Sequence record: OZ035756.1 | DNA from: Tequatrovirus LF73P3 | Length of the DNA stretch: 64,000 nucleotides | Reading direction: 5' to 3' (one strand) | In this document: piece after piece, positions 1-64,000 of the stretch | Numbering within the stretch: position 1 is the stretch's first letter | How the letters are laid out: the number at the start of each line of letters is the position of its first letter | Position numbers and translations under genes: made by a program | Notes under the pieces: model-generated | Database searches by the model: none | What the model was told of the DNA's origin: nothing | Seen by the model: only the letters and a program-made list of their open reading frames with translations

Positions 1-468
1 GAAACATACAGTGAAATTATTGAAAAGGAAAGAAATGCACGCTTTGAATCTGTCGCCCTAGAACAACTCCAGATAGTTCATATATCATCTGAGGCAGACT
101 TTAGTGCGGTGTATTCTTTCCGCCCTAAAAACTTAAACTATTTTGTTGATATTATAGCATATGAAGGAAAATTACCTTCAACAATAAGTGAAAAATCACT
201 TGGAGGATATCCTGTTGATAAAACTATGGATGAATATGCAGTTCATTTAAATGGACGTCATTATTATTCAAACTCAAAATTTGCTTTTTTACCAACTAAA
301 AAGCCTACTCCCGAAATAAATTACATGTACAGTTGTCCATATTTTAATTTGGATAATATCTATGCTGGAACAATAACCATGTACTGGTATAGAAATGATC
401 ATATAAGTAATGACCGCCTTGAATCAATATGTGCTCAGGCGGCCAGAATATTAGGAAGGGCTAAATAA
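1..468 (+). CDS. t: Holin T, 3' portion (frame is open from base 1, so the gene starts upstream of the window)
   Basis: Frame-1 translation from position 1 has no stop until 468 and ends ...CAQAARILGRAK, matching recalled T4 holin T C-terminus; only plus-strand gene in this part. Confidence 0.8.
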   Translation, partial: ETYSEIIEKERNARFESVALEQLQIVHISSEADFSAVYSFRPKNLNYFVDIIAYEGKLPSTISEKSLGGYPVDKTMDEYAVHLNGRHYYSNSKFAFLPTKKPTPEINYMYSCPYFNLDNIYAGTITMYWYRNDHISNDRLESICAQAARILGRAK

Positions 469-741
469 TTATTTGTTTGTATACATCTCTAGATATCGAT
501 ATACACCCTCAAAACCCTCGTTGAATTCGTCGATGAGGGTTTTCTTATCTTCTTGAGTTAATTCAGAAACAATTTTACGGAATGAATTCTGATTTAACTT
601 TCTACCTTCATGCGTTACTCCAATCTCATTCAGAAATGCAATAAAATTAGCACGATTCTCAACAATATCTTCTCTGGAAAATTTAATCAAAATAGACGCA
701 ACAGTAATAATTTCACGAACTGTATCAATATTTTTATTCAT
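469..741 (-). CDS. asiA: AsiA anti-sigma70 factor / MotA co-activator
   Basis: 90 aa, MNKNIDTVREIITVASILIKFSRED... matches recalled T4 AsiA in sequence and length. Confidence 0.85.
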   Translation of the reverse strand: MNKNIDTVREIITVASILIKFSREDIVENRANFIAFLNEIGVTHEGRKLNQNSFRKIVSELTQEDKKTLIDEFNEGFEGVYRYLEMYTNK

Positions 742-902
742 TAACTATACCACTCAATTAGTTGACTTTGTTATAATATCATCAGACGCTTGATTTGTAA
801 ACTGGTCTGTGGTATTTTCTTCAAAAATTTTTTCTACGAATTCCTTGAACGACTTACGTTCCTGAGCTACATTATGCTCGATTACTTTTTCAAGATTATG
901 AC

Positions 903-1181
903 TCATTCGAAATAATCTTCAATTTCATAATCAAGGACATAAATCATTATAGTTTTTAATACATCATCAATACTTTTTCCTGGAGCTGGAATTACGTAAA
1001 AATATCCCGCCTTTGAGTTATCTTTATAAGTTCCAATCAAGAAATCATTATTCCCAAGATGTAGTTCTTCAACTAATTCATTAACAATTGAGTGGTATAA
1101 ATTTGGTAGAAACTTGTATAGCTTTTCTAGAATATCAATTTTGATTGTGTATTGAACCACAGACTGAGAATCAATAATCAT
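903..1181 (-). CDS. arn: Arn-like anti-restriction protein (candidate)
   Basis: 92 aa ORF at the syntenic position next to asiA; T4 Arn is 92 aa; assigned by synteny and length only. Confidence 0.5.
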   Translation of the reverse strand: MIIDSQSVVQYTIKIDILEKLYKFLPNLYHSIVNELVEELHLGNNDFLIGTYKDNSKAGYFYVIPAPGKSIDDVLKTIMIYVLDYEIEDYFE

Positions 1182-1264
1182 AGACCTTCCCCTTATGTTT
1201 CTGTTTGCGATTAGATTCTTTAAATGCTTTCTTCTTATCTTTGTGGACAGAAGCTTTATTAAAA

Positions 1265-1483
1265 TTATGTTTTGCGACTAAATTGTTCATAGTGCTGAAT
1301 TACCTCTCTCAAACATTTGCATATGAATGAAAACTTTTTAGCTACACCACATTCAAATATATGTTCTCTTAAATCACGCGTGTCAGTATATCCTATCTCA
1401 ACAATAAAATGCCGTATTAGATTTTTATCTTTATCATTGAGAGAATTAAAATAATCGGATTTTGAATTAATTTCCCTGGCCAA
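1265..1483 (-). CDS. hypothetical protein (72 aa)
   Basis: six-frame ORF on the transcribed strand between arn and motA. Confidence 0.35.
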   Translation of the reverse strand: MAREINSKSDYFNSLNDKDKNLIRHFIVEIGYTDTRDLREHIFECGVAKKFSFICKCLREVIQHYEQFSRKT

Positions 1484-1763
1484 ATTGAATAACCTTTAGT
1501 TGACGTTTTAGTTCTTTTATCATTTCTTCGTTCATCGCAATATAAAGATCGCGTAAAGCAGGTTTTAGCATTCCATTTACTGGAGAACTAAATGGACATA
1601 CATAATCTTTTCCTACGAGCTTTTTGGTGAATTCCATATCACAGAACTGAAATGCCGGTTCATTGGCATAAATTCCCCAATTAGTTGACATCATTTTATT
1701 AGCATATTCCAGTGCCTGGATTTGATTCTTAATTCCATCAATTTGAAACTTTTTAATATTCAT
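1467..1763 (-). CDS. hypothetical protein (98 aa)
   Basis: six-frame ORF, start/stop coupled to neighbours. Confidence 0.4.
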   Translation of the reverse strand: MNIKKFQIDGIKNQIQALEYANKMMSTNWGIYANEPAFQFCDMEFTKKLVGKDYVCPFSSPVNGMLKPALRDLYIAMNEEMIKELKRQLKVIQFGQGN

Positions 1764-2224
1764 TAGTAAAGGTCCTCAGAGTAAAGTTCTTTTTCACTAC
1801 CACCACGTTCAATACGTACTTGTCCGGCGTAAGTTGCAATAATCATTGCTTCTTCGCGTGTCCAGTAATTGCTATACTGATCAATAAACCCTTGGTCATC
1901 ATCACAAACTTGCTGAGTAACTAATTGAGGTTTAACTACATCTAAAACTTCTGCCATATCTTTAGAATAATGACGAGCACCTGGAATAACAAGAGTTCGT
2001 CCATCTTTTAATTTAAAACGGTTGGCGGCACAAACAATTCGTCGTTGATACTTTTGGTTTTCATCCCAGTATGCGGTCTGCCAACAGATTTCAGGAACTT
2101 CTTTCAGAATATCTTCTTCTGTGCATTTATAACCATGTGCTTTAAATTTTTCAACAAGACTTTCTGGAGTTTCACGAGATAAAGGAACATTCAGCATTTT
2201 TAAACGATTAATAAATGGGTTCAT
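1763..2224 (-). CDS. hypothetical protein (153 aa)
   Basis: six-frame ORF with 4-nt stop/start overlaps to both neighbours. Confidence 0.5.
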
Positions 2225-2550
2225 TTAAACCATCCTTTAATACGCTGCCACAGAGTTTTCTGTTGAGCTTTGTTAACACCAATTGAGCGAATAACTGGTT
2301 GAGATTCCTGGAATTCTTTATAATCAGCAAGGTAAATTTCGTAAGCTGCATCCGTAAATGAACTTATCGCCGCCATAAAATTATTGCGAATACCTACTGG
2401 AGCATCTTTACTTTCACGAATAATCATGTATTTACCAGTCTTAATCTTTACGATAGTTCCAAGATAAGCTCCATGATACCAGATATCCCACCCCTCTTGA
2501 GTGGGTTCTGCACAACGACGAAGTTCATTAACAATTTCTAACTTGTTCAT
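2221..2550 (-). CDS. hypothetical protein (109 aa), motA-adjacent
   Basis: six-frame ORF immediately downstream of motA. Confidence 0.45.
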
Positions 2551-2560
2551 TATTTATTCC

Positions 2561-3196
2561 TCACAGTTCAGATGCTACGGTGATTACTGCTTCAATGTTT
2601 TCTGCCGAGCGTTTAATGTCAAGATACACATTACCGTTTTTAGCGATTTTACATGACATACCGATATCAGTGAATTTTTGAATATGATGTTCCATCATTT
2701 TGTATCCAAAAATTCGCATATTTCCATTGTTATTAATTTCAAAATTACGAATTCCGTGAGTGCGTTTTTCTAAAATAGCAAGATAGTTACTGCGGTAAGT
2801 TTCAACCTTTTTAAGAACAAATCCATTTTCATCTAAAAGTTTTAGCATAAGGTCTTTATCTTCTTCCATATCGGAAGTAATCTCACGAGCTTTACGAGTT
2901 ACTCGTTTTTTCAGTAGTTCAGGAGCATTTTCCTGTGCATATAAAGTTGCCGCATTTGAAATAATATCCTGAGCTTCACCAGTAATGATTAATCCATCAC
3001 CAGATTTCTCTACCAGACCTTTTTTAATCAATACCCCAATATTACTATTAACTACTGCGTTACCTAAATCTAGATGCACCTCACGAACTTCTGCAGCTGT
3101 AATGAAATCTTTCTTAGCAATGGTAATTAAAATCGCAGCAGTTTTTTCATTCAGAACATCGTTAGAAGCTTTGATGATGTAAGTTACTTTAGACAT
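2561..3196 (-). CDS. motA: MotA middle-transcription activator
   Basis: 211 aa, MSKVTYIIKASNDVLNEKTAAILITIAKKDF...; length and sequence as recalled for T4 MotA. Confidence 0.8.
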   Translation of the reverse strand: MSKVTYIIKASNDVLNEKTAAILITIAKKDFITAAEVREVHLDLGNAVVNSNIGVLIKKGLVEKSGDGLIITGEAQDIISNAATLYAQENAPELLKKRVTRKAREITSDMEEDKDLMLKLLDENGFVLKKVETYRSNYLAILEKRTHGIRNFEINNNGNMRIFGYKMMEHHIQKFTDIGMSCKIAKNGNVYLDIKRSAENIEAVITVASEL

Positions 3197-3301
3197 TTTA
3201 ATCTCCGTTTCAGTTCATTTATTTGATAGGTCTATAGTATCATGTTTAAAGCAGAAGTAAACACTTTTTTGCACTCTTTTTCAAGAGCTCTAATAAAGTA
3301 C

Positions 3302-3529
3302 TTACTTAATGTTAAGATTACGAACTTCGATTTCGTCTTCATGGGCAAAATCAAACTGTTTGAATTCTGTGTCACCTTTAAATTTAAAAATCATTGTGAA
3401 GAAAGTCAGAACACCAGGTTTTTCTTCACGAACTCCACAGATGTCATATTCAATACCATCTACAACCAGTTTGTTAGCAGTCAGAGCATTTTTAGCTTTA
3501 ACGATTTCGTTTTCGATTTTAAATTTCAT
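3302..3529 (-). CDS. hypothetical protein (75 aa), gene 52.1 position
   Basis: ORF directly downstream of an early promoter cassette; SD present. Confidence 0.5.
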   Translation of the reverse strand: MKFKIENEIVKAKNALTANKLVVDGIEYDICGVREEKPGVLTFFTMIFKFKGDTEFKQFDFAHEDEIEVRNLNIK

Positions 3530-3576
3530 TTTTTGTATCTCCGGGTTGTTTGTTTCAGTTCATTTATTTGATAGTT

Positions 3577-3608
3577 GTATAGTACCATAAAGCTTTATGC
3601 TTGTAAAC
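3577..3608 (-). promoter_or_regulatory. Early sigma70-type promoter (-35 GTTTAC, 18-bp spacer with palindrome CATAAAGCTTTATG, extended -10 TGGTACTAT)
   Basis: minus-strand reading ...cGGTTTACaagcataaagctttatggTACTATACaactatcaa; conserved cassette shared with at least 8 other sites. Confidence 0.6.
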
Positions 3609-3626
3609 CGTTTTGTGAAAAAAATT

Positions 3627-3658
3627 TGAAATAAAAAAGGGAGAGCCTCGGCTCTCCC
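3627..3658 (-). terminator. Rho-independent terminator (GGGAGAGCC-GAGG-CTCTCCC hairpin followed by U-run on minus strand)
   Basis: perfect 8-bp GC-rich stem followed by TTTTTTATTT in the minus-strand sense, downstream of gene 52. Confidence 0.7.
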
Positions 3659-3663
3659 TAAAA

Positions 3664-3813
3664 TTACTGCATGACTGTGATAACTGTCATGATAACACGT
3701 TGAATTCCGAACGCAAGAAGACCTCCTGCTACGGCAGGAACAACACCTAAACCCGCCAGTAAAATGCCACCAGATACTAATGCAGCGCTTGTAATACCTA
3801 TGAATGGACTCAT
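3664..3813 (-). CDS. small hydrophobic membrane peptide (49 aa)
   Basis: ATG overlaps gene 52 stop (ATGA), SD GAGGA 7 nt upstream; MSPFIGITSAALVSGGILLAGLGVVPAVAGG...; below track size cut-off. Confidence 0.5.
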   Translation of the reverse strand: MSPFIGITSAALVSGGILLAGLGVVPAVAGGLLAFGIQRVIMTVITVMQ

Positions 3814-5138
3814 TTGATTTCCTCTAAATCTTTGGTGTATTCTGTAACTACATCAGTAGTTTTCCAATATTCGTTTTCTTCTTTTTTAGCTTTAGCTTCT
3901 TCAGCAAGTTTCTTTGCTTCGTCGGAAGTCATATGAAAAATATTCATTCCAACTAGTTTATCAACATAAGAAGAATACATATCAATTTTAGAAAGTTCTT
4001 CGGTCAGTTCTTTGCGAGTTTTACCTTGTACAACAATTTCACCTGAAATTACTTTCTTAATGAAATGTGCCTTGGCAAAGGCTAAACGAAATGCTGATTC
4101 AGTTTCTTTGATTTTGTTATCAATTCGTTTTTGGACATAAGTTTTACGAACTTCAACGAAGTCTTTGATTAAATCAACTACGTTATCGTAAACTTGTAGT
4201 TTTCCTTTCTCATTAATAACGGTAATATTCTGGGAACGACGCTCAATCAACCCGAAGTCTTTCATAATTTTTGCATGGCGTTCTTCTTCGTTATCGCTTA
4301 AGGAATATTCTTTACGGAATTTAACTTTGAAGCCAAAACCATGCTCACCGCAAGCATCATCCCACGTAATGAAACCTTTATCTTCAAGCGGGTCTAAGAT
4401 TTTACTCACATAAGTTTCACGATCATACTTATACGGAATCTCAGTGATATGCATTTGAGTTCGTGAAGTAAACTTGTACGTTCCACGAATTTCATATTGA
4501 CCGTCAATTTCAACGACTTCACCGCGAAATTCTGGAAATTCTACCTTCGGTTTAGTTACTTTCTTTCTTTGAAGAGCTTGCAATACAGCTTTCTTGACAG
4601 AAGAAACACTATGAGGAAGAATATAAGTTGCATAACCAGTTGCAATACCGGAAACACCATTAAGAAGAACAGTAGGAATAATAGGCAAATAGAAAGCAGG
4701 CGGAATGTGTTCTTTATCTTGATGTACCGGAGCATATTCAGTATCTTTATATACGCTATAGAAATTTTTACTTACACGAGCAAAAATATAACGACTTGCC
4801 GCTGCTTTTTGAACGGTACGAGAACCAAAGTTTCCTTGACCATCTAACAGAGGAAAGTTATTATTCCAAGTATTAGCCATCAAAGCACCTGCGTCTTGTG
4901 CAGAGTTTTCACCATGATGATATCCAAGGTCTGCTACACCACCTGCAATAGAAGCGAGTTTGTGAAACTTATCTTTATTTCCTCGTGCCAAATCAAGAGC
5001 TCGAGCAATAACAAATCGTTGAACTGGCTTAAATCCATCAATCATATTTGGGATAGCACGATTTTCAACCGTGTACATAGCATAAGCCAATGCTTCGTTA
5101 TCAATGATACTTTTTAAATCGCGATTATTCAGTTGCAT
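3810..5138 (-). CDS. 52: DNA topoisomerase II medium subunit gp52
   Basis: 442 aa, GyrA-like N-terminus (PVQRFVIARALDL...), identical length to T4 gp52. Confidence 0.9.
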   Translation of the reverse strand: MQLNNRDLKSIIDNEALAYAMYTVENRAIPNMIDGFKPVQRFVIARALDLARGNKDKFHKLASIAGGVADLGYHHGENSAQDAGALMANTWNNNFPLLDGQGNFGSRTVQKAAASRYIFARVSKNFYSVYKDTEYAPVHQDKEHIPPAFYLPIIPTVLLNGVSGIATGYATYILPHSVSSVKKAVLQALQRKKVTKPKVEFPEFRGEVVEIDGQYEIRGTYKFTSRTQMHITEIPYKYDRETYVSKILDPLEDKGFITWDDACGEHGFGFKVKFRKEYSLSDNEEERHAKIMKDFGLIERRSQNITVINEKGKLQVYDNVVDLIKDFVEVRKTYVQKRIDNKIKETESAFRLAFAKAHFIKKVISGEIVVQGKTRKELTEELSKIDMYSSYVDKLVGMNIFHMTSDEAKKLAEEAKAKKEENEYWKTTDVVTEYTKDLEEIK

Positions 5139-5142
5139 AAAT

Positions 5143-5283
5143 TTACCATACTAGTGAATGTAGTGCCATAATAACATCAGAAATGAAAAGCACGACTTGA
5201 ATTAATCCGAACATTACTCCATAATATAGTGCTACCAATAAAGTAGCAAGGGCTAATGAATAGCCCAAGATTTTCTTAATCAT
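5143..5283 (-). CDS. small hydrophobic membrane peptide (46 aa)
   Basis: hand-translated [31 protein letters not shown]...; ATGA overlap with the upstream peptide gene. Confidence 0.4.
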   Translation of the reverse strand: MIKKILGYSLALATLLVALYYGVMFGLIQVVLFISDVIMALHSLVW

Positions 5284-5434
5284 TAGTAGATAACAACACA
5301 AATGTTAAATATGCACACATACCCTGAGATAAAGCTTGTGAAAACACGCTGTTAGCATCGGTGCAGATAGTTAAAACACATGCTACTATCCAACAAATCA
5401 TTGAAATAATTCCAATAATTTTCGTAATATTCAT
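5276..5434 (-). CDS. small membrane peptide, Ac-like (about 51 aa)
   Basis: hand-translated [26 protein letters not shown]...; strong SD GAGGAG; size and position fit T4 ac but assignment is tentative. Confidence 0.45.
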
Positions 5435-5530
5435 AATATTCTCCTCGATTGTTTTTAAAACCTAAAACACCGAAATTTTTAAGATTGTTACGATAGAACT
5501 GCATCACATGTTCGTTATGGAAATTACTCA

Positions 5531-5983
5531 TTAGTATACCTGCAAAACAAATTTAAAGTTATCAGCCAACATACGGTTCATTTCTTCAAGTGATTGATAC
5601 TCAGAATGATGATTACGAGTAAACGCTAAAGCTAACTGACCTTTTCCAAATCCTGTCGTCAAAGGTTTCATCTTAGAAGCAGGCAAATAAAATACTGCGT
5701 ATGGAACATTATTATTTGCAATAGTGCGCGCGAGCTGAGACCGACGTTGACGAATATGACTTAGAACTGCACTGAATCCTTGTTTAGAACGCTGATTACC
5801 TACATAAAATCGTGCAGATACGCATGAACCATATGAACCATCGAATTCACTTACTAAAAAGTAAAATCCAGGTTTAGATAAAATATCTTTGTGCGGAGTT
5901 CCCAAAAACCATTCACCGCCCTTGATTGTACCAATAACAGTAGCACCTGCATTATTCAGATCAGTAACAGTCATGTATTTCAT
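5531..5983 (-). CDS. ndd: Ndd nucleoid disruption protein
   Basis: 150 aa, [33 protein letters not shown]... matches recalled T4 Ndd. Confidence 0.75.
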
Positions 5984-6042
5984 ATTAATTTCCTCTAATT
6001 ATTTTCTACTCCAAGGCCGCATGAATACACACGGCCGATAAA

Positions 6043-6258
6043 TTAATCGTCGCAGTCGACGCTCAATTCCCAAAACTCTTCTACGGTATAAGTTTCAGTA
6101 TCATTTTCAATACAGAAACGTTCATTGCTGTTATTTGCTAAAGTAGCGTTAACTGTCATTTTCTCGCTAGTGCTCTTAAGAGGTGAAATACGAATTAACT
6201 GATCACCACTATCTAAGCAAAAAATTTCGCCAACTTTTACATCTTTAAAAATTTTCAT
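6043..6258 (-). CDS. hypothetical protein (71 aa)
   Basis: six-frame ORF in the ndd-denB interval. Confidence 0.4.
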   Translation of the reverse strand: MKIFKDVKVGEIFCLDSGDQLIRISPLKSTSEKMTVNATLANNSNERFCIENDTETYTVEEFWELSVDCDD

Positions 6259-6373
6259 AATTCACCTCAGGAAGTATAAAATCCAAATGCAGTTGTTGAC
6301 CATCCCATCCAATACGGAAAATTTGCACCGACGTAAAACATGAGAATATAAAACCAACCACTCAATAAATTCA

Positions 6374-6592
6374 TCATTTTACACCATTCCAAATTGTTTC
6401 AACCACAGATTTTAAGCCATTTTGATGAATGTCCATTCCGACAACTGCCATCAAATAAATTCCAACTACAACTGAACCTAAGGCAAAAATCAGCATGAAA
6501 ATGAATAAAGCCGGAAAAATATTATCGAAAAACCATTCAATAAATGTAAAAGCACTGCGTTTACGCTTCATATTTTCCTCACATAAATCCAA
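6374..6592 (-). CDS. hypothetical membrane protein (72 aa)
   Basis: two predicted hydrophobic helices. Confidence 0.4.
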   Translation of the reverse strand: MDLCEENMKRKRSAFTFIEWFFDNIFPALFIFMLIFALGSVVVGIYLMAVVGMDIHQNGLKSVVETIWNGVK

Positions 6593-6692
6593 AGTAAGCG
6601 TTTAATACATCAATCATTAAAACGATTGGGAATATACTCAAAACTACTAGTATTATAACTACATTCCATATAGCTTTAACAATCTTTTTCAT
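6579..6692 (-). CDS. small membrane peptide (37 aa; track ORF trimmed to first ATG after promoter)
   Basis: ATG at 6692 preceded by SD GGAGG within the conserved cassette leader; track start lies upstream of the promoter. Confidence 0.4.
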   Translation of the reverse strand: MKKIVKAIWNVVIILVVLSIFPIVLMIDVLNAYFGFM

Positions 6693-6717
6693 TTTCTGTT
6701 CCTCCGTAGTTGATAGG

Positions 6718-6750
6718 ATAATAATACCACAGAGGAACAGTCTTGTAAAC
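6718..6750 (-). promoter_or_regulatory. Early sigma70-type promoter (GTTTAC -35, TATTAT -10); near-identical copy of the cassette at 58000..58029
   Basis: minus-strand GTTTACaagactgttcctctgtggTATTATTAT. Confidence 0.55.
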
Positions 6751-6935
6751 AACTTTTTTAAAAATATTCGTAATAAATGTGAATACCAATTACTACCGCT
6801 GAAACTTGTGCAACCCACCACGCACAAGCAATAAGTACAGAATTCAAAATTTTCATAATAACCTCATTACAAAAGTAAATGTTAAACAAATTAATGGAAT
6901 ACTAATTAACCAAACAAAACACCACCACAATGAAC

Positions 6936-7208
6936 TCATAGTTCAATCTCAGCGATTTTCATTTCATTACTATTAATAGCCGCTTTAAGACTATCTGAAA
7001 GAATTACACACCAGTGGTCATTCATATGACCGTTAACTAAGCGTGTAATTTCTTCGGGAGTTGAAAAATAAGGCGTATCAGACTCCCAATGCGATAATCC
7101 CAAGCGAGTATAAATCATACCTTCATCATCGCTAGAATATTCAACTGACACAAACTCATCAGTTATTTTATGTTTAGCGTAATAAAATTTAAATTTCATT
7201 TTACTCAA
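6936..7208 (-). CDS. hypothetical protein (90 aa)
   Basis: six-frame ORF. Confidence 0.4.
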   Translation of the reverse strand: MSKMKFKFYYAKHKITDEFVSVEYSSDDEGMIYTRLGLSHWESDTPYFSTPEEITRLVNGHMNDHWCVILSDSLKAAINSNEMKIAEIEL

Positions 7209-7411
7209 TAATCTGCTAAAAGATCGACGATTGCATCACGAAGACACTTATTCGCAATACGTTTAAGAACAATTTCAGTTTCTGGAGCATTTTGAATAAT
7301 CATTGAATTCAATTCAGCCTCAGCAAACTGAAGTTCTTTAACTAATTCAGCTTTATATTTTCCTTGCCCTTTCTTAGCTTTTGCTCGTTTTAATTCAGCT
7401 GTAGTAAACAT
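7205..7411 (-). CDS. hypothetical protein (about 68 aa; trimmed to ATG downstream of promoter)
   Basis: track ORF 7205..7510 extends through the promoter cassette; first ATG with SD-like GAGA is at 7411. Confidence 0.4.
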   Translation of the reverse strand: MFTTAELKRAKAKKGQGKYKAELVKELQFAEAELNSMIIQNAPETEIVLKRIANKCLRDAIVDLLADY

Positions 7412-7447
7412 TTTATTCTCTAAATCCATATCAGTTGATAGTTGTAT

Positions 7448-7478
7448 AGTACCACAGTCCTTGTGGTATGTAAACTGT
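7448..7478 (-). promoter_or_regulatory. Early sigma70-type promoter cassette (GTTTAC, spacer with CCACA...TGTGG inverted repeat, TGGTACTAT)
   Basis: minus-strand GTTTACataccacaaggactgtggTACTATACaactatcaactgata. Confidence 0.6.
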
Positions 7479-7491
7479 TTTGTGAAATTTT

Positions 7492-8049
7492 TTAAATGGA
7501 AAGATACCATCCGCTGTAGTTGCTTTTTCTTACAACCTTACGAAGGTCTTCTCTATCACCGATGAACTTCGGAGTGTACTGGATGACACCTGGGTGAATT
7601 TCTTTAGTGTTGAATATAATTATACAGTCAGCGACCTGATGATTCAGAATGGGCCCTAGATTTATTCCAGAACCGTATGGATACTCTCCGCTGCATCCTG
7701 TTGTTACAGAAATCCAACGCGAGTCAGTTTGATGTGTCTTAACTTCTACGCGAAGCCCGCAGTATCTTGGATGCGCCAATACATCCCATGCGTATGTATA
7801 CGGGTCATTAACATCCTCTTGGCCTTTGTTAACATACCCGCTTAGCCAATCTGCTACAAAAAACTCTGCGTACACCGCGATACGACATCTTTCAATAACT
7901 TCTGCTTTATCCTGGTTCGGGTTTTGTTTTAAAGAGTATCTTGCTGTATCAGCAATTTTGACCTTCATTTCACTAGTCAAGTCACTGTTCGATAGGGTAA
8001 ATGTCGGAATCTGAAATAGTCTCTGTAAACCCGGATTCGTTTTCTGCAT
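7492..8049 (-). CDS. denB: DenB endonuclease IV (candidate)
   Basis: 185 aa at syntenic position between ndd and rIIB; T4 DenB is 185 aa. Confidence 0.6.
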   Translation of the reverse strand: MQKTNPGLQRLFQIPTFTLSNSDLTSEMKVKIADTARYSLKQNPNQDKAEVIERCRIAVYAEFFVADWLSGYVNKGQEDVNDPYTYAWDVLAHPRYCGLRVEVKTHQTDSRWISVTTGCSGEYPYGSGINLGPILNHQVADCIIIFNTKEIHPGVIQYTPKFIGDREDLRKVVRKSNYSGWYLSI

Positions 8050-8311
8050 TTAGACTTTCCTTTTTACCGCTGAGATAAGCGTTATATACTTTAAGAGTGC
8101 CGTAATAAATTCGGTCATTTTCATCTAAAGACTCACGGTCAAGTTCATCGAGTTCCTTTTTATCCATGACTATAACATCATTGCAGTAAAGAAACCCAAG
8201 TTTTTCGTGACCAAACTCAAATTTATTGCAGTACACAATATTAGCGTGATGATTTCCGTGTAGATTAATCTCTTTTATGTCGGAATCACCGATATTCATA
8301 CAATAAATCAT
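7982..8311 (-). CDS. hypothetical protein (109 aa)
   Basis: six-frame ORF; true start probably internal because of overlap with denB. Confidence 0.35.
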   Translation of the reverse strand: MIYCMNIGDSDIKEINLHGNHHANIVYCNKFEFGHEKLGFLYCNDVIVMDKKELDELDRESLDENDRIYYGTLKVYNAYLSGKKESLNAENESGFTETISDSDIYPIEQ

Positions 8312-8317
8312 AATTTT

Positions 8318-8346
8318 TCCTTAAAACAAAAGGGCCGAAGCCCCTT
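8318..8346 (-). terminator. C(UUCG)G tetraloop hairpin with U-run (terminator or RNA stabiliser)
   Basis: minus-strand AAGGGGC-UUCG-GCCCUU followed by UUUUGUUUU. Confidence 0.55.
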
Positions 8347-8349
8347 ATT

Positions 8350-8544
8350 TTATTTGAATTGTGCAATTCTTTTTTCTAAACAATCTGCGTAAGATTTCAT
8401 TGAGATGAACTGTGAAAGCAGTAATTCTTGCTCAACTTCATTAACTGATAGAAACTTTGTGCTTTCTAAAAATTTGCTCAGTGCATTAATTTTGAGCATT
8501 AATTGATCGTATTCTTCTTTTACTCGTGCTTGATAACCTAACAT
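8350..8544 (-). CDS. hypothetical protein (64 aa)
   Basis: six-frame ORF between rIIB and denB. Confidence 0.4.
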   Translation of the reverse strand: MLGYQARVKEEYDQLMLKINALSKFLESTKFLSVNEVEQELLLSQFISMKSYADCLEKRIAQFK

Positions 8545-8572
8545 AATTTTCCTTAGTTAAGGGCCGAAGCCC

Positions 8573-9511
8573 TTATTTAAATTGTTCAGTAACGTCTTCA
8601 ACTACTTCGTATTGGCAGGTACGCATTTTAGCATCGTTGTAATCAATCGGAATTGATACTACATCGCGAGGATGTACTTTAACTTTTACAACTCGGCTGG
8701 TTGAACTGCCAAAGTGACGAATATAAGATTTAGAACATACATGCAGACCACGAGAACAAGTTTGTGTATCATCGTCGTTCACACGAGTACGTGGCATTTT
8801 AACTACTTTACCGGGACTGTTATCAAAAGTATTTGAATGACAATCAAAGTAATTGCTGCGAACTACTTTCCAAGCATAGAAGTAGCCATCTTCTGTAATT
8901 TCAATATCGTTCGCTACCAAGAAATCAAAGAGTCGAGATACCGCTTTTTGGCTCGGGTTTTCCAACAGATTTTCCAAGAATGGAAAATAAAATTCAAAGT
9001 TTTCGCCTTTTTCCATCGAATCGAGAATACGATCAACTAAACCAGATCGCAATTCAATATTTTGATAGAACAAGCTTCCACCTTCAATTCGAACATCACC
9101 GGAAATATATTTTTCAACAGCGCGACGAACGTTAATTTTTTGCGCTGCTTCTTCCAATTTATCTGCAACAAGCAGATTAAGAATTTCCTGGAAGTTTGAA
9201 TGAGTATTAGGAGTTGCGTTATAAGTTACACCGTCAACAGTAATTGAAATGAATTTTTTAGATGCATTCCAAATAATGTCAGATTTAGCAACTGGAGCAA
9301 TAACTGCATCGCTATTAACTTTAACTGTAATATCACCGCTAATAGTAACTTTAGAGCGCTCAGCTTCTTCAGCATTTTTCAAAACACGACGGATTGTGTC
9401 CACTGATACACCTTGCCAATCAGCCAATTCCTGTTGGGTGTAATTACCACTTGAATACAGTTTGACGATTTCAGCTTGTTCGTTTTTGGTCAGGCATTTA
9501 ATATTGTACAT
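8573..9511 (-). CDS. rIIB: rIIB protector from prophage-induced early lysis
   Basis: 312 aa, classic MYNIKCLTKNEQAEIVK... N-terminus. Confidence 0.9.
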   Translation of the reverse strand: MYNIKCLTKNEQAEIVKLYSSGNYTQQELADWQGVSVDTIRRVLKNAEEAERSKVTISGDITVKVNSDAVIAPVAKSDIIWNASKKFISITVDGVTYNATPNTHSNFQEILNLLVADKLEEAAQKINVRRAVEKYISGDVRIEGGSLFYQNIELRSGLVDRILDSMEKGENFEFYFPFLENLLENPSQKAVSRLFDFLVANDIEITEDGYFYAWKVVRSNYFDCHSNTFDNSPGKVVKMPRTRVNDDDTQTCSRGLHVCSKSYIRHFGSSTSRVVKVKVHPRDVVSIPIDYNDAKMRTCQYEVVEDVTEQFK

Positions 9512-9522
9512 AATTTTCCTTA

Positions 9523-11700
9523 TTAGGCCGCAAGGGCCTTCATAGTTTTAGCGATTTGGGAAACTTCATCATCACTTAAAGAGTTACGATAACCGATGAA
9601 GTCGGAAACAATACGGAATTTCTTGGTAAACTCAGCAACCATTTTATCACTATTTTTTGAAGCATTATTTGATAATACATCAAAAAGATTAGTTACTGTC
9701 CAGATGTCATGGCCGATGGTACCTTTTCCACCGTTGAAATATATACCCTGTAATGAACTAACCATATTACCAAGGCGAGTATATTCTTCAGAAACTTCAT
9801 CTACACTGAAGTACTTCATCATAAAATCGAGTTCAGGATACTTGATAATTTTATCAATATATCGTTTAGCTGAACTTGAATAACCTACATACTTATCATA
9901 ATCTACAGCATCAAAAGCATCTACATATAAATCACGCAGAGTTTCAAAAATACATTGGCACTGACCGAGTTCTTTTACCTTTTTCTGTAAAAGTGGACGA
10001 ATAACATAAAATTCATTAATGCCAATAAGATTAGCCATACGAGTCAAAATACTCGTAGATGGATGACAAAGCGATGTAGTGCCATCCATAGAGAAAATAT
10101 CAGAACGATGCATGTATGCTACGTAACCAGTAATTTCATCTGCTTCTGATGTGAGCGTAAACAATTCCTCTTTTTCCCAACGCCCGTCTTTAATTTCAAA
10201 CTTAAACGCAGTAGCAGCTTTAGGACGAGGAGCTTTACTTTTAACTGCCTTCGGAATATAACTTTTAACTAAAGCTTCAATTTCTGACAAATAATGAATG
10301 TTAACTTCATCACTTTCAAACATTGCCATAATATCAGGGAGTAAATCAATCTGCGATTCTACTTCCGGATTAATAAACAGAAGACGCTCATTATGATGAA
10401 TATTCAAAGTGTTATTAAATTCACTATCATCTAACGCATGCGCTAATCCACGGACAATATTAACACGATTTTTAATATTATCAATAACGATATTAATTTT
10501 TGTTGTATTAATACCGAACAGACGATAACTTGATGCAATGGCTGAAGTTTCATGGCTTTGCTTAATGCGTTTCAGCCGAGGGTCAAGATTTACTTCATAC
10601 ACAACTCCTGCATTGCATAACTTACTGTCAGGTTCAAACATGCTTTGCATCTTCTTATATGACAGATTTTTAGTCGTAAATTTGACTGAATTACTAATCA
10701 TATAATCTCGAGCAGAATATCCCATCTTCATCAATTCACGGTATGTATGACGAGGAGATGTAGATTCTTTAAATCGTTTTACATCTTCATTGAATGCCTT
10801 CTCACTAAGCTCTTTAACACGCTCAATAATATTTTTACGAGTACGATCATCTAGTGAAAGAGCTTCGCGTGATGGAGCAATATCCAGTGAACCCATTGGA
10901 AACTTAATGTAATTCACTTCATTGCGGATGCTTAACCAGTTACGGTCTCTAATAACACCATCGATAGGATAAACAATACCACCATAGATAGCATACAATC
11001 CACCACGATCTGGCCAATATCTTTCTGGATTTACGCCGTAATAGTCATCAAAATCCGGAAAATAATCAATTTCGCGGTCAAGACCATTAATGATAGCTAA
11101 ATCTTTGAATGGTCGCATGATATAAGAAACTTCATAAGCAAAGTTTCTAAAGTCTTTTTCTTCAACTGGAACTACGATTTCAATACCAGTTTTATCATCT
11201 GGACCCATTTCTTTTACGAACGTAGGTTTAATCTGTGGACCATCACCATCCATGTAAGCTACATAACCACGAATTTCGCCTTTATGATATGAAGTAATAC
11301 TAAATGTATCAGTATAACTAAACGGAGATTTAGAACCTAAACCAAATCCACCAATGAAATCGTTAGATTCAGCCTTAGATGAACTAAAGTATGAATTATA
11401 CAACCCAGGAGAATTATCATCACCTTGAATATCAAAATCGCTCATACCCGGACCAAAATCTCGGCAAACAAATCGTGGATCTAATCGTCCTGGAACTTGA
11501 ATGATAAATTTTTCAGGATTTCCATTGAGAGCATGGGCATCAATCATGTTGGTAATCAATTCACGGACTACTGCGCGAATCTTGTTTGTATACAAATCAG
11601 ATGACAGAATTTTGAATACTTTAGGAGATGCTGTGATGCTAAATGCTTTTGATTTAGAACCATTACCAAGAATTGTTTCTTTTTCAGTGGTGATAATCAT
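9523..11700 (-). CDS. rIIA: rIIA
   Basis: 725 aa, GHKL-ATPase-like N-terminal region (ELITNMIDA...GLGSKS), same length as T4 rIIA. Confidence 0.9.
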
Positions 11701-11710
11701 AATTTCCTCA

Positions 11711-11914
11711 TTAATTCATATTGCGTTTAATAACTTCAGCAACTTCTAGTAGTTCATCTTTAGTTGCGGTGTCGGATTGAATTTTATCTCTAATATCCTT
11801 AAAGCGGTTTTTAAACTCTTCAGCTTCTCCCATATCGAAAAAGCGTTGGATGATTCTATATTCTCGATGAACTGCTTTATCAAAAAGTTCTAAATTTACT
11901 TTATATGATTTCAT
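11711..11914 (-). CDS. hypothetical protein (67 aa), rIIA.1 position
   Basis: ORF with SD GAGGA downstream of promoter at 11940..11969. Confidence 0.5.
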
Positions 11915-11939
11915 TTCAATATCCTCATTTGCCCAATTA

Positions 11940-11969
11940 ATTATACCACATCCTTGTGGTAAAGTAAAC
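11940..11969 (-). promoter_or_regulatory. Early promoter (GTTTAC, spacer CCACAAGGATGTGG, TGGTATAAT)
   Basis: minus-strand GTTTACtttaccacaaggatgtggTATAAT; -35 overlaps the gene 39 stop codon; near-identical copy at 55035..55064. Confidence 0.6.
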
Positions 11970-13789
11970 TACTGGCTCATCCATTCTTTACGAAGGTCAG
12001 CATTATCCCCCATGAGCATTTCAAAAAGCTCTTTCCAGTTCTCAGGAAGTTTAACAACATCATATACCGGATTTTGAATCATCTCACGATATTCAGATTT
12101 TTCCAAAGAGCCAAGTCCCTTAATATAACGGATGCTATGTTTAGGTAGAGCATCTTTGGCACTCTCATATTCAGCGACTGTATAAAACCATTCTTGTTTT
12201 TTACCGACCTGAGCGATGATTACGGGAGTTTTGACGAAGCGAATTCTTCCTTGTTCAAACAGTTCCGGCCAATTACTAAAAAATCCGAGCAGAGAAGGAT
12301 AAATGCTTCCTAGACCATCGTGGTCAGCATCAGTCATAATAGCAATATTATGATAATTCAAGTTTTCAGCTTTTTCACCAAGAACTAATCCAGTGATTGC
12401 GCAAATATCAAACAGTTCTTTGTTTTTAAGCATATCAGCATATGACATACCCCAACTGTTGAGAACTTTACCACGCAATGGATAACCACCGTGAAGTTCT
12501 TTATCACGAACATCAATAAGATATCCGATAGCAGAATCACCTTCAGTCAAGAAAAGAGTCGTGTCAGCATCTTTACCACAAAGATTCGCTTTAATATGTT
12601 TATGAACCTTAGCTTTAGAAGCCTTTTTAGCTGCTTTAGTTTCTGCTGCTTTTTCTGCCGCCAATTTACGAGCCAAGGCAGCTTCAATAATTGGCATTAA
12701 AATTGCTTCATTGTTTAAAATAGCGCGTGAAATCTTTTTAGCATCAAGCTGAATATGACTACGAATTTCACCAAATGGAGAAGTCAAACGCTCTTTAGTT
12801 TGAGAATCAAATCGCATGTTTTTCATATCACGAACAAACATAACGATAGTCAAGCATTCTTTAACACGTGCTTTAGTTACATCAATTTTGAACTTGCGTT
12901 TAATTTGTGGAATAAGGTCTTCACAAATATCATCCATAACGCAGTCAATGTGATGGCCGCCATTCTTAGTATGAATGTTATTGACATATGTTAATTGACG
13001 AAAACCATCTGGTGAACGACCGACTGCAATAGAACAGTTTTCCTGTTCTTGAACGATAGCATGCTCATCATATTGGCGTGCGTATTTCTTAAAATTACCC
13101 TGAACCTTTTTACCGTTAAAGGTAAATTGAATATCAGGATAAACTACTGCAAGTGTCTGGAGACGATCCAGTGTAATGTCAAGATAAACTTGAGATAGCT
13201 CATTAGTTTCAAATGACATAAAATCAGGAATGAAAGTAACACGAGTTCCTTTCCATTTTCCAGGAATAGTTTCCCATGATTTATTTTCCATGCCATTTGA
13301 ACAACGAACTACAATATTATTTTGACCGTCGCCAGTTTCACCAACAAACATTACAGAAAAAATGTTAGTTAAACTAGAACCAACACCGTTCATACCACCA
13401 GTGACGCGTTCTTTATCATCACCGAAGTTACCACCTGCTTTTGGAATAGTCCAGGCAGCAACAGGACCAGGAATTTCTTCGCCGGTAGGTGTTTTAACCA
13501 TCGCTTGTGGAATACCGCGACCGTTATCTTCAACTGTTACTTGATTGTTTTTGATAGTAACATTAATTTTATTTGCGAATTTAAACTTAGTACGAATACC
13601 TTCATCTACTGAGTTATCGATAATTTCATCAATAAGCTTAACAAGACCAGGTACATACTGAACACTTTCCCATTTACCAAACAGAAAGCGCTCATGCATT
13701 TCATTAGCGGAAGAGCCAATGTACATGCCGCTACGCTTTTTGATATGTTCAATATCGCTCAGAATTTTAATTTCATTCTTAATCATCAC
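11969..13789 (-). CDS. 39: DNA topoisomerase II large (ATPase) subunit, single fused gene 39 (covers the region split off as gene 60 in T4)
   Basis: 606 aa continuous ORF, GyrB-like; T4 gp39 is about 516 aa plus separate gp60; T2-type fused form is about 605 aa. Confidence 0.9.
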   Translation of the reverse strand: MMIKNEIKILSDIEHIKKRSGMYIGSSANEMHERFLFGKWESVQYVPGLVKLIDEIIDNSVDEGIRTKFKFANKINVTIKNNQVTVEDNGRGIPQAMVKTPTGEEIPGPVAAWTIPKAGGNFGDDKERVTGGMNGVGSSLTNIFSVMFVGETGDGQNNIVVRCSNGMENKSWETIPGKWKGTRVTFIPDFMSFETNELSQVYLDITLDRLQTLAVVYPDIQFTFNGKKVQGNFKKYARQYDEHAIVQEQENCSIAVGRSPDGFRQLTYVNNIHTKNGGHHIDCVMDDICEDLIPQIKRKFKIDVTKARVKECLTIVMFVRDMKNMRFDSQTKERLTSPFGEIRSHIQLDAKKISRAILNNEAILMPIIEAALARKLAAEKAAETKAAKKASKAKVHKHIKANLCGKDADTTLFLTEGDSAIGYLIDVRDKELHGGYPLRGKVLNSWGMSYADMLKNKELFDICAITGLVLGEKAENLNYHNIAIMTDADHDGLGSIYPSLLGFFSNWPELFEQGRIRFVKTPVIIAQVGKKQEWFYTVAEYESAKDALPKHSIRYIKGLGSLEKSEYREMIQNPVYDVVKLPENWKELFEMLMGDNADLRKEWMSQ

Positions 13790-13811
13790 TTATCCTCGTT
13801 TGGTTTCGGGA

Positions 13812-13836
13812 ATATTATACTCCGGTAATCATAAAG
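13812..13836 (-). promoter_or_regulatory. Candidate MotA-dependent middle promoter (GCTTTA box, 12 bp, TATAAT) upstream of gene 39
   Basis: minus-strand aGCTTTAtgattaccggagTATAAT; spacing fits the T4 middle promoter rule. Confidence 0.4.
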
Positions 13837-13855
13837 CTAAAGGCCCGAAGGCCTT

Positions 13856-14128
13856 TTATTTAAAACGGATAGTCGAATCCTTGAAGAATAGACCAGAACA
13901 CACGGTTCCTTCTACTTTCTGCCCAGTAGGTCCAATAGCACGAAATCCAGTATGTTGGAAATCATTTTCAGAGCAACCGAACCAGTTATATCCAGTGATT
14001 TCAATATTAGTAAAACCGCTTGAAGACAAAACTTTGGTTGCATTATCAGCATCAGTACATCCTACTAAAGATACTGCTAATACTAATGCCGCGATAGAAC
14101 GATTAACATATTTCATAATTTCACTCAA
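13856..14128 (-). CDS. putative lipoprotein (90 aa)
   Basis: signal peptide with lipobox LVGC (…AALVLAVSLVGCTD). Confidence 0.5.
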   Translation of the reverse strand: MSEIMKYVNRSIAALVLAVSLVGCTDADNATKVLSSSGFTNIEITGYNWFGCSENDFQHTGFRAIGPTGQKVEGTVCSGLFFKDSTIRFK

Positions 14129-14492
14129 ATTTAATGGCTTGAAGGAGACTAATAATTCTCAAGCGACTTCTTTCATCTTTAACTGTAAAAGAAAGAGGGT
14201 CACCAGATTTCATAGTAATAGTGCATTCAAAATCAAAATCTTCGGGAACTTCTTCGAAGAAGTCAAATTCTTCATCATATATTAGAACATTACTCTGAAA
14301 ACTGTGAAGAATTTTTCCGTCATTTCCAGATGCTGTACTAATCATTGTAACATTATTACCTTTCATATCTTCAACGATAAATTCGCTTGTAGATATTACG
14401 GCATTAATAGAACCATTCCTATAAATAGCAGAAAATAGATATTTCTTTTCTTCACCTTCGCGAATGCGATATTTCTTACCAATTTTAAACAT
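14121..14492 (-). CDS. hypothetical protein (123 aa)
   Basis: six-frame ORF. Confidence 0.45.
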   Translation of the reverse strand: MFKIGKKYRIREGEEKKYLFSAIYRNGSINAVISTSEFIVEDMKGNNVTMISTASGNDGKILHSFQSNVLIYDEEFDFFEEVPEDFDFECTITMKSGDPLSFTVKDERSRLRIISLLQAIKFE

Positions 14493-14494
14493 AA

Positions 14495-14671
14495 TTACCC
14501 TTTAAGTAAGTCGTAAAAACCACCATTCACATGCTTAGGAGCGGAAACTAACCGAATAGCAATCCGATGACAATCAGGACATACATCAGTATCCCTTTCA
14601 GAAATTTTCTTGATTTTTTCGTATTCTTTTTCGCAGTCTTTGGATTGACATTTATAATCATAAAGCGGCAT
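14495..14671 (-). CDS. small zinc-ribbon protein (58 aa)
   Basis: hand-translated MPLYDYKCQSKDCEKEYEKIKKISERDTDVCPDCHRIAIRL...; two CxxC pairs; SD AAGGAA. Confidence 0.5.
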   Translation of the reverse strand: MPLYDYKCQSKDCEKEYEKIKKISERDTDVCPDCHRIAIRLVSAPKHVNGGFYDLLKG

Positions 14672-14673
14672 AA

Positions 14674-15087
14674 TTATTCCTTAAAGTGAGCTTTCAACAT
14701 CTGATACAAAGACCATGCCTGTACATTATTTTCAATAGTAATGTTCATAACCGGGAATTCAGATGGATCAGTTATTGTTGCAGATTCTTCCTGCTCTTCA
14801 GCTGCCTGGTATGGATTTTCAACTTCATTAAAGAATTCAGCTTCATTCGATGAAAGCCAAATAAAATCTTCATCCAAAATATCTTTACCAGAAGATAGTA
14901 CTAAATTTCCAGCAAATGACATAATTTTAATAGGACGCCCAAGAGCATCCACATCTAAAATTTTAAAAGGATGCATACCTAAACGGCGTGCATAGATTCC
15001 GTTATCAGTATGGTCTTTAATAAAATTTTCTTGAGCTTGTTTATTTTTAAATTGATACCATTTATTAACTTCAAATTTAATAGCCAT
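14674..15087 (-). CDS. hypothetical acidic protein (137 aa), goF position
   Basis: six-frame ORF; position corresponds to goF/comC-alpha in T4 but not verified. Confidence 0.45.
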
Positions 15088-15302
15088 TAATAAATTTCCT
15101 TCCAGTAAGTTGTACCGTCTTCAGTGATTTCACGAAATACACCGTAAATTGGTTGTTTATCCCCAACCTTTTCATACACATAAACCGAAGTCAAGTGAGT
15201 AAACTTAGCAGTGTGTTCCTTTTGAACTACTACCAAATCTGGATCGAATAACACATCTTCAAATTCGTCATTAGTGCAGTTCTGAACAATTTTACGTTTC
15301 AT
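15087..15302 (-). CDS. hypothetical protein (71 aa), cef position
   Basis: 71 aa as T4 cef; synteny only. Confidence 0.4.
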
Positions 15303-15474
15303 TACAATTTCCTCGTTAATTGAACATTGGAGCGATGCGTTTCAGAAGAGTAGCAGCACCTTTGGCAAATTTTCCATTTTATTCTCCAAGTTATTTTCTG
15401 TATCAGTAGTTGATATTGATATAGTACCATAATCAACTACTGATGTATATAGTTTTATGAAAAAATTTTAAACT

Positions 15475-15972
15475 TTATGCATAGCGAGCTTTGCTATAGT
15501 GTTTAATCCAACTTTCAGGAATGACTTTGTATGTTCCTAAAAATACCGCGTTGTACAACTTAACGCCATCTTCTACCCATTGATCGGTAATGTATGCACA
15601 CATAGCGCGAGTACGATGTTTTTGAACAACCCCTTCCTCATCTTCAGTAAATTCAAATTCATAAGGAGCGACGAACTTAATAGCCTGACCGAGTTTCCAC
15701 TTAAAGTCTACACCTACATGCGAAGTATCAATCGTTTCAATTCCTTTAGCAGGAACAGCTTTCAAAAACGCAGATTCAAGAAATTTCGCACGAACATAAC
15801 CAAACTGAGGTTTAGACTTTCCATCTTTAGGAATGATACGCACTTTTACTTCAGAATCTTCATCTTTAACACCGTGTTTAAGCTGAATGCTTACAATTTC
15901 GACCAATTTTCCTGCTGCTTTAGAACGGGATTTATCAGATACACGAGCAATTTCACCAATATTAATAATCAT
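15475..15972 (-). CDS. MotB-like protein (165 aa), paralogue of next gene
   Basis: shares C-terminal motif (ITDQWVEDGVKLYNAVF... vs VTDQWIEDGVELLNVVH...) with 16049..16591. Confidence 0.5.
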   Translation of the reverse strand: MIINIGEIARVSDKSRSKAAGKLVEIVSIQLKHGVKDEDSEVKVRIIPKDGKSKPQFGYVRAKFLESAFLKAVPAKGIETIDTSHVGVDFKWKLGQAIKFVAPYEFEFTEDEEGVVQKHRTRAMCAYITDQWVEDGVKLYNAVFLGTYKVIPESWIKHYSKARYA

Positions 15973-16048
15973 AGTTATCTCTCACTTGTTAAAAAGATTT
16001 TATACTCCACAGGACCATTATACTCTGGTCCCAAGAGTTTGTAAACTA

Positions 16049-16591
16049 TTAATTCAAAATAGCTACCACTGCACTACGAGGTACTACACTAAAATCACCT
16101 GCATGAACAACGTTCAGAAGTTCAACGCCATCTTCAATCCACTGGTCTGTTACCCAACCGCAGACCGAAATAAATGGGGTCTTAATAGCTACAGCACGAG
16201 TTAGAAGGTCAGTAGGATCGCATTCTTGGAAGAGGATAAGCTCTGCTTCAAAGACTATAGTTTTAATTACTTCATCATTATCTAAGCGTTGTGCTCGAAT
16301 CACGTAAGCTTTATTCTTATCGTGCCAGTTACTTTTTGAAAAACTTTTAACCACAAACTCGCCTTCACCAAAAACACTAGTCAATGCTTTATAACCCAAA
16401 CTTAGTTCAGTAGTTTTAATTTCAGTTTCAACCAGTTTGTAGATTTTGCCAATTTCAATAGTCCGAGCAGTCATAGTAGGTTCCTTAATTTCCAATGGTT
16501 TAACAGGGCATACATAAGTGCTTACAACATCAAAATCAATCAGTTTAGCTACCGGATTTGGAGTGTATTCAGGATTATAATTAAATTTCAT
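16049..16591 (-). CDS. MotB-like paralogue (180 aa)
   Basis: paralogous to 15475..15972. Confidence 0.5.
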   Translation of the reverse strand: MKFNYNPEYTPNPVAKLIDFDVVSTYVCPVKPLEIKEPTMTARTIEIGKIYKLVETEIKTTELSLGYKALTSVFGEGEFVVKSFSKSNWHDKNKAYVIRAQRLDNDEVIKTIVFEAELILFQECDPTDLLTRAVAIKTPFISVCGWVTDQWIEDGVELLNVVHAGDFSVVPRSAVVAILN

Positions 16592-16593
16592 AA

Positions 16594-17094
16594 TTATCTC
16601 ATTTCAATAAAATCTACAAGTTCAGCATGGGATTTACGGAACATTACTTGGTGTCCGCCAATGATAACTTCATCTTCAGGAACTTCGTATACAGCAAGAT
16701 AAAATCCTTTAGAAGATAATTCTTCACGTTCTTCTCGTGTGAACCATCTCATCATATCATATTCACTAGCGAAAGCAAAATGATAAAGAGCTATAAACCA
16801 TCCTGGAATATGATATTCTACTCCAACATAATCTTTCTTGAACTTAGTATTAATTACTATATTAGCGTTTTTAACTAATAGTTTATCTTCGTATGGTAAA
16901 GGAATTCTTTTATTATTATCGCTATGATGCATAAAATTAGGTCTACTATAACCTACACGTAATAGCCACTCTTCGCTCCATGAATCTATTATACTCCTGT
17001 ACGGCGTTATTTGAACACAAAGATTTCGACGTATTGTTATAGCATCTTCATAATCAAGAATACTAAACGATGATTCAACACGATAAATTTTCAT
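16594..17094 (-). CDS. hypothetical protein (about 166 aa; start trimmed to ATG with SD GAGGA)
   Basis: track start 17133 lies upstream of the promoter at 17122..17151. Confidence 0.45.
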   Translation of the reverse strand: MKIYRVESSFSILDYEDAITIRRNLCVQITPYRSIIDSWSEEWLLRVGYSRPNFMHHSDNNKRIPLPYEDKLLVKNANIVINTKFKKDYVGVEYHIPGWFIALYHFAFASEYDMMRWFTREEREELSSKGFYLAVYEVPEDEVIIGGHQVMFRKSHAELVDFIEMR

Positions 17095-17121
17095 TTTATT
17101 ATCCTCAGTAGCTATGGTGTT

Positions 17122-17151
17122 ATAATACCACAACTAACCGAGGAAGTAAAC
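17122..17151 (-). promoter_or_regulatory. Early promoter (GTTTAC, TGGTATTAT)
   Basis: minus-strand GTTTACttcctcggttagttgtggTATTATAA. Confidence 0.55.
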
Positions 17152-17157
17152 AACTTT

Positions 17158-17841
17158 TTATCGTTTTGTTGGAAGAGACAGAGGATCGCACTCTTCCTCT
17201 GACGGAGCATCTTCAAGACCCATAGCATATCGCAAAGCATACTTCATCATCAGGATGTCTTTCGCACAATCATGAATAGAATCATGCGCAACGAATCCGT
17301 CTAAAGTTCCCTTTGGAAGAGGACATGTGGTCATATCACGAACAAGCAGAAGTGCTTCAATTCTGGTACGAATATCACGCTGATTCCAGAATTTACATGG
17401 TTCTAACTTAAATGTATCAAGCTCATTCTCAGAAACGCCGTTAAAACGTTGAATATCGCGAATGAGATCAACTAAAATTGGAAAATCAAACGACATTCCA
17501 CGGCACCAGCCTTGAGATTTCCAAGGATCGATGTTATGTGCATTGATGTAATCATTAAATTTTGCAATACCATCGATAGTGCTTACATCTTCATCCGATG
17601 GTGCAATATTTTTTCGAGCTTCAGGAGATTGATTTTTCCACCATTCGATAGTGCTTTTAGTAAAAAGACGATGTCCTTTTTGGCTTTTTAAATCAAACTT
17701 GATTTTAATGCCGCGTGAAACTAATTCATCAAATGTTTCAACTACTTCTGGATTAGGGTCAAAGGCAATAACAGCTAAGTCAATAACAGCTGCCTTTTCA
17801 CCGCTTCCCATTGTTTCAAAATCTATAATAAAATCAAACAT
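17158..17841 (-). CDS. dexA: DexA exonuclease A (DnaQ-like 3'-5' exonuclease)
   Basis: 227 aa from ATG at 17841 (MFDFIIDFETMGSG... Exo I motif); track start is an upstream GTG. Confidence 0.8.
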   Translation of the reverse strand: MFDFIIDFETMGSGEKAAVIDLAVIAFDPNPEVVETFDELVSRGIKIKFDLKSQKGHRLFTKSTIEWWKNQSPEARKNIAPSDEDVSTIDGIAKFNDYINAHNIDPWKSQGWCRGMSFDFPILVDLIRDIQRFNGVSENELDTFKLEPCKFWNQRDIRTRIEALLLVRDMTTCPLPKGTLDGFVAHDSIHDCAKDILMMKYALRYAMGLEDAPSEEECDPLSLPTKR

Positions 17842-18094
17842 TAATAATCGCCTTATAAAGATGGCTAATTTCACCTAAAATATAATCACTGATTGTGACA
17901 GTTTTCACTCTACCGCAAAAGAATTCTAACGCAGTCAAATCTCGTTCAATTTCTTCCAATTGAAGCATTAACTTACTAGACTCAATTTTTACAGTTTCAT
18001 AATTTTTACTATAAGATATTTCATAAATTTCGCTTACTTTATCTTGAAGAAGATAAAACTGATCTTTAGTTATTTCCACGAATAGCTTCCTCAA
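17834..18094 (-). CDS. hypothetical protein (86 aa)
   Basis: six-frame ORF. Confidence 0.4.
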   Translation of the reverse strand: MRKLFVEITKDQFYLLQDKVSEIYEISYSKNYETVKIESSKLMLQLEEIERDLTALEFFCGRVKTVTISDYILGEISHLYKAIINV

Positions 18095-18326
18095 ATTTAA
18101 TCAGCAGCTTACAGACACTTTCATCTAGCGTAATTACCGTGTCTGTATTACTATGATATGATTGTTTTTCAATTCGTTTAACTGCTAGTATAGTATCACT
18201 TATAAGATTAAGCTTATAAAGGAGCTCAGCTCCTGTTATCATAACACTGAGGTTATCTTGCTTATCAGTATGCTTCTTTATACCATCTATTAGACGATTT
18301 AAATATTTTGAATTGATGTTAATCAT
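18066..18326 (-). CDS. hypothetical protein (86 aa)
   Basis: six-frame ORF. Confidence 0.4.
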   Translation of the reverse strand: MININSKYLNRLIDGIKKHTDKQDNLSVMITGAELLYKLNLISDTILAVKRIEKQSYHSNTDTVITLDESVCKLLIKFEEAIRGNN

Positions 18327-18332
18327 ATATCC

Positions 18333-19652
18333 TCACACATAAAACACATCATAACGACCACGAGTGACACCAACATAAAGAAGCTGCTGAGCCAATTCAG
18401 CGTCTGCATAATGAATACAAGGCGTATAGATGAAAGCACGGTCTACAGACATGCCCTGAGCTTTGTGAAATGTTGATGCAGGAAGTGCTTTCACTTTACT
18501 AAACTGTGATTTAGCATCCCAAAAATCACTCCACGGAGCTTTTCCACCTTTATTCCAATTTTTATAAGTTTCTGCCGTTTTACCTAAAAATAAGTTAAAC
18601 TTATACAGCTCTTCATCAGATGAAATTATTTTAATCTTTTCACGATAATATTCATCGTCGCCGTAAGTTTCTACTGTTAAATCCCAATGACGAATTAGAT
18701 ATTCTCCAGAAACACCACGAGCTTTAACAAATGTTGATGTATACTCTGCTTCTATAATACGAACTAATTGTCCGTTATTAAAAATAATTTCTGACACAGG
18801 CTTTCCATCAATTTTATATGTTTTAATTAATGGTTCCTGCATTACAATAATTTCACCAACGATAAAATCTTTATCAGTTTCAAAAATCTTTTTGCGAATA
18901 ATGCTATTTAACTTATCAACAGATTTATTCGTAAATGCCATTACGCGATTTTCAAACAAATCGTCTAGTGATTTTACGATTGAAAAATAATTTACCATAA
19001 AATCGCGTAAAGCGGTATCACCAGTAAATCCACGTACTCCATGGCCGTCAACAACTTTATCATAAATCCACTTACCGTTGCGAACATCAGTAGCTACATC
19101 AATAATAGGAGCATTACTACGTTTAACTTCAGTGAGTTCACACTGATAAAAATCTTTATGTGTAAAGAACGGACTGATATAAGCGGTGTTTTCTCCTGGG
19201 TCAACAGGTCTAATTTGCTTATTATCGCCTATTCCAATTATAGTACACCACGGCGGGATAGTTGAAAGCAAAATTTTAAATAACTTTCTATCATACATTG
19301 ACACTTCGTCGCAGATTAATACTCTGCATTTAGCTAAATCCGGTACTTCTTTTTGTTCAAAAAGAACGTTTTCTTCATATGTTACTGGGTTAATTTTAAG
19401 AATACTGTGAATAGTACTCGCTTCTTTCCCTGACAGTTTTGAAAGAATCTTTTTAGCTGCATGAGTAGGAGCTGCTAAAATAATGCCAGTTTCGCCCGTA
19501 GATATTAAAGCTTCAATGATGAACTTAGTAAGAGTAGTCTTACCAGTACCAGCAGGTCCATTAATAGTTACATGATGTTTCTTTTCTTTAATAGCCCTCA
19601 TAACGATGTTAAAGGCATTTTTCTGGCCTTCGGTCAAATCATCAAATGTCAT
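18333..19652 (-). CDS. dda: Dda DNA helicase (SF1)
   Basis: 439 aa, Walker A GPAGTGKT, same length as T4 Dda. Confidence 0.9.
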   Translation of the reverse strand: MTFDDLTEGQKNAFNIVMRAIKEKKHHVTINGPAGTGKTTLTKFIIEALISTGETGIILAAPTHAAKKILSKLSGKEASTIHSILKINPVTYEENVLFEQKEVPDLAKCRVLICDEVSMYDRKLFKILLSTIPPWCTIIGIGDNKQIRPVDPGENTAYISPFFTHKDFYQCELTEVKRSNAPIIDVATDVRNGKWIYDKVVDGHGVRGFTGDTALRDFMVNYFSIVKSLDDLFENRVMAFTNKSVDKLNSIIRKKIFETDKDFIVGEIIVMQEPLIKTYKIDGKPVSEIIFNNGQLVRIIEAEYTSTFVKARGVSGEYLIRHWDLTVETYGDDEYYREKIKIISSDEELYKFNLFLGKTAETYKNWNKGGKAPWSDFWDAKSQFSKVKALPASTFHKAQGMSVDRAFIYTPCIHYADAELAQQLLYVGVTRGRYDVFYV

Positions 19653-19960
19653 CGTAAATTCCCTGCAATTGGTATACTAACAATACGCCCAGTATCTAAA
19701 ATTCGCCGATATAATCTTTGTGTGTCTACATCAGGCTTAACACGTTTAACTTCTATTTTATTAAACCAAAACTTGCGTGGAGTCTCAACTAATCTCGGAA
19801 TTCCCATACCTAAAGCTAGTCGATACTGCTCTTTAAGAGTAGTAAATACTTTATCAGCAATCTCCCTTTCAAAAAATACAGCAGGGCGATGTTCATCAAG
19901 CGGAACTGGCGCCGTAAATCCATCTTTATCTCTATAAACTATCGCATATACATAAAACAT
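19649..19960 (-). CDS. hypothetical protein (103 aa)
   Basis: six-frame ORF coupled to dda. Confidence 0.45.
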   Translation of the reverse strand: MFYVYAIVYRDKDGFTAPVPLDEHRPAVFFEREIADKVFTTLKEQYRLALGMGIPRLVETPRKFWFNKIEVKRVKPDVDTQRLYRRILDTGRIVSIPIAGNLR

Positions 19961-19961
19961 A

Positions 19962-20708
19962 TTATCCTCGGATAAGTTTAAAAATTGAACAATTTAGCGG
20001 GTATCCTCTTTTCAGTTTAAGTTTATCAATAAAAGACAAATTTTGATACCGCTCTACACCTTGAATAATTTTATCACACATATCATATTGCATTTCTGCT
20101 TCTGACAACCTTTTCACAGTTTTCCAATCCGAGCCTTTAAGAAGAACGTTCAATTTAACAACTTCAGCGCCTTCTGCTATACGAGAACCATCAATACGAG
20201 CTTTGAGTGCTACAATCGTTAGCTTAATGTCTGAGGTTTGTTTTGATTTAGAAAGCTGAGAAATGTGTTCAATTCGGTTTTCACGTTTTTTCTGTATAGC
20301 TTTAATTTGATTATAAGTCTTTTTGATTTTAGCCCATTTCTTTTCATCTAAATTTAGTTTATGAACTTTTTTCGCAGATGAACGACCAATTCGCAAAGCA
20401 AATAAATCACGCTTTTCAATCAACTCTTCTAAAGTATAATCAGAACGAAATGTATTGTACTTTTTCTTTACTGCAATAACATTCCCTTTAATGTATCCAA
20501 CGTTATTATCAAAACGTTCTAATGATAATTTCTCTCCTTCAATACGATTATCAAAAGGTTCTCCCGAGTAAGCGCAAACTTTCTGATCTAAAATGTTCTT
20601 AATGTAATTGAAGTCTAAGTTAAAATCTTTAGAACGTCTTTTAGCAGATGCCTGAGTGTGCTCTAGACGACGTGTAATTTTACGAATTTGATTTTTAGAC
20701 AGTTTCAT
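19962..20708 (-). CDS. Srd-like protein (248 aa; candidate)
   Basis: size and position match T4 srd between dda and modA; basic, no catalytic motif confirmed. Confidence 0.45.
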   Translation of the reverse strand: MKLSKNQIRKITRRLEHTQASAKRRSKDFNLDFNYIKNILDQKVCAYSGEPFDNRIEGEKLSLERFDNNVGYIKGNVIAVKKKYNTFRSDYTLEELIEKRDLFALRIGRSSAKKVHKLNLDEKKWAKIKKTYNQIKAIQKKRENRIEHISQLSKSKQTSDIKLTIVALKARIDGSRIAEGAEVVKLNVLLKGSDWKTVKRLSEAEMQYDMCDKIIQGVERYQNLSFIDKLKLKRGYPLNCSIFKLIRG

Positions 20709-20738
20709 ATTTTTCTCACGGACGGGTTAACTACTTAT

Positions 20739-20768
20739 ACTATAACATTTTTACTTCAGTTTGTAAAC
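20739..20768 (-). promoter_or_regulatory. Early promoter (GTTTAC, TGTTATAGT)
   Basis: minus-strand GTTTACaaactgaagtaaaaatgTTATAGT. Confidence 0.5.
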
Positions 20769-20824
20769 AACTTTATGAAAAATGCTTTAAAACTTTCGTG
20801 GTATAATGAATCTAAGTCCTTCCA

Positions 20825-21427
20825 TTATAGATTAAATCCTTCAAAATCAAGAGTATAGATAGTGTATGTTGAATACTTTTTATACTCGTATCTATCCGCA
20901 ATTCTAAATACACTTCCAGCTGGTATCATTACTTCTTGTTCATCTGAAACTAATTCCATATTACGATAACGATGGCTATCCGGAAATTTAAAACTCGGGC
21001 TATATTCTTTACAACGTAAAGCTTTTATAGCATACTCCTGGAAATTAAACACCATAGGAGCTTTGAATTCAAAAATAACTTGTGTGTTGTATTCTAATCC
21101 AGAAGCAAAATGTAGAGCTATATTTTTATCATATGAAGCTGATACTACTTTATCAAATGTAATAATATCAATTCCTTGATTTAACACCTGTTTAGTCTCA
21201 ACTGGAACACCTCTCCAAAGAGGTTTATCGTTTGGAACCAAACGAGATTTGATTATTTCATTTAACCAAGAATGATCGTCTGGCTTATTAGTAATACAAT
21301 GAATTAAAAGTTCAATTTCAGATAAATTAAATCCTTCGGAAAGTAATTCTTCACGAATAGAAGCACGCACCGATGCATCCATTGATTTGATTTTAAAATC
21401 TTTTAATTGCATTGCTGAATATTTCAT
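20825..21427 (-). CDS. modA: ModA ADP-ribosyltransferase
   Basis: 200 aa; R-S-E motifs (WRG, SAS, EQEVMIP). Confidence 0.8.
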   Translation of the reverse strand: MKYSAMQLKDFKIKSMDASVRASIREELLSEGFNLSEIELLIHCITNKPDDHSWLNEIIKSRLVPNDKPLWRGVPVETKQVLNQGIDIITFDKVVSASYDKNIALHFASGLEYNTQVIFEFKAPMVFNFQEYAIKALRCKEYSPSFKFPDSHRYRNMELVSDEQEVMIPAGSVFRIADRYEYKKYSTYTIYTLDFEGFNL

Positions 21428-22047
21428 TCAACTACCTCAATATCATACACTTTAAATGTTCCAAATGAATCGTGTAATTTTTCTTTTGAAATAGAAGTTA
21501 TTTTATACTTTCCAATTGGAATCATCCATTCTTGTTCACGCACAATCATCATTAAGTTATCAGTACGTTCTGAATCTAATCCATCAGTATCTTCATATGT
21601 ATACTTAAACTCAGTATTAGGAGAAGAAAGTATAATATCGCTGATATGGTCAGAATAATTAAAAGCTTTATCAGTTTTTAAGCGAAATATTATTTCAGTG
21701 GAATATTCAACATAAGAAAAACCACATGCTGTGTGCAAACTAGTAGTAAATGAATCTACTCTGTTCGTTGAAAACACTTCTCCGATTTGTAAATCTTTAA
21801 TGAGTTCTTTTGTCGATTTTGATATACCACGATATAGCTGATAAGGCGATTTAGTTAAATGCTTTTTAGCGATTTTATTCAACTGCTGATGAAGAGCTTC
21901 ATTCTTTTTGGCTTCCATACATTGCCAAAGAATTGACTGTTCAAAGTCAGTAAATTTTTCACAGACCTTTTTATACATATCATATTGAAAATCGACACTT
22001 TCAGCTTTTATAGATAACTGTTCAACATCTGCAAGATTAATAATCAT
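21424..22047 (-). CDS. modB: ModB ADP-ribosyltransferase
   Basis: 207 aa; R-S-E motifs (YRG, STN, EQEWMIP). Confidence 0.8.
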   Translation of the reverse strand: MIINLADVEQLSIKAESVDFQYDMYKKVCEKFTDFEQSILWQCMEAKKNEALHQQLNKIAKKHLTKSPYQLYRGISKSTKELIKDLQIGEVFSTNRVDSFTTSLHTACGFSYVEYSTEIIFRLKTDKAFNYSDHISDIILSSPNTEFKYTYEDTDGLDSERTDNLMMIVREQEWMIPIGKYKITSISKEKLHDSFGTFKVYDIEVVE

Positions 22048-22073
22048 GATAGCCTCCGTATACTTCAGAAACT

Positions 22074-22103
22074 ATCATATCATTGTTAGGAAGGAAAGTA
22101 AAC
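22074..22103 (-). promoter_or_regulatory. Early promoter (GTTTAC, TGATATGAT)
   Basis: minus-strand aaaaGTTGTTTACtttccttcctaacaatgaTATGAT. Confidence 0.5.
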
Positions 22104-22114
22104 AACTTTTTGAA

Positions 22115-22297
22115 TTATTTTGCCCAGGGAGCCCAAGGCGGAGGGTCAAGATGGTATGAAGCTAGTTCTTCTAGAAGAGCATCTGGGGCTTCAATTCCAT
22201 AATTCTGTAATACTATACGGTACTCTTTCTTATAATCACTAGAATCATTCTGGATATTCGTAGAATGATTATCTTCTAACATCTCAAATAAATCCAT
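22115..22297 (-). CDS. hypothetical protein (60 aa)
   Basis: six-frame ORF. Confidence 0.4.
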   Translation of the reverse strand: MDLFEMLEDNHSTNIQNDSSDYKKEYRIVLQNYGIEAPDALLEELASYHLDPPPWAPWAK

Positions 22298-22305
22298 ATT
22301 AATTC

Positions 22306-22776
22306 CTAGCGATAAAAACCAAAATAACGATTAGCTTCAATAATCTTTCTTTCTTCTTCGGACATTCTCCAGCGTAGTCCAACATCAAAATGAGCCCAGA
22401 CCATCTTAACAAATGCATTTATATCTTTAATATCTTCAATAATGAATGATTTACTTTTAGAAGGTTGACTCGCTAATTTAACTTTATCGTCTTCAAACAG
22501 GTCAAAAAGACCATATTCATGAGCTCTTTTATAGCCTTTAATAGTTAAAGCTTCAGAAGAAGAAAACGGTGAATCAGTATTCTGTAAAATATCTTCAGTA
22601 TGCTTTATAATTAGAATAACATTTTCTGGATATTTTCTTTCTTTTATATCTTTAATTAAAAGATCCGGATTTTCTGCTAAAGGAATAATTAATGAGCATT
22701 TTTTATCAAGTGCATTTACTGATTTACCTTCTTTAGACATAAATTCTATTGAATAATGTTTTGCTACTTCAATCAT
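22306..22776 (-). CDS. hypothetical protein (156 aa), mrh position
   Basis: six-frame ORF. Confidence 0.45.
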
Positions 22777-22929
22777 GCGATTTCCTCTTGCCTACTAATG
22801 GACCGTCAGGAATTTTGTTTTCCTGGATATATTTCTCATTTTCTTCCATCATTTTACTGCCAATTTTAAGAAGCAAATCCATTGCTTCATTTGCTTTAGC
22901 TTTAGCCTCTTCTAATGTCATATCTCTGT

Positions 22930-23133
22930 TCACAATTTATCCCCATAGATGTCTCTCATTAATTTAAGCGCTGAGCGTTCTAATTTCTTTTCTTTCTCAG
23001 CACTAATCATTGATTTCATCCATTCTTCTGATTCGTTCTGCATTTCTTTATTTACCTGTTCAACCCAACCATCGTCAATGTACATTGAGTTTGGTCTATT
23101 GAACCATTCAAGCATCTTCTTCAGAACTTTCAC
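22930..23133 (-). CDS. hypothetical protein (67 aa)
   Basis: six-frame ORF. Confidence 0.35.
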
Positions 23134-23605
23134 TTGTTTTACCTAAAACAATAGTAGGAGCATCGTCAAATTCATGAATTTTTAGCAATTTTGGATTTAA
23201 ATTATTCCATACATAATAAATGAAGTATGATAAAGCATCTTCACTCGCAATTATAAATTTATTTCCTTTATCTATTTTCCAGTCATATACTGAATCATAT
23301 GAATATAATGGCAATGGTTTATTGTTATAATATGATTCAGCAACATCAATATAGTTAGATTTAGTAAACGCTTGAATTGACATAAATGGAGAATTTCGTA
23401 CAGTTTCAATAATTCCGATCTTTTTAAGTTTTATTTCAACATCTTCTGGAACTGGCATTGAAATAAAATCTTCTACTAGATACATGTTATTATCATATCT
23501 TTTATCAATTATTACTGCTACTGTAATTGGAATATCTTTAGCAAACGCCATGCTATCACTGCTAATATACATTTCAAACAAAATTGCTTCCATAATTTTC
23601 CTCAA
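23108..23605 (-). CDS. hypothetical protein (165 aa)
   Basis: six-frame ORF. Confidence 0.45.
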
Positions 23606-23940
23606 TCACAAGATGTAGATGAACAACTAGAATCACAAGAACTTCCACATGAATCGCCCGTCCACACATGAACAGGAACATTAGTATCATATGAATCAGA
23701 ACTAGACTGTGTATTCTGCGTATTAGATGATGTAGGTGTTGACCAACGCCAAGGATTTTTATAATATTCCTGGGCTTCTTCATAAGTCATAGTAACTGCT
23801 TCTACTGTTCCATCTCCCATATAAACATATTCAACTACAGTTAAAGGAAGGTAGTCATTTGAAATAGGAACTACACCTTCTCCGGGAGCTGTAGAGAAAA
23901 AATCCGTAAAGAAACTTTTAAACCAATTAAAGATAAACAT
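23602..23940 (-). CDS. hypothetical protein with Cys/Ser-rich C-terminal tail (112 aa)
   Basis: C-terminus ...[18 protein letters not shown]. Confidence 0.45.
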
Positions 23941-24152
23941 TACAAAAAGCCTCTTTGAAATTCGACTCTTTGAAATCCACCCCAGTCAGTGTATCGCATT
24001 TCAGCATTGAACTCGACTGAACCATCTGCATGCATCATGAATGAATGCGTGACGATATCACAATCCCAGCTTTTCATACCCCATTTATCAGAGATAGCTT
24101 TATCAAGAACCTTCTGGAGGTCTTCATTTGGTTTAATCCAACGATTTAACAT
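23940..24152 (-). CDS. hypothetical protein (70 aa)
   Basis: six-frame ORF downstream of a cassette promoter. Confidence 0.4.
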   Translation of the reverse strand: MLNRWIKPNEDLQKVLDKAISDKWGMKSWDCDIVTHSFMMHADGSVEFNAEMRYTDWGGFQRVEFQRGFL

Positions 24153-24178
24153 AGTGCTCTCCTCTATAAGATAATTTT

Positions 24179-24208
24179 ATTATACCATACTCATTTTGGA
24201 AAGTAAAC
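24179..24208 (-). promoter_or_regulatory. Early promoter (GTTTAC, TGGTATAAT)
   Basis: minus-strand GTTTACtttccaaaatgagtatggTATAAT. Confidence 0.55.
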
Positions 24209-24216
24209 CGGTAAAA

Positions 24217-24243
24217 TGAAAAAAGGACTCCCGGAGGAGTCCT
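24217..24243 (-). terminator. Rho-independent terminator after soc (AGGACTCC-UCCG-GGAGUCCU plus U-run)
   Basis: 8-bp stem, tetraloop, followed by UUUUUUCAUUUU on minus strand. Confidence 0.65.
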
Positions 24244-24248
24244 TGAAT

Positions 24249-24494
24249 TTATTCACCAGTTACTTTCCACAAATCTTCGTTTGCAGTAATCCATTCAGTA
24301 CGTTGATTTTCTTCATATACTGTAGAATATGCTGCTTTTTCTGAAGGGAATATCTGATAATGAGCGCCAGAAATTTTGTGAACGTCAGAATAAAGAGGGA
24401 AAGCTACAGAAATTTCCTTTCCTTCAATTTTCTTATTTCCATCTAATTTTTGCTCAAATGTTTTAATATTAACATAACCGCGAGTACTAGCCAT
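24249..24494 (-). CDS. soc: Soc small outer capsid protein
   Basis: 81 aa, MASTRGYVNIKTFEQKLDGNKKIEGKEISVAFPLYSDVHKISGAHYQ... as recalled for T4 Soc. Confidence 0.85.
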   Translation of the reverse strand: MASTRGYVNIKTFEQKLDGNKKIEGKEISVAFPLYSDVHKISGAHYQIFPSEKAAYSTVYEENQRTEWITANEDLWKVTGE

Positions 24495-24509
24495 GTAATT
24501 CTCCTTTAT

Positions 24510-24719
24510 TTAAATTACATGACTATTTATAATAAATTCTTGCGGAACGTTAAAATACCCAATTTTAGTTAATATAACAACATCACCGTTAATAATTACC
24601 GGAGAATAATCGGCTGGAGCATTAAACTTCCAATGAGCTCTAATATTATATCCATCAGAACCAAATGCTCGACTAGCCGGTCTCCCGGCTTTTTGCCATG
24701 CATAAAAATCAAATTTCAT
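24510..24719 (-). CDS. hypothetical protein (69 aa)
   Basis: six-frame ORF where T4 carries segF. Confidence 0.4.
   Translation of the reverse strand: MKFDFYAWQKAGRPASRAFGSDGYNIRAHWKFNAPADYSPVIINGDVVILTKIGYFNVPQEFIINSHVI
24524..24531 (-). promoter_or_regulatory. Late promoter TATAAATA for soc
   Basis: exact TATAAATA on minus strand about 30 nt upstream of soc ATG. Confidence 0.6.
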
Positions 24720-24916
24720 TTTGAATGCACTATAATTAATTTTAAGGCTTCTTCATGCACCTTACCTAATTGTATATGTCCAGTTTTAATTGTGTAAGCT
24801 TTGTGGAGCTGATTAGATAAGAGCTTGTATGTGAGCTCCTTGTCATAATTTTTAAATAGCTGGTCAATACGTTTCTTGTGGGCTTTCTTAAGCTGGCGTT
24901 TATTTAAACGAGCCAT
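24716..24916 (-). CDS. hypothetical basic protein (66 aa)
   Basis: six-frame ORF. Confidence 0.4.
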   Translation of the reverse strand: MARLNKRQLKKAHKKRIDQLFKNYDKELTYKLLSNQLHKAYTIKTGHIQLGKVHEEALKLIIVHSK

Positions 24917-25434
24917 TAATAACCTCGGTCTTGACGAGCGAAGTTTTCAGCATTTTTCAGATAATAAAGTTTAAAGATTTCTTCAGCCGTAAGACCGAGG
25001 CCTTGGAACATGTTCAGAACGAAATGAAGAATATCAATCATTTCGAATTTAATTTCCAACTGGTCTTGTGGAGACAAATCAGTAATCAGAGTTTCACGTC
25101 GTTCACCATGTTGAGCTTTCCAAGGCTTCCATACAGCAGATGCATCTTTTTCACCATTGCTCATACCACCAAGAGAAGTCAGTAGTTCGCGGAATTCATC
25201 ATCAATATAATCTTTCTGATTACGCAGCCAATCAACAACTTCACCCGCAGTAGCCAAATCATCAGGATGACGGTTATATTCAGGTTTATCTTTAGCTAAA
25301 CGAACCTGTAGAGATTTCTGCATATCAAGCATAACTTGCAGAGGGTCTTTTTCATCACCGAGAATATCCCAGTATTCATTTTGAGCTTTATCAGCGCCTT
25401 CAATCAGTTGTGAACATTCGTTAAAGTATGCCAT
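24916..25434 (-). CDS. 56: gp56 dCTPase/dUTPase (MazG-like)
   Basis: 172 aa from ATG at 25434 (MAYFNECSQLIEGADKAQNEYWDIL...); track ORF is extended by 31 hydrophobic codons without SD. Confidence 0.8.
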   Translation of the reverse strand: MAYFNECSQLIEGADKAQNEYWDILGDEKDPLQVMLDMQKSLQVRLAKDKPEYNRHPDDLATAGEVVDWLRNQKDYIDDEFRELLTSLGGMSNGEKDASAVWKPWKAQHGERRETLITDLSPQDQLEIKFEMIDILHFVLNMFQGLGLTAEEIFKLYYLKNAENFARQDRGY

Positions 25435-25505
25435 TATTTTTCCTTTCAATTCATGGGTTAGTAGATTAATTATACAATAAATATATAAAGCAATAAGGAG
25501 GATAT

Positions 25506-25706
25506 ATGGTACAAAAATTAATGGCACTTGTTAATGCCATAAAAGGTAATAAAAAACGTATAGCTTTTACTATTTCTGCTATGGTAGGAATTTTACTCTG
25601 GAATTTTATTTTATCACCAATTGCTATTGCTCATGGTGTTAATATTCCAGTAATTACTCTTGATACATTCGTAGATTTAGCATTTGCTTTAGTTGGGTTA
25701 ATTTAA
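25506..25706 (+). CDS. plus-strand small membrane protein (66 aa, two predicted TM helices)
   Basis: ATG preceded by AAGGAGG SD; fills the 56-61 intergenic space; stop overlaps gene 61 stop. Confidence 0.5.
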   Translation: MVQKLMALVNAIKGNKKRIAFTISAMVGILLWNFILSPIAIAHGVNIPVITLDTFVDLAFALVGLI

Positions 25707-26731
25707 ATCTTAGCGTATTTAGATAGCCGCATTTTAGCCATCAACCCTTGGGCAATATTATTTTTCATATATTCCATAATTTGTTTAGGGGTTGCACCTT
25801 CCTTTCTAATCATATCATTAACATCTTTTGATTTCCAGGGAGATTTATCCCAAAACATAACCCTTTCTCCTGCATCAACTAATTTAGTCATTCGTTTAAT
25901 AGTGTCAGGGTGACGAGGTTCATTATCTAAAACCCACACACGTCTATCTTTAAATGGAACAATTTCTAGGTCTAATTGACCGCCCGTAATAGCTATACCA
26001 TTTTCAATAAAAAGTGAATCTATAGGTCCTTCTAGAACATATACATCACCATCTTTGACTCGTTCGACTCCATAGATTTTTGTTGCCTCAGGATAAGCTT
26101 TGATGGTGATATATTTTTGAGGAGCATCTTTCTTTAATGCACGTCCTTGAAAAGACTCGGCTTTTCCGTTAGCATTATAAATTGGAATAACAAGACGAGG
26201 CTCAGGTATTTCCTTTTTATATGTTCCTGGTGCTATACTATTAACTAATTTAGGCCATTCAGTTGTAAACCAAAGATATTTCCATTTATCCTTTGGAATA
26301 CAACGAGCTTTTACATATTTTATAATTGGATGGTCTTCCGCCAGTTTATCTAATCTAATGCATGACGGAAGAGATTTAATTATTTTCTTCTCAGGTTGTT
26401 TAGGAAGTTCTTTAGGTTTTTCTACTGGACGACTTTTACCTTTTTCCTTTCTTATTTCAAAGATATACTCACGATATAAATCAGGTTCAAACTCCTTTAA
26501 ATATATTCCGATTGGTGCATGATAGTTACAGTTATAACAATGAATATTTCCTTCATTATTATCTCCATAATACCATCCACGGGCTTTATTTTGGTCGGTT
26601 TTTGAATCTCCACAAACAGGACATCTAAACCGTAATTTAAAAGTTGAACTATTATTTACTTGTGTGAATTTAGGTAAATGAGCTAATGCACGGTATGCAA
26701 ACTCATTATCAATCCAAGGTATTGATGACAT
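25703..26731 (-). CDS. 61: gp61 DNA primase
   Basis: 342 aa, N-terminal zinc ribbon CPVCGDS...CYNC, TOPRIM-like core; same length as T4 gp61. Confidence 0.9.
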   Translation of the reverse strand: MSSIPWIDNEFAYRALAHLPKFTQVNNSSTFKLRFRCPVCGDSKTDQNKARGWYYGDNNEGNIHCYNCNYHAPIGIYLKEFEPDLYREYIFEIRKEKGKSRPVEKPKELPKQPEKKIIKSLPSCIRLDKLAEDHPIIKYVKARCIPKDKWKYLWFTTEWPKLVNSIAPGTYKKEIPEPRLVIPIYNANGKAESFQGRALKKDAPQKYITIKAYPEATKIYGVERVKDGDVYVLEGPIDSLFIENGIAITGGQLDLEIVPFKDRRVWVLDNEPRHPDTIKRMTKLVDAGERVMFWDKSPWKSKDVNDMIRKEGATPKQIMEYMKNNIAQGLMAKMRLSKYAKI

Positions 26732-26733
26732 TT

Positions 26734-26898
26734 TTACTCTTCTTTTTCTTTAGATTCCTCTTTTTTCTTTTTAGGAATCTGTTCAGGACCTTTATTTACT
26801 ACAGCACCTGACGTTGTTCCAGTGGAGATATTTTCAGGATTACCACCTGAATCTCCAGCTACCATATCTTCTTTAATAAATTCTTTATATGTTTTCAT
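26734..26898 (-). CDS. small hydrophilic protein (54 aa), 61.1 position
   Basis: hand-translated MKTYKEFIKEDMVAGDSGGNPENI...KEE. Confidence 0.4.
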   Translation of the reverse strand: MKTYKEFIKEDMVAGDSGGNPENISTGTTSGAVVNKGPEQIPKKKKEESKEKEE

Positions 26899-26899
26899 A

Positions 26900-27526
26900 T
26901 TAACCTCTATTCATAAAAGCATTAAAAATTTGGTCATCAATAGAAACATCTACTTTAGACTGTTTTTCTGATGGTAATTCATATCCACATATTACAATTT
27001 TGTGATCAATATCAAAATACACAGAAGCAATATGATTAATGATGTTTTCAGTAAAGTCTAAATCAACATCAATATCTTTTTGACCACAGCCCAAAGGATA
27101 AATAATGCGAGTAATTCGATTATCTTTAACAAAGATTCCACCGACATACTCTGTGCTGCGTTTAAAGTCTACACGCCGACGAAATGAAAAATATTCAGGC
27201 TCTTTATGAGCTCGGCTCATAGGACACAACGAGTAACTAGAATAAGAGATGTCAAATCCTACGCCTTCAATATGAGCCAAAGTATTACGATTAAACCAAT
27301 TATAATCGTACGCCAAATCCATTAGATTATAATATGTAAAAGGCACCGGATTAACATCATTAGTCACAAGCACGTAATTAGCAATTGCTATAATTTCATT
27401 GTTTTTAACGAATACAAACCGTGATTGATGTGAATGACCTGGACCTGCGTTTTCACGATTAATGATATAACACTGGGCACCTTTATATTTGTATGTATCT
27501 TTGCACTTGTGCATTTGATAGAGCAT
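26900..27526 (-). CDS. hypothetical protein (208 aa), 61.2 position
   Basis: six-frame ORF. Confidence 0.5.
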   Translation of the reverse strand: MLYQMHKCKDTYKYKGAQCYIINRENAGPGHSHQSRFVFVKNNEIIAIANYVLVTNDVNPVPFTYYNLMDLAYDYNWFNRNTLAHIEGVGFDISYSSYSLCPMSRAHKEPEYFSFRRRVDFKRSTEYVGGIFVKDNRITRIIYPLGCGQKDIDVDLDFTENIINHIASVYFDIDHKIVICGYELPSEKQSKVDVSIDDQIFNAFMNRG

Positions 27527-27819
27527 TATTCACCTACCACTTCAGCGATGATATTTTTATTATTAAAGTTTTTATCGCAATACAGAACATAATTATACTG
27601 CATTACACCACCAGACTTAAGCTGTTTTTGTACTTCAGCTTTCATTTCAGGACGGTCACGCTCAACAATATTCATAATATCTGCTTCAATTTGAGTTTCA
27701 ACTTCAGTCTGATCTGCAGTCATAGACCATTCACACAAATCTTTGTCATAACCCGCCATAGCAGGCTGAGCAGCACAAGAAGATAAAGCAAAAATTGTAG
27801 CAAAGATAAATTTTTTCAT
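27526..27819 (-). CDS. sp: Spackle-like periplasmic protein (superinfection exclusion / lysozyme inhibitor)
   Basis: 97 aa with signal peptide MKKFIFATIFALSSCAAQPAMA; T4 Sp is 97 aa. Confidence 0.65.
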   Translation of the reverse strand: MKKFIFATIFALSSCAAQPAMAGYDKDLCEWSMTADQTEVETQIEADIMNIVERDRPEMKAEVQKQLKSGGVMQYNYVLYCDKNFNNKNIIAEVVGE

Positions 27820-27879
27820 GATAATCTCCTCAGTAGTTTATGTTTATATAGTATCTCAATTTCCAATAAAAGTAAACAG

Positions 27880-28179
27880 CTATTTTAAAACTTCTGCATA
27901 ATCACATGTTACAAACTGTTTCTCTAACTTGACGATTTTACGAAAGTATCTTTTGCATTGGCGAATCTGCCGCTTTGTAGGGCGCACAGCAAACTTAATA
28001 AATTCCACTCGACCAAATGGAGAGCTTTCTTCTGCTGGAATATCTAATACCAATTCCCACGTATCTGCAATAAGTGCTTTGAATTGAGTATTTTTCCTGA
28101 CATTATACGGAGTAGGTTTAAATAAAACGATATGCATATTATCCTCGGCAATCCACTTCACATACCTTCTTGTCATCAA
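27880..28179 (-). CDS. hypothetical protein (99 aa), 61.4 position
   Basis: six-frame ORF. Confidence 0.45.
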   Translation of the reverse strand: MMTRRYVKWIAEDNMHIVLFKPTPYNVRKNTQFKALIADTWELVLDIPAEESSPFGRVEFIKFAVRPTKRQIRQCKRYFRKIVKLEKQFVTCDYAEVLK

Positions 28180-28321
28180 TGAAAGCTTTAACTAGTGCTT
28201 TATTAACTTCAGCATATTGAGTAGTAGTCCATTGAACGTCATCTTTCATCATTGTGATCTCTTTAGTAAACATGCTTTCGTTCTTAAACCACCCCATAAA
28301 AACTACCTTTACCAATTCCAT
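28139..28321 (-). CDS. dmd: Dmd antitoxin (discriminator of mRNA degradation)
   Basis: 60 aa, MELVKVVFMGWFKNESMFTKEITMMKDDVQW... Confidence 0.8.
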   Translation of the reverse strand: MELVKVVFMGWFKNESMFTKEITMMKDDVQWTTTQYAEVNKALVKAFIDDKKVCEVDCRG

Positions 28322-28350
28322 AACAATCTCCTCATTTAACCAACAAGACT

Positions 28351-28380
28351 ACTATACCATAGTCTTGTCGGCTTGTAAAC
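28351..28380 (-). promoter_or_regulatory. Early promoter (GTTTAC, TATAGT) with 8-bp inverted repeat CAAGACTA/TAGTCTTG flanking the -10
   Basis: minus-strand GTTTACaagccgacaagactatggTATAGTagtcttg. Confidence 0.5.
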
Positions 28381-29807
28381 TAAAATTTTAATTCATTTGC
28401 CAAAGCATCTAACTGAGCTCGAGCGGATTCGTTTCTTTGATAGCGATTCTGTTCAGCTTGAATCTGCTGTGAACCTGCTACTTCGTTCACTTCGGTTGGA
28501 GTAGAATCTTGTTCAATTTCTACCCATTTCTGATTTCCTTTTTGAACACCCATCAAAAACTTATTCCATTTATTCTTATCACCATATCGTGATTTGATTT
28601 GCTTAATGAGTTGTTGTTCAGCAGCTGCTAGCTCCTCGGTTTCAATGACCGCAAGCATAAAATCGGCTGTTGCTGGAAGCCCAGCAGATTCTGCAATATC
28701 GCTCATGTTAACATCAGAAGAATCCCAAGCTTGTTTACCAACCTGCGCTGCAGTCCAAAGAACAGTTTCGGTTTCAACAGCCAGAGCACGCAATTCCTCT
28801 GCGATAGCTTTAACAGTTGTGTAACTATTTTCTGAATAAACTCTAATGCGGCAAGATTTACAAATACCCAGATAGTCAACAATAATGATTGTTGGAACAA
28901 AATTCTTCTTGAGCTTCAATTCATTCAAAAGAGAACGAAATGTATTAGCGTCTGCTCCACCGGTAGGATATTGTTTAACGATTAAACGACCGAGAGTAGA
29001 TTTCTCACGCCATTTTTCCATTTTTCCTTTATACTCAGCGTAAGAAATATGCCCATCATCAATGTCATCAAGAGAAACATCAAGCATATTAGCGTCAATA
29101 CGCTTAGCACAAACTTCTTCTGCCATTTCCATGGAAATGTAAAGAACATTATGTCCGAGCTGCAAATAATCTGCTGCCAATGAACACAGACCTAATGACT
29201 TACCGACGTTAACACCAGCCATTAAAACGTTCAGTGTTCCAGTTTCAGCTCCGCCTTTAGTAATTTTATTTAGAATTTTGAGTTTAAATGGAACCTTACG
29301 AGCTTTATTCATATAAGATAGCCAACGTGCTTCGTAGTCATCCATCCAATCATGACCAACGTAACTATCAAATGAAATTGATAATGCTTGGCGCATGATG
29401 TCAGGAATAGCACCTACATCTGGCATTTTCTTATTTCGTTTTTCTGGAGGAAGCTCAGCATTAGTTTGAATTTCAATTATTTTAGACGTAGCATTAAACA
29501 TCGCCCTTTGCTGAACATATTTTTCTGTTTCTTTTACTAACCAGCTGTGGTCTTCCGGAGAATCGGCTAGTTTTGAAATAAGTGTTTTTACACCAGAATA
29601 TTCTGTTTCAGTAAATGAACTATTTTCTAATGCAACATTTAACGCATTAATAGATGGAACGCTATGGTATTCATTAACATGAGATTTAATTAATTTGAAT
29701 GTATTTTTAGCTGGACCACTTTCAAAATATTCTGAATCCATATATGGCCAAACTTTTGAAAAATAAGCTTGATCAAATATGAGATGAGAAAGAATAATTT
29801 CTACCAC
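28380..29807 (-). CDS. 41: gp41 replicative DNA helicase (DnaB family)
   Basis: 475 aa; GTG start preceded by SD AAGGAG; Walker A GVNVGKS. Confidence 0.9.
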   Translation of the reverse strand: MVEIILSHLIFDQAYFSKVWPYMDSEYFESGPAKNTFKLIKSHVNEYHSVPSINALNVALENSSFTETEYSGVKTLISKLADSPEDHSWLVKETEKYVQQRAMFNATSKIIEIQTNAELPPEKRNKKMPDVGAIPDIMRQALSISFDSYVGHDWMDDYEARWLSYMNKARKVPFKLKILNKITKGGAETGTLNVLMAGVNVGKSLGLCSLAADYLQLGHNVLYISMEMAEEVCAKRIDANMLDVSLDDIDDGHISYAEYKGKMEKWREKSTLGRLIVKQYPTGGADANTFRSLLNELKLKKNFVPTIIIVDYLGICKSCRIRVYSENSYTTVKAIAEELRALAVETETVLWTAAQVGKQAWDSSDVNMSDIAESAGLPATADFMLAVIETEELAAAEQQLIKQIKSRYGDKNKWNKFLMGVQKGNQKWVEIEQDSTPTEVNEVAGSQQIQAEQNRYQRNESARAQLDALANELKF

Positions 29808-29816
29808 ACTTACTCC

Positions 29817-30179
29817 TTAAAAGAATTTAAATTTTTTCTTTGACCTTTTATTAAATGCATCTTGTAATTGCATTGTAATACATTTTTCTACATGAGGAGC
29901 TAACTCAGCTTTTCTTTCTTGGTCAAGAACAGCAAAGTCCATTACGACTTTTCCATCAACCCAATCTAATTTTGTCACATACACAATGTGTGTAGAACCG
30001 TCTTCTAGTTTAATGACAATCTCCTGGATAACATTTTCCATGGCAGATTTAATTATCTTAAGAGATTCATTAAAAAGACGTTCTTTTCTTTCTTCTTCCC
30101 CCTCCGAAGAGGGGGATTCATCGATAATTTCTAGATCTAAATCTAAATCATCTTTATTCATTAAATTCTTCCATATCAC
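29817..30179 (-). CDS. 40: gp40-like protein (120 aa)
   Basis: position between 41 and uvsX; acidic N-terminus. Confidence 0.5.
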   Translation of the reverse strand: MIWKNLMNKDDLDLDLEIIDESPSSEGEEERKERLFNESLKIIKSAMENVIQEIVIKLEDGSTHIVYVTKLDWVDGKVVMDFAVLDQERKAELAPHVEKCITMQLQDAFNKRSKKKFKFF

Positions 30180-31335
30180 TTAACTGATCTAGGTCAGTTT
30201 CTAAATCAGCTGCTGATTTACTTTTACTTTCTGGAGATTTAAATTTTTCAACCTTTGAGTTAATCAATTCATCAACTTCAGCTTCAACAATTTCATTACT
30301 ATCAATAGCACCTAACTGATAAGCACGTTTAATAGCATCTCGGAATGGCTGATGCTTAAATAAAGGACCCCAGAATGTAGTGCAGTTGGTATCTTTTGCA
30401 CGCCAAGATTTTTCTTCTCGAATCATCTCGCCAGTTTCTTCGTCAAGAAATTCACGAGCATACCAGCCATTTTTAGGTTTTACCACAAATCCTAATTCTA
30501 GAGCCATATCTAACAATCCAGAATAAGGATCGATGCCACCGTCAAATTTAACATCAATAAAGAATTTACTTTTTTCTTTAACGGTACGAGATTTTTCTAC
30601 ATTTAGAACAAATTGATACCCCTGAAGATCAGAACCATCTTTAATCTGGCGCTTACCGATAATGAATACAGTATCAGCCGAATACATTACGCCTGTACCA
30701 CCTGTCATCACGGTTTTACTAAACATTTCAATTGTTTCAATTGTATGGTTAACCGCAACACATGGAATGTTTTTAATACTAAAATAAGGAGTAACAATAC
30801 GGAATAATGACTTCAGTGATTTAGCACGAGTCATATCTGCCACAGATTTTTCATTCAAGGCATCTTCCGTTTCTTTCTTAGAAGCCATATTACCGATTGA
30901 GTCGATGAATACAATAACTTTTTCACCGCGCTCAATAGCTTCAAGCTGATTCACCATATCAATTTTCAGCTGTTCAACTGACTGGATTGGTGTATGAATT
31001 ACTCGTTCCGGGTCAACTCCCATGGATCGCAAATAAGCTGGAGTAATACCAAATTCGCTATCATAGAATAGACAAACCGCGTCAGGATATTTGTTCAAAT
31101 ACGCCGCAACCATAGTCAAAGACATATTTGATTTAAAGTGTTTAGAAGGACCTGCAAAAATGGTTAAACCAGACTGCATACCACCATCAATCGCACCAGA
31201 AATAGCGATATTAAGCATTGGGATTTTTGTACGGATTACATCCTTTTCATTAAAGAATTTAGATGTAGTCAGTTCAGCAGTCATTTTAGAAGTGGAAGCT
31301 TTAATCAAACGGGATTTTAAATCTGCAATAGACAT
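30154..31335 (-). CDS. uvsX: UvsX recombinase (RecA/Rad51 family)
   Basis: 393 aa, near-identical to recalled T4 UvsX. Confidence 0.9.
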   Translation of the reverse strand: MSIADLKSRLIKASTSKMTAELTTSKFFNEKDVIRTKIPMLNIAISGAIDGGMQSGLTIFAGPSKHFKSNMSLTMVAAYLNKYPDAVCLFYDSEFGITPAYLRSMGVDPERVIHTPIQSVEQLKIDMVNQLEAIERGEKVIVFIDSIGNMASKKETEDALNEKSVADMTRAKSLKSLFRIVTPYFSIKNIPCVAVNHTIETIEMFSKTVMTGGTGVMYSADTVFIIGKRQIKDGSDLQGYQFVLNVEKSRTVKEKSKFFIDVKFDGGIDPYSGLLDMALELGFVVKPKNGWYAREFLDEETGEMIREEKSWRAKDTNCTTFWGPLFKHQPFRDAIKRAYQLGAIDSNEIVEAEVDELINSKVEKFKSPESKSKSAADLETDLDQLSDMEEFNE

Positions 31336-31412
31336 TCATTTTTTCCATAGGCAACATTATATTTTCCTCACTGGTTAAAGATAGAGTAATTATAACACAA
31401 TAAATTTAGGCA

Positions 31413-32261
31413 TTAATCAACTGCTATTGGATGAATAGCATTAAACTTATGAAATGCTTCTGATTTTTCTTTGCGCGAAACACACATGCGAAGAACCTTT
31501 AATGGCTCGTCTTCTTCACCCAACGATTTTCTCTTTTCGATATTCGATGTTTTCCAACGAGCTTGCTCTGGAAACTCTCTATTGATTTGCTCAAGAGCTC
31601 TATTATGTTTTGAATTACTACGAATTGAACTGCACCCGCCCGGAGCCTGTGCTTTTCCAGATACAACCAGATATTTGAACAAGGCCAAATGCGGATAACC
31701 TTGATTAATTAAATTGAGAAATGCATACATATCTTCGCATAAATCAATTTTTCCATACCCAATTTGTTCTGTTGTAAGTTTTCCAAGGTCATACCAAGTA
31801 TTCGTGAATCCATATGAATTTTCACGATAATTACCCCAAGATGAAGTAATTTTAAAAATTGGTAAACGAGCATGACCATGATAATACCCGCAATCCATGG
31901 CATCTTCAACGTATTGAATCAATTCATAGAACTGTTCACGGGTTAATTGATTAATTTTATCTACGCAGCGACGATCATCTTTCTTTCGCATTGAACTCAT
32001 ACGAATAGTAGTATCATCATCAATCATCCAAATTCGTTGACCTGCATACATTTCAGTAATTGCTTTGCGAGTGCCAGCAATTCCATTAACATCATCGGGA
32101 ATAGTTATAATTTTGGCTCTAGACCCGTAAGCATCATAATAAGCTTTTTCTTCATGTTTACGTACTACAATATGTGGTTCATAATCAGTCGGAAACATAT
32201 CAAGGGCAGAAACTGCCCCTACACGTTGATAGCTTGGAATTACGAATTGAATCATTTCCAC
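31413..32261 (-). CDS. GT-A-like glycosyltransferase with DxD motif at the beta-gt locus (candidate T2/T6-type beta-glucosyl-HMC-alpha-glucosyltransferase)
   Basis: 282 aa; IWMIDDDTTIRM motif; not similar to recalled T4 beta-gt (351 aa). Confidence 0.5.
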   Translation of the reverse strand: MEMIQFVIPSYQRVGAVSALDMFPTDYEPHIVVRKHEEKAYYDAYGSRAKIITIPDDVNGIAGTRKAITEMYAGQRIWMIDDDTTIRMSSMRKKDDRRCVDKINQLTREQFYELIQYVEDAMDCGYYHGHARLPIFKITSSWGNYRENSYGFTNTWYDLGKLTTEQIGYGKIDLCEDMYAFLNLINQGYPHLALFKYLVVSGKAQAPGGCSSIRSNSKHNRALEQINREFPEQARWKTSNIEKRKSLGEEDEPLKVLRMCVSRKEKSEAFHKFNAIHPIAVD

Positions 32262-32992
32262 TCACCATTATAATCTTTTTTCGCAATATGAGTTTCACCA
32301 GTTTTCCACCAATGGTCAACCAAATAAAAATGACGGGAATACACATGAAGGCTCCCGACATTCCATATAATGGAACCTGCTTTATACTGACGAGTTGAAT
32401 CACCTGCATTCAAGTCAGATACTAATTTATCTAGTACGTATTTTTGCCATGCATAATCATTACGGAATCCGAAGACCACGTCATTTGAACGCATGCTTAC
32501 TACTGCATTGACTTTCTTATCACGAATCAGGTATTGTACTGTATTCGTACACATGAAATCTGACATACCATCTTTATTGTAGTCAAATTGCATGGATGGA
32601 CGAGTATAAATCATGATACCGCGTCGAGAATCAGGATTTTGACCAAGTTCAGCTAAACACATATCATACTGGGCATAGTTATCTTCTGACCAGATGGCCC
32701 AACCATAATTCGAGTTAATTTCGCCTTTAGAAGATGCTACCTGTTGCCAAATCTTTGGTGTTTCACCCGGAATATCTTTAACAAACAAACTTTTAGATTT
32801 ATACCATTCAAGTTCACGCTGAATGTATTCATCATTAAGAGCGCCAAAAATAAAAGGTTCATCTGCTACAAATGATGCACCAATAATTTCAATAGTTTTA
32901 ACACCAGTTTTATCAATTACGAAATCTTTTTCCTTTAATGCAAGACCCAAATCAAGACGGATTTCTTCAACTGTCATATAATCGTTAATCAT
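32252..32992 (-). CDS. 42: gp42 dCMP hydroxymethylase
   Basis: 246 aa, thymidylate-synthase-like, near-identical to recalled T4 gp42. Confidence 0.9.
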   Translation of the reverse strand: MINDYMTVEEIRLDLGLALKEKDFVIDKTGVKTIEIIGASFVADEPFIFGALNDEYIQRELEWYKSKSLFVKDIPGETPKIWQQVASSKGEINSNYGWAIWSEDNYAQYDMCLAELGQNPDSRRGIMIYTRPSMQFDYNKDGMSDFMCTNTVQYLIRDKKVNAVVSMRSNDVVFGFRNDYAWQKYVLDKLVSDLNAGDSTRQYKAGSIIWNVGSLHVYSRHFYLVDHWWKTGETHIAKKDYNGEWK

Positions 32993-33145
32993 TTAAACCT
33001 CAATTGATGCATTCATATTTAACTTGTAACAGTAATAAACCCCAACCTATAATAAGTGTCGGAATCATAAGAGGAACTGTTACGCTATAGTATATACTTA
33101 TTATAATCATCAAGATTAAAAGCAATACTGCTAAAATTTTGCTTT

Positions 33146-33397
33146 TCATTCCTTCTCTCTGATGATAATTACTTGATTTTGCTGCACAGATTTTTTAGTT
33201 TCACCTGCAATTGACCAAATAAAGGTAATAAACCAACCAATAATTGACCAATTAAACAGTAAAGATGTGAAAAAGATTCCTACTGTCGATTTTGACCCAC
33301 GCATCAAGGCGATGAACCAAGGAAGCATGTATATAATAATAGCCAACACGCCTGAAACTAAAACCATAAAAATTGAACCTGCTACTAAAGTTTCCAT
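33146..33397 (-). CDS. imm: Imm immunity (superinfection exclusion) membrane protein
   Basis: 83 aa, two TM helices, METLVAGSIFMVLVSGVLAIIIYMLPWFIALMRG... Confidence 0.8.
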   Translation of the reverse strand: METLVAGSIFMVLVSGVLAIIIYMLPWFIALMRGSKSTVGIFFTSLLFNWSIIGWFITFIWSIAGETKKSVQQNQVIIIREKE

Positions 33398-33404
33398 GTT
33401 TTCC

Positions 33405-33785
33405 TCACTTAGTCAAATTTTTTACGCATGAATTATAAGAATTCACTACATACTCCATTGGAGCATTTTTACCAGTACGCCATTGGTAATTATTAGCCCA
33501 ATTAGCCCAAAGTTCGGCGCAGTAGTTTTCAATTTTTTCTTCGCGTGTAATTACATCCGAATTACGATATGCTTGGGCAGATTCATCTGGACGAATAGCT
33601 TCATCAAAATTCGCCTGCATTTGTTCTACTGTCTGTTTTGGAGCTTCTTTATAACACTTAACATTAGGATTATAAAATTTGCTTGAACAATTTACAATTT
33701 TTCCTGCATCGGACTGATTTATTACTGGTCCTTGAGCTACACATCCAGTAAGACCCAATGCAATAACCAAAATAGCAATTTTCAT
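33405..33785 (-). CDS. putative lipoprotein (126 aa), imm.1 position
   Basis: signal peptide with lipobox LTGC. Confidence 0.5.
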   Translation of the reverse strand: MKIAILVIALGLTGCVAQGPVINQSDAGKIVNCSSKFYNPNVKCYKEAPKQTVEQMQANFDEAIRPDESAQAYRNSDVITREEKIENYCAELWANWANNYQWRTGKNAPMEYVVNSYNSCVKNLTK

Positions 33786-33795
33786 AATAATTTCC

Positions 33796-34053
33796 TCAAA
33801 TACAAGTAGTAATTACTCCAGTAGTGCTTATACAGGTATTACCTAATTGAACACCAAGCGTTCCATTAGTATTCATATGAAGATTATCATCAATTTTTGT
33901 TGATACTTTACCATTCATGTGAATAACAGTATTAGATTCAATCACATTCTGAGTGTCATTTTCAATATCAATAAATGGAACAGATGCTAATGCAACTAGA
34001 ACAGCTGCTAATGCAACTAAACACGCTGCTAAACAACCATAAACAATTTTCAT
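33796..34053 (-). CDS. hypothetical secreted/membrane protein (85 aa; trimmed to cassette ATG)
   Basis: ATG at 34053 preceded by SD GGAG within the conserved cassette leader. Confidence 0.45.
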   Translation of the reverse strand: MKIVYGCLAACLVALAAVLVALASVPFIDIENDTQNVIESNTVIHMNGKVSTKIDDNLHMNTNGTLGVQLGNTCISTTGVITTCI

Positions 34054-34087
34054 TTCATTCTCCAAATCCGTATCAGTTGATAGTTGT

Positions 34088-34118
34088 ATAGTACCATGGA
34101 AGAACAGGGATGTAAACA
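34088..34118 (-). promoter_or_regulatory. Early promoter cassette (GTTTAC, TGGTACTAT)
   Basis: minus-strand GTTTACatccctgttcttccatggTACTATACaactatcaactgatacgg. Confidence 0.6.
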
Positions 34119-34195
34119 GTTTTGTGAAAAAATTTTTAATGAATTTACAGGACCTAGAATCATCTATTTTTCCTAAGTATAGATTTATATTACTT

Positions 34196-34221
34196 GTATG
34201 AAAAAGGGACCCGGAGGTCCC
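34196..34221 (-). terminator. Rho-independent terminator after gene 43 (GGGACC-UCCG-GGUCCC plus U-run)
   Basis: 6-bp GC stem with tetraloop followed by UUUUUCAU on minus strand. Confidence 0.7.
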
Positions 34222-34234
34222 TAGATTTATTCTA

Positions 34235-36931
34235 TCAGCCAAACAGGAAGTCTAACGAAGCTTTTTCCTCATAGTCCATACCTGCCGATTCACACATGCC
34301 CGCAAGCGGTTTAACAAACGATTTTTGGAACAAAGTTGAGTAGTCAATCCAAGACAGTACGTCAGAACGAATTTCTTTTGGAAGTTCTGTGCCTGATGGC
34401 CAAGCAATGCACTTGTCACCAAATGGATTTCCTTCACGTAATGGAAGAACCATTACCTTATTTCCATCCAAAATTGGAGCTACACCTAAACCGCTAACAG
34501 CTCGACGATAAGTTAGCACACCACGAATATGGAACGGACATTTAAATCCTGGCCAACCTTTATCATCATATTTCGCTATATCGTTCGCAGTTTTTACTTC
34601 AGCAATAACTTTATAGTCAAGTTGACGATATTCTTTCTCAAAGTTCTTGTAGTATTCTTGGACAGACTCTTCACCTTCCTGAAGAATACGACGAATACTT
34701 TCTTCGAGAGCTTCTTGTACTGCTTTTGGTGTTGAGCTCTGCTGAGTTTCCATACCCATAATTTTTAGATGCGGTTCGGCAAATCGCTTATCTTCCATAT
34801 CATAAACGTTCAGAGCATAACGTTTTTTCGCTTTCCAAAATCCACCAACACCCTTTGAACCAAGCGGAGGGCAAGAAATAGCTTCACGGTCCATATGCAT
34901 CAGATGCTCGCGGTTATTCATATAATCACATAACTCACGATATGCAACATCAATCATAGGTTCCATCTTTTTCTTACCGAACTGATTCATGAATTCAACT
35001 AAATCATTTTGTTCTTTAAAGCGGTCAAGACCTACTTTTTCAATTACTTTATCTACACAAACATATACCGAATCAGTATCACCTGCTGCGATGAAATCTT
35101 CACCATTAGTTCCACATACTTTATTCAGATATTCATTAATTTTGCGAGCAATCCATTGAATACCGACTTGACCGAAAATTGTGATAGCAGTAGCATTTCG
35201 CAAATCATAGTAGCGGAAATGAATATTACCAAGAGCACCATAAAGACTGTTAATAAGAATTTTACGGTTCAGCTGATTTGTGTTAGCAAGTGTAGCAGCT
35301 TTTTCGCATTCTTCGATCAGACTATTAAGTACAGATTCAGTGTAATTCGATAATTCGTTTAAGAAATCATCACTGAACTTAACATATCGTTCAACTTCTG
35401 GTTTAGTTGAACAAGACCCTGCACCTTTCATAATAATCTTTTTAATAGCTTCGGCATTCATTTCTTCCGCGAACATTTTCTTTTTCCAATCTTTACGCTG
35501 GAAAAATACTTTAGCGATTTCCTTTGGAATGATACCTTCTTGGTGCTTATCATACATCCATCCATTCGGAGAGCAAGAATATTCATCACTTGGCTTAGGA
35601 GCTGTTCCTGCGATATATTCATGAATTGGATGAACTTTAAACTGCCCACGAATAGTCTCAGGACTAATGTTAACCTGACGAATAATGCTAGGATACAGAG
35701 ACGTCAAGTCAAAACTCATAATGTATCGACGAGCAATCGGTTTAGGTTCAAACACAAATGCACCTGGAAAACTCTGTTTAACGTGCGAACCTTGTTGAGG
35801 AATAACCTTATGTTCACCTTTCAGTGAGTTAAAAATAATAGCATCCCAAGTTTTAATAGGACTCATTACACCAGAAAAAGGCATTTTAGCGTAATAAGAC
35901 ATACTTAAAACTAGATCGATAAACCCACGAATTTTATCAATTGCTTGAACTGATTCTACGTCAATGATGTTATAACTAATGTATCGTTGATGATTAGTCT
36001 CACGAAGTTTATTAATAGGACCATCGTACGGCAATTTACCTTTTTTGGTTTCATGTTGAGCAACTGATTCCAAAGAGAACGATGGCAAATTAGTAAATGC
36101 GAATTTCTTGTACAAATCTAAATAATCAAGAATAGATACGCCATCAATAGAATAAATTTCTTTACTACCGTACATATTTTGAATTAGTTTAGATTTTACT
36201 CGACCGATTGGAGAGAAGCGTTTCATACTACGTTCACCGAGAACCATTTTAACACGATTCATGATATACGGAACGTCAAATCCCTCAATATTCCAACCGG
36301 TAAAAATAGCAGGTCGTTTCTGTTCCCAGAGATTAATATATTCCATGAGCATATCACGCTCATTATCAAATGGCATATAAATTACTCGGTCAAGAATTTC
36401 TTGAGGAACTTCATCACCACCTTCACAGTCAAGCTTAGCAGCTAACTTTGCGTCCCATTTTGATACTGAACCGTACATTGAATTCAACAAATCAAAGACG
36501 TAAAAACGATCGTCAATTGAATCATAATGAGTGATAGCATCAATTTCATATTCTGCTTTCATTGGGTCAGGAAATTTATCACCAGTAACCTCAATGTCAC
36601 AGTTAGCTACACGAACAAATTTTCGGTCATAAACAATTTCTGAACCATATGTATCACTGATATAAGCGAGTTTAAAATCGTTCATACCGAGAGCTTCGAG
36701 ACCAATGTCTTCCATTCGTTTCATCCAGTCTCGTGCATCTTTCATTGATGGAAATTTTTGAGGAGCACAATTTTTACCATAAATGTCTTTGTATTTTGAC
36801 TCTTCCTTACAATGCCTAAACATAGTCGGAAGATATTCTACTTCACGGGTACGTTCCTTTCCGTTTTCATCAATATAACGCTCAACAATATTATTTCCGA
36901 CTGTTTCGATAGAGATATAAAATTCTTTCAT
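34235..36931 (-). CDS. 43: gp43 DNA polymerase (family B)
   Basis: 898 aa, exonuclease and polymerase motifs (DIE, YGDTDS), same length as T4 gp43. Confidence 0.95.
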   Translation of the reverse strand: MKEFYISIETVGNNIVERYIDENGKERTREVEYLPTMFRHCKEESKYKDIYGKNCAPQKFPSMKDARDWMKRMEDIGLEALGMNDFKLAYISDTYGSEIVYDRKFVRVANCDIEVTGDKFPDPMKAEYEIDAITHYDSIDDRFYVFDLLNSMYGSVSKWDAKLAAKLDCEGGDEVPQEILDRVIYMPFDNERDMLMEYINLWEQKRPAIFTGWNIEGFDVPYIMNRVKMVLGERSMKRFSPIGRVKSKLIQNMYGSKEIYSIDGVSILDYLDLYKKFAFTNLPSFSLESVAQHETKKGKLPYDGPINKLRETNHQRYISYNIIDVESVQAIDKIRGFIDLVLSMSYYAKMPFSGVMSPIKTWDAIIFNSLKGEHKVIPQQGSHVKQSFPGAFVFEPKPIARRYIMSFDLTSLYPSIIRQVNISPETIRGQFKVHPIHEYIAGTAPKPSDEYSCSPNGWMYDKHQEGIIPKEIAKVFFQRKDWKKKMFAEEMNAEAIKKIIMKGAGSCSTKPEVERYVKFSDDFLNELSNYTESVLNSLIEECEKAATLANTNQLNRKILINSLYGALGNIHFRYYDLRNATAITIFGQVGIQWIARKINEYLNKVCGTNGEDFIAAGDTDSVYVCVDKVIEKVGLDRFKEQNDLVEFMNQFGKKKMEPMIDVAYRELCDYMNNREHLMHMDREAISCPPLGSKGVGGFWKAKKRYALNVYDMEDKRFAEPHLKIMGMETQQSSTPKAVQEALEESIRRILQEGEESVQEYYKNFEKEYRQLDYKVIAEVKTANDIAKYDDKGWPGFKCPFHIRGVLTYRRAVSGLGVAPILDGNKVMVLPLREGNPFGDKCIAWPSGTELPKEIRSDVLSWIDYSTLFQKSFVKPLAGMCESAGMDYEEKASLDFLFG

Positions 36932-36968
36932 AGATATTCCTTAGTTTATAGCCCGAGTTATTAGGCTC
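36932..36968 (-). promoter_or_regulatory. gp43 translational operator (hairpin AGCC-UAAUAACUCG-GGCU immediately 5' of the SD)
   Basis: minus-strand agagccuaauaacucgggcuauaaacuaaggaauaucuAUG matches the recalled T4 gene 43 autoregulatory operator. Confidence 0.7.
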
Positions 36969-37009
36969 TTGATATATTATACTCCAAATAAGGGGCCGAA
37001 GCCCCTTGC

Positions 37010-37378
37010 TTAATTACCAATCGTATATTTTGGAACGAGTTTCCATTCATGTTTTTGTTTAAAAGAAATAACTCGGAAGTTATTAGTTAAATCTTTCATA
37101 AAAGTTCTTTGACCAGGAACGATTTCAATCAGTCCCCAATCTTCTAACAGCCACGCAATCGAATCACGACGAACTTCATCTTCTTCTGTCATTTCAACCT
37201 GACGGCCATCCATACGAAGCATTTCTTTAAAATGAACGATATAGTATAGTCCTTTTTTCTGAAGAATATGACAGGACTGATACAGAACTTTATCTTTATT
37301 ATTAGCAATTCCCATACGAGTCAAGGTTTCTTTTACTTTCAGAAAATCTTCAGGTTTTTTAAGAGTAATTTCAATCAT
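37010..37378 (-). CDS. regA: RegA translational repressor
   Basis: 122 aa, matches recalled T4 RegA. Confidence 0.9.
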   Translation of the reverse strand: MIEITLKKPEDFLKVKETLTRMGIANNKDKVLYQSCHILQKKGLYYIVHFKEMLRMDGRQVEMTEEDEVRRDSIAWLLEDWGLIEIVPGQRTFMKDLTNNFRVISFKQKHEWKLVPKYTIGN

Positions 37379-37379
37379 T

Positions 37380-37943
37380 TTACCATTCCAATGCTAGTTT
37401 TTTGAGTTGTTTCTGTTCTTTTACGTTCTTAGTCACTTCTTTCAAAAAATCATCCGTGACTAAACCTTTTAGTTCTTTTAATACTAAAGGAAGTTTTCCA
37501 TTTTTAGTAAGAATTGATTTATAGTTAATTGCATCATTTGTATTAACTTGATACCGCTTAGCAAGTAACTTAATAATCAATACTTCGGTAGAATCTTCGA
37601 CCAGTTTTGCCCATTTACCATATCTTTTACCCCGAGGAACAGCAGCCATCAGATAATTAAAATGGGCTTCATCGCTTAAACCTGATCCAATTAAATTCAT
37701 AGCATATACAGCTGGCATGCATTCAGGAAATTGTGATAATGCATTCTCAACCATGTATTTTGAATAATCTTTTTGAGCAATAGAGCATTTAGTTTTATTA
37801 TTAATAGCTCCAATTATTTCAAAAAATTCATTTTCAGCTTTTTCCTTAAAAGAATCAGCAGCAGATTGGACAGCTGTCCAATCTTTTGAATACCAAGCAA
37901 CTTGATGCTCGTTTAATTGAATATCATCTTCAAATAAGCTCAT
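37380..37943 (-). CDS. 62: gp62 clamp-loader small subunit
   Basis: 187 aa, position and length as T4 gp62. Confidence 0.85.
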
Positions 37944-37944
37944 A

Positions 37945-38904
37945 TCACTTCCACTGCATTTCGCATGCTAATTGAATGAAAAGATATGCTAAATGTAATT
38001 CCGTATTAGCCGCAATTCCATGATACTGGTTATTTTCACCAACAATTTCATACATACGAATAATACTTTGCGGAGTTACACGTGTATAGATTTCTTCGGC
38101 AAGTTTACCTACGAACCACGAATAATCAGCTGCATATTTTGGCGCTAAAGCTCTGAGCTGTTTAACATCTTTATTTTTGAGAGACTCAAGAACATCATCA
38201 ATAGCACCACGATCGTTAGTAACCAGTGATAAAATACCAGCATCCAAAACACCTTTAGATGAATAACTATCGAGCTCACCAATAGTTTTACGAAAATCAG
38301 GAAAATTCTTTTTAACCAAAGCTGCTACAACTTTCATATCAGCTATAGCAATTCCTTCATGCTTGCAGATTTCAGTCAATCGACGAATCATCTGCTTCAT
38401 CATTTCAATTTTATCTTCATCAGTCGGTTGACCGAACGTAATAACTCGGCAGCGTGACTGAAGCGGTTTAATAATACCATCAATATTGTTAGCAGTAATA
38501 ATAATACTGCAGTTTGAACTATAAGCTTCCATAAAGGAACGAAGATGTCGCTGAGACTCTGCTAACCCTGAACGGTCAAATTCATCAATAACGATTACTT
38601 TTTGACGACCATCAAATGAAGCTGCACTAGCAAAATTAGTCAAAGGACCACGAACGAAATCAATTTTACAGTCTGATCCATTCACAAACATCATATCAGC
38701 ATTTACATCATGACACAATGCTTTTGCTACAGTTGTTTTACCTGTTCCTGGAGAAGGAGAATGAAGAATAATATGTGGAATTTTACCTTTACTTGTAATA
38801 GATTTAAAGGTTTCTTTATCAAAGGCGGGAAGAATACATTCATCGATAGTAGATGGACGATATTTCTGTTCAAGAATGTGTTCTTTTTCATTTACAGTAA
38901 TCAT
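37945..38904 (-). CDS. 44: gp44 clamp-loader ATPase subunit (AAA+)
   Basis: 319 aa from [17 protein letters not shown]...; Walker [11 protein letters not shown]; track start is 5 codons upstream. Confidence 0.9.
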
Positions 38905-38953
38905 AATTTCCTCATTCAAGTTTTAGTGTAAATTTAAGGGCCGAAGCCCTTTA

Positions 38954-39640
38954 TTAAAAGTCGTGGGTAGAATCAGCTTCAAGAGCTACTACATAATTCG
39001 CGTGTTCACCTTCAAATTTAGCAGCACCCTGTTTACCTTTTGCCCAGAGCAGAAGTTTATAATTTCCTGGTTGCATTTTCATATTTGCCATGTTGATAAT
39101 GAAATTAAATGTATTTTCACCATCATAATCACCAAGAGTCAAAGAATATTTAACACGGGTCAAAGCAGAATCTTCTACTTTATTAAAACCGTTAATTACG
39201 ATTTTACCTTCTTTTACTGTGATAGCAATTGTATCAATCTGCAGACCACGAGATACACGCAATAGTTGTTGAAGGTCTTCAGCTTTAATTTCGGTAACAA
39301 CAGATGCTACCGGAAATGGAATTGGTTTATTAGGAGCAACTACTGTACTCGGATCGGCTGCTGGCCAAAAAATTGTTGAACGAGCATCAGCAATTTTAAT
39401 ATTTCCATCTTCTGACTGGGAAATTTCTGCATCATCATTAACTAGAGACAGAATACCGAGAAAACCGTTCAAATCGTAAATCGCTACATCAAAATCAATA
39501 GTGTCGGAAATATTTGCTTCCGCATAAGTTGTACCATTAACTGCGCGAGTCATAATAAATTGACCAGATTTAAGCATAATGCCAGAGTTAATAGTAGCGA
39601 AATTTTTAAGCAGAGCAGTAGTATCTTTAGACAGTTTCAT
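38954..39640 (-). CDS. 45: gp45 sliding clamp
   Basis: 228 aa, MKLSKDTTALLKNFATINSGIMLK... Confidence 0.9.
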   Translation of the reverse strand: MKLSKDTTALLKNFATINSGIMLKSGQFIMTRAVNGTTYAEANISDTIDFDVAIYDLNGFLGILSLVNDDAEISQSEDGNIKIADARSTIFWPAADPSTVVAPNKPIPFPVASVVTEIKAEDLQQLLRVSRGLQIDTIAITVKEGKIVINGFNKVEDSALTRVKYSLTLGDYDGENTFNFIINMANMKMQPGNYKLLLWAKGKQGAAKFEGEHANYVVALEADSTHDF

Positions 39641-39666
39641 GTAATTTCCTTCAATTCAAGTGAGAT

Positions 39667-39693
39667 TTAATTTTATAACTAATTTAATAAAGC
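39667..39693 (-). promoter_or_regulatory. Candidate MotA-dependent middle promoter for gene 45 (TGCTTTA box, -10 TAAAAT)
   Basis: minus-strand aatTGCTTTAttaaattagttaTAAAAT. Confidence 0.45.
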
Positions 39694-39695
39694 AA

Positions 39696-40085
39696 TTAAC
39701 GATTAAAATCGGCAGCAATTGTTTCCGCAACAAGTTGAGCAGCAACAATTAGACGTTCATCTGCATTACCGCAATAATCATCTTCAAGGCGCTCACCACA
39801 TGAAGTCATAATAAATTTAGCACCAGCATTTAAAGATTCTGTCGTATGTTTGCGCATTAGTTCAATCCATTTATTACTTACTTCACGATCGATAGCTTCA
39901 TAATACGCATGACGAGCAGGTGCAGATTTAATTTTGCTCTGAATAACTTCCATCGCGTTATCAGAAAGAGACAAAACCCATGCTCGACGAATTTTATTTT
40001 GGTTTTGTGGATTTGATTCAGAACGCACGTGTTTTGGCTGAATATCTTTTACATCAACAGTATAATTCACAGTAATTTTAGTCAT
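39696..40085 (-). CDS. rpbA: RpbA RNA polymerase-binding protein
   Basis: 129 aa, position between 46 and 45 as in T4. Confidence 0.7.
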
Positions 40086-40094
40086 AATACACCT

Positions 40095-40283
40095 TTAGTC
40101 ATAATAATCAGTAACAGTCCAAGCTTCATTTCTGTTGGACATTATTTTCGTATATTCTGATTTAAATGCATTCTTAAGCATAGATTCAGTAACTATATGC
40201 TCTTCATTAGAAAAATTATTTCTCAGAATATATCGTTTTATTTCAGGAATAGTTAATAGATGCTGTCCAGTTGAATATTCCAT
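40095..40283 (-). CDS. hypothetical protein (62 aa)
   Basis: six-frame ORF. Confidence 0.4.
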   Translation of the reverse strand: MEYSTGQHLLTIPEIKRYILRNNFSNEEHIVTESMLKNAFKSEYTKIMSNRNEAWTVTDYYD

Positions 40284-40338
40284 GTTTTTCCTCCATAGAG
40301 ATTATACTCTAATAAATTAAAGCATAATCTCTTATAAA

Positions 40339-42021
40339 TTAAACCATTACAGTAAATCGACCAACTTTCTTCATTTGAAGATGCTGACCATATTCTTGCG
40401 GGTCATGGTCTTTATGTGAAATTATAAAAACATTAGTATTTTTCATTGAATTTATAATATTAGCTACACCTTTAATACCTTCGGCATCAAATGATCCATC
40501 AAACACTTCATCAAGAATTAATGTACTAATACTAACACCAGATACGATAGAAGCAATATCACGCCAAGTAAATAAAAGAGCAATATCGATTCGTGCTTTT
40601 TCACCTTCACTAAATGAAGCATAACTAAAATCTTCACGACCGCGGGATTTAATTGTCTCATTAAATTCTTCATCTAATGTAAACACATAATCCGCTTCCA
40701 TTATTTTAAGATAATGGTTAATCTGCTTATTAAATAATGGAATGTACTTTTTAATGATAGCACCTTTAATACCAGAATCTTTGAGCATATCAGTCAAAAT
40801 TCCTCTGTGGTATTTTTCCATTACTAAATTAGTTTTTGTCTTAACAATTTTATCAAGTTCTTCTTGAAGCAGTGCTATTTCATCAGCATGGTCAATAAAC
40901 TCAGATGATGCTTTTTCTATAGCTGCTTTAACTTTTTTAGCTTTATCTACCGTCGTGATTAGAGATTGCTTTTTATTGCGAATATCATTCGCCAACGTCT
41001 GCTGGGTTTTAATATTATCTCGGTATTCATCAACGAGAACTTTTAAATTATCACGATGTGTTGAAAGCTGTTCAAACGAATGCGTGCATTCAGAAACTTT
41101 ATCTTTAATTTTAGAAACAACTTTATCACCGGAACTTAATTGTGACAAACAGGTTGGACATAATCCACCTTCGTGATACATATTAATGACTTTATTATAC
41201 GAGTCAATTTTTGATTTAATTAAAAATGCTTCTTGACCGATTTTATTAAATGCATCAGTTGGGTCTTCATCCAAAACAATATTAACTAATCTTTCATTAG
41301 CTTCTTCTATTTCCGATTTTAACGTTCTAGCTTCTTTCGCCAAATCATCATACATATTCTGCAGACGAGTAAGGTTATCACCAGTTAATTTTTTCTGACG
41401 TTCAACGTTATCATTATATATTTTAATTTGCTGGATAATACTATCTTTTTTAACATCAAGCACTTGGTTTTGTGAATTTAATTCACGTATTAGTGCTTTA
41501 TTAAGCTTATCCATTTCAGCTAATGTTCCTACCTCGAGCAGGTCTTCGACGAGTTTTCTTCTTGCAGGAGTGGATAGGCCCATAAAAGGGGTATACCCTG
41601 CTGTACCAAGGACAACAATCTGTTTGAAACTGGCATATGACATTCCGATAAGCTGTTCAAATTCTGCTTGGAAATCTTTACTGCTGGCAGATTCATTAAG
41701 ACGTGTACCGTTAACGGTGATTTCGAAAACATTCGGTTTTTGTCCTCTTTTGATATAGTACTTTTTCTCATCATATTCCATCCACAGTTCAACTAAAAGT
41801 TCTTTCTTATTTGTGCTGTTTATTAATTGACCTTTCTTTACATCACGAAATGGCTTGCCAAAAAGCCCAAATGTGATGGCTTCTAACATAGTAGACTTAC
41901 CACCGCCATTTCGTCCAGTAATAAGAGTTTTTTGAACCTTATCTAGTTGAATGTCAATAGGATTTCCACCTACTGACATTATATTTTGATACCTAACTCG
42001 GTTTAGTTTAAAATTCTTCAC
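40339..42021 (-). CDS. 46: gp46 recombination ATPase (Rad50/SbcC-like)
   Basis: 560 aa, Walker A GRNGGGKST, coiled-coil with CxxC zinc hook, signature and Walker B at C-terminus. Confidence 0.85.
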   Translation of the reverse strand: MKNFKLNRVRYQNIMSVGGNPIDIQLDKVQKTLITGRNGGGKSTMLEAITFGLFGKPFRDVKKGQLINSTNKKELLVELWMEYDEKKYYIKRGQKPNVFEITVNGTRLNESASSKDFQAEFEQLIGMSYASFKQIVVLGTAGYTPFMGLSTPARRKLVEDLLEVGTLAEMDKLNKALIRELNSQNQVLDVKKDSIIQQIKIYNDNVERQKKLTGDNLTRLQNMYDDLAKEARTLKSEIEEANERLVNIVLDEDPTDAFNKIGQEAFLIKSKIDSYNKVINMYHEGGLCPTCLSQLSSGDKVVSKIKDKVSECTHSFEQLSTHRDNLKVLVDEYRDNIKTQQTLANDIRNKKQSLITTVDKAKKVKAAIEKASSEFIDHADEIALLQEELDKIVKTKTNLVMEKYHRGILTDMLKDSGIKGAIIKKYIPLFNKQINHYLKIMEADYVFTLDEEFNETIKSRGREDFSYASFSEGEKARIDIALLFTWRDIASIVSGVSISTLILDEVFDGSFDAEGIKGVANIINSMKNTNVFIISHKDHDPQEYGQHLQMKKVGRFTVMV

Positions 42022-42233
42022 AAAAGATTCCTTTTAATGTATCTTTTAGACCATTCTATCATATCATCATAATCTAAAAAGTATTCATCAAATTCAGCCA
42101 TGCAAACAACGCCTTGTGCTGCTTTTGATGTGATATAAATTATTCCAACATATCTAGAATCTTCTTCGGTATAATCAATGTTTGCTATGAATTCATCATT
42201 AATGTCAAATGTCGAAAACTTCACAGTATGCAT
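42018..42233 (-). CDS. hypothetical protein (about 71 aa), 46.1 position
   Basis: trimmed to internal ATG to relieve overlap. Confidence 0.35.
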   Translation of the reverse strand: MHTVKFSTFDINDEFIANIDYTEEDSRYVGIIYITSKAAQGVVCMAEFDEYFLDYDDMIEWSKRYIKRNLL

Positions 42234-42468
42234 CCTTAATACAAGATACAGCCATATCTTGTAATGATTTAGGTGTGTCATTATCTAAAATGTTGAAGTT
42301 AAAAGATACTGCCCAGTCAGTGCAGACCGTAACCTTTTTAATACAATTATCTTCAACCTCTAGCGGTTCAAACCAATATTCAATAATTTCTTTATGCCCA
42401 ATATCATCTTTTACTTCGCATTCAAAATGCTGACTCATCATAACATTTTTAAATTCATCAAAAGTCAT
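42205..42468 (-). CDS. hypothetical protein (87 aa), 46.2 position
   Basis: six-frame ORF. Confidence 0.4.
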   Translation of the reverse strand: MTFDEFKNVMMSQHFECEVKDDIGHKEIIEYWFEPLEVEDNCIKKVTVCTDWAVSFNFNILDNDTPKSLQDMAVSCIKDAYCEVFDI

Positions 42469-43484
42469 TGTGTTGCCTCTACATATAACTGATTTGCATA
42501 TTGAATAAGTGCTTCGCGATCAGAATCAGTGATGTCTGGAATTGCATTAATGTATTCTTCCATCAACGTCTGAAGAGATTGAACTTCCACTTCTTCGTTA
42601 TCATCTGATTCGACAGAGTTATCAATCTTTGACACAACTCGTAATGAATGCACAACTTTTTCTAGTTCAGATTCGAACTTCGTTAGATTTTTGTCTACCT
42701 CAGTTACTATAACACGTACTGATAGATTTGTAAAATCTTTATAGTCAATTTTTCCCTTAAATGGATATTGAATTCGACGATGCCAGGTAGTGTTGTTTGG
42801 AATAAATTCCATTCGTTCTGTTTCTGTATCAAACATCCAGAACCCACGAGGGTCATTCTCGTCACCTGCAGTTAGTGTCCATGGTGTCCCAATATATCTG
42901 ACGTTAGCAGCCTCAGAGATAGTATGGAAGTGACCAGACCACACTTCTTTATAAGTCTTAAGGAAATCAGGTTCAAGACCATGAGATTTCATTCCTTTAT
43001 AAAAATAAAATCCATTCAGTTCCCAGTGACCAACACAAAAAGAAGCAGATGAAGTTTTGATGTGTTCAAGAATTTCACCAGTATTTTCTTCACACATCCA
43101 AGGAATTAAATCAATCAAACATCCGTCAAAATCTACTGTAGTAGGCTTATCATATACTTTAACATTAGGATATTTAGCCAAAAGTTCAGTAGAAGCATTT
43201 GGATGCATTACATTTTTGTAGTGGAGATCGTGATTTCCTACAATAGTATGTAATGTGATTCCAGCACCATCAAGCATTTGAACTATTTCACGGGCAAACT
43301 CCATAGTTTTATGCGTGATCGCTTTTCGTACATCAAAAATATCACCGTATTGAATCCATACCGTAATTCCATTTTTCTTAGAATATTCTATCGCTTGCTT
43401 AATTCCATCAATTTGAATACCGCGAATCCACTCATCATCAGCTTTAACGCCTAAATGCCAATCACCTAAATTTAAAATTTTCAT
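42465..43484 (-). CDS. 47: gp47 recombination nuclease (Mre11/SbcD-like)
   Basis: 339 aa, calcineurin-like phosphoesterase motifs (GDWHLG, GNHD). Confidence 0.85.
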   Translation of the reverse strand: MKILNLGDWHLGVKADDEWIRGIQIDGIKQAIEYSKKNGITVWIQYGDIFDVRKAITHKTMEFAREIVQMLDGAGITLHTIVGNHDLHYKNVMHPNASTELLAKYPNVKVYDKPTTVDFDGCLIDLIPWMCEENTGEILEHIKTSSASFCVGHWELNGFYFYKGMKSHGLEPDFLKTYKEVWSGHFHTISEAANVRYIGTPWTLTAGDENDPRGFWMFDTETERMEFIPNNTTWHRRIQYPFKGKIDYKDFTNLSVRVIVTEVDKNLTKFESELEKVVHSLRVVSKIDNSVESDDNEEVEVQSLQTLMEEYINAIPDITDSDREALIQYANQLYVEATQ

Positions 43485-43660
43485 ATATCAAGAACCGTCA
43501 TTGAAATGCAAAATAAAATTATTGAAATAAATCCATCTGGAGTGCTAAAGAACCCAATCCAACATGCTCTAGTGAATAGATAAAATGCAAGAAAAAGTAT
43601 CACATATCCAAGAAATATCATTATATCAAACTCCGTATAAAGCTAAAGGGCCGAAGCCCT

Positions 43661-44863
43661 TTATTTTGTAATAATGTCAAACTGTTCTTTAAAACAGAAG
43701 CTTGAATCTTGATGCTGATACAAAAATTCATATGCTTTTTCTCGCTCACGGTCATAAAGAGCTTGGTCAGATGACAGTTCTTTAATACGTTCAAATGTTG
43801 ATTCCATATCATTTTCATCAAACCAAACGATACCGCTATCATGCGAAATTAGCGGAGTATTATCAACACGGAATTTTAAATTTTCGCCCGTAGATTTCCA
43901 AAATACTGGAATTGTTCCACATGCACCAAGCTCGAGATGAGTATATTCTAAAGAACGTTGTAGATATTTTTTATCTAATTTACTCAGCTGATAACCAAAT
44001 CCGGATTTACTCATGCGTTCAAGCATTTCGCTATTTACATAACGATCAAGAATTTGCGTTGGCAAATTAGGAGCAATTTTAATTTGGTCTACTTGATGAA
44101 GACGATAATACTCATATGGAATTCCTTTTTCTTTAATAGGAATGAACGCAGGAGAACGTTCCAGACCTTCCATAATAGTACTTAGCCCAGCAGGTTTAAG
44201 ATGTTTTTCGTGAAAATCAAACATCTGATAAAAACCTTTCCATGTAGTCGTACGACCAATCCAGCGGTTGATATTCATGTTAATTTCAGAAACATCTTTC
44301 CAGTAGGTTGATCGAACCTTCGCGATATCCATAGGAGGCTGAAAGTTGTATACGGTCGGTGCTTCTTCAATATCATCAAACAGAGAAACAGTTTCTGGAT
44401 ACCATTCTTTCATCAGAACTTTATTAAAATCACCATTATCAGAATGACTAAAAATAACATCAGCTCGACGAACAGTTTCTTCTAATCCCAAATTTCGACG
44501 CAAAGAAAGAGAAGAATGGTCATGTTGATAAACTACAACACGAACAGAAGGTTTAATGTTATCAATAATTTTTTTATAGTTATTAATAGGGTCTTCTTCA
44601 ACCGAAGTAGCAGGAACTGAATTGATAATTAGAATATCACAATCATTTACCAGCTTAAGTGTTTTATCGTATTCTTTTGCCAATAAAACCGGAATTGAAA
44701 ATGATTTATAATCATGTGCACAGTTACGAGTAAATGATTTATCTTTAGCATAAACCAAAGTTACTTCATGACCATTTTTAATAAACCAATCACGCTGCTC
44801 GAGAGAAAATTTAGTTACGCCGCAACCTTCAAGACCTCGAGCCATAAAAATGCATACTTTCAT
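43661..44863 (-). CDS. agt: alpha-glucosyltransferase
   Basis: 400 aa, sequence as recalled for T4 alpha-gt. Confidence 0.85.
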   Translation of the reverse strand: MKVCIFMARGLEGCGVTKFSLEQRDWFIKNGHEVTLVYAKDKSFTRNCAHDYKSFSIPVLLAKEYDKTLKLVNDCDILIINSVPATSVEEDPINNYKKIIDNIKPSVRVVVYQHDHSSLSLRRNLGLEETVRRADVIFSHSDNGDFNKVLMKEWYPETVSLFDDIEEAPTVYNFQPPMDIAKVRSTYWKDVSEINMNINRWIGRTTTWKGFYQMFDFHEKHLKPAGLSTIMEGLERSPAFIPIKEKGIPYEYYRLHQVDQIKIAPNLPTQILDRYVNSEMLERMSKSGFGYQLSKLDKKYLQRSLEYTHLELGACGTIPVFWKSTGENLKFRVDNTPLISHDSGIVWFDENDMESTFERIKELSSDQALYDREREKAYEFLYQHQDSSFCFKEQFDIITK

Positions 44864-45106
44864 TTAATATCCTCATTGTTTTGGTTTATTTTACCAAAAA
44901 TTTATAAAGCAATATAGGAGCCGAAGCTCCTATCCGCATAATACACCATACAGAGGCTCATTAGAGCTTCTAAATTTTATACGCTTATATGTTATAGTTC
45001 CTTCCGCTTTAGCTTTATCATGCGCCTCTTTAAAGCGTCTCATCATTTCTACTTTAGAGGAACGAATTTTATTATAATCTATTTCAGAAGTCTGGGTGTT
45101 CATCTT

Positions 45107-45313
45107 TCACAGTTGCCACCATTTTTTGACTTGATAGGAATCAACCCACACTTTCATATTAGGGTCTGCTCTTACAATAGGAGGATTAACTTCTTTAATT
45201 GAACTATCATGGTATTCTTTTTCAGAAATTTTCACACAAAGATGCCCATTCAAAGATTCAGTAAATCCTGCATTAATTTTAAGACGCTTGAATTTTACGT
45301 GTGTAAGCATCAA
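45107..45313 (-). CDS. hypothetical protein (68 aa)
   Basis: six-frame ORF. Confidence 0.4.
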   Translation of the reverse strand: MMLTHVKFKRLKINAGFTESLNGHLCVKISEKEYHDSSIKEVNPPIVRADPNMKVWVDSYQVKKWWQL

Positions 45314-45596
45314 TCATATCCTCAATCTGCGATCTAGTAGTCTTCCAAAGAATACTAATGAGTTCATCGTTATATGGCTGTTTTAGAATATCCCGACTTT
45401 TCTTGATAGCATATTCGTATTGAGCAAAATTATTGTTTTCAGCTGCAATCTGAGCGTGCTTATAAAGACGGTTCAGTTCGCGTTTGTTTTTAGACAATAA
45501 CTTATTTGCTTTTCTTTCTGCTTCAAGACGGTTCTTTTCTTCAATAGAAGAAATAAGCTTTTCCACTTCATCATTAATTTCGGGTTTATCAGTCAT
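45279..45596 (-). CDS. hypothetical protein (105 aa)
   Basis: six-frame ORF. Confidence 0.45.
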   Translation of the reverse strand: MTDKPEINDEVEKLISSIEEKNRLEAERKANKLLSKNKRELNRLYKHAQIAAENNNFAQYEYAIKKSRDILKQPYNDELISILWKTTRSQIEDMIDAYTRKIQAS

Positions 45597-45597
45597 A

Positions 45598-45816
45598 TTA
45601 TTTCTCTAATATAAAATAAAAATCATCATCTGTTAAATGATACCGATAGTTTAATTCTACACCATTAGATTTAAAAGCGGTATCATACGGATTTTCTGGA
45701 TCAATATCAATGTCAAGAGCTAAAACTTCCCTGAGATACATTTTAAGTAAATAGGGAATAGCTTCAACTTCAGGTATTTCTTCCAAGAATCCGGAGAGGT
45801 TAATCGTTAGCCTCAT
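45598..45816 (-). CDS. hypothetical protein (72 aa)
   Basis: six-frame ORF. Confidence 0.4.
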
Positions 45817-46357
45817 ATAAAAAATCCAAACTAGGAGAATCGTCTACAACACTTTTCTTTTCAGCCCCCGGTGTTCTATAGGTTGATTCTTCGTAATGCG
45901 TCATTTTATCGTAGATGTCTTGAATAAAAGTTTCATCTACTAACGCAACCATATCGTCGTCACGACTGTCATAGACATTGTGAACGAAGTAACTATATTT
46001 CTTTGCAACTTCCTTACGTTCTTTTTTAATACGTTGGACGAATGCATTAAAACAAGCTTGAGTTATATATGCATGTGGGTTTTTATATTTCGTTTCATCA
46101 AAATTATGAAGCCCCTTAATAGAAGCTTCTATACCATCTGCAATCATTTCTTGTTTCCAGGATTGGGTGTATCCTGAAAAGTTGAAACGTTTAGATAAGC
46201 CTTCTGCAATAAGCATAATGGCTAATCCGATAGTATCATTCTGACGAACTACTTTATTTGGGTCTTTATTATTTGCTAATTCTGTTTTCCAATCAATAAT
46301 AGCTTGTAAAAGCTCTTTATTGTTTACGTAATTATATTTAGGCTTAGTTTCTGACAT
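45800..46357 (-). CDS. 55: gp55 late sigma factor
   Basis: 185 aa from ATG at 46357 with SD GAGGTG; matches T4 gp55 length. Confidence 0.85.
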
Positions 46358-46435
46358 TTTCACCTCTTAGCTCAATTCATAGATCTATTATATCATAATA
46401 TTTGAAGATCTATCTTAAAGCATAGAGGATATCAG

Positions 46436-46705
46436 TTATCTAAGTAAGCAGTATGCTTGGAACACTTTCTCCATCATCTTTTTAAATTCATGAATATCTA
46501 TGTAATGACTAGTTAAATCAGCATGATATAAAAAGTCTAAAAACTTTTCATGTGTGCTAACATATTCGCTTTCATTTAATTCAGAAACATGGCTTTCCCA
46601 ATATCCAACACCAGTCTTATTTGGGAAAAATGAAATTTTCATATATTGGTCAACATAGAAAATTCCATAATTTTCAATAGTAATAGAAATATTAATAAAT
46701 TTCAT
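46436..46705 (-). CDS. hypothetical protein (89 aa)
   Basis: six-frame ORF. Confidence 0.4.
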   Translation of the reverse strand: MKFINISITIENYGIFYVDQYMKISFFPNKTGVGYWESHVSELNESEYVSTHEKFLDFLYHADLTSHYIDIHEFKKMMEKVFQAYCLLR

Positions 46706-46917
46706 ACATTCATCAACTTAGCCGCTTCAAGAGCTGCATCTAACGAATCAAATTGGTCGACGTATTCAATCAATTCGCCGTAATTAGCGTATAACCACCA
46801 TTGACTAAATTCATACTCAAGGATGAATCCATTTCCTTCAATTTGAGTTAAACCAATGCCATTTGTATTTACTTCATATCCGGCAAGACGCAAATCGTTA
46901 ATAAGAGCTTCGTTCAT
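46702..46917 (-). CDS. hypothetical protein (71 aa)
   Basis: six-frame ORF. Confidence 0.4.
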   Translation of the reverse strand: MNEALINDLRLAGYEVNTNGIGLTQIEGNGFILEYEFSQWWLYANYGELIEYVDQFDSLDAALEAAKLMNV

Positions 46918-46919
46918 AA

Positions 46920-47246
46920 TTATGCCTTAGTAATTTTCAGGTCAGCAAATTTTTTCTTGCGTTGATTTTTCATACGACGAATAGTTTTATCAGAAATTTC
47001 ATGCTTTTGATAAGCTTTAGATTCTACGCCAAAAGCTTTAACATCAAATTCTGACAAGATATATTGAACCAACAATTCACGGACAGTATTGCGCCCAATT
47101 TTCTGATCATTTTGTTTCATCGTCTGATGAAGCTCTTTTTCCCATTTATCCAAAATTTGAGGAGTTACAATATCGCCTTTTTCTAGCAAAGAAACCACTT
47201 TATCATATGCGTAAGAATTGATGGCGTTTTTAATTTGAATAGTCAT
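46920..47246 (-). CDS. hypothetical protein (108 aa)
   Basis: six-frame ORF. Confidence 0.45.
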   Translation of the reverse strand: MTIQIKNAINSYAYDKVVSLLEKGDIVTPQILDKWEKELHQTMKQNDQKIGRNTVRELLVQYILSEFDVKAFGVESKAYQKHEISDKTIRRMKNQRKKKFADLKITKA

Positions 47247-47298
47247 ACATTATCCTCAATTGCGTTAAAATTTTATTATCCAAAAAGGGCCGAAGCCC

Positions 47299-47499
47299 TT
47301 AGCTAAACTGTTTGGCGCCCTTCCAGCCTTCGTACATCATTGCGGCTGATATTAATATTGCTCCTGAGCAACTTGAATATTTGTGATTCCAAAACCAGTT
47401 TAGAAAAACTTCGTCATCAATACCTTGGGCTATCATATTTTCAAAGAACTGACGACGAGCTTCAGCAATTCGTTGCGATAATTTAGATTCAGGATTCAT
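47299..47499 (-). CDS. hypothetical protein (66 aa)
   Basis: six-frame ORF. Confidence 0.4.
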   Translation of the reverse strand: MNPESKLSQRIAEARRQFFENMIAQGIDDEVFLNWFWNHKYSSCSGAILISAAMMYEGWKGAKQFS

Positions 47500-47715
47500 T
47501 TAAATTTTCCAGTTACCATTTTCATCAATAAATTTAATCCAGTCATTTACTGACCACTTGGTCGTATCGCCCTTTGGAGCAACATTTAAAGTGTATAATC
47601 CCTGTTTAAAAAGCATGCGTTTGATATTCATATTTTCCTCAGCTGTAACGATAGCACTCGTTTGATTTACGCTTAGCAACTCGTTGAGAAGTATTATAAT
47701 CAAAATCATCGTCAA
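47500..47715 (-). CDS. hypothetical protein (71 aa)
   Basis: six-frame ORF. Confidence 0.4.
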   Translation of the reverse strand: MTMILIIILLNELLSVNQTSAIVTAEENMNIKRMLFKQGLYTLNVAPKGDTTKWSVNDWIKFIDENGNWKI

Positions 47716-47977
47716 TGTAAACTGATTTTTTCAACTTTCTTACTTCACCACGTAATTGGCGATTTAGCTCATCTTTAACTTCTGAATCAATGCCTTTCAT
47801 TCTACGCCATTTATCAGAGCGAAAAATGTTTTCGACCATATCTTTATGACTTACACCATCAGGAGCTTTACGCTTTCCGAAATAGTCATAATCACGAACT
47901 TTCAAGTCTTTACGACGATACGTTTTACCCATGGAGTTTAATTTCCTTAGCAACTGAACTAAATACAGCACGGTCAC
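47639..47977 (-). CDS. hypothetical basic protein (112 aa; start uncertain)
   Basis: six-frame ORF, overlaps neighbour. Confidence 0.35.
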   Translation of the reverse strand: MTVLYLVQLLRKLNSMGKTYRRKDLKVRDYDYFGKRKAPDGVSHKDMVENIFRSDKWRRMKGIDSEVKDELNRQLRGEVRKLKKSVYIDDDFDYNTSQRVAKRKSNECYRYS

Positions 47978-48107
47978 AAATCATCTGTTTATGTAACTTG
48001 AGTATAAGATAATAAACTTCAAAACCGTTTACATAAGTAACACGAACAACATTACCATTAATAAAATAATATTGTCCCTTTTTAATTTCTTTATCAACCA
48101 CAACCAT
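47925..48107 (-). CDS. hypothetical protein (60 aa)
   Basis: downstream of promoter at 48138..48167. Confidence 0.4.
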   Translation of the reverse strand: MVVVDKEIKKGQYYFINGNVVRVTYVNGFEVYYLILKLHKQMICDRAVFSSVAKEIKLHG

Positions 48108-48137
48108 ATCAAATCCTCAAAGGCAATTCATGTGTTA

Positions 48138-48167
48138 ATAATACCACAGTTTGAACTTCTTGTAAAC
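48138..48167 (-). promoter_or_regulatory. Early promoter (GTTTAC, TATTAT)
   Basis: minus-strand ttGTTTACaagaagttcaaactgtggTATTATtaac. Confidence 0.5.
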
Positions 48168-48265
48168 AACTTTGTGAAAATTATTTTAGGGAATGATAAG
48201 AAGGGAACGATAGCTTAGAATGGTAATATACAGAATGTGAGAAAGAAAGGCCCAGAGGGCCCGTC

Positions 48266-48637
48266 TTAGTCTTCTATGATATCTCTATCATATCCAAGTG
48301 AAATGAGAGTTTCTTTGAAGTGTTTAATGTTCTTTTGTCTAGAATCATTAATGAAAATGACTGGATAACGAATGTTAAGAGATGTAAATCCAGCGCGTTT
48401 AGCAAGAGATACAATCAGTGGACGATCATACTCGATCTTACCATTATTTGTAAGAACTTTATAGAAAGTAAAAGGAGCATTGAGCTCCTTTAGAAGTTTT
48501 GTAACTGATTGACATCCAGGACAACGACCAACTTCATCTGGAATTCCATAGACTTCAATCTTATTCTTTAAGTTCGAGTTTTGTTCCACGAGAAATAATT
48601 CCTTGATAAGCCCAATATGGCGGGTTAACAGAATCAT
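48266..48637 (-). CDS. nrdH: NrdH-like glutaredoxin (start uncertain)
   Basis: CPGC redox motif after a beta-strand KIEVYGIP; location upstream of nrdG. Confidence 0.5.
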   Translation of the reverse strand: MILLTRHIGLIKELFLVEQNSNLKNKIEVYGIPDEVGRCPGCQSVTKLLKELNAPFTFYKVLTNNGKIEYDRPLIVSLAKRAGFTSLNIRYPVIFINDSRQKNIKHFKETLISLGYDRDIIED

Positions 48638-48872
48638 CGCCAGAATTTTCTTCAGGAAAATAAACCTGGATAACAAATCCAGATTCATCAAAGGTAAAAT
48701 AAACCGTAGGTAATTCACCTAACAATTCAGCACGATTATTAATTTCTTCGAGTTCTCGTTCACGTCCGGCCCAAAAACTAGGATTTAGACTACATTCATA
48801 GAAATAATAGTCATTACCGAACATATCAAAACCATTCCAACTCTCTACCACATACCGCTCAAAACTAATCAT
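48561..48872 (-). CDS. hypothetical protein (103 aa)
   Basis: six-frame ORF. Confidence 0.4.
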   Translation of the reverse strand: MISFERYVVESWNGFDMFGNDYYFYECSLNPSFWAGRERELEEINNRAELLGELPTVYFTFDESGFVIQVYFPEENSGDDSVNPPYWAYQGIISRGTKLELKE

Positions 48873-48874
48873 AA

Positions 48875-49090
48875 TTAAGCCTTTTTATCAAGAACAGCAT
48901 TCAGTTTGTTAGTAATTTTATCCAGACGCTCATTGAACTCGCTAGAAGACAGTCCTTTTTCTGGAGAAATCAAACTAATCACGAAAAATATAGCAATAAA
49001 AGGAATAAGGAAAATAGCTCCAACTGCCATAAACAGAAAGAATGTTACAGTTGTAAGAAAATCAGCTAAACCTTTGCGAAATTTATACAT
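48875..49090 (-). CDS. hypothetical membrane protein (71 aa)
   Basis: one long hydrophobic segment. Confidence 0.4.
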   Translation of the reverse strand: MYKFRKGLADFLTTVTFFLFMAVGAIFLIPFIAIFFVISLISPEKGLSSSEFNERLDKITNKLNAVLDKKA

Positions 49091-49205
49091 ATTTTACCCT
49101 TAATTGATTAACCAAGCATTGATAAGCACTAAACTATATTGTGAATAAAATTCTGGACCAAAATGAAAAATCATATCATTTATAGTGTCCATGATATAAT
49201 TCAAT

Positions 49206-49676
49206 TTAATCATGTTTCCACACCCCATCGGTATTTGACCAAAGTCGCTGATTATCTGATCCTCGCCACAGCTTTTTGGTCGGAAGATTTTTCTCATACT
49301 TCCCATCAATAATAACATCAACATATTTAAGCATTTCTAGTTGTTTAATATCTTCAAACTTATATCCTGTCCACACCCAAATGCTTTTATTCGGATAAAG
49401 ATTTTTTACTGTTTGAACAATGCAATGAACAACATCTCGGTTATCAGGATAAAGAGGGTCTCCTCCAGTTATAGTTAATCCTTCTATATAATCATTATTC
49501 AAACATTTAATTAATTGTTCCAGTGTTTCACCAGTGAATGGAACGCCATTTCTAGCATTCCACGTTGATTTATTATAACACCCTTCGCATTTATGCAAAC
49601 AACCTGTAACGAAAAGAACGACCCTGCATCCAGGGCCATTCACAAAATCGCAGGGATAAAATCTATCGTAATTCAT
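49206..49676 (-). CDS. nrdG: NrdG anaerobic ribonucleotide reductase activase (radical SAM)
   Basis: 156 aa, CxxxCxxC motif (CLHKCEGCYN). Confidence 0.85.
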   Translation of the reverse strand: MNYDRFYPCDFVNGPGCRVVLFVTGCLHKCEGCYNKSTWNARNGVPFTGETLEQLIKCLNNDYIEGLTITGGDPLYPDNRDVVHCIVQTVKNLYPNKSIWVWTGYKFEDIKQLEMLKYVDVIIDGKYEKNLPTKKLWRGSDNQRLWSNTDGVWKHD

Positions 49677-51490
49677 TGGTGTTTAACCCTATGCATGATT
49701 TCTTTATTTTTGCCGAGATTAAATCCGCGCTCGTTCGGATTTCCCAAATAGCCGCATGTTCTTCTTATTGTGTTCATCTTTTTAGGATCAGTTTCTCCAC
49801 AAATAGAACAAACAAATCCGTTTTCAGTAGGAGTCATTTCATGGGTACTTCCGCATGTAAAACATTTATCTACTGGCATGTTAACACCAAAATAATCTAA
49901 ATGTTGTGCGGCATAATCCCATACAGCCTCAAGACCTTTTAGGTTATTTTTCATATCAGGAAGTTCAACATAAGAAATGTGACCGCCTGTTGCAATGAAA
50001 TGATATGGTGCTTCGCGAGAAATCTTTTCAAACGGAGTAATATTTTCTTCTACTGAAACGTGGAAACTGTTAGTGTACCAGCCTTTATCAGTAACATCCT
50101 TTACACTTCCATATTTTTCGGTATCAAGTTTACAGAAGCGATAGCACAGGTTTTCAGCAGGTGTAGAATACAAACTAAAAGCAAAACCAGTTCTTTCAGT
50201 CCACTGCTTAAGACGAGCATTCATTTTAGTTAAAATTTCCTGTCCAATATCACGACCGACAAGAATATTCAATTCATGAATACCAATGTATCCTAAAGAC
50301 ACCGAACTTCTACCGTTTTTAAATAACTCAATTATGTCGTCATCAGGTTTAAGACGAACCCCGAATGCACCTTCTTGGTAAAGAATAGGAGCTACAGTTG
50401 CTTTAACTCCTTTTAAGGAACTAATTCTACACATCAAAGCTTCAAAACACAGATCCATTCGTTCATTGAACAATTCGGCAAATTTCTGTTCATTGAACTG
50501 TGTTCCAATATAAGAATCTAATGCAATGCGAGGAAGATTCAGTGTTACAACACCAAGATTATTACGTCCATCAAGAATTTCATTACCAGTCGAATCTTTC
50601 CATACACTCAAGAAACTACGACAACCCATTGGAGAAACAGGAATAGATGAACCGGTGATAGCTTTATTGTTCTTAGCCGAAATGATGTCAGGATACATTC
50701 TTTTGCTTGCACACTCTAGAGCAAGCTGCTTAATATCATAGTTTGGATCGTCTTTATAAAGATTAACACCTTCTTCAACGAACATAACAAGCTTAGGGAA
50801 AATAGGAGTTATCCCATCGCGACCAAGGCCTTTAATACGATTTTTCAGAATTGCTTTCTGAATCATTCGTTCAGTCCAGTCAGTTCCCGTACCAAACGTA
50901 ATTGTTACAAAAGGCGTTTGTCCGTTTGAACTAAAGAGAGTATTTACTTCATATTCATAAGCTTGGAATGCATCGTATACGTCTTTTTCTGTTTTAGATT
51001 GGGCATAATTCAATGCATCAGCGATTTGCCATTTTTCTGCATCCTCAATATGTTTTGCATAGGTGCGTTTAACATAAGGAGAAAGTACTTTATCTACATT
51101 CGCAAAAGTCGTTCCGCCATATTGATGGGAAGCAACCTGTGCAGTAATTTGTGCCATAATTGCAGTGGCAACGCCGATTGATTTAGGAGTTTCAATCTGT
51201 GCATTACCTAATTTAAATCCATTCTCAAGCATCCCCTTTAAATCGACTAAACAGCAATTAGTAAATGGAAGAGCAGGAGAATAATCAATATCATGCACGT
51301 GAATGATTCCGCTTTCATGCGCATTCATAATAAAAGACGGGACCATATTTTTGGCAATGTGTTTAGACACAATACCAGCCATAAGGTCCCGTTGAGTTGG
51401 AAAAACACGAGAATCTTTATTAGCATTCTCGTTTAAAAGGTCTTTATTAGTTTTATGAATCAATCCTTCAATTTCTTTTTCAATTGTCAT
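49673..51490 (-). CDS. nrdD: NrdD anaerobic ribonucleotide reductase, uninterrupted
   Basis: 605 aa continuous ORF with C-terminal glycyl-radical motif and zinc ribbon (CFTCGSTHEMT...CSICG). Confidence 0.9.
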   Translation of the reverse strand: MTIEKEIEGLIHKTNKDLLNENANKDSRVFPTQRDLMAGIVSKHIAKNMVPSFIMNAHESGIIHVHDIDYSPALPFTNCCLVDLKGMLENGFKLGNAQIETPKSIGVATAIMAQITAQVASHQYGGTTFANVDKVLSPYVKRTYAKHIEDAEKWQIADALNYAQSKTEKDVYDAFQAYEYEVNTLFSSNGQTPFVTITFGTGTDWTERMIQKAILKNRIKGLGRDGITPIFPKLVMFVEEGVNLYKDDPNYDIKQLALECASKRMYPDIISAKNNKAITGSSIPVSPMGCRSFLSVWKDSTGNEILDGRNNLGVVTLNLPRIALDSYIGTQFNEQKFAELFNERMDLCFEALMCRISSLKGVKATVAPILYQEGAFGVRLKPDDDIIELFKNGRSSVSLGYIGIHELNILVGRDIGQEILTKMNARLKQWTERTGFAFSLYSTPAENLCYRFCKLDTEKYGSVKDVTDKGWYTNSFHVSVEENITPFEKISREAPYHFIATGGHISYVELPDMKNNLKGLEAVWDYAAQHLDYFGVNMPVDKCFTCGSTHEMTPTENGFVCSICGETDPKKMNTIRRTCGYLGNPNERGFNLGKNKEIMHRVKHQ

Positions 51491-51960
51491 TTTAAACTCT
51501 TTCTAAGCTGCTTCTTAAATGAAGCTATTAATTGTGTTTTGGTGTCAGATTCATTATATTCAAATCCTCTTTGAAGCATCTCAGCCATCATTTCCTCTTT
51601 TCCTAAACGAGAAAATTCCTTTGATTTATCTCCAACGAAGTTAGGGTGAATATTATTTTGGGTGTAATCGGATTTTAAATAAGTAAGTAAATTTTCTAAC
51701 CATTCAAGATAATCAACACCTTGTCCCTTTAAGCCAGAACGATTAAATTTGTGCTTCATTTGACCTTCCGCAGCATTGCAAAGATTACAGAGCAATCCAC
51801 GTACCTTTCCTGCTTTTGGTCCATTTAATTCGTGGTCATGGTCGAGGTGATTAGCTTGAACATCAGGATTTAGTTCTCGTTGGCAAATTAAGCATTTACC
51901 ATTTTGCGCATTATAAAATTTTTGTTTTTCTTCTTTGTATAATTTGCCAGTCAATAACAT
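51487..51960 (-). CDS. 49: gp49 endonuclease VII (Holliday junction resolvase)
   Basis: 157 aa, zinc-binding CxxC pairs and HNH-like core. Confidence 0.85.
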   Translation of the reverse strand: MLLTGKLYKEEKQKFYNAQNGKCLICQRELNPDVQANHLDHDHELNGPKAGKVRGLLCNLCNAAEGQMKHKFNRSGLKGQGVDYLEWLENLLTYLKSDYTQNNIHPNFVGDKSKEFSRLGKEEMMAEMLQRGFEYNESDTKTQLIASFKKQLRKSLK

Positions 51961-52178
51961 AATAAAACCCTTACCTTAAATAGATAAGGGTATTTATTAT
52001 TTTCAAGTATTGTAAAACATTCGATGCAATCGCTTATATTGCCGAATCATCTTTTTAGTAGGTCGAACATAAGTTCCTACACAAGTGGTCATATTAGAGT
52101 CGGTAGGACTTCCTTTAATAAAAAGTTTCCAAACCTTACCACCATTTAACTTTTCAGTATAAATTAATTCGGTTTTCA

Positions 52179-52643
52179 TTAAAACGCTCGGTCAGAAAAA
52201 GAATTTTGAGTTTCAAGCCATTCAATATATTCTGCCGCAGCTTGCATTAAATTTCCTTCATAACCATCGTTATTTTCTTGTGCAGCTAATTTAGCCAATG
52301 CGTATGAAATACGTTCACCCTGAAAAGCGGCTTTAGGTTTATGAATAGCTTGATCAACTCGTTCTACAACTTCTTCAATTTCGCCATTTTCTACTGATTC
52401 AGTATTCCACAAGCACCAATACGTAATTGGCTTATCATAGATGTTAATAACCTTTCCGTCAGAAAGTTCAATTTCAATAATTCCAGTATCAGGTTCTATG
52501 TCATCTTCACATTCTTTTGCAAGTTCACGAACTTTAAATACAGTACCTGCACTAAGTTCCGGCCAGTAATTACACAGCCCTTTATCAGCACGATTAATTC
52601 TAAACCACTTATCTACTGCAATCATGTCCCATCTCCATATCAA
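52179..52643 (-). CDS. hypothetical protein (154 aa), possibly pin
   Basis: position between 49 and nrdC. Confidence 0.4.
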   Translation of the reverse strand: MIWRWDMIAVDKWFRINRADKGLCNYWPELSAGTVFKVRELAKECEDDIEPDTGIIEIELSDGKVINIYDKPITYWCLWNTESVENGEIEEVVERVDQAIHKPKAAFQGERISYALAKLAAQENNDGYEGNLMQAAAEYIEWLETQNSFSDRAF

Positions 52644-52748
52644 TTATGTCATTTATCGTTGGTTCATTATATACTGTTTCTTCATCAGTGTAAACCGGTT
52701 CTTCCGGCTCTGGCTCTACAGTTTCCCATCTAGCCGCCCACCAAGGTT

Positions 52749-53096
52749 TTATAGCGTAATCCATTCTCGTACTGTCTGAGTTACTACGCGTTCACGGGGC
52801 TCGACTAGTTCAACAGTTGGAACTGCATAATACCAGTCAGAATGGTAAGAACCTGAGCGAGTTTCATTTACAGACACATGAACGTTATGTTTTGGACTAA
52901 AATAAACACACTGACGATATTGGCATTTGCCATCTTGTACCCAATCTTCTATTTCGACAGGTTTAAGATAATCCGAAAAATCGAAATCATAATTTTCTGA
53001 AAATCCATCATGGTCTTCGATGATTTCGCTCAGAACTGCATCAACATCGTAAATCATATTTACCCCAGTTTGACCATACAATCGCCATATTTCCAT
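52749..53096 (-). CDS. hypothetical protein (115 aa)
   Basis: six-frame ORF. Confidence 0.4.
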   Translation of the reverse strand: MEIWRLYGQTGVNMIYDVDAVLSEIIEDHDGFSENYDFDFSDYLKPVEIEDWVQDGKCQYRQCVYFSPKHNVHVSVNETRSGSYHSDWYYAVPTVELVEPRERVVTQTVREWITL

Positions 53097-53275
53097 TTAG
53101 AAATAGACTTTTCACCATTAGAATAATAAACTTCGAGTTTAGCACGATTATTTTTAATTTGAATAACTTTGGCTGTCATCAAAGTTCCATACCCATAGTA
53201 AACTGCAACCTCATCACCTACATATACCGCGCTTCCGCGGTAGTCATGGATATAATCAGTTCCTTCGAGCATCAT
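53060..53275 (-). CDS. hypothetical protein (71 aa)
   Basis: six-frame ORF. Confidence 0.4.
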   Translation of the reverse strand: MMLEGTDYIHDYRGSAVYVGDEVAVYYGYGTLMTAKVIQIKNNRAKLEVYYSNGEKSISKWKYGDCMVKLG

Positions 53276-53535
53276 TTAAAGTATTCCCGCAATTGGTCAA
53301 ATCCACCAATATGACTTCCATCAGAAGCAAATACTTGTGGCATCGTCAAACCAATTTGAGTATCACGACCCAGTTTCGTTAGAAGCTCAGCGATTTTCTC
53401 ATCATCAAAAACACCTTTTTCCGGCATAATGTTGATAAATTCAAACGGCTGTTTCTTCACAGTCAAAAGACGTTTTGCATTATCACAATACACGCATTTA
53501 TGAATGTTGCTATCATAACCATATACTTTAAACAT
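53272..53535 (-). CDS. nrdC: NrdC thioredoxin
   Basis: 87 aa, active site CVYC, matches recalled T4 NrdC. Confidence 0.85.
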   Translation of the reverse strand: MFKVYGYDSNIHKCVYCDNAKRLLTVKKQPFEFINIMPEKGVFDDEKIAELLTKLGRDTQIGLTMPQVFASDGSHIGGFDQLREYFK

Positions 53536-53536
53536 A

Positions 53537-53794
53537 TTATTCCTTAATTCCTAGTACTTGTTTAAAAGTCTCGTCGTAATCAAGACTTTGGCCAGTTTGT
53601 TCTTTATGTTTGTATATAATATCACTTACTTCTGATAGCATATTTTTATATGAACGGGTTAAAGCAGATTTAAGCACGCTGTATCTATCAGGAAATTTAC
53701 CATGTTCATTATAATACGCTATTGCTAATTCACGGACTGCCTTTTCAGCAGTCTCCATATATTCTTTACGCTTTGTCATTTTCTTCTCGGTCAA
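53537..53794 (-). CDS. hypothetical protein (85 aa)
   Basis: six-frame ORF. Confidence 0.4.
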
Positions 53795-54083
53795 ATCGGT
53801 GTTTGCAATGACGGCATTTATAACGAAGATTACTAGTCTGCCAATGAATTAATTGAACCTGTTCAGTACCGCATTCAGGACAATTAGGAACGTTTTTAGA
53901 AGCCCTTTCGCGACGTTCAACCATAACCATAATAGCATCCCAGGCTGGAGGTTTAAAATCTAAATCATCACAACCATGAATCTTTCCACGCATTTCCAGA
54001 TCGTCTTCTTCACCAGCCATAATAATTTTAATTAGACTGGAATTACTTGAAGCTGCAATATCTTCTAATAGACGCTTTTTCAT
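53766..54083 (-). CDS. zinc-ribbon protein (105 aa)
   Basis: [10 protein letters not shown]...[11 protein letters not shown]4 ribbon. Confidence 0.45.
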
Positions 54084-55006
54084 TTCAGCACCTCAATAGC
54101 ATTACGTAAACCATTTGCTTTGGCGGTTAAAGCCTTAAGAACTTTAGTATGATCTTCAATCTGTTTTTCAACTTCAATTAAGCGTGTATTAAGATATTCG
54201 CGTTCTTCGCTCAGATTATCAGCCTTTTCTGCTTTAGGTTCTTTTACAACTGGCTTATATGTATTAGGGTTCTTCAGTTTAATTAGAATGCGTGAACTGT
54301 ATAACATTGAACCATTATCTTCGGTTTCGTCATACATTTCCACTACGTCCATCATCTCCACCATCGTGCAGAGTTTATAAGACAACGAACGAATAGTTTT
54401 GTTATGCTTATTAATTTCTCTAGCTGTCATGGTGCCGAGATTACGTGAGTAATAATAAGGAACCTGGATATTAATTAATACTGATGAACCACCTGGCTTG
54501 TGTGTTACTTCATCAGCAATAACCCAATCCTTAACATGAACTGTATTTGTACGGTCATCACCCGCGGTAAATAGTTTGCGAGCATGCTTAAAAAGCATAT
54601 TCACTTGGTCATTGAATTGACAAGCAAATTTATCAGCAAATTTAGTTTCAGGAATGGTAGATAACCAATCAGCCAAGTGGGTCTTTTTAACATCGTTAAC
54701 AATAGTAAATTCAACCAAATCAGTTATAGATGTCGCAGATTTAATGAAGCTCGGCTTCATAAAGTTTTCAATGTTATCACGAGCTATCACAGAAGATAGT
54801 AATCGGGAACGTTTGAACCACTCTAGCAAAGAACCAAGAGAATGTGAATATGCATTTTGTGTATCTTTACAAATATGGTTTTCCCATCCAATATAGTCTA
54901 AAAAATCACGAAGAATATTATTGATTACTTCTCTGTGTCCGATCTGATAATTGCGGTGTTTAGTAATAAGACTGTCAAAATAATCAATATAATGTTTACG
55001 AGTCAT
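54080..55006 (-). CDS. hypothetical protein with C-terminal coiled coil (about 309 aa), family member A
   Basis: ATG at 55006 with SD GAGGAG; track start lies upstream of the promoter. Confidence 0.55.
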   Translation of the reverse strand: MTRKHYIDYFDSLITKHRNYQIGHREVINNILRDFLDYIGWENHICKDTQNAYSHSLGSLLEWFKRSRLLSSVIARDNIENFMKPSFIKSATSITDLVEFTIVNDVKKTHLADWLSTIPETKFADKFACQFNDQVNMLFKHARKLFTAGDDRTNTVHVKDWVIADEVTHKPGGSSVLINIQVPYYYSRNLGTMTAREINKHNKTIRSLSYKLCTMVEMMDVVEMYDETEDNGSMLYSSRILIKLKNPNTYKPVVKEPKAEKADNLSEEREYLNTRLIEVEKQIEDHTKVLKALTAKANGLRNAIEVLK

Positions 55007-55034
55007 ATTAATCTCCTCAGTAGAAAGTAAGAAC

Positions 55035-55064
55035 ATTATACCACATCCTTGTGGCAAAGTAAAC
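55035..55064 (-). promoter_or_regulatory. Early promoter (GTTTAC, CCACAAGGATGTGG spacer, TGGTATAAT)
   Basis: near-identical to promoter at 11940..11969. Confidence 0.6.
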
Positions 55065-56083
55065 TAGTTTAGTGCATTTAGTGCATTGTTCAGTTTAGAA
55101 CGTTGCTTCGTAAGATTTTTGACTTTTTCTTGAGCTTTTTCTAGCATCTTTTCAGCTTCTAACACTTCATTAGTTGCTTTAACGAGTTCATCATCTACTG
55201 CCTTGATAGACTTCTCAATCGCATCCGCGTGCCATTTTTCAACAGGTTTAAGACTCGGATTTTCAACAGGAAGAAAATTCACTTTATTGAATTTCCATGC
55301 ATCATTATTACCTGAACTATACATCCAAAATTTAGGATCGTTTGATGAGCAATTGGATAAATTTAAGTTATCTTGCACTTCCTGCTTTTTCTCTTGCGGG
55401 ACTTCGTCCTTTCTCAAAAAATCGTATTTAAATGAAACGATCATATCAAGTTCATACGTTGTTGTATGTTCCCAATTTCGCTCAAAATGAGGTAAAATCT
55501 TAGACTGAACAGCGGCAACAACATCCATATACTTAAATGCTTCTGTCAACTGTGATTTAAGGCATTCGCAAATTGAAAGAGAATTTTTTGTATTAGGTTT
55601 AAAGCTAATTCGCGCAGTTCTGTTATTTTCTTTTAATGGTCTTACTTCCATCTGAAGAGTATAACCATCAAATTTCAGATTCTTTAAGTTAATATCAGAA
55701 CCTTTTAATCGACTCGCAATTGATAAAATTTGTTTTAATTGTTTACGGAATAGAGCAATAAATCTCCATTCAATACGATAATGATTTGGATTGAAAAATC
55801 CAGATGATAAATCGACCTTACTTTGACCAACGCCTTGAACAAATAGAGGATTTTTATAATCAATAGTTTTACAGAAATCGGTGAGCTGCTCACGAGCCGT
55901 CATTTGCGTAATATACCCTGCTTCGCTAAAATTACGCACCCATTCACTGCTATTCGTATATTTAAAATGAATATCACTATTAACTTTATCAGGGTCTAAA
56001 TTATTTTGGCATAAAAATGTCATAACATCACGAGTATAGCTGGCATTACGAACCATATCTTCAATTTGAGAACGAGTTTTCAT
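55064..56083 (-). CDS. hypothetical protein with C-terminal coiled coil (339 aa), family member B
   Basis: ATG with SD AAGGAA; shares motif L..A.RLKG.D with member C. Confidence 0.55.
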   Translation of the reverse strand: MKTRSQIEDMVRNASYTRDVMTFLCQNNLDPDKVNSDIHFKYTNSSEWVRNFSEAGYITQMTAREQLTDFCKTIDYKNPLFVQGVGQSKVDLSSGFFNPNHYRIEWRFIALFRKQLKQILSIASRLKGSDINLKNLKFDGYTLQMEVRPLKENNRTARISFKPNTKNSLSICECLKSQLTEAFKYMDVVAAVQSKILPHFERNWEHTTTYELDMIVSFKYDFLRKDEVPQEKKQEVQDNLNLSNCSSNDPKFWMYSSGNNDAWKFNKVNFLPVENPSLKPVEKWHADAIEKSIKAVDDELVKATNEVLEAEKMLEKAQEKVKNLTKQRSKLNNALNALN

Positions 56084-56091
56084 GGTATTCC

Positions 56092-56979
56092 TTAAGATTT
56101 AAGTAAATCGACAATTTTAATTAACTTTTCACGCTCAGATTTAGCTTTACTACTCAGTCCAGATAGTCTGAAAATTTCATCATCATATTGTTGAATAGAA
56201 ATATTCAGCTCTTCAATCTGTTTATTAAAATAATCAATTTGTTCAGAATGTTTTTCGTTACTACGAACTGGCACAGGTTTCGTAGGCAATGTAGTTGAAC
56301 TGGATTCATTCGGGCGATAAATTAAAATACAACTTGAACCGATAGGGCATTTTGCACCAGATGAATATTCTAATGTTCCAGCTTCTTTTAAAATTTCAAA
56401 AGCTAAACAGAGATGATGCCCCATATTGACATAATCTGTAGAGCGAGCTCTGATATAATAATCAATGCCACGAGTACTAAATTTAAAGCATTTAAGGTCT
56501 TCTGTATTATTGGTCTTAAAAATCATTTGTTTATCTAGACCTTTAGCTAATCGAGCGCCCAATGCTAATAATCGTCGTTGATTTTCCCACAAATCCGTAA
56601 TCATTTGATCGAATGATAATTTTGGCATTAGTCGACCATAAAGGTCATATCCTTTATTATAATTACGAAGGATTTCACTCGCGTTAATACGAGACAATGC
56701 TCCAATTTTATTAAGGGCTTTCATAATGCGATTAGATAAAAGCATTCCAGACCCGTTTGTTCGCTGTAAATGTTTTTCTAATCCAAATCCAATATCAACT
56801 TTAAACTTATCTAAAATTTCGGCATGAACATCTTTATCAATAACATTCAAATCCAAAGTTGGGTTAAATCTATGAAAAAATTTATCTGGCTCTCCACGAC
56901 GAAGTACAGTCCATTCGTTCGATTTTTTATTAACTAAAGATTTAATTACTGCATTGACATTATTAATTACTACTGACAT
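56092..56979 (-). CDS. hypothetical protein with C-terminal coiled coil (about 295 aa), family member C
   Basis: ATG at 56979 with SD GAGGA; track start is TTG 5 codons upstream. Confidence 0.55.
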   Translation of the reverse strand: MSVVINNVNAVIKSLVNKKSNEWTVLRRGEPDKFFHRFNPTLDLNVIDKDVHAEILDKFKVDIGFGLEKHLQRTNGSGMLLSNRIMKALNKIGALSRINASEILRNYNKGYDLYGRLMPKLSFDQMITDLWENQRRLLALGARLAKGLDKQMIFKTNNTEDLKCFKFSTRGIDYYIRARSTDYVNMGHHLCLAFEILKEAGTLEYSSGAKCPIGSSCILIYRPNESSSTTLPTKPVPVRSNEKHSEQIDYFNKQIEELNISIQQYDDEIFRLSGLSSKAKSEREKLIKIVDLLKS

Positions 56980-56986
56980 ATTTTCC

Positions 56987-57388
56987 TCACTCAATTTTAC
57001 TGATTATGCGGAATAAGATTGAACAGACTATATAAGTACCACACACAGATTGAACTAATACCATTCCAAAGAACCAAACAATATTATCAAACCATGTCTG
57101 TTTTACGTCGAAAGGACGTAAACTTACAGTAATATTATCGCCTTTTTCTATTGATGAATACATCTCTGGGGAAATATATTCACTAAATCTATAACCGTCT
57201 TTGAGTTCATATACAGCAATAAACGATAAACTAGACCCTTTTCCTTGAGTTCCTGTAAGGGTATTAACTACAGTAACATCATAATCTTTATAATGCATAT
57301 AATCATTAATTGCGTAATAACCATATGCAACTACTACACATAAACAACATATCAATAAATTCAATCTTTTAATTATCAACTGTTTCAT
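56987..57388 (-). CDS. hypothetical membrane protein (133 aa)
   Basis: N-terminal signal anchor and C-terminal TM segment. Confidence 0.45.
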   Translation of the reverse strand: MKQLIIKRLNLLICCLCVVVAYGYYAINDYMHYKDYDVTVVNTLTGTQGKGSSLSFIAVYELKDGYRFSEYISPEMYSSIEKGDNITVSLRPFDVKQTWFDNIVWFFGMVLVQSVCGTYIVCSILFRIISKIE

Positions 57389-57443
57389 AATAATCTCAAT
57401 TAAAAGGGCTTAGAACCATTATACCATCCTTGGTATAAAGCGG

Positions 57444-57971
57444 TTATGCGAGTACCGTCTTTAACCGTTCTTCAAACTTCCGAAGAGTATTTTGGCGTTC
57501 AGCTCTTTGCTTTTTGTAAGTTTCAATACGCTCTGAAATGAGAGAATATCGTTCATTTATTGATTCTTTCATAAAATCAGGAATTTCACGAGAAGCTTTA
57601 ATCTCGTCAAATTTATCAATAACAGCTTGCTCTTCAGCAATTAAGTTATCATACATTAAAATATCTTTCTTGATGAACTCAATATCTTCTTGAGTTACAC
57701 GAGATAATTTAGATGCTTTATCCTTTTTGTACTGTTCATTAGTATCACGAGACCAGTGTAATGTACGATTTTTATTCGTATTTTTGTAAATTTCTACAAT
57801 ACCGATCTCATCAATAATAACGATCCAATTCCAACGGGATTTGTAAATTTGTCCTCCATCAACAGTGATTTCACCTCCGATTGAGATGTCGTTAAAGAAC
57901 TTGCTTTGTGCTTCAGATTTAAATTTACCATCGTTGTAATTTACCAAGTTGAAAATATCTTTAGCGTTCAT
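57444..57971 (-). CDS. hypothetical protein with C-terminal coiled coil (175 aa)
   Basis: ATG within cassette leader, SD GGAGG. Confidence 0.5.
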   Translation of the reverse strand: MNAKDIFNLVNYNDGKFKSEAQSKFFNDISIGGEITVDGGQIYKSRWNWIVIIDEIGIVEIYKNTNKNRTLHWSRDTNEQYKKDKASKLSRVTQEDIEFIKKDILMYDNLIAEEQAVIDKFDEIKASREIPDFMKESINERYSLISERIETYKKQRAERQNTLRKFEERLKTVLA

Positions 57972-57999
57972 TTTCTGTTCCTCCGTAGTTGATAGTTGT

Positions 58000-58029
58000 A
58001 TAGTACCACAGAGGAACAGTCTTGTAAAC
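58000..58029 (-). promoter_or_regulatory. Early promoter cassette (GTTTAC, TGGTACTAT)
   Basis: minus-strand GTTTACaagactgttcctctgtggTACTATACaactatcaactacggaggaacagaaaATG. Confidence 0.6.
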
Positions 58030-58031
58030 CA

Positions 58032-58346
58032 CTAAAAGAAACTTCTTTCACAATTTTTTCCACTGAACCAGGCGCTCACTGCTTTCTTAGTCTCAGGAGC
58101 AGTGTTATCCATAAACCATTCAAAGGCAGCCTTTTTATGATTCTGGAGGGCTTCTCGGGCTTTAATCTGCTCACGGTCTATTAACACTAACATATGAGCC
58201 TTTCTTGTCACCATGGGCTTCTTATGATTTTTTGAATACTCCCAGTCATTTGTCCATCGCATTGTCGTTGCGAACTGAAATACTGCTTCTTTAATTTTAG
58301 TTTCGTAAATTTCACGAGCCTTTGAGTATAACATCACTACCTCCAT
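58032..58346 (-). CDS. hypothetical protein (100-104 aa)
   Basis: two candidate ATG starts, the inner one with SD GGAGG. Confidence 0.45.
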   Translation of the reverse strand: MEVVMLYSKAREIYETKIKEAVFQFATTMRWTNDWEYSKNHKKPMVTRKAHMLVLIDREQIKAREALQNHKKAAFEWFMDNTAPETKKAVSAWFSGKNCERSFF

Positions 58347-58436
58347 TCACCAGTTTAATTCTAGTCATCTTTTTGATGGCAGTCCATATAATCTATTTCT
58401 GAACTGCCTTTTTGTCTTAGAAGGCCTCTTATGAAT

Positions 58437-59405
58437 TTATTTCAGAAGAGTAACCTCAGCGATTTCTTGCCAACCGTTTTTGTCGGTCATAATAAAGTCA
58501 GCAAGATAAAGAGCAGTACGCAGTGAAACATTGCGTAAACGATTAACATTAACTTTCATCCATGATAATGCTTTATAAGTTTCTTCATCAGAAAGACCGC
58601 GCTTTTGCATCATGTCAGTTGAAAGAATAACATCTTCAACCCTGACCATAATTTCTTCATTAGTGTGAACACCCAAATCCAAATAAACCGAGCGGGACAC
58701 TAATGCTTGTAAATGTGGAGCAAGTTTAGTACCACGGTCTAATTCGCGGTCAATGTCAACGTTTGTGATAAAAACAATCGTTCCTTTAAATTCAAACTCA
58801 CGGTCAATGCCTTTTTCTTCTAAGTAAGAAGATGCAGTGCTCCAGCAGACTTTACGGGTCTCTCCAGTGTCCAGAGCAGCTTTTAGAAGATTAAGAATGT
58901 CCATATCAGAGAAAACATCCACATCATCAATCAAAAGGACAGAATTCTCTTCACGATTATTCCAAAGCTGCTCATAAAGACCAATACCAGAGATTTTACC
59001 ATTAATGCTTTTATATTCAATGTATCCGTTATCATTTGCTTTATTTAAAGCTTTATCTAAAGAATACGTTTTACCAATACCTGCTGCGCCAGAGATAATT
59101 AATGAACGAATATTTCCATTAATAATACCATTCGTCATCATTCCCATAACATTAAATCTTTTATTAATGCGGGTTTTCATATCTTCATATGATTCTTTAA
59201 CTTCTTCAACTTTTACACCATCATATGAAATATCTGATTTGTAAACCCAAACACCGCGACGTTTACCGTCAATTTCAACAAAAACTTTACCATCTCCTTG
59301 TGCATCTACCGGAGCATTATCTGGGAACCATTCGCCTAAGAGCTCAAAAGTTCCAGAGATTTCTTTACCGAAGTAGATACCCTTATTGATAGTTACAGTT
59401 TTCAT
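58437..59405 (-). CDS. AAA+-type P-loop ATPase (about 322 aa)
   Basis: Walker A GAAGIGKT, Walker B LLIDDVD, sensor-like FITNVD; ATG at 59405 with SD GGAG. Confidence 0.6.
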   Translation of the reverse strand: MKTVTINKGIYFGKEISGTFELLGEWFPDNAPVDAQGDGKVFVEIDGKRRGVWVYKSDISYDGVKVEEVKESYEDMKTRINKRFNVMGMMTNGIINGNIRSLIISGAAGIGKTYSLDKALNKANDNGYIEYKSINGKISGIGLYEQLWNNREENSVLLIDDVDVFSDMDILNLLKAALDTGETRKVCWSTASSYLEEKGIDREFEFKGTIVFITNVDIDRELDRGTKLAPHLQALVSRSVYLDLGVHTNEEIMVRVEDVILSTDMMQKRGLSDEETYKALSWMKVNVNRLRNVSLRTALYLADFIMTDKNGWQEIAEVTLLK

Positions 59406-59474
59406 TTTATTCTCCAATTTCACATTTGTTTTGATAGGGTAATAGTATCACACTACTACCCTACTGTAAACAAT

Positions 59475-59738
59475 TTATTTTAATGTTTGCCAAATTTTTA
59501 CTGCTTCGCGACGAGATACTTCTACAGCTCCAAGTTCTACGGCTTTTTGGCGTCGGCGAGCATGTAAGTCATAATGTTTAATGCGTTTATCTTGAAACCA
59601 AGAACGTTTCATTCCTATTGCTTCTGCCATTTTATGAAGCTCTTCAATATCTCCATCAGTGAACATATGACAATTTTTAGTTGGATGACCGCGAAGTTTC
59701 CATCCATGATTCATTAAAACATCTACGTAAACTGTCAT
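59475..59738 (-). CDS. small conserved protein, DUF4031-like (87 aa)
   Basis: MTVYVDVLMNHGWKLRGHP...HYDLHARRRQKAVELGA pattern. Confidence 0.5.
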   Translation of the reverse strand: MTVYVDVLMNHGWKLRGHPTKNCHMFTDGDIEELHKMAEAIGMKRSWFQDKRIKHYDLHARRRQKAVELGAVEVSRREAVKIWQTLK

Positions 59739-59884
59739 TGATTCTGCTCCAAATATGTTTCTATAATTTTCTGAGCGAGATAAACTGCGTTATCTTCAGT
59801 TGCATCTTCTAAGAAATTTTCAAAATAAGCTGAAATTTCTTCTGTGTCAATCAACTTTTTTACTTCAATTAACGTAGTTTTCAT
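59735..59884 (-). CDS. small acidic protein (49 aa; trimmed to cassette ATG)
   Basis: ATG at 59884 within conserved leader. Confidence 0.4.
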   Translation of the reverse strand: MKTTLIEVKKLIDTEEISAYFENFLEDATEDNAVYLAQKIIETYLEQNQ

Positions 59885-59919
59885 TTTATTCCCCCAAATC
59901 CGTATCAGTTGATAGTTGT

Positions 59920-59949
59920 ATAGTACCACAGTATGCTTTGGTTGTAAAC
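59920..59949 (-). promoter_or_regulatory. Early promoter cassette (GTTTAC, TGGTACTAT)
   Basis: minus-strand GTTTACaaccaaagcatactgtggTACTATACaactatcaactgatacgg. Confidence 0.6.
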
Positions 59950-59968
59950 CGTTTTGTGAAAAAAATTT

Positions 59969-60000
59969 TGAAATAAAAAAGGGGACCTTAGAGGTCCCCT
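59969..60000 (-). terminator. Rho-independent terminator (GGGGACC-loop-GGTCCCC plus U-run)
   Basis: 7-bp GC stem followed by UUUUUUAUUUC on minus strand, directly after stop at 60010. Confidence 0.7.
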
Positions 60001-60009
60001 TGCGTTAGT

Positions 60010-60495
60010 TTATACCATTTCTATTATGTGCATATTCTTTTTGCTGTCAAAATATATGCTTTTAACTGTTAACTCAGAATTAATTGGCAGTAAAAACTCT
60101 CTTTCATAATCTACCATACAAAGATTATCATAAAGTTTGTTAAGCTTATCATCATCAGTTTGACCAGATTCTTCAATTGCGATTAAATTTTCTAAAATGT
60201 CAATCATGGCAGTCGAATAGTCAAAAACGTTTGCATTTTTTAACACTACTAAAACATTAGTCATATAGCGTTCTGCAGCAAACGTTTCAGCTATATGAGA
60301 CTCACTGCTAAAGGAAGTTATTCTTTTAAATTTGATTCTCCTATTAACTTCAAACTTATAAGATAGCACTTCCTCTATTGTAAGTCCTCTAAAAAGTATG
60401 TCTTTAATCTCAAGTTTGTCTTTAATGTAATCATTAACACGCTTATGATTAAAATCATTAATTTTGTTGCCAAGGCATTGCATTAAAATATGCAT
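60010..60495 (-). CDS. putative ADP-ribosyltransferase-fold protein (R-S-E class, ModA/ModB-like), 161 aa
   Basis: motifs LFRGLT, SFSSES, YEREFLLP with spacing like ModA (WRG/SAS/EQEVMIP) and ModB; SD GAGGA. Confidence 0.5.
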   Translation of the reverse strand: MHILMQCLGNKINDFNHKRVNDYIKDKLEIKDILFRGLTIEEVLSYKFEVNRRIKFKRITSFSSESHIAETFAAERYMTNVLVVLKNANVFDYSTAMIDILENLIAIEESGQTDDDKLNKLYDNLCMVDYEREFLLPINSELTVKSIYFDSKKNMHIIEMV

Positions 60496-60542
60496 TGTAT
60501 TTTCCTCAATTTTTAAAGAACAATTAACTAACTTACAAATAT

Positions 60543-60572
60543 ATTATAATATGCTTTGCGGTAGAAGTAAAC
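60543..60572 (-). promoter_or_regulatory. Early promoter (GTTTAC, TATAAT)
   Basis: minus-strand ttGTTTACttctaccgcaaagcatATTATAATat. Confidence 0.55.
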
Positions 60573-60588
60573 AACTTTGTGAAAAAAT

Positions 60589-60620
60589 TTTGAAATAAAA
60601 AGGGAGCCCGAAGGCTCCCT
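60589..60620 (-). terminator. Rho-independent terminator (AGGGAGCC-UUCG-GGCUCCCU plus U-run)
   Basis: 8-bp stem with UUCG tetraloop followed by UUUUUAUUUC. Confidence 0.7.
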
Positions 60621-60621
60621 A

Positions 60622-61635
60622 TCATTTATAATAACTTCGATGGTTTTCAAGATAAACCCTCTCAAGGAAGTCATCCCAGAAACCCATGTCTACTTTTTGC
60701 TGCATACCGTTCTTAGAAGCTTCAATGGATGCTGCTTCTACTTGATCGACCACATCTTCCAAAAACTCTTGAACAGTTTTAAATGGATGTTTACCCAACT
60801 TCACGTCGAGAATAAATGGAGCGTCTTGAAGTGGATAGACTAAGTCACCAGTTTTGTAAATTTCCAATAGTTGGAGTCCACCACGGCAAGCATGACTCAG
60901 AGCTTTCCAGTCAATGCCCTCATTCGCTTCAGCCTTACGAGCACGTTCGCCGTATTCAGCATCAAGTTTATTCAAAGATTGCTTAAGCTCGATAAGAGAA
61001 AGCGTTGTCTGATATTTACGACCCAACACAGTGTAGAACGTTTGTGGACCTGTTTTCTCATGATTATGGAACACCCATTCACAGAATTCGTTCTCTGGAA
61101 GACGATGCTTAATATCTTCAATCTTAGTTCGACGTTGCTTAATGGAACCGTCTTCTTGATAATCAACCCACTGATCAGGGATTTGATTAACTACTTTCAA
61201 TACATCACGTAATGCGGCCAAACGAGAACCCTTAACACCGTATTTAGAAGCTTGCTTGCGAACATATCCTAAGTAGGATTTCATGTTAGTCGTATAAAAA
61301 CGAGAACGATTGTCTTGAATAAACTTCCATACATCAGGCAAATCAGATTTAACTACCAGTTCAGGTGGAGTGTGGAGCATATCCAATGCTACAGTTTCAC
61401 CATCTGCTGCTAATTTAAAGAAATACTTAAGACTGTATAGTTCATGGTCAATATCATCTTTAGTGTTTTTAGATGATGTGTTGTTAGTGTTTTTACTCAT
61501 ATGCTCTTTAACATTTCCGATAAGAATATCACGAGCAGGAGGAACAAAGATTTCTTTAAAATCTACATCAGATTCTGGAGTAGAAGTTCCATAAAGATGA
61601 CTACCAAAATAGCTTTTCATTACTGTTTTCATCAT
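60622..61635 (-). CDS. Pol-beta-superfamily nucleotidyltransferase-fold protein (337 aa)
   Basis: N-terminal YFGSHLYGTSTPESDVDF fits the G[SG]x(9-13)DxD NTase signature; helical C-terminal domain. Confidence 0.5.
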   Translation of the reverse strand: MMKTVMKSYFGSHLYGTSTPESDVDFKEIFVPPARDILIGNVKEHMSKNTNNTSSKNTKDDIDHELYSLKYFFKLAADGETVALDMLHTPPELVVKSDLPDVWKFIQDNRSRFYTTNMKSYLGYVRKQASKYGVKGSRLAALRDVLKVVNQIPDQWVDYQEDGSIKQRRTKIEDIKHRLPENEFCEWVFHNHEKTGPQTFYTVLGRKYQTTLSLIELKQSLNKLDAEYGERARKAEANEGIDWKALSHACRGGLQLLEIYKTGDLVYPLQDAPFILDVKLGKHPFKTVQEFLEDVVDQVEAASIEASKNGMQQKVDMGFWDDFLERVYLENHRSYYK

Positions 61636-62117
61636 TCAGCCTTATATTCAATAACAGGACATACTTTAGCTTTACGCGCTTTTAAAAATTCGACGATAAT
61701 AGATTTCTTGGGTTGAATAGGCTCAAGTCCATTTTTGATTCGTTCTTCGTTTTGTACAATGAGCTCAATTTCTTTATTGAGCTTTCGGTCGTTATATTTG
61801 TCTAACAACCAGGAAGGACCAATTACCGCCCCGACAGCAATAAGAACCATGACCGATAATGCTAAAATGCCTATACCAATTGAAGCTGGAATTAATGTCC
61901 ATAGACTACTAAAGACAAAGAATTTAATTAAAATTTCTTGGCCAATTATTGCAGCACCTGTTAAAGTTGCAAATCCAACAATTGAAACCGCTAATACCGG
62001 GAGAAACGTTTTCCAAAAATAAGCACATAACGTTTTTGGACGATTCCATGTGCTGTTAAATGCCGAGTAAATTTTAAAGTGCCAAGAGTTTTCATTAATA
62101 ATCATAATTATAATCAT
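61632..62117 (-). CDS. hypothetical membrane protein (161 aa, 2-3 TM helices)
   Basis: hydrophobic core FLPVLAVSIVGFATLTGAAIIG... and ILALSVMVLIAVGAVIG; 4-nt overlap with both neighbours. Confidence 0.5.
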   Translation of the reverse strand: MIIIMIINENSWHFKIYSAFNSTWNRPKTLCAYFWKTFLPVLAVSIVGFATLTGAAIIGQEILIKFFVFSSLWTLIPASIGIGILALSVMVLIAVGAVIGPSWLLDKYNDRKLNKEIELIVQNEERIKNGLEPIQPKKSIIVEFLKARKAKVCPVIEYKAE

Positions 62118-62635
62118 CCTTTCATTGAAGGTGTAACAGTTGTTAAATACTTAATCATAGCTTCAGCTTCTGATTTTGATAATGAAATTTCTCCATTGTT
62201 TTGACGAATAGAAATAAAATCCGGATGACGGTCACCACCAGCTTTTAAAACACACATATAAGTATCAGTTTCATCTTCAATATCTGAAATGATTGAAGCA
62301 GTTCCACATGAATGTGGTTTTTGATAAATCAATACAGCTTTTCTTCCACCGTTTGACTGCTCATAAACTTTTAACACATCAAACAAATCACTTCTTTTAT
62401 CAATAGCTAAGATGTTGTTTTCATCTTCAATGTTAAATCCTTCGGATACTTCATAAAGTGTCACCCATAAATCACCAATATCAATAACAGCGTTCACTTT
62501 TCCATGACTTTCAAGAGCATTACAAATTTTCTTAATTTCATCATAACTCATTTTAATAATATCATCTCCTTGAATAAAGAAGATGTCATTTTTAAATTCA
62601 ACGCGAATTAAACCACTTTCACTTGAAATAAACAT
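62114..62635 (-). CDS. hypothetical protein (173 aa), paralogue of next gene
   Basis: shared C-terminal pattern EAEAMIKYLTTVTPSM vs EAIALKTYLDSVIPTM. Confidence 0.5.
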   Translation of the reverse strand: MFISSESGLIRVEFKNDIFFIQGDDIIKMSYDEIKKICNALESHGKVNAVIDIGDLWVTLYEVSEGFNIEDENNILAIDKRSDLFDVLKVYEQSNGGRKAVLIYQKPHSCGTASIISDIEDETDTYMCVLKAGGDRHPDFISIRQNNGEISLSKSEAEAMIKYLTTVTPSMKG

Positions 62636-62641
62636 ATTTCC

Positions 62642-63199
62642 TCACTTTGAAATCATAGTTGGAATGACAGAATCAAGATAAGTCTTTAGCGCAATAGCTT
62701 CGTCTTTGGTAAATGTGACAATATATGAACGAAAATCATCAATTTGACGAATAGTTAAGACATCTCCATCTTCATAACATTTTGATACATTTAAAACAGT
62801 TTCATCATTTTGATTGCAAGCGTTAGTAATAATAGCATTGCAATTTTTGAGCCATTTTAAACTATGTTTTCTTTCATTAGAATAATAAAAATATTTAATC
62901 TTATCTATAAAACTATCCCAATGGATAACTGATAAACACATTGACTCACTTTTAATATTAAATCCTGGGCATGAAGAATAAAAATGAATTTTGTGCTCAT
63001 CATTGATGCTTACTATTTTATCAGTATAAGGATATTCTATTTGGATTAAATGAATGATTTCACTAGGCGTAAAATATAGCATATCGTCTTCTTGCGTCAA
63101 ACGATACATGTTATTTACTTTTTCTATAGCCAATTCACCAAAAAGCGGACTAACTTCTAATACTAATCGTTTCATATTGATTCTCTTCGACTCACTCAC
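62642..63199 (-). CDS. hypothetical protein (185 aa), paralogue of previous gene
   Basis: first gene of a four-gene translationally coupled operon. Confidence 0.5.
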   Translation of the reverse strand: MSESKRINMKRLVLEVSPLFGELAIEKVNNMYRLTQEDDMLYFTPSEIIHLIQIEYPYTDKIVSINDEHKIHFYSSCPGFNIKSESMCLSVIHWDSFIDKIKYFYYSNERKHSLKWLKNCNAIITNACNQNDETVLNVSKCYEDGDVLTIRQIDDFRSYIVTFTKDEAIALKTYLDSVIPTMISK

Positions 63200-63334
63200 A
63201 ATTACATACTCCTTTGAATAATATCAATAATGTTGTTCACCAGATTATAAGTAAACATTGGATAATTATATTGAATCATCACATACACAACAAACAAAAC
63301 TTTCATTCTCTTCTCCTTGGCAGTTGACAAGATT

Positions 63335-63364
63335 ACTATATCATAACCTTGCCAACTTGTAAAC
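63335..63364 (-). promoter_or_regulatory. Early promoter (GTTTAC, TGATATAGT) for the 63199-60622 operon
   Basis: minus-strand GTTTACaagttggcaaggttatgaTATAGT. Confidence 0.5.
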
Positions 63365-63529
63365 CATTAAATGACGTTTTCAATAAAATTCTGAAGCTTT
63401 GTGTGAGCATCAACCATGATTTTCATTTCTTCCTTTGCGAAAGCTGTACCTCTTTCTCGAGCAGAATACTCATAGTCAGAAACTGCATTAGCATATTCTT
63501 CAATTAGCTTCATTAAAAACATCTGCTTT

Positions 63530-63724
63530 TCAGTTTTCATTATTCCACCTAATCATTTCAAGATATTGAACTAACTTAGCTTTGGATTTATCCAAATCCT
63601 TTTTAGCTGCTTCTATACCATCGTATGAGTATCCTTCACAATGCTCAACTGCTAATTGATATGAATCTATTTCAACATCACGTGCTAATTTAATAATTTT
63701 TTCAAACTGTTCACATGTTAGCAT
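63530..63724 (-). CDS. hypothetical protein (64 aa)
   Basis: six-frame ORF. Confidence 0.4.
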   Translation of the reverse strand: MLTCEQFEKIIKLARDVEIDSYQLAVEHCEGYSYDGIEAAKKDLDKSKAKLVQYLEMIRWNNEN

Positions 63725-63726
63725 AC

Positions 63727-63966
63727 TTAAACTCTCGTATTATGATCGATAATTTCATCAAGAAACATATCTAAAGCTTCTACAGCATTATCAACTTTAG
63801 CTTCAAATTTTTCAATACCTTTATTTGCAATGCCTGCCGAAAACCAAGCAAAGTCACTAAGTTCCTCATCTGCTTTGCGAATTAAAGCTACCAATTCTTT
63901 AATTTTATCTGCTTGTTCAATTCTAGTCATTATTCCACCACATATGAAAGAGAGAATATTGCACAC
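63727..63966 (-). CDS. hypothetical protein (79 aa)
   Basis: six-frame ORF. Confidence 0.4.
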   Translation of the reverse strand: MCNILSFICGGIMTRIEQADKIKELVALIRKADEELSDFAWFSAGIANKGIEKFEAKVDNAVEALDMFLDEIIDHNTRV

Positions 63967-64000
63967 GCCATATGAGTTGCAGCTTCATCACACATATCAT

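Follow-up and report, generated by a model that had tools for sequence, protein, structure and literature searches.

Early promoters nested in hairpins predicted to mask the ribosome-binding sites of nrdC.8, ndd.4 and motB.2 in a Tequatrovirus

Can the spacer of an early promoter, a sequence that its own transcripts do not contain, control the translation of the gene that the promoter serves? The question is raised by the early promoter and leader of nrdC.8 at 57961-58030(-) in Tequatrovirus LF73P3, within a stretch of 64,000 nucleotides (record OZ035756.1) that we refer to as the window. An earlier note on this DNA had pointed to a complementarity between the promoter spacer and the Shine-Dalgarno (SD) sequence, and had predicted that transcripts arriving from upstream would hide the SD in a hairpin while transcripts started at the promoter itself would not.

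An arrangement of this kind is known from late genes. In T4 e, soc, 49, I-TevI and segB, and in Aeh1 mobE, a promoter lies between the two arms of a hairpin at the ribosome-binding site; the SD and/or the AUG are sequestered only in RNA started upstream, and the internal promoter gives RNA that is free of the 5' arm and is translated (PMC3014915, PMC2988022). According to the reviews, all such cases are late genes with late promoters (PMC3014915, PMC2988022). At nrdC.8, the nested promoter is an early one.

A hairpin between promoter spacer and SD

The genes nrdC.10, nrdC.9, nrdC.8 and nrdC.7 follow each other on the minus strand, and the region at nrdC.8 is 98% identical to many Tequatrovirus genomes; for the window the figure is about 98% as well. 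The sequence 58029..57969 (-), GTTTACAAGACTGTTCCTCTGTGGTACTATACAACTATCAACTACGGAGGAACAGAAAATG, is built in the order GTTTAC-AAGA-CTGTTCCTCTGTGG-TACTAT-ACAACTATCA-ACTACGGAGGAACAG-AAA-ATG. Its reading as an early promoter is right: a TTTACA -35 and a TG-extended -10 (TACTAT here, TATTAT in a second copy at ndd.4) are separated by a 17-nt spacer, and the annotation of the relatives SA20RB (nrdC.8) and SA21RB (ndd.4) has T4-type early promoters, GTTTAC(N14)gtggTAttaT, at both sites. The two promoters are preceded by the AT-rich AAAAAAGTT or GAAAGAAGTTTCTTTTAG, and at both genes the SD and start codon are arranged as GGAGG-N7-ATG.

The nine-nucleotide complementarity described in the earlier note is exact, CTGTTCCTC (58019..58011) being the reverse complement of GAGGAACAG (57983..57975), which spans the GGAGG and lies 3 nt before the ATG at 57971. 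The pairing extends further than these nine positions. The full arms, CUGUUCCUCUGUGGU and ACUACGGAGGAACAG, form 15 base pairs including two G-U pairs (58019..58005 with 57989..57975) around a 15-nt loop, and this hairpin alone is worth -22.1 kcal/mol, compared with -11.0 kcal/mol for the nine pairs alone. The 5' arm precedes the -10, of which it includes just the first base, so it is absent from any transcript of the nested promoter whatever its exact start, as had been claimed.

A near-identical copy of the element is found 51 kb away at 6690-6750(-), where it forms the promoter and leader of ndd.4 in the denB-ndd block. The claim that the arrangement is duplicated thus stands, but the copies are not identical: they differ at five bases, all in the loop, between the -10 hexamer and +8. 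The 24-mer running from GTTTAC to GTGG occurs twice, exactly, against 0.00 expected, and the 9-mer five times on both strands against 0.32 expected. The duplication reflects one mobile cassette that was copied rather than two independent inventions. The occurrence of CTGTTCCTC at 37634 is not a further site; it lies inside a coding sequence and is an unrelated chance match. We also considered whether GAGGAACAG might be the SD of a gene on the plus strand, but it precedes just a 62-aa ORF with a TTG start, and the whole region is transcribed leftward. Searches against PHROGs matched NrdC.8 and Ndd.4 to families of unknown function only, and neither had a match in Pfam. A search of 57300-58500 against Rfam (E<=1) returned no known RNA family. 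The features are collected in Table 1.

Table 1. Promoter, hairpin and coding features in the window
Feature	Position	Strand	Remarks
-35 hexamer TTTACA, nrdC.8 early promoter	58023..58028	-	G at 58029 completes the T4 consensus GTTTAC
Hairpin 5' arm CTGTTCCTCTGTGGT, nrdC.8	58005..58019	-	In the promoter spacer; ends with the first T of the -10
Hairpin loop (15 nt), nrdC.8	57990..58004	-	Rest of the -10 TACTAT (58005..58000) and predicted start at ~57993
Hairpin 3' arm ACTACGGAGGAACAG, nrdC.8	57975..57989	-	Contains the GGAGG SD of nrdC.8
Outer helix, 5' strand TTTTAGTG-G-TTTA	58025..58037	-	In the read-through minimum free energy fold; spans the nrdC.9 stop TAG (58034..58032) and part of the -35
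Outer helix, 3' strand TGAACGCTAAAG	57959..57970	-	Covers UG of the start codon and nrdC.8 codons 2-4
nrdC.8 ORF (175 aa)	57444..57971	-	ATG at 57971
-35 hexamer TTTACA, ndd.4 early promoter	6744..6749	-	
Hairpin 5' arm CTGTTCCTCTGTGGT, ndd.4	6726..6740	-	
Hairpin loop, ndd.4	6711..6725	-	-10 TATTAT at 6726..6721; predicted start at ~6714
Hairpin 3' arm ACTACGGAGGAACAG, ndd.4	6696..6710	-	Contains the ndd.4 SD
ndd.4 ORF (37 aa)	6579..6692	-	Predicted inner-membrane peptide in the annotation of relatives
motB.2 early promoter and hairpin	17102..17150	-	-35 at 17150..17145; -10 at 17127..17122; ATG at 17094
Early promoters with a nested strong hairpin	63364, 59471, 58029, 28380, 22103, 17151, 16046, 6750	-	

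We compared the predicted folding of the two classes of RNA that can carry these leaders, namely read-through RNA and RNA begun at the nested promoter, whose start (for nrdC.8) is predicted from the usual distance of 7 nt. The cassette alone is far more stable than its shuffled versions (z -5.3 and -5.2 for the two copies). Read-through RNA reaches a minimum free energy of -32.7 kcal/mol at nrdC.8 (z -5.1) and -24.2 kcal/mol at ndd.4 (z -3.5), and no shuffled sequence folds as well, while RNA from the predicted +1 is essentially unstructured (-1.3 and -3.2 kcal/mol, z near 0). In read-through RNA of both copies, pairing between the SD and the sequence preceding the start site has a probability of 1.00, a value that 200 shuffles of the upstream part never reached. 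In RNA from the own promoter, the probability that the SD is paired at all falls to 0.18-0.27. The predicted difference between the two transcript types is thus as the earlier note had anticipated. Chance complementarity can be set aside given that the 24-mer occurs twice with none expected and that no shuffle matches the observed fold.

The prediction of a 9-bp hairpin over the SD needs amending on one point: a fold that masks the SD is predicted to form, but its stem has 15 bp, and at nrdC.8 it is joined by an outer helix on the AUG, which is paired in read-through RNA with a probability of 0.58. The outer helix offers no covariation test since the sequence of its 5' strand is conserved in other genera.

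Masking of this kind would matter only if polymerases arrive from upstream. The next early promoters upstream are at 59470, serving nrdC.10 and nrdC.9, and at 7474, serving the ndd.5 block. A terminator scan found nothing terminator-like between these promoters and either cassette, and read-through is therefore expected. The inner stem begins 12 nt after the stop codon of the upstream gene nrdC.9 and 17 nt after that of ndd.5, so that a terminating ribosome should melt the outer helix at most.

Conservation of the pairing and a third example at motB.2

The 80-nt element is covered to at least 80% in 655 phage records. We compared the stem among nine distinct Tequatrovirus variants drawn from both loci. 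All three internal substitutions preserve the pairing (C-G to U-G, U-G to C-G and G-C to G-U), and the only broken pairs are the two at the base of the stem. With breaks confined to these basal pairs, T4's own nrdC.8 copy keeps a stem of 13 bp (-19.4 kcal/mol). We sought double compensatory changes in the nine variants and found none, the changes being one-sided. Variable columns make up five of the 15 loop positions, even though the loop holds the -10 hexamer, as against five of the 30 stem positions. In some genomes (L011/L086 and L084) the loop type of one locus stands at the other, an ndd.4-type loop at nrdC.8 or the converse, which shows that the copies have recombined, and an AACAG/AACAC polymorphism is common to both loci.

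NrdC.8 is confined to the genera Tequatrovirus, Mosigvirus and Dhakavirus. Dhakavirus (IME08 and several IMG/VR contigs) has a different spacer, AUCUCCAGUAG, whose pairing with CUACUGGAGGU is worth -17 to -18 kcal/mol; the register also differs from that in Tequatrovirus, and the SD is again masked (P 0.96-0.98). Among the Dhakavirus variants, one has G-U in place of an A-U pair and another has a mismatch. In Mosigvirus, a strong hairpin, AGGUCUAUGGU/AUUAUAGACCU, encloses the -10 only, and the SD pairs instead with a U-rich stretch upstream of the -35 in a G-U-rich helix that exceeds shuffled sequences only marginally (P 0.90, matched by 9-10 of 200 shuffles). By these predictions, the nrdC.8 SD is masked in all three genera, each time by a different pairing.

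How common is such an arrangement among early promoters? We took a census of GTTTAC-type early promoters followed by a gene within the window, which yielded 23, all on the minus strand. Eight of them (last row of Table 1) have a nested strong hairpin, taken here as one that has the -10 in its loop or an arm and draws its 5' arm from the spacer or the -10. At three (58029, 6750 and 17151) pairing of the SD with pre-start sequence is complete and significant (P = 1.00, 0/200 shuffles). In four or five others, the nested hairpin is equally strong but its 3' arm does not extend as far as the SD. At 22103, the SD and AUG are masked with the -10 region as the 5' arm, but not significantly relative to shuffles. 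We therefore reject SD masking as a general property of T4 early promoters. Since most nested hairpins miss the SD, masking is a special case and not the rule, and for the same reason what is conserved could be the presence of a promoter hairpin and not the masking of the SD.

The third significant case, promoter 17151, lies between dexA and motB.2, and its sequence is unrelated to the cassette of nrdC.8 and ndd.4. The arms are TCCTCGGT-T-AGTTGTGGT (17144..17127), in the spacer, and ACCATAGCTACTGAGGA (17118..17102), and their pairing masks the SD GAGGA; as RNA, UCCUCGGU-U-AGUUGUGGU pairs with ACCAUAGCUACUGAGGA at -23.7 kcal/mol (z -5.4). The same hairpin is found in T4 and T6. In Dhakavirus JS10 and AnYang, the arms at motB.2 are different, with UUCUCCUCAUG paired with CAUGAGGAGAA, and the SD is masked once more. 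The outer helix at this gene changes from ACGAUAAA/UUUAUCGU in Tequatrovirus to UCGAUAAA/UUUAUCGA in Dhakavirus JS10 and AnYang, a swap from A-U to U-A. Two genes in two genera thus present four different pairs of arms, all centred on the SD, and this is the strongest argument that pairing of the SD is itself selected.

Known stem-loops, nuclease sites and other readings

The cassette of nrdC.8 and ndd.4 is a member of a published class of elements. Promoter-early stem-loops (PeSLs) were described in RB49 and phi1, with PST/T4 and nt-1/KVP40 following later. In these elements an AT-rich region is followed by a sigma-70-like promoter, a stem-loop, an SD and an ATG, and copies are repeated in hyperplastic regions, where they recombine and thereby shuffle small ORFs (PMC2839356, PMC4122927). 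Our element has the AT-rich upstream sequence and an early promoter, TTTACA-17-TAYTAT, that agrees with the TTTACW N17 TAYWAT of the T4/PST group. It has a stable stem-loop associated with the promoter (the 15-bp stem at -22.1 kcal/mol), and it ends in the SD and ATG of ORFs of unknown function that lie in hyperplastic regions. Its copies are repeated and exchange loop variants between loci. The position of the stem-loop differs from the PST/T4 account, which places it just upstream of the promoter; here it extends from the spacer to the SD, nearer to the RB49 type, in which it lies between the -35 and -10 or overlaps the -10. The other differences are that the stem-loop has no U-tract and that it is predicted to mask the ribosome site.

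One alternative to translational masking is that nothing beyond this class is needed. The hairpin would then be an attenuator or terminator, or would stabilise the 3' end of the upstream mRNA, the cassette would provide some 60 bp of homology for recombination, and the overlap with the SD would be incidental. This is close to how the authors of the class see it (Arbiol et al. 2010; Comeau et al. 2014), who describe the stem-loop as a terminator or attenuator and the cassette as a recombination module, who report terminator-like activity for one RB49 stem-loop, and who name the ndd.4/ndd.5 exchange between T4 and PST as an example (PMC2839356, PMC4122927). The ndd and nrdC.x blocks are among the variable regions discussed in PMC4122927, and the word "translation" is absent from the 2010 text (Arbiol et al.). 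The swapped loop types agree with such a role, as do the eight nested hairpins in the census, most of which do not reach the SD. The annotators of SA21RB labelled the ndd.4 hairpin a terminator.

Other observations speak against this alternative. No U-tract follows the hairpins (the one at nrdC.8 is followed by AAAAUG) and the terminator scan was empty at all three loci, which argues against a canonical intrinsic terminator. Recombination requires homology, not intramolecular complementarity. A generic stem-loop also leaves unexplained why spacer and SD pair in two genes and two genera through four arm sequences. We regard it as a somewhat unlikely account, but it is compatible with SD masking, and none of the readings considered here, masking included, fully excludes the others.

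A second alternative concerns the phage endoribonuclease RegB, which cleaves early SDs at GGAG/U and acts on single-stranded RNA only, so that secondary structure blocks it (PMC1702504, PMC3014915). Hiding the GGAG from RegB, or from RNase E entry, might let long polycistronic RNA survive and so primarily serve the neighbouring cistrons, the silence of nrdC.8 and ndd.4 being a side effect. nrdC.8 and motB.2 are both documented RegB sites (PMC1702504, PMC3014915). In vivo, the GGAG of T4 nrdC.8 is moderately cleaved, and the GGAU of motB.2, one of only two GGAU sites, is cleaved as well (PMC1702504); because RegB is blocked by structure, an open form of both SDs must exist during infection, which agrees with what RNA begun at the nested promoters should provide. 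The predicted full pairing of the SD in read-through RNA only is what protection would require. However, most of the RegB-targeted early leaders in the window (those of the GGAGAAUAAAAUG type; 7475, 59471 and others) have no such protection, and the nrdC.8 site, GGAGGAACAGA, is a poor match to the RegB consensus GGAGRAYARAA, agreeing at 8 of 11 positions. Protection as the primary function therefore seems improbable to us.

That the palindrome has no function at all, being a by-product of cassette history that hitch-hikes with a strong promoter, is hardly credible: the two copies do represent one duplicated sequence, and variation within the genus is low and without a double compensatory change, but the spacer, a region usually under little constraint, varies less than the loop that holds the -10, the internal stem substitutions all preserve pairing, both nrdC.8 and motB.2 have different complementary arms in Dhakavirus, and the observed pairing was reached by none of 200 shuffles.

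A candidate self-insulating early unit

The reading that we favour, and hold to be somewhat probable, is that nrdC.8 and ndd.4 each form a self-insulating early unit, translated only from its own nested immediate-early promoter and silent in read-through RNA. Polymerases coming from the upstream promoters (59470 and 7474) would transcribe both arms, and the resulting hairpin of 13-15 bp (about -19 to -22 kcal/mol) would deny the SD to the 30S subunit. SD hairpins of such stability reportedly make initiation less frequent by orders of magnitude (de Smit and van Duin). By the rule established for RegB, the same hairpin would also shield the GGAG, making read-through RNA probably resistant to the nuclease. 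A polymerase that starts at the nested promoter would instead begin in the loop and yield an open ribosome site that is both translatable and cleavable, so that this RNA would be translated and later inactivated by RegB. Delayed-early and middle read-through transcripts would contribute nothing, and expression would be a short, self-limited early pulse. The cassette would bring its own translational insulation wherever recombination moves it.

Our analysis shows the sequence, its predicted fold, the place of the start site with respect to the arms, the conservation, and the alternative arms of other genera. We infer three elements of this scheme, namely the presence of read-through RNA in quantity, the actual block to translation, and masking as the selected function. 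What a phage would gain by limiting nrdC.8 and ndd.4, genes to which no functions are assigned, to an early pulse is a matter of speculation. A broader version of the self-insulating unit would make it a general T-even early cassette, in which the spacer doubles as an anti-SD, a mobile ORF is translated from its own promoter only and, together with RegB, an immediate-early pulse is hard-wired, the converse of what the late-gene hairpins achieve; we find this possible but rather doubtful.

The comparison with T4 lysozyme made in the earlier note is apt for the mechanism but not for the timing. As in e, soc, 49 and I-TevI, the SD of nrdC.8 and ndd.4 is predicted to be sequestered in RNA started upstream, and RNA from the nested promoter lacks the 5' strand. 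The known cases have late promoters (PMC2988022). Here the nested promoter is of the sigma-70 early type (GTTTAC N14 gtggTAyTAT), its own -35/-10 spacer serves as the 5' arm, and TATAAATA was not found between the arms of either copy. With an early rather than a late nested promoter the timing would be inverted, giving a pulse confined to the immediate-early period. On balance, the cassette appears to work like the e/soc/49/I-TevI family without being a member of it in the strict, late-gene sense.

Much of this is established ground: the class of sequence, the phage group, which is well studied, the locus, which has been discussed in print, and the principle of masking in T4 are all known. Masking by the spacer of a sigma-70 early promoter itself, with inverted timing, appears to be undescribed in the literature that we searched, which did not extend to the 2003 T4 genome review. 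If confirmed, it would carry the principle of a promoter within a hairpin at the ribosome-binding site over from late genes to immediate-early ones, where its effect on timing would be the opposite. PeSL stem-loops, so far read only as terminators and recombination sites, would gain a role in translation, and it would become clear how small mobile ORF cassettes can move from one transcription unit to another and still be expressed at the proper time and level. A promoter spacer that insulates its own gene from read-through translation would, in addition, be a compact design for synthetic biology.

The same arrangement, if confirmed, bears on RegB as well. The SDs of nrdC.8 and motB.2 resemble other sites in being a GGAG or GGAU early SD followed by an A-rich tract. 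Unlike sites defined as single-stranded 11-mers, they are predicted to be double-stranded in one class of transcript and single-stranded in the other, which for nrdC.8 is the promoter-started RNA only, so that the RegB sensitivity of a given SD would depend on which promoter made the RNA. The moderate cleavage of nrdC.8 could reflect either a protected fraction of read-through RNA or the imperfect match to the consensus.

Exchange between the cassette copies

The early-promoter cassette upstream of nrdC.8 and ndd.4 differs among comparison phage records (L-numbers) in ways that link the two loci. In L011 and L086 the loop of ndd.4 type is found at the nrdC.8 locus, and L084 carries the loop of nrdC.8 type at the ndd.4 locus. 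An AACAG/AACAC polymorphism is, moreover, common to both loci. The swapped loops and the shared polymorphism are evidence that the two copies, 51 kb apart, undergo gene conversion. A further promoter (34088, also in L054; see table) has a spacer, CCTGTTCTTCCATGG, of the same family, attached to a different leader (…CTGATACGGATTTGGAGAATGAAATG). It looks like a recombinant cassette in which the SD complementarity has been lost.

Coordinates of the features discussed in this part
Feature	Position	Strand	Remark
Promoter with nrdC.8/ndd.4-family spacer	34088-34117	-	also in L054 (Dhakavirus ESCO10)
Early promoter with hairpin over downstream TIR (SD + AUG region)	22045-22103	-	207-aa ORF downstream
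motB.2 early promoter in hairpin	17092-17151	-	between dexA and motB.2
Early promoters with strong nested hairpin	-35 at 63364, 59471, 28380, 16046	-	
MotA-box-like GCTT + TATAAT at middle-promoter spacing	57405-57450	-	directly 3' of nrdC.8
Small hairpin ATACCAaggaTGGTAT	57405-57450	-	upstream of nrdC.7
ndd.4, T4 reference (L006)	NC_000866 166636-166764		

Other early promoters nested in hairpins

At motB.2, a 17-bp hairpin unrelated in sequence to the nrdC.8/ndd.4 cassette encloses the early promoter and masks the gene's own SD (GAGGA). T4 and T6 share this conserved hairpin; in Dhakavirus JS10 and AnYang the complementary arms at motB.2 differ in sequence. The GGAU of motB.2 is a documented RegB site (PMC1702504).

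The 22103 promoter would represent a third way to nest a promoter within a TIR hairpin, with a predicted pairing (-15.5 kcal/mol, z -2.9) that is not significant against shuffles (63/200). Here, the SD and AUG of the ORF (CGGAGGCUAUCAUG) pair with the -10 hexamer and discriminator (UAUGAUAGUUUCUG).

Four more promoters have the spacer as 5' arm and the -10 in the loop (hairpin z -3.6 to -5.6), and their 3' arm ends before the SD, with a gap of 5-6 nt at 63364 and 28380. None of the four hairpins is followed by a U-tract (0/4).

Annotation of ndd.4 and the nrdC.8 region

The annotated ndd.4 ATG of the T4 reference arises by a C-to-T change in the hairpin 3' arm (CTATGGAGG) and lacks an SD. Relatives start at a downstream in-frame ATG after GGAGG, which is more likely the true T4 start; T4 Ndd.4 as annotated is probably 5 codons too long.

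Many GenBank records label nrdC.8, nrdC.9 and nrdC.10 (57444-59423, minus strand) "thioredoxin", which looks like a misannotation propagated from neighbouring nrdC. NrdC.8 had no match in Pfam, and the sole match of NrdC.9 was DUF7203. Immediately downstream of nrdC.8, at the position matching the MotA-box-like element and small hairpin, the SA20RB annotation places a middle promoter and a terminator.

Follow-up and report, generated by a model that had tools for sequence, protein, structure and literature searches.

The three ADP-ribosyltransferases of bacteriophage T4 are textbook host-takeover enzymes. ModA ADP-ribosylates the alpha subunit of RNA polymerase at Arg265, and the targets of ModB include S1, EF-Tu, trigger factor and rL2. 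The ModB targets are translation-related (PMC2988021, PMC10468400), and ModB also performs protein RNAylation, in which NAD-capped RNA is attached to the substrate (PMC10468400). A second body of work concerns the PeSLs, shuffling cassettes of T4-type phages that consist of a stem-loop followed by an early promoter (PMC2839356, PMC4122927). These were first described by Arbiol et al. in 2010 (PMC2839356), and a promoter consensus for the T4/PST group, TTTACW-N17-TAYWAT, was given by Comeau et al. in 2014 (PMC4122927).

The DNA analysed here, a 64,000-nucleotide stretch of Tequatrovirus LF73P3 (record OZ035756.1) referred to throughout as the window, encodes a further protein of the Mod family, named here ART. 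In the reading that we consider probable, ART is an accessory, immediate-early, arginine-specific mono-ADP-ribosyltransferase, carried on a 623-bp mobile unit bounded by PeSLs; we infer its enzymatic activity, arginine specificity, timing and target. The genes needed to follow the comparison are these:

20828..21427, minus strand: ModA orthologue, 97.5% identical to T4 ModA; comparison paralogue, outside the cassette
21427..22047, minus strand: ModB orthologue, 94.7% identical to T4 ModB; comparison paralogue, outside the cassette
58437..59423: nrdC.10 homologue, P-loop NTPase (Pfam: weak P-loop/STAND NTPase matches)
59475..59738, minus strand: DUF4031 gene
59735..59884, minus strand: 49-aa ORF
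60010..60495, minus strand: ART gene, 161 aa, Mod-family (ModB-like), with R36-G37, S61-x-S63 and E131-x-E133
60622..61635: nrdC.11 homologue, RlaP-type nucleotidyltransferase

The order along the minus strand is nrdC.11 homologue, ART, the 49-aa ORF with the DUF4031 gene, and nrdC.10 homologue. Many GenBank records name the nrdC.10 and nrdC.11 homologues “thioredoxin”, which appears to be a carry-over from the nrdC gene name. The original prediction, made from the letters of the window, had placed a 161-aa ORF at 60010..60495 without stating its strand; the ORF is present, on the minus strand, with an ATG start at 60495 and a product of 19 kDa and pI 5.4. ModA and ModB, which it had located 40 kb away, are both encoded in the window, ~38 kb from ART. 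It had also held that T4 has no such gene in this region, and this is correct: T4 has a 114-bp nrdC.11/nrdC.10 intergenic region instead, and its sole match to the ART ORF is modB itself. As the T4 gap is 114 bp and ModA and ModB are 2.5-5% different, the window comes from a Tequatrovirus relative of T4 and not from T4. Across 59400-61700 the best matches are phages 215Ecol030PP and ACG-C40 (93-94% identity), and phage BW-1 is 98% identical across the part that it shares.

Similarity to ModB can be detected directly. Within the window, tblastn aligns ART with ModB residues 39-192 at 30% identity over 159 aa, and the E value of 4e-12 means that this likeness is not due to chance; against all phage records T4 modB is matched at E 6e-5, and ModA gives no significant direct tblastn match within the window. 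ART also matches PHROG 832, “RNA polymerase ADP-ribosylase” (E 5.8e-24), and Pfam family PF26816 (Mod_ADP_RT) is precomputed on homologues with 93%, 61% and 53% identity to ART (P0001-P0003). Local Pfam and NCBIfam scans of ART returned nothing, a result that is uninformative for Pfam, since the set searched has no PF26816 model and gives no match for ModA or ModB either. Word-indexed protein searches gave few relatives (3, 12 and 13), and the family was sized by running a profile against all of 1.84 billion representative proteins. With just 30 relatives at E <= 0.001 in that search, the Mod family is small and phage-restricted. The subfamily of ART forms a single 50% cluster, followed by five metagenome-only proteins (78-98 bits), a ModB-type representative (63 bits) and a ModA-type representative (44.5 bits). 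ART is a genuine paralogue of ModA and ModB, and is closer to ModB than to ModA.

The active-site motif points in the same direction. In a 34-member family alignment, which served as the comparison with ModA and ModB suggested alongside the original prediction, the invariant columns are R36, G37, S61, E131 and E133 and no others, together making up the R-S-ExE motif. In ART this is carried by LFRGLT (R36), SFSSES (S61-F-S63) and YEREFLLP (E131-R-E133), and R36, S61, E131 and E133 align with R73, S99, E171 and E173 of ModB. Mutation R73A inactivates ModB, and arginine-specific ADP-ribosyltransferases are marked by the ExE form of the motif (PMC10468400). The R-S-E triad as first described holds for the three motifs and for the 72 residues from S61 to E133; the step from R36 to S61 is 25 residues, however, and not 23.

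Among PDB chains a sequence search found no Mod-family match to ART; the only match, to a methyltransferase at E 0.52, is due to chance. Folds were compared instead, with an AlphaFold2 model that draws on 21 sequences and has high confidence (pLDDT 92.5, pTM 0.85). Its best 50 PDB matches in Foldseek are R-S-E-type ADP-ribosyltransferases, or effector and toxin entries of that family, throughout. They include HopU1, the 6drh toxin, C3 exoenzyme (C3bot), iota Ia, Vis, Certhrax and ExoS/T, with probability 1.0. In a viral model library the closest entry is the ACG-C40 “ADP-ribosylase” K4FJU3 (TM 0.94), followed by ModA/ModB homologues (TM 0.8-0.87). ART is thus predicted to have an ADP-ribosyltransferase fold, in line with the structural check proposed for it, and the initial assignment to a ModA/ModB-like enzyme agrees with its ModB similarity, PHROG 832, PF26816 on its homologues, the motif and the modelled fold.

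ART is nevertheless not a typical family member. It has the sequence, R-S-ExE motif and predicted fold of the Mod family, but neither the full-length architecture (~200 aa, with a four-helix N-terminal region) nor the mod-locus position, two features that are typical of the family and not strictly defining; the characterised Mod enzymes are all longer. Compared with the ModB model, ~38 N-terminal residues that hold its first two helices (ModB 5-14 and 18-31) are missing, and long ordered helices at 93-110 and 115-131 occupy the place where ModB has a helix and then a low-confidence loop. The short length could impair or change the function of ART. Since the first two ModB helices are missing from the modelled protein and the helical insert that precedes its ExE loop differs from that of ModB, ART is likely to have a different target set.

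Being the shortest family member, with two N-terminal helices gone, ART might also be a dead or decaying paralogue: a pseudoenzyme, a decoy, or a remnant on its way to loss. T4 and most relatives are without the gene, and the nearest ART allele, that of BW-1 (OR125554.1, L002 2634-3118; 99.4% identity), is frameshifted. The pattern of substitution argues otherwise, as the dN/dS of the window allele against the T2 and ACG-C40 alleles is 0.11-0.13, which shows that the gene is under purifying selection. Moreover, all five family-invariant residues are kept, the fold is compact and confidently predicted, the gene is full length in 42 of the 43 records that carry it, and relatives of only 53-61% identity retain the motif. 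The BW-1 lesion itself is a single homopolymer base and may be a sequencing error. Taken together, decay seems very improbable, and a functional Mod-family enzyme is preferred.

In BW-1 an A6 run at nucleotide 255 of the ART gene is one A short, and the record annotates a pair of “RNA polymerase ADP-ribosylase” fragments; the gene may truly be inactivated there, or the homopolymer may have been misread in sequencing. As the gene is frameshifted in BW-1 and T4 does without it, ART is dispensable, at least on laboratory hosts. Between the ACG-C40 (L001:3110-3595) and T2 (BBC14712.1; L005:2501-2986) alleles there are ~7.5 non-synonymous and ~0.5 synonymous differences, a nominal dN/dS of 3.4 from tiny counts; these differences could hint at episodic diversification, on counts too few to interpret.

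The gene is closely framed by candidate expression signals:

59920..59948, minus strand: downstream PeSL early promoter TTTACA-N17-TACTAT, 59948->59920, from a pattern scan
59979..60001, minus strand: downstream stem-loop terminator, 60001->59979, AAGGGGACC-TCT-AAGGTCCCCTT plus T-run, the predicted ART transcript end
60504..60507, minus strand: Shine-Dalgarno GAGG, 8 nt 5' of the ART ATG, read from sequence
60543..60571, minus strand: early promoter TTTACT-N17-TATAAT, 60571->60543, putative driver of the ART gene, from a pattern scan
60601..60620, minus strand: upstream stem-loop terminator, 60620->60601, AGGGAGCC-TTCG-GGCTCCCT plus T-run, from a pattern scan

The minus strand of each flank of ART carries a G+C-rich hairpin and T-run, and beyond these a promoter of sigma-70/T4-early type; this is the arrangement of hairpin terminator and early promoter that had been noted at the outset and that the pattern scan recovered on either side. 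The promoters and terminators are consensus matches, known from sequence alone. The upstream hairpin is the predicted end of the nrdC.11-homologue transcript and would form the stem-loop half of the upstream PeSL; in phage UFV13 an identical hairpin is listed as the nrdC.11 terminator (PMC5931544). The downstream PeSL promoter is predicted to drive what follows it: the 49-aa ORF and DUF4031 in the window, nrdC.10 in T2 and T4. A chance origin for the ART ORF is ruled out by its homology, its dN/dS and its dedicated promoter, Shine-Dalgarno and terminator. Within the 3' end of ART, just 5' of its terminator, lies the region's closest match to the sigma-70 consensus (TTGACA-16-CATAAT, 11/12; 60050->60023, minus strand), which in such A/T-rich DNA is possibly due to chance.

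Both flanking elements fit the PeSL definition and the TTTACW-N17-TAYWAT consensus. Between the stem-loop and the promoter of each lies an A/T-rich spacer:

59944..59978, minus strand: A/T-rich PeSL spacer, second copy, 35 nt, direct repeat
60567..60601, minus strand: A/T-rich PeSL spacer, upstream copy, 35 nt, comprising the T-tail and the A/T tract upstream of the promoter

The two copies form a direct repeat (D1) of 35 nt with 77% identity and a start-to-start distance of 623 nt. Its 24-nt core pattern is expected 0.00 times in shuffles of the window, and its presence on the two flanks is therefore not due to chance. Far from the ART cassette, a further spacer copy occurs at 3612-3635 on the minus strand (TTTATTTCAAATTTTTTTCACAAA, 1 mismatch), which is consistent with PeSLs forming a dispersed repeat family in the genome.

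The corresponding site in T4 shows what this arrangement may mean. The left part of the T4 intergenic region (nrdC.11 end and stem-loop) matches the upstream PeSL at 34/35 positions and the downstream PeSL at 20/40, whereas the right part (promoter and leader) matches the T2 downstream PeSL at 57/57 and the upstream PeSL at only ~25/60; the ~30-nt spacer is common to the T4 hybrid and to both flanking PeSLs. Matching the upstream element on its left and the downstream element on its right, T4 carries the product or the substrate of a crossover in the spacer. Its single hybrid PeSL is the empty site expected under the mini-circle model of PeSLs, and the spacer repeat is the putative crossover zone.

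Directly 3' of the ART cassette lies a second, independent insertion, the DUF4031 module (59424-59935, minus strand). Its boundaries are a 19-nt sequence from the leader and start of nrdC.10, repeated at 59397-59415 and 59876-59894, and duplicate TTTACA-17-TACTAT promoters (59948->59920 and 59470->59442). The module is found in 153 phage records, with or without ART. All four states of the site exist: neither insertion in T4, ART alone in T2 and BW-1, DUF4031 alone in HY03, and both in the window and ACG-C40. The presence/absence breakpoints fall inside PeSLs.

Distribution among phages was a further check suggested with the original prediction, and presence across T4-like genomes proved patchy. 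The ART gene is present in 43 phage records, including T2 but not T4, and nrdC.10 in ~500 at >95% identity; ART is an accessory gene, carried by ~9% of sequenced close relatives. It is also present outside the genus. The ART proteins of Salmonella phage STML-198 (Gelderlandvirus) and Citrobacter phage CF1 (Moonvirus) have 92.5% identity to that of the window, and their cassette DNA 91-93%, whereas the flanking nrdC.11 and nrdC.10 proteins have 66-67% and 77-78%, and flank DNA 67-75%. The block of high identity starts at ~60581, inside the upstream PeSL spacer, and ends just past the stop codon in STML-198 and after the downstream PeSL in CF1. Within Tequatrovirus the relation is reversed, with flanks at 98-99% and ART at 93-94% identity. 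As the cassette is 91-93% identical across three genera with flanks of only ~67-75%, it has moved horizontally. The proposal of an independently acquired gene is thereby strongly supported, by the hybrid empty site of T4 and by a cassette more similar between genera than its flanks.

There are also more distant relatives. A 61%-identical protein is encoded at a different locus, on a metagenomic T4-like contig between regA and the DNA polymerase gene 43, with its own hairpin downstream, and a 53%-identical one follows an RlaP gene and is flanked by a hairpin on each side. The former (L006 5001-5546) is on a 101-kb Logan contig, ERR12726568, from an uncultured T4-like phage; its called start adds ~24 residues and is probably upstream of the true ATG (MHILMACLG...), and a candidate MotA-type middle promoter upstream was read by eye.

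The sequence elements, motif and fold together suggest how the cassette might work. Host sigma-70 RNA polymerase would start, as soon as infection begins, at the cassette's own strong early promoter of T4 type, and a monocistronic ART mRNA would end at the downstream hairpin. The protein would bind NAD+ through R36 and S61-x-S63, and E131-x-E133 would transfer ADP-ribose onto arginine residues of one or more host proteins; conceivably the transferred group is an NAD-capped RNA, as with ModB. Recombination in the shared ~30-nt spacer would insert or delete the 623-bp unit with its two PeSL ends, and would account for the patchy distribution of ART and its transfer between genera.

That the main substrate is something other than protein arginine, such as a nucleic acid or a small molecule, or that ART is specialised for RNAylation, is an improbable alternative to this scheme. 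It draws on the RNAylation performed by ModB, the closest characterised relative (PMC10468400), and on a fold match to Vis toxin with agmatine (4xzk). The ExE motif, by contrast, is the mark of arginine-specific enzymes (PMC10468400), ART is an acidic protein (pI 5.4) with no obvious nucleic-acid-binding feature, and the data equally fit ordinary protein ADP-ribosylation. Modification of protein arginine is kept as the preferred reading of substrate type.

As to which protein, the host-takeover or anti-defence role suggested for ART may lie in general takeover or in countering a strain-specific host factor; the accessory, mobile character of the gene keeps the latter in play. The more specific idea of an anti-defence effector, in which ART would act not on the core transcription or translation machinery but on a host immunity protein or toxin particular to certain strains, and so be a host-range determinant, would refine the preferred explanation without contradicting it, and is possible though on balance unlikely. 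It would suit the dispensability of ART (T4, BW-1), its patchy occurrence (43 records against ~500 for nrdC.10), its recent cross-genus transfer into Salmonella and Citrobacter phages and its place on a PeSL cassette in a hyperplastic region. The 7.5 non-synonymous against 0.5 synonymous differences between the ACG-C40 and T2 alleles, tiny counts though these are, would also agree, and phage ADP-ribosyltransferases with anti-defence roles exist, AcrIF11 being an example (PMC12421852). The overall dN/dS of 0.11-0.13 is low, however, with no sign of an arms race, the cassette holds no partner gene, and ModA and ModB, the relatives whose activity is characterised, have RNA polymerase and the translation apparatus as their targets. 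In addition, no PADLOC model matched the ART ORF or its neighbours, which leaves a defence-system origin unsupported. A still more particular version, that mobile ART is a host-range or counter-defence module that ADP-ribosylates or RNAylates a strain-restricted factor of Enterobacteriaceae (for example an immunity protein or toxin), is doubtful. If true, T-even-like phages could exchange ART across genera by means of its PeSL cassette, and T2 and T4 would be a natural plus/minus pair for finding the new target.

ART is of a known kind, a member already catalogued by homology in RefSeq, UniProt, Pfam and PHROGs, and the view of it as an unannotated gene was mistaken: about half of the 43 records say ADP-ribosylase, ModA or ModB. 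RefSeq YP_006986647 has “RNA polymerase ADP-ribosylase” with the note “ModB”, UniProt K4FJU3 has “ADP-ribosylase”, and other records have modA_2, modB_2 or ModA; roughly half, the original T2 records included, have “hypothetical protein”. The “RNA polymerase” in the database label has no specific support for ART, the name having been transferred by homology from ModA. Literature searches on a third Mod paralogue, nrdC.10/nrdC.11 and ACG-C40 found no paper on the gene. The value of the present analysis is as a pointer to an experimentally untouched enzyme and not as a discovery: a minimal additional ModB-like enzyme, absent from T4, is encoded by T2 and by ~9% of the close relatives that have been sequenced. 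T2 and T4 offer a natural comparison, and the 19-kDa core should help in asking what sets target choice and the ability to perform RNAylation.

Set against the described systems, ART most resembles T4 ModB, with which it shares homology over 159 aa at 30% identity, R-(G)...S-x-S/T...E-x-E in register, the predicted ADP-ribosyltransferase core, an early-gene context in a T4-type phage, and an acidic product of similar pI. It differs in having 161 aa rather than 207, without ModB residues ~1-38 and ~10 C-terminal residues, and in the helical insert before the ExE loop. It also lies in the nrdC.10/nrdC.11 hyperplastic region with its own predicted promoter and terminator, whereas modB is in the mod locus and is co-transcribed with modA. 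T4 ModA has the same family and motif, and early expression, which is predicted for ART, but is more distant: in the profile search the ModA-type representative scored 44.5 bits and the ModB-type one 63. The bacterial R-S-E toxins and effectors share the fold of the ART model (Foldseek E down to 2e-6) and the motif class, at just 8-16% identity and TM ~0.45-0.59; unlike them, ART is a phage-encoded protein, predicted to be intracellular and early, with no secretion, translocation or immunity partner and with a reduced N-terminal helical region. As for the cassette, two tandem PeSLs bracket a variable gene in a hyperplastic region, just as in the PeSL papers (Arbiol 2010; Comeau 2014). The nrdC locus is not discussed in those papers (“nrdC” occurs 0 times in PMC4122927), and the ART cassette, in contrast to theirs, is also seen to have moved between three genera. 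Though not new in kind, the locus illustrates gene shuffling by PeSLs with unusual clarity, between-genus transfer included.

Follow-up and report, generated by a model that had tools for sequence, protein, structure and literature searches.

The early operon around nrdC.11 in Tequatrovirus LF73P3 and a probable RNA 3'-end-extending role for its RlaP-family nucleotidyltransferase

The locus considered here lies in a window of 64,000 nucleotides from Tequatrovirus LF73P3 (sequence record OZ035756.1), and the Tequatrovirus identity of the window was seen in a search in which the DNA of the region was matched in 688 phage records, with 80% or more of its length covered in 366. The region is present at 90-99% identity in hundreds of sequenced phages, and annotated orthologues of its genes include T4 MobD.1 and T4 NrdC.11; the operon is one that has already been well sequenced, and the finding is real but mostly ordinary. 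The four ORFs listed in a preliminary description of this DNA are all present on the minus strand at the coordinates given there: mobD.1 (62642..63199), a second gene of the y05I family (62114..62635), a membrane protein gene (61632..62117) and nrdC.11 (60622..61635), with intergenic spacings of +6, -4 and -4 nt along the series. These four genes stand as members of the operon, but the count of four does not, as a gene of 34 aa, mobD.2 (63202..63306, minus strand, MKVLFVVYVMIQ...), had been missed. It is the first gene of the unit, located between the promoter and mobD.1, and carries the name MobD.2 in the annotations of T4 and ACG-C40; its product is 100% identical to that of BW-1 and 91% identical to that of T4.

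A shared early promoter and a closing terminator had also been proposed, and both were recovered as predictions. The putative promoter (63335..63363, minus strand) is of the T4-early sigma-70 type, with TTTACA, a 17-nt spacer, TATAGT and a TG upstream of the -10 element (extended), and as a consensus match only it agrees with the consensus at 10 of 12 positions. The predicted intrinsic terminator (60592..60620, minus strand) is strong, with a GC-rich stem of 8 bp that is capped by a UUCG loop and followed by a U-run; folding of its hairpin GGGAGCC-UUCG-GGCUCCC, which together with the U-run was placed at 60620..60601, gave -18.4 kcal/mol (z = -3.56). Because a scan of 59900-63600 revealed no terminator upstream of the promoter, read-through from upstream is possible. 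The ART-like gene, which was placed next to the last gene in the preliminary description, has a promoter and a terminator to itself and does not belong to this unit. By comparison of sequences, the operon corresponds to the early unit mobD.2-mobD.1-...-nrdC.11 of T2/T4-like phages and is situated in their accessory region nrdC-mobD, which is nonessential; in T4, nrdC.11-mobD.3 is deletable.

The products of mobD.1 and the following gene had been described as paralogous, which was confirmed by their identity of 27% (E = 1e-8) and by the presence in both, above threshold, of the Pfam domains PF24449 and PF24448 (T4_y05I_N and T4_y05I_C). MobD.1 matched these domains with 133 bits (E = 6e-39) and 74 bits (E = 1e-20), and the paralogue, a protein of 173 aa, with 115 and 83 bits, respectively. 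The start of mobD.1 is ambiguous, being either GTG 63199 (185 aa) or ATG 63175 (177 aa), and the homologues start at ATG 63175; the protein is 85% identical to T4 MobD.1. The paralogue was detected in 448 phage records, nearly all of them of Tequatrovirus, and clustering of its sequences at 90% identity left no more than 12 groups. "Putative transcription factor", as applied to y05I, is a mere Pfam name. The AF2 model of y05I, built from an alignment of 11 sequences, reached a pLDDT of 41, comparison of the y05I profile with PDB sequences returned noise only, and a literature search for "y05I" retrieved nothing relevant. The order y05I, membrane protein, nucleotidyltransferase (NTase) was seen repeatedly in several Tevenvirinae genera. 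That a y05I relative always lies upstream of the membrane gene was ruled out: the small gene just upstream is such a relative in Jiaodavirus alone (E = 1e-10, C-terminal domain).

The membrane protein belongs to the phrog_944 family (E = 1e-50). Its hydropathy profile shows an unbroken hydrophobic core at residues 30-107 with room for 2-3 TM segments, in agreement with the 2-3 TM protein described before. The start of the gene may be ATG 62117 or 62105, of which the latter is likely, as homologues begin there. Both the N-terminal motif MIINxNSWH...LCxYFWK and the basic C-terminal tail ...KARKxKVCPxIE are conserved, and residues W12, C31, Y33, F34, W35, K146, K149, K151, C153 and P154 are invariant across Tevenvirinae, Pakpunavirus and ICP1. 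The protein matched no domain of Pfam, NCBIfam or PADLOC, and an adjacent effector with a nucleotide-sensing domain, as expected for CBASS-type cGAS/CD-NTases, was not recognized.

Homologues of the membrane protein were found by tblastn in 1194 phage records, and in Tevenvirinae and Pakpunavirus they are encoded beside RNA repair genes. In the Pakpunavirus RNA-repair cassette (e.g., Pseudomonas phage JG005), a homologue of about 31% identity with the same N- and C-terminal motifs is located directly upstream of an RNA-end-processing enzyme, as in the window; the cassette differs in that the genes around the homologue encode an Rnl1-type RNA ligase, an AAA_33 kinase and a Metallophos phosphoesterase as well as, upstream, an HTH protein, and in that neither an RlaP nor a y05I gene lies within 6 kb of the membrane gene in the loci fetched. 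A general link between the membrane protein and RNA repair was rejected, because in ICP1, Aeromonas phages and four metagenomic lineages the neighbours are other genes, which encode dNMP-kinase-like, pyrophosphohydrolase, DprA-like, primase, RNR, methyltransferase or function-unknown proteins. There is a low probability that the phrog_944 protein works together with enzymes that process RNA ends, being coupled to the RlaP NTase in Tevenvirinae and to the Rnl1 ligase/kinase cassette in Pakpunavirus; it might then tether or gate RNA repair at the membrane or form with NrdC.11 a Hailong-like membrane device controlled by an oligonucleotide.

The T4 mobD.1-mobD-nrdC.11 locus and the window agree in their flanking genes, mobD.2, mobD.1, nrdC.11 and nrdC.10, and in the orientation of these. 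In T4, however, the HNH homing endonuclease gene mobD lies between mobD.1 and nrdC.11, whereas the window carries the y05I paralogue and the membrane gene at this site and, in addition, has two genes, the ART-like one and one of the DUF4031 family, that separate nrdC.11 from nrdC.10. Recombination is concentrated in the slot that lies between mobD.1 and nrdC.11, which in the window holds a duplicated y05I gene and the membrane gene. The membrane-gene allele of the window is a recombinant, with a central part that came from a different lineage. Based on sliding-window DNA identity, the segment 61720..62110 (minus strand) is only 40-65% identical to the otherwise nearly 100% identical relative BW-1, whereas its identity to the allele of another Tevenvirinae lineage (L008) is 80-90%, and the C-terminal 30 residues of the protein are identical to those of the Tequatrovirus allele P0341.

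The preliminary description treated the four genes as a coupled set that should occur together in related phages, and their distribution contradicts such a fixed module. By tblastn the four distributions are nested and unequal, as the NTase occurs in 1517 phage records, the membrane protein in 1194, mobD.1 in 726 and the paralogue in 448, and in T4 both the paralogue and the membrane gene are missing from this position. T4 (over 44-61 kb), phiAS4, GAP161 and phiM19 encode the NTase with no membrane gene close to it, and the membrane gene occurs without an NrdC.11-type NTase within 6 kb in the fetched loci of Pakpunavirus, ICP1 and Aeromonas phages. The two y05I paralogues and the membrane protein are best seen as syntenic early-gene neighbours of nrdC.11.

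NrdC.11, a protein of 337 aa that is 98% identical to T4 NrdC.11, belongs by its sequence to the RlaP family of Pol-beta nucleotidyltransferases. It scored 43.8 bits against Pfam PF10127 (RlaP; cutoff 23, E = 3.4e-11), with a match that spans profile positions 23-142 of 249, that is, the N-terminal half only. In a diverse set of relatives with 34-54% identity, 43 of 43 sequences matched PF10127 (best E = 2e-19) and no other family, and NTP_transf_2 scored just 14 bits with NrdC.11. The N-terminal GS...DVD signature noticed earlier is present as G11-S12 and D23-V24-D25. Conservation of the catalytic carboxylates, which had been named as a check, was evident in the same 43 sequences: D23 and D25 of the DxD motif and a third aspartate, D63, are invariant together with G11 and S12, while conservation reaches 90% or more at D61 and D85. 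The AF2 model (pLDDT 93.3) comprises an NTase domain (~1-115), a helical C-terminal domain that contains a beta-rich insert (~155-209), and a terminal helix, and the catalytic residues sit on the strands expected. The best PDB matches of the model were Pol-beta-fold NTases, and all of them were weak (Foldseek E at least 6e-3, TM at most 0.41); the closest solved structure was Hailong HalB (PDB 9dbh), and other neighbours were kanamycin and lincosamide NTases, DrrA, GlnE and MNT. Sequence and profile searches of PDB chains, a set that does not contain the PfRlaP structure, detected no similarity to NrdC.11, and PADLOC and NCBIfam gave no match for any of the four proteins. The Pol-beta NTase fold proposed before was thus upheld, and the cGAS/CD-NTase and MNT-toxin readings attached to it were not. 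For a cGAS/CD-NTase, there was no PADLOC match and no cGAS-like structure among the matches listed. As for an MNT toxin, MNT-HEPN systems pair a minimal NTase of about 100-150 aa with an adjacent HEPN protein, whereas NrdC.11 is a two-domain enzyme of 337 aa with a fused helical domain, its neighbours are not HEPN proteins, and MNT is a weak fold match only.

The RlaP family was recently characterized in Pseudomonas, and T4 NrdC.11 was assigned to cluster 5 of the PF10127 similarity network (PMC12776372, a 2025 preprint). It was reported that PfRlaP and PaRlaP add 1-2 NMPs to the 3'-OH ends of RNA, favour a cleaved-tRNA mimic, at its broken anticodon-side end, and are inactive on DNA and protein; they show little NTP or RNA specificity, and with total E. 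coli RNA they labelled species of rRNA, tRNA and cleaved-tRNA size (PMC12776372). Three aspartates are strictly conserved, and PfRlaP begins with an NTase domain, continues with a helical one and ends in a helix that packs back on the NTase domain (PMC12776372). Restoration of nucleotides ahead of ligation was predicted as the role of RlaP (Iyer et al., 2021), and in bacteria and jumbo phages an association of RlaP genes with RNA ligase genes is known; the authors of the preprint nevertheless report unresolved difficulties with the repair model (PMC12776372). NrdC.11 resembles these enzymes in passing the PF10127 threshold and in its GS, DxD and third Asp. Its AF2 model has the order of NTase domain, helical domain and terminal helix described for PfRlaP, with the beta-rich insert in addition. 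It differs from them in that the assayed enzymes belong to cluster 1a, in that its C-terminal half lies outside the Pfam match and carries a beta-rich insert unlike the bacterial enzymes, and in that it is not encoded beside RtcB/RtcA or any ligase in the window. Neither the window nor its T-even relatives have a ligase, kinase or phosphoesterase gene in or beside the operon. An orthologue of NrdC.11 is flanked by two annotated RNA ligase genes in Sinorhizobium phage phiM19. The neighbourhood of RlaP and ligase genes is a tendency of the family and not a strict requirement.

By analogy with the two bacterial RlaPs, NrdC.11 probably extends RNA 3'-OH ends in the course of tRNA repair and so serves in counter-defence; that it acts on RNA, takes part in tRNA repair and counters a host defence is what we infer from that family. 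The enzyme would add one or two nucleotides, untemplated, from NTPs to the 3'-OH of broken RNAs, and would act alongside the unlinked phage healing and sealing enzymes Pnkp and Rnl1/Rnl2. Together they could restore tRNAs that were cut and trimmed by host anticodon nucleases, especially those of the RloC type, and NrdC.11 would thereby be a counter-defence accessory. The anti-defence module suggested by the preliminary description is hence plausible in the form of RNA-end repair, but its signalling variant is not retained.

Other assignments of the nucleotidyl transfer were weighed against this one. NrdC.11 might act on RNA 3' ends for another purpose, for instance mending of tRNA CCA ends or tailing of transcripts that alters the stability of host or phage RNA during takeover. 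The broad labelling of E. coli RNA by RlaPs and their low specificity for NTP and RNA are consistent with this, as are the predicted early-type promoter of nrdC.11 and its separation from ligase genes in T-even phages; it is made unlikely by the association of RlaP with RNA ligase genes in bacteria, jumbo phages and phiM19 and by the preference of the assayed enzymes for the broken anticodon-side end. A target other than RNA is distinctly unlikely, be it a host protein that would be adenylylated, such as a HEPN-type RNase inactivated in the manner of MNT antitoxins, or a small molecule as for KNTase/ANT/Lnu-like enzymes. The nuclease domains of PrrC and RloC are classed as HEPN, and this, with the kanamycin/lincosamide NTases, DrrA, GlnE and MNT among the structural neighbours, speaks for such a target. 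These structural matches are all weak, however, NrdC.11 and all its relatives match RlaP alone in Pfam, with NTP_transf_2 at the low score given above, and the bacterial RlaPs left proteins and DNA unlabelled (PMC12776372).

The pairing with the membrane protein raises the further idea of a unit like Hailong HalA/HalB, which would work as an exclusion or signalling device or as a decoy that holds a host channel closed. According to a review, the product of the Hailong NTase is an oligonucleotide by which a membrane protein is gated or regulated. The membrane gene does precede the NTase gene with a 4-nt ATGA overlap, the two are adjacent or within 3 small genes of each other in Tequatrovirus-, Mosigvirus- and Jiaodavirus-type loci and in phage 133, and the strongly basic, conserved and predicted cytoplasmic tail of the membrane protein could bind nucleic acid. 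Yet NrdC.11 is an RlaP at the sequence level and shows no detectable sequence-level similarity, profiles included, to HalB or any PDB chain, and PADLOC returned no match. HalB has 217 aa and synthesizes DNA as protein-primed poly-dA, whereas NrdC.11 has 337 aa; the phage protein in the place of HalA has about 155 aa. Moreover, the obligate pairing of Hailong does not apply to the phage genes, which lie apart in many genomes, the NTase alone in T4, phiAS4, GAP161 and phiM19 and the membrane gene alone in Pakpunavirus, ICP1 and Aeromonas phages. The membrane part recombined while the NTase remained 99% identical, which argues against tight co-adaptation. A Hailong-like unit is very improbable.

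The y05I proteins, the very widespread membrane protein and the exchange of its central part are modest leads from this locus. The idea that NrdC.11 restores nucleotides is already in the literature. If NrdC.11 does restore the nucleotides that "smart" anticodon nucleases such as RloC remove, the enzyme would complete the classic T4 tRNA repair pathway of Pnkp and Rnl1, and it would explain how T-even phages might escape a defence that was thought to defeat repair.

The operon ending in nrdC.11 lies, like all features of the window described here, on the minus strand. It is composed of four large ORFs, mobD.1 (62642-63199), a second y05I paralogue (62114-62635), a membrane protein gene (61632-62117) and the nucleotidyltransferase (NTase) gene nrdC.11 (60622-61635), spaced in this order by +6, -4 and -4 nt. 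A predicted T4-early-type promoter (63363..63335; TTTACA-17-TATAGT, extended TG), recognized by sequence match, is located upstream, and an intrinsic terminator of textbook form (60620..60601; GGGAGCC-UUCG-GGCUCCC and a U-run; free energy -18.4 kcal/mol, z = -3.6 against shuffles) lies downstream. Since ORFs, spacing, promoter and terminator were found as claimed, the four-gene anatomy of the preliminary description is correct with one omission, mobD.2 (63202-63306). This gene, between the promoter and mobD.1, encodes a 34-aa protein with a hydrophobic N-terminus (MKVLFVVYVMIQYNYPMFTYNLVNNIIDIIQRSM), 91% identical to its T4 counterpart and 100% conserved among close relatives. No terminator was detected 5' of the operon promoter in the region scanned, and read-through from the mobD.5-mobD.2a genes is therefore possible.

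The NTase scored 43.8 bits (cutoff 23) against the Pfam family PF10127 (RlaP, "RNA repair pathway DNA polymerase beta family"). Relatives recovered by exhaustive HMMER searching fall into 3420 clusters at 50% identity; E was below 1e-30 for 828 clusters, most of which matched over the full length, and all 42 diverse relatives analyzed (34-54% identity) matched PF10127 and no other family. In the alignment of these relatives G11, S12, D23, D25 and D63 are invariant; these residues make up the Pol-beta signature and a third carboxylate. The AlphaFold2 model is confident (pLDDT 93.3): an alpha/beta NTase domain at the N-terminus is followed by a long C-terminal helical domain, which a beta-rich insert (about residues 155-209) interrupts, and the chain ends in a helix. 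Foldseek against the PDB ranked Pol-beta-fold NTases at the top, all weakly (E >= 6e-3): the 3c18 NT-like protein, Hailong HalB, kanamycin/ANT(4') NTases, LinB, Tam41 and MNT. Profile, motif, model and fold matches together uphold the Pol-beta fold proposed from the N-terminal GS...DVD motif, and the membership of NrdC.11 in RlaP is well supported by sequence.

The preliminary description had also listed cGAS/CD-NTase-like enzymes and MNT toxins as possible kin. No cGAS/CD-NTase structure occurred among the listed Foldseek matches and PADLOC returned no match for the NTase, so that a CD-NTase identity was rejected; an MNT identity was likewise rejected, MNT appearing only among the weak Foldseek matches. 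Sequence and profile searches of the PDB recovered no related chain, the PfRlaP crystal structure evidently lying outside the copy searched. By sequence and motif NrdC.11 qualifies as an RlaP, but the gene neighbourhood expected of that family is not found at its locus in the window.

Two Pseudomonas RlaPs characterised in a preprint of December 2025 (PMC12776372) attach one or two NMPs to RNA 3'-OH ends with any NTP or dATP as donor, act preferentially on the broken end in a mimic of cleaved tRNA, are inactive on DNA and on protein, and can make over-trimmed tRNA chargeable again once it has been ligated; T4 NrdC.11 is explicitly placed in cluster 5 of the RlaP similarity network (PMC12776372). 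It was predicted that phage RlaPs act ahead of the ligation step, putting back nucleotides that RloC-type nucleases have taken off (Iyer et al., 2021). Based on family, motif, structure and this literature, NrdC.11 is best read as an RNA 3'-end nucleotidyltransferase, a substrate and role that we infer: it would add nucleotides at RNA 3' ends in support of phage tRNA repair, and this repair would serve as counter-defence. In phage phiM19 two annotated RNA ligases flank the NrdC.11 orthologue, an arrangement not seen in the T-even phages examined. T4 is viable with nrdC.11-mobD.3 deleted.

The membrane protein claim is borne out by a hydrophobic core at residues 30-107. The protein belongs to phrog_944 and had no match in Pfam, NCBIfam or PADLOC. 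It is spread far more widely than the y05I genes, occurring in Straboviridae of many hosts, Pseudomonas Pakpunavirus, Vibrio ICP1 and a Yersinia jumbo phage; an N-terminal motif (W12...C31-x-YFW) and a basic C-terminal tail (K-x-x-K-x-K-x-CP) are invariant across these lineages. Co-occurrence of the four genes held in part. Within Tevenvirinae, the order y05I-type gene, membrane gene, zero to three small genes, NTase is shared by loci of the Tequatrovirus, Mosigvirus and Jiaodavirus types and by two further IMG/VR loci (L008, L009), but the phage record counts are unequal (NTase 1517, membrane protein 1194, mobD.1 726, second paralogue 448) and the genes are also found apart. Acinetobacter phage 133 carries two membrane-protein paralogues (3934-4416 and 6339-6737 of locus L034), one on either side of its NrdC.11 orthologue, and phiAS4, GAP161 and phiM19 have the NTase with no membrane gene nearby.

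In Pakpunavirus the membrane gene is preceded by an HTH gene and followed by genes for an Rnl1-type RNA ligase and an AAA_33 kinase, with a Metallophos phosphoesterase upstream, apparently a split RNA healing-and-sealing cassette; in Pseudomonas phage JG005 (1443-5267 of locus L006) the order is Metallophos phosphoesterase, small gene, HTH protein, phrog_944 protein, ligase and kinase. The JG005 ligase is annotated as a tail fibre attachment catalyst. Proximity to RNA-end enzymes in two unrelated lineages is suggestive, but the association is not general: in ICP1 and other lineages the genes beside it belong to nucleotide or DNA metabolism or are of unknown function. The adjacency in Tevenvirinae may be no more than inherited synteny. 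In comparisons with close relatives, phage BW-1 for example, the membrane protein is only 55% identical and the flanking proteins 97-100%. Sliding-window DNA comparison delimited a central block (~61720-62110) in which identity is 40-65% to phages that otherwise match at ~100%, and 80-90% to the allele of a different Tevenvirinae lineage, one with an NTase of only 79% identity. Over its last 30 codons the gene keeps the resident type, and alleles at least 95% identical to that of the window occur in only 9 of the 1194 records. These features indicate that the membrane-spanning part was swapped by recombination between conserved ends; its exchange beside an unchanged NTase argues against tight co-adaptation of the two.

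The two upstream proteins are paralogues, as proposed: both contain Pfam T4_y05I_N and T4_y05I_C and they share 27% identity. "Putative transcription factor" is a Pfam label only, and the predicted structure (pLDDT 41) is too low in confidence for the fold to be read. Clustered at 90% identity, the second paralogue yields only 12 protein clusters, and its records are almost all >90% identical, which marks it as a recent duplicate of narrow distribution. The metagenomic protein P0131 is a hybrid whose N-terminal domain is that of mobD.1 and whose C-terminal domain is that of the second paralogue; it looks like a deletion via recombination between the tandem copies. The T4 order is mobD.1, mobD (HNH homing endonuclease), nrdC.11; in the window the mobD slot is instead filled by the second mobD.1-family copy and the membrane protein gene. 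The identities of mobD.2, mobD.1 and nrdC.11 were taken from records with T4-based gene names. GenBank entries of relatives are systematically mislabelled, NrdC.11 orthologues often being named "thioredoxin" or "HNH homing endonuclease", and MobD.x proteins [quoted passage not shown] or "helicase loader".

Downstream of nrdC.11, the gene for a ModA/ModB-like ADP-ribosyltransferase (60010-60495; phrog_832, E = 6e-24) forms a separate unit, running from a promoter of its own (60571..60543) to a terminator (60001..59979). R36 in LFRGL, SFS and E-R-E were read in it by eye; T4 lacks the gene at the corresponding position, and it is split into two annotated pieces in BW-1. A DUF4031 gene (59475-59738; PF13223, E = 1.6e-21), between it and nrdC.10, is a further variable insert of the region, found in some relatives (ACG-C40, L010, L012) and missing from T4 and BW-1. 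The P-loop protein NrdC.10 (58437-59423) had only sub-threshold AAA and STAND NTPase matches (best nSTAND3, 22 bits; cutoff 27).

Matches to the 3.1-kb operon region occur in 688 phage records, almost exclusively Tequatrovirus, with identity reaching 98%, and the NTase is 99% and 98% identical to its T2 and T4 counterparts. The operon is already known, since its genes are in hundreds of database genomes and the NTase family is in Pfam and the preprint. Its remaining value lies in the RlaP repair model, easily testable by T4/T2 genetics, and in the very widespread membrane protein and the y05I proteins.
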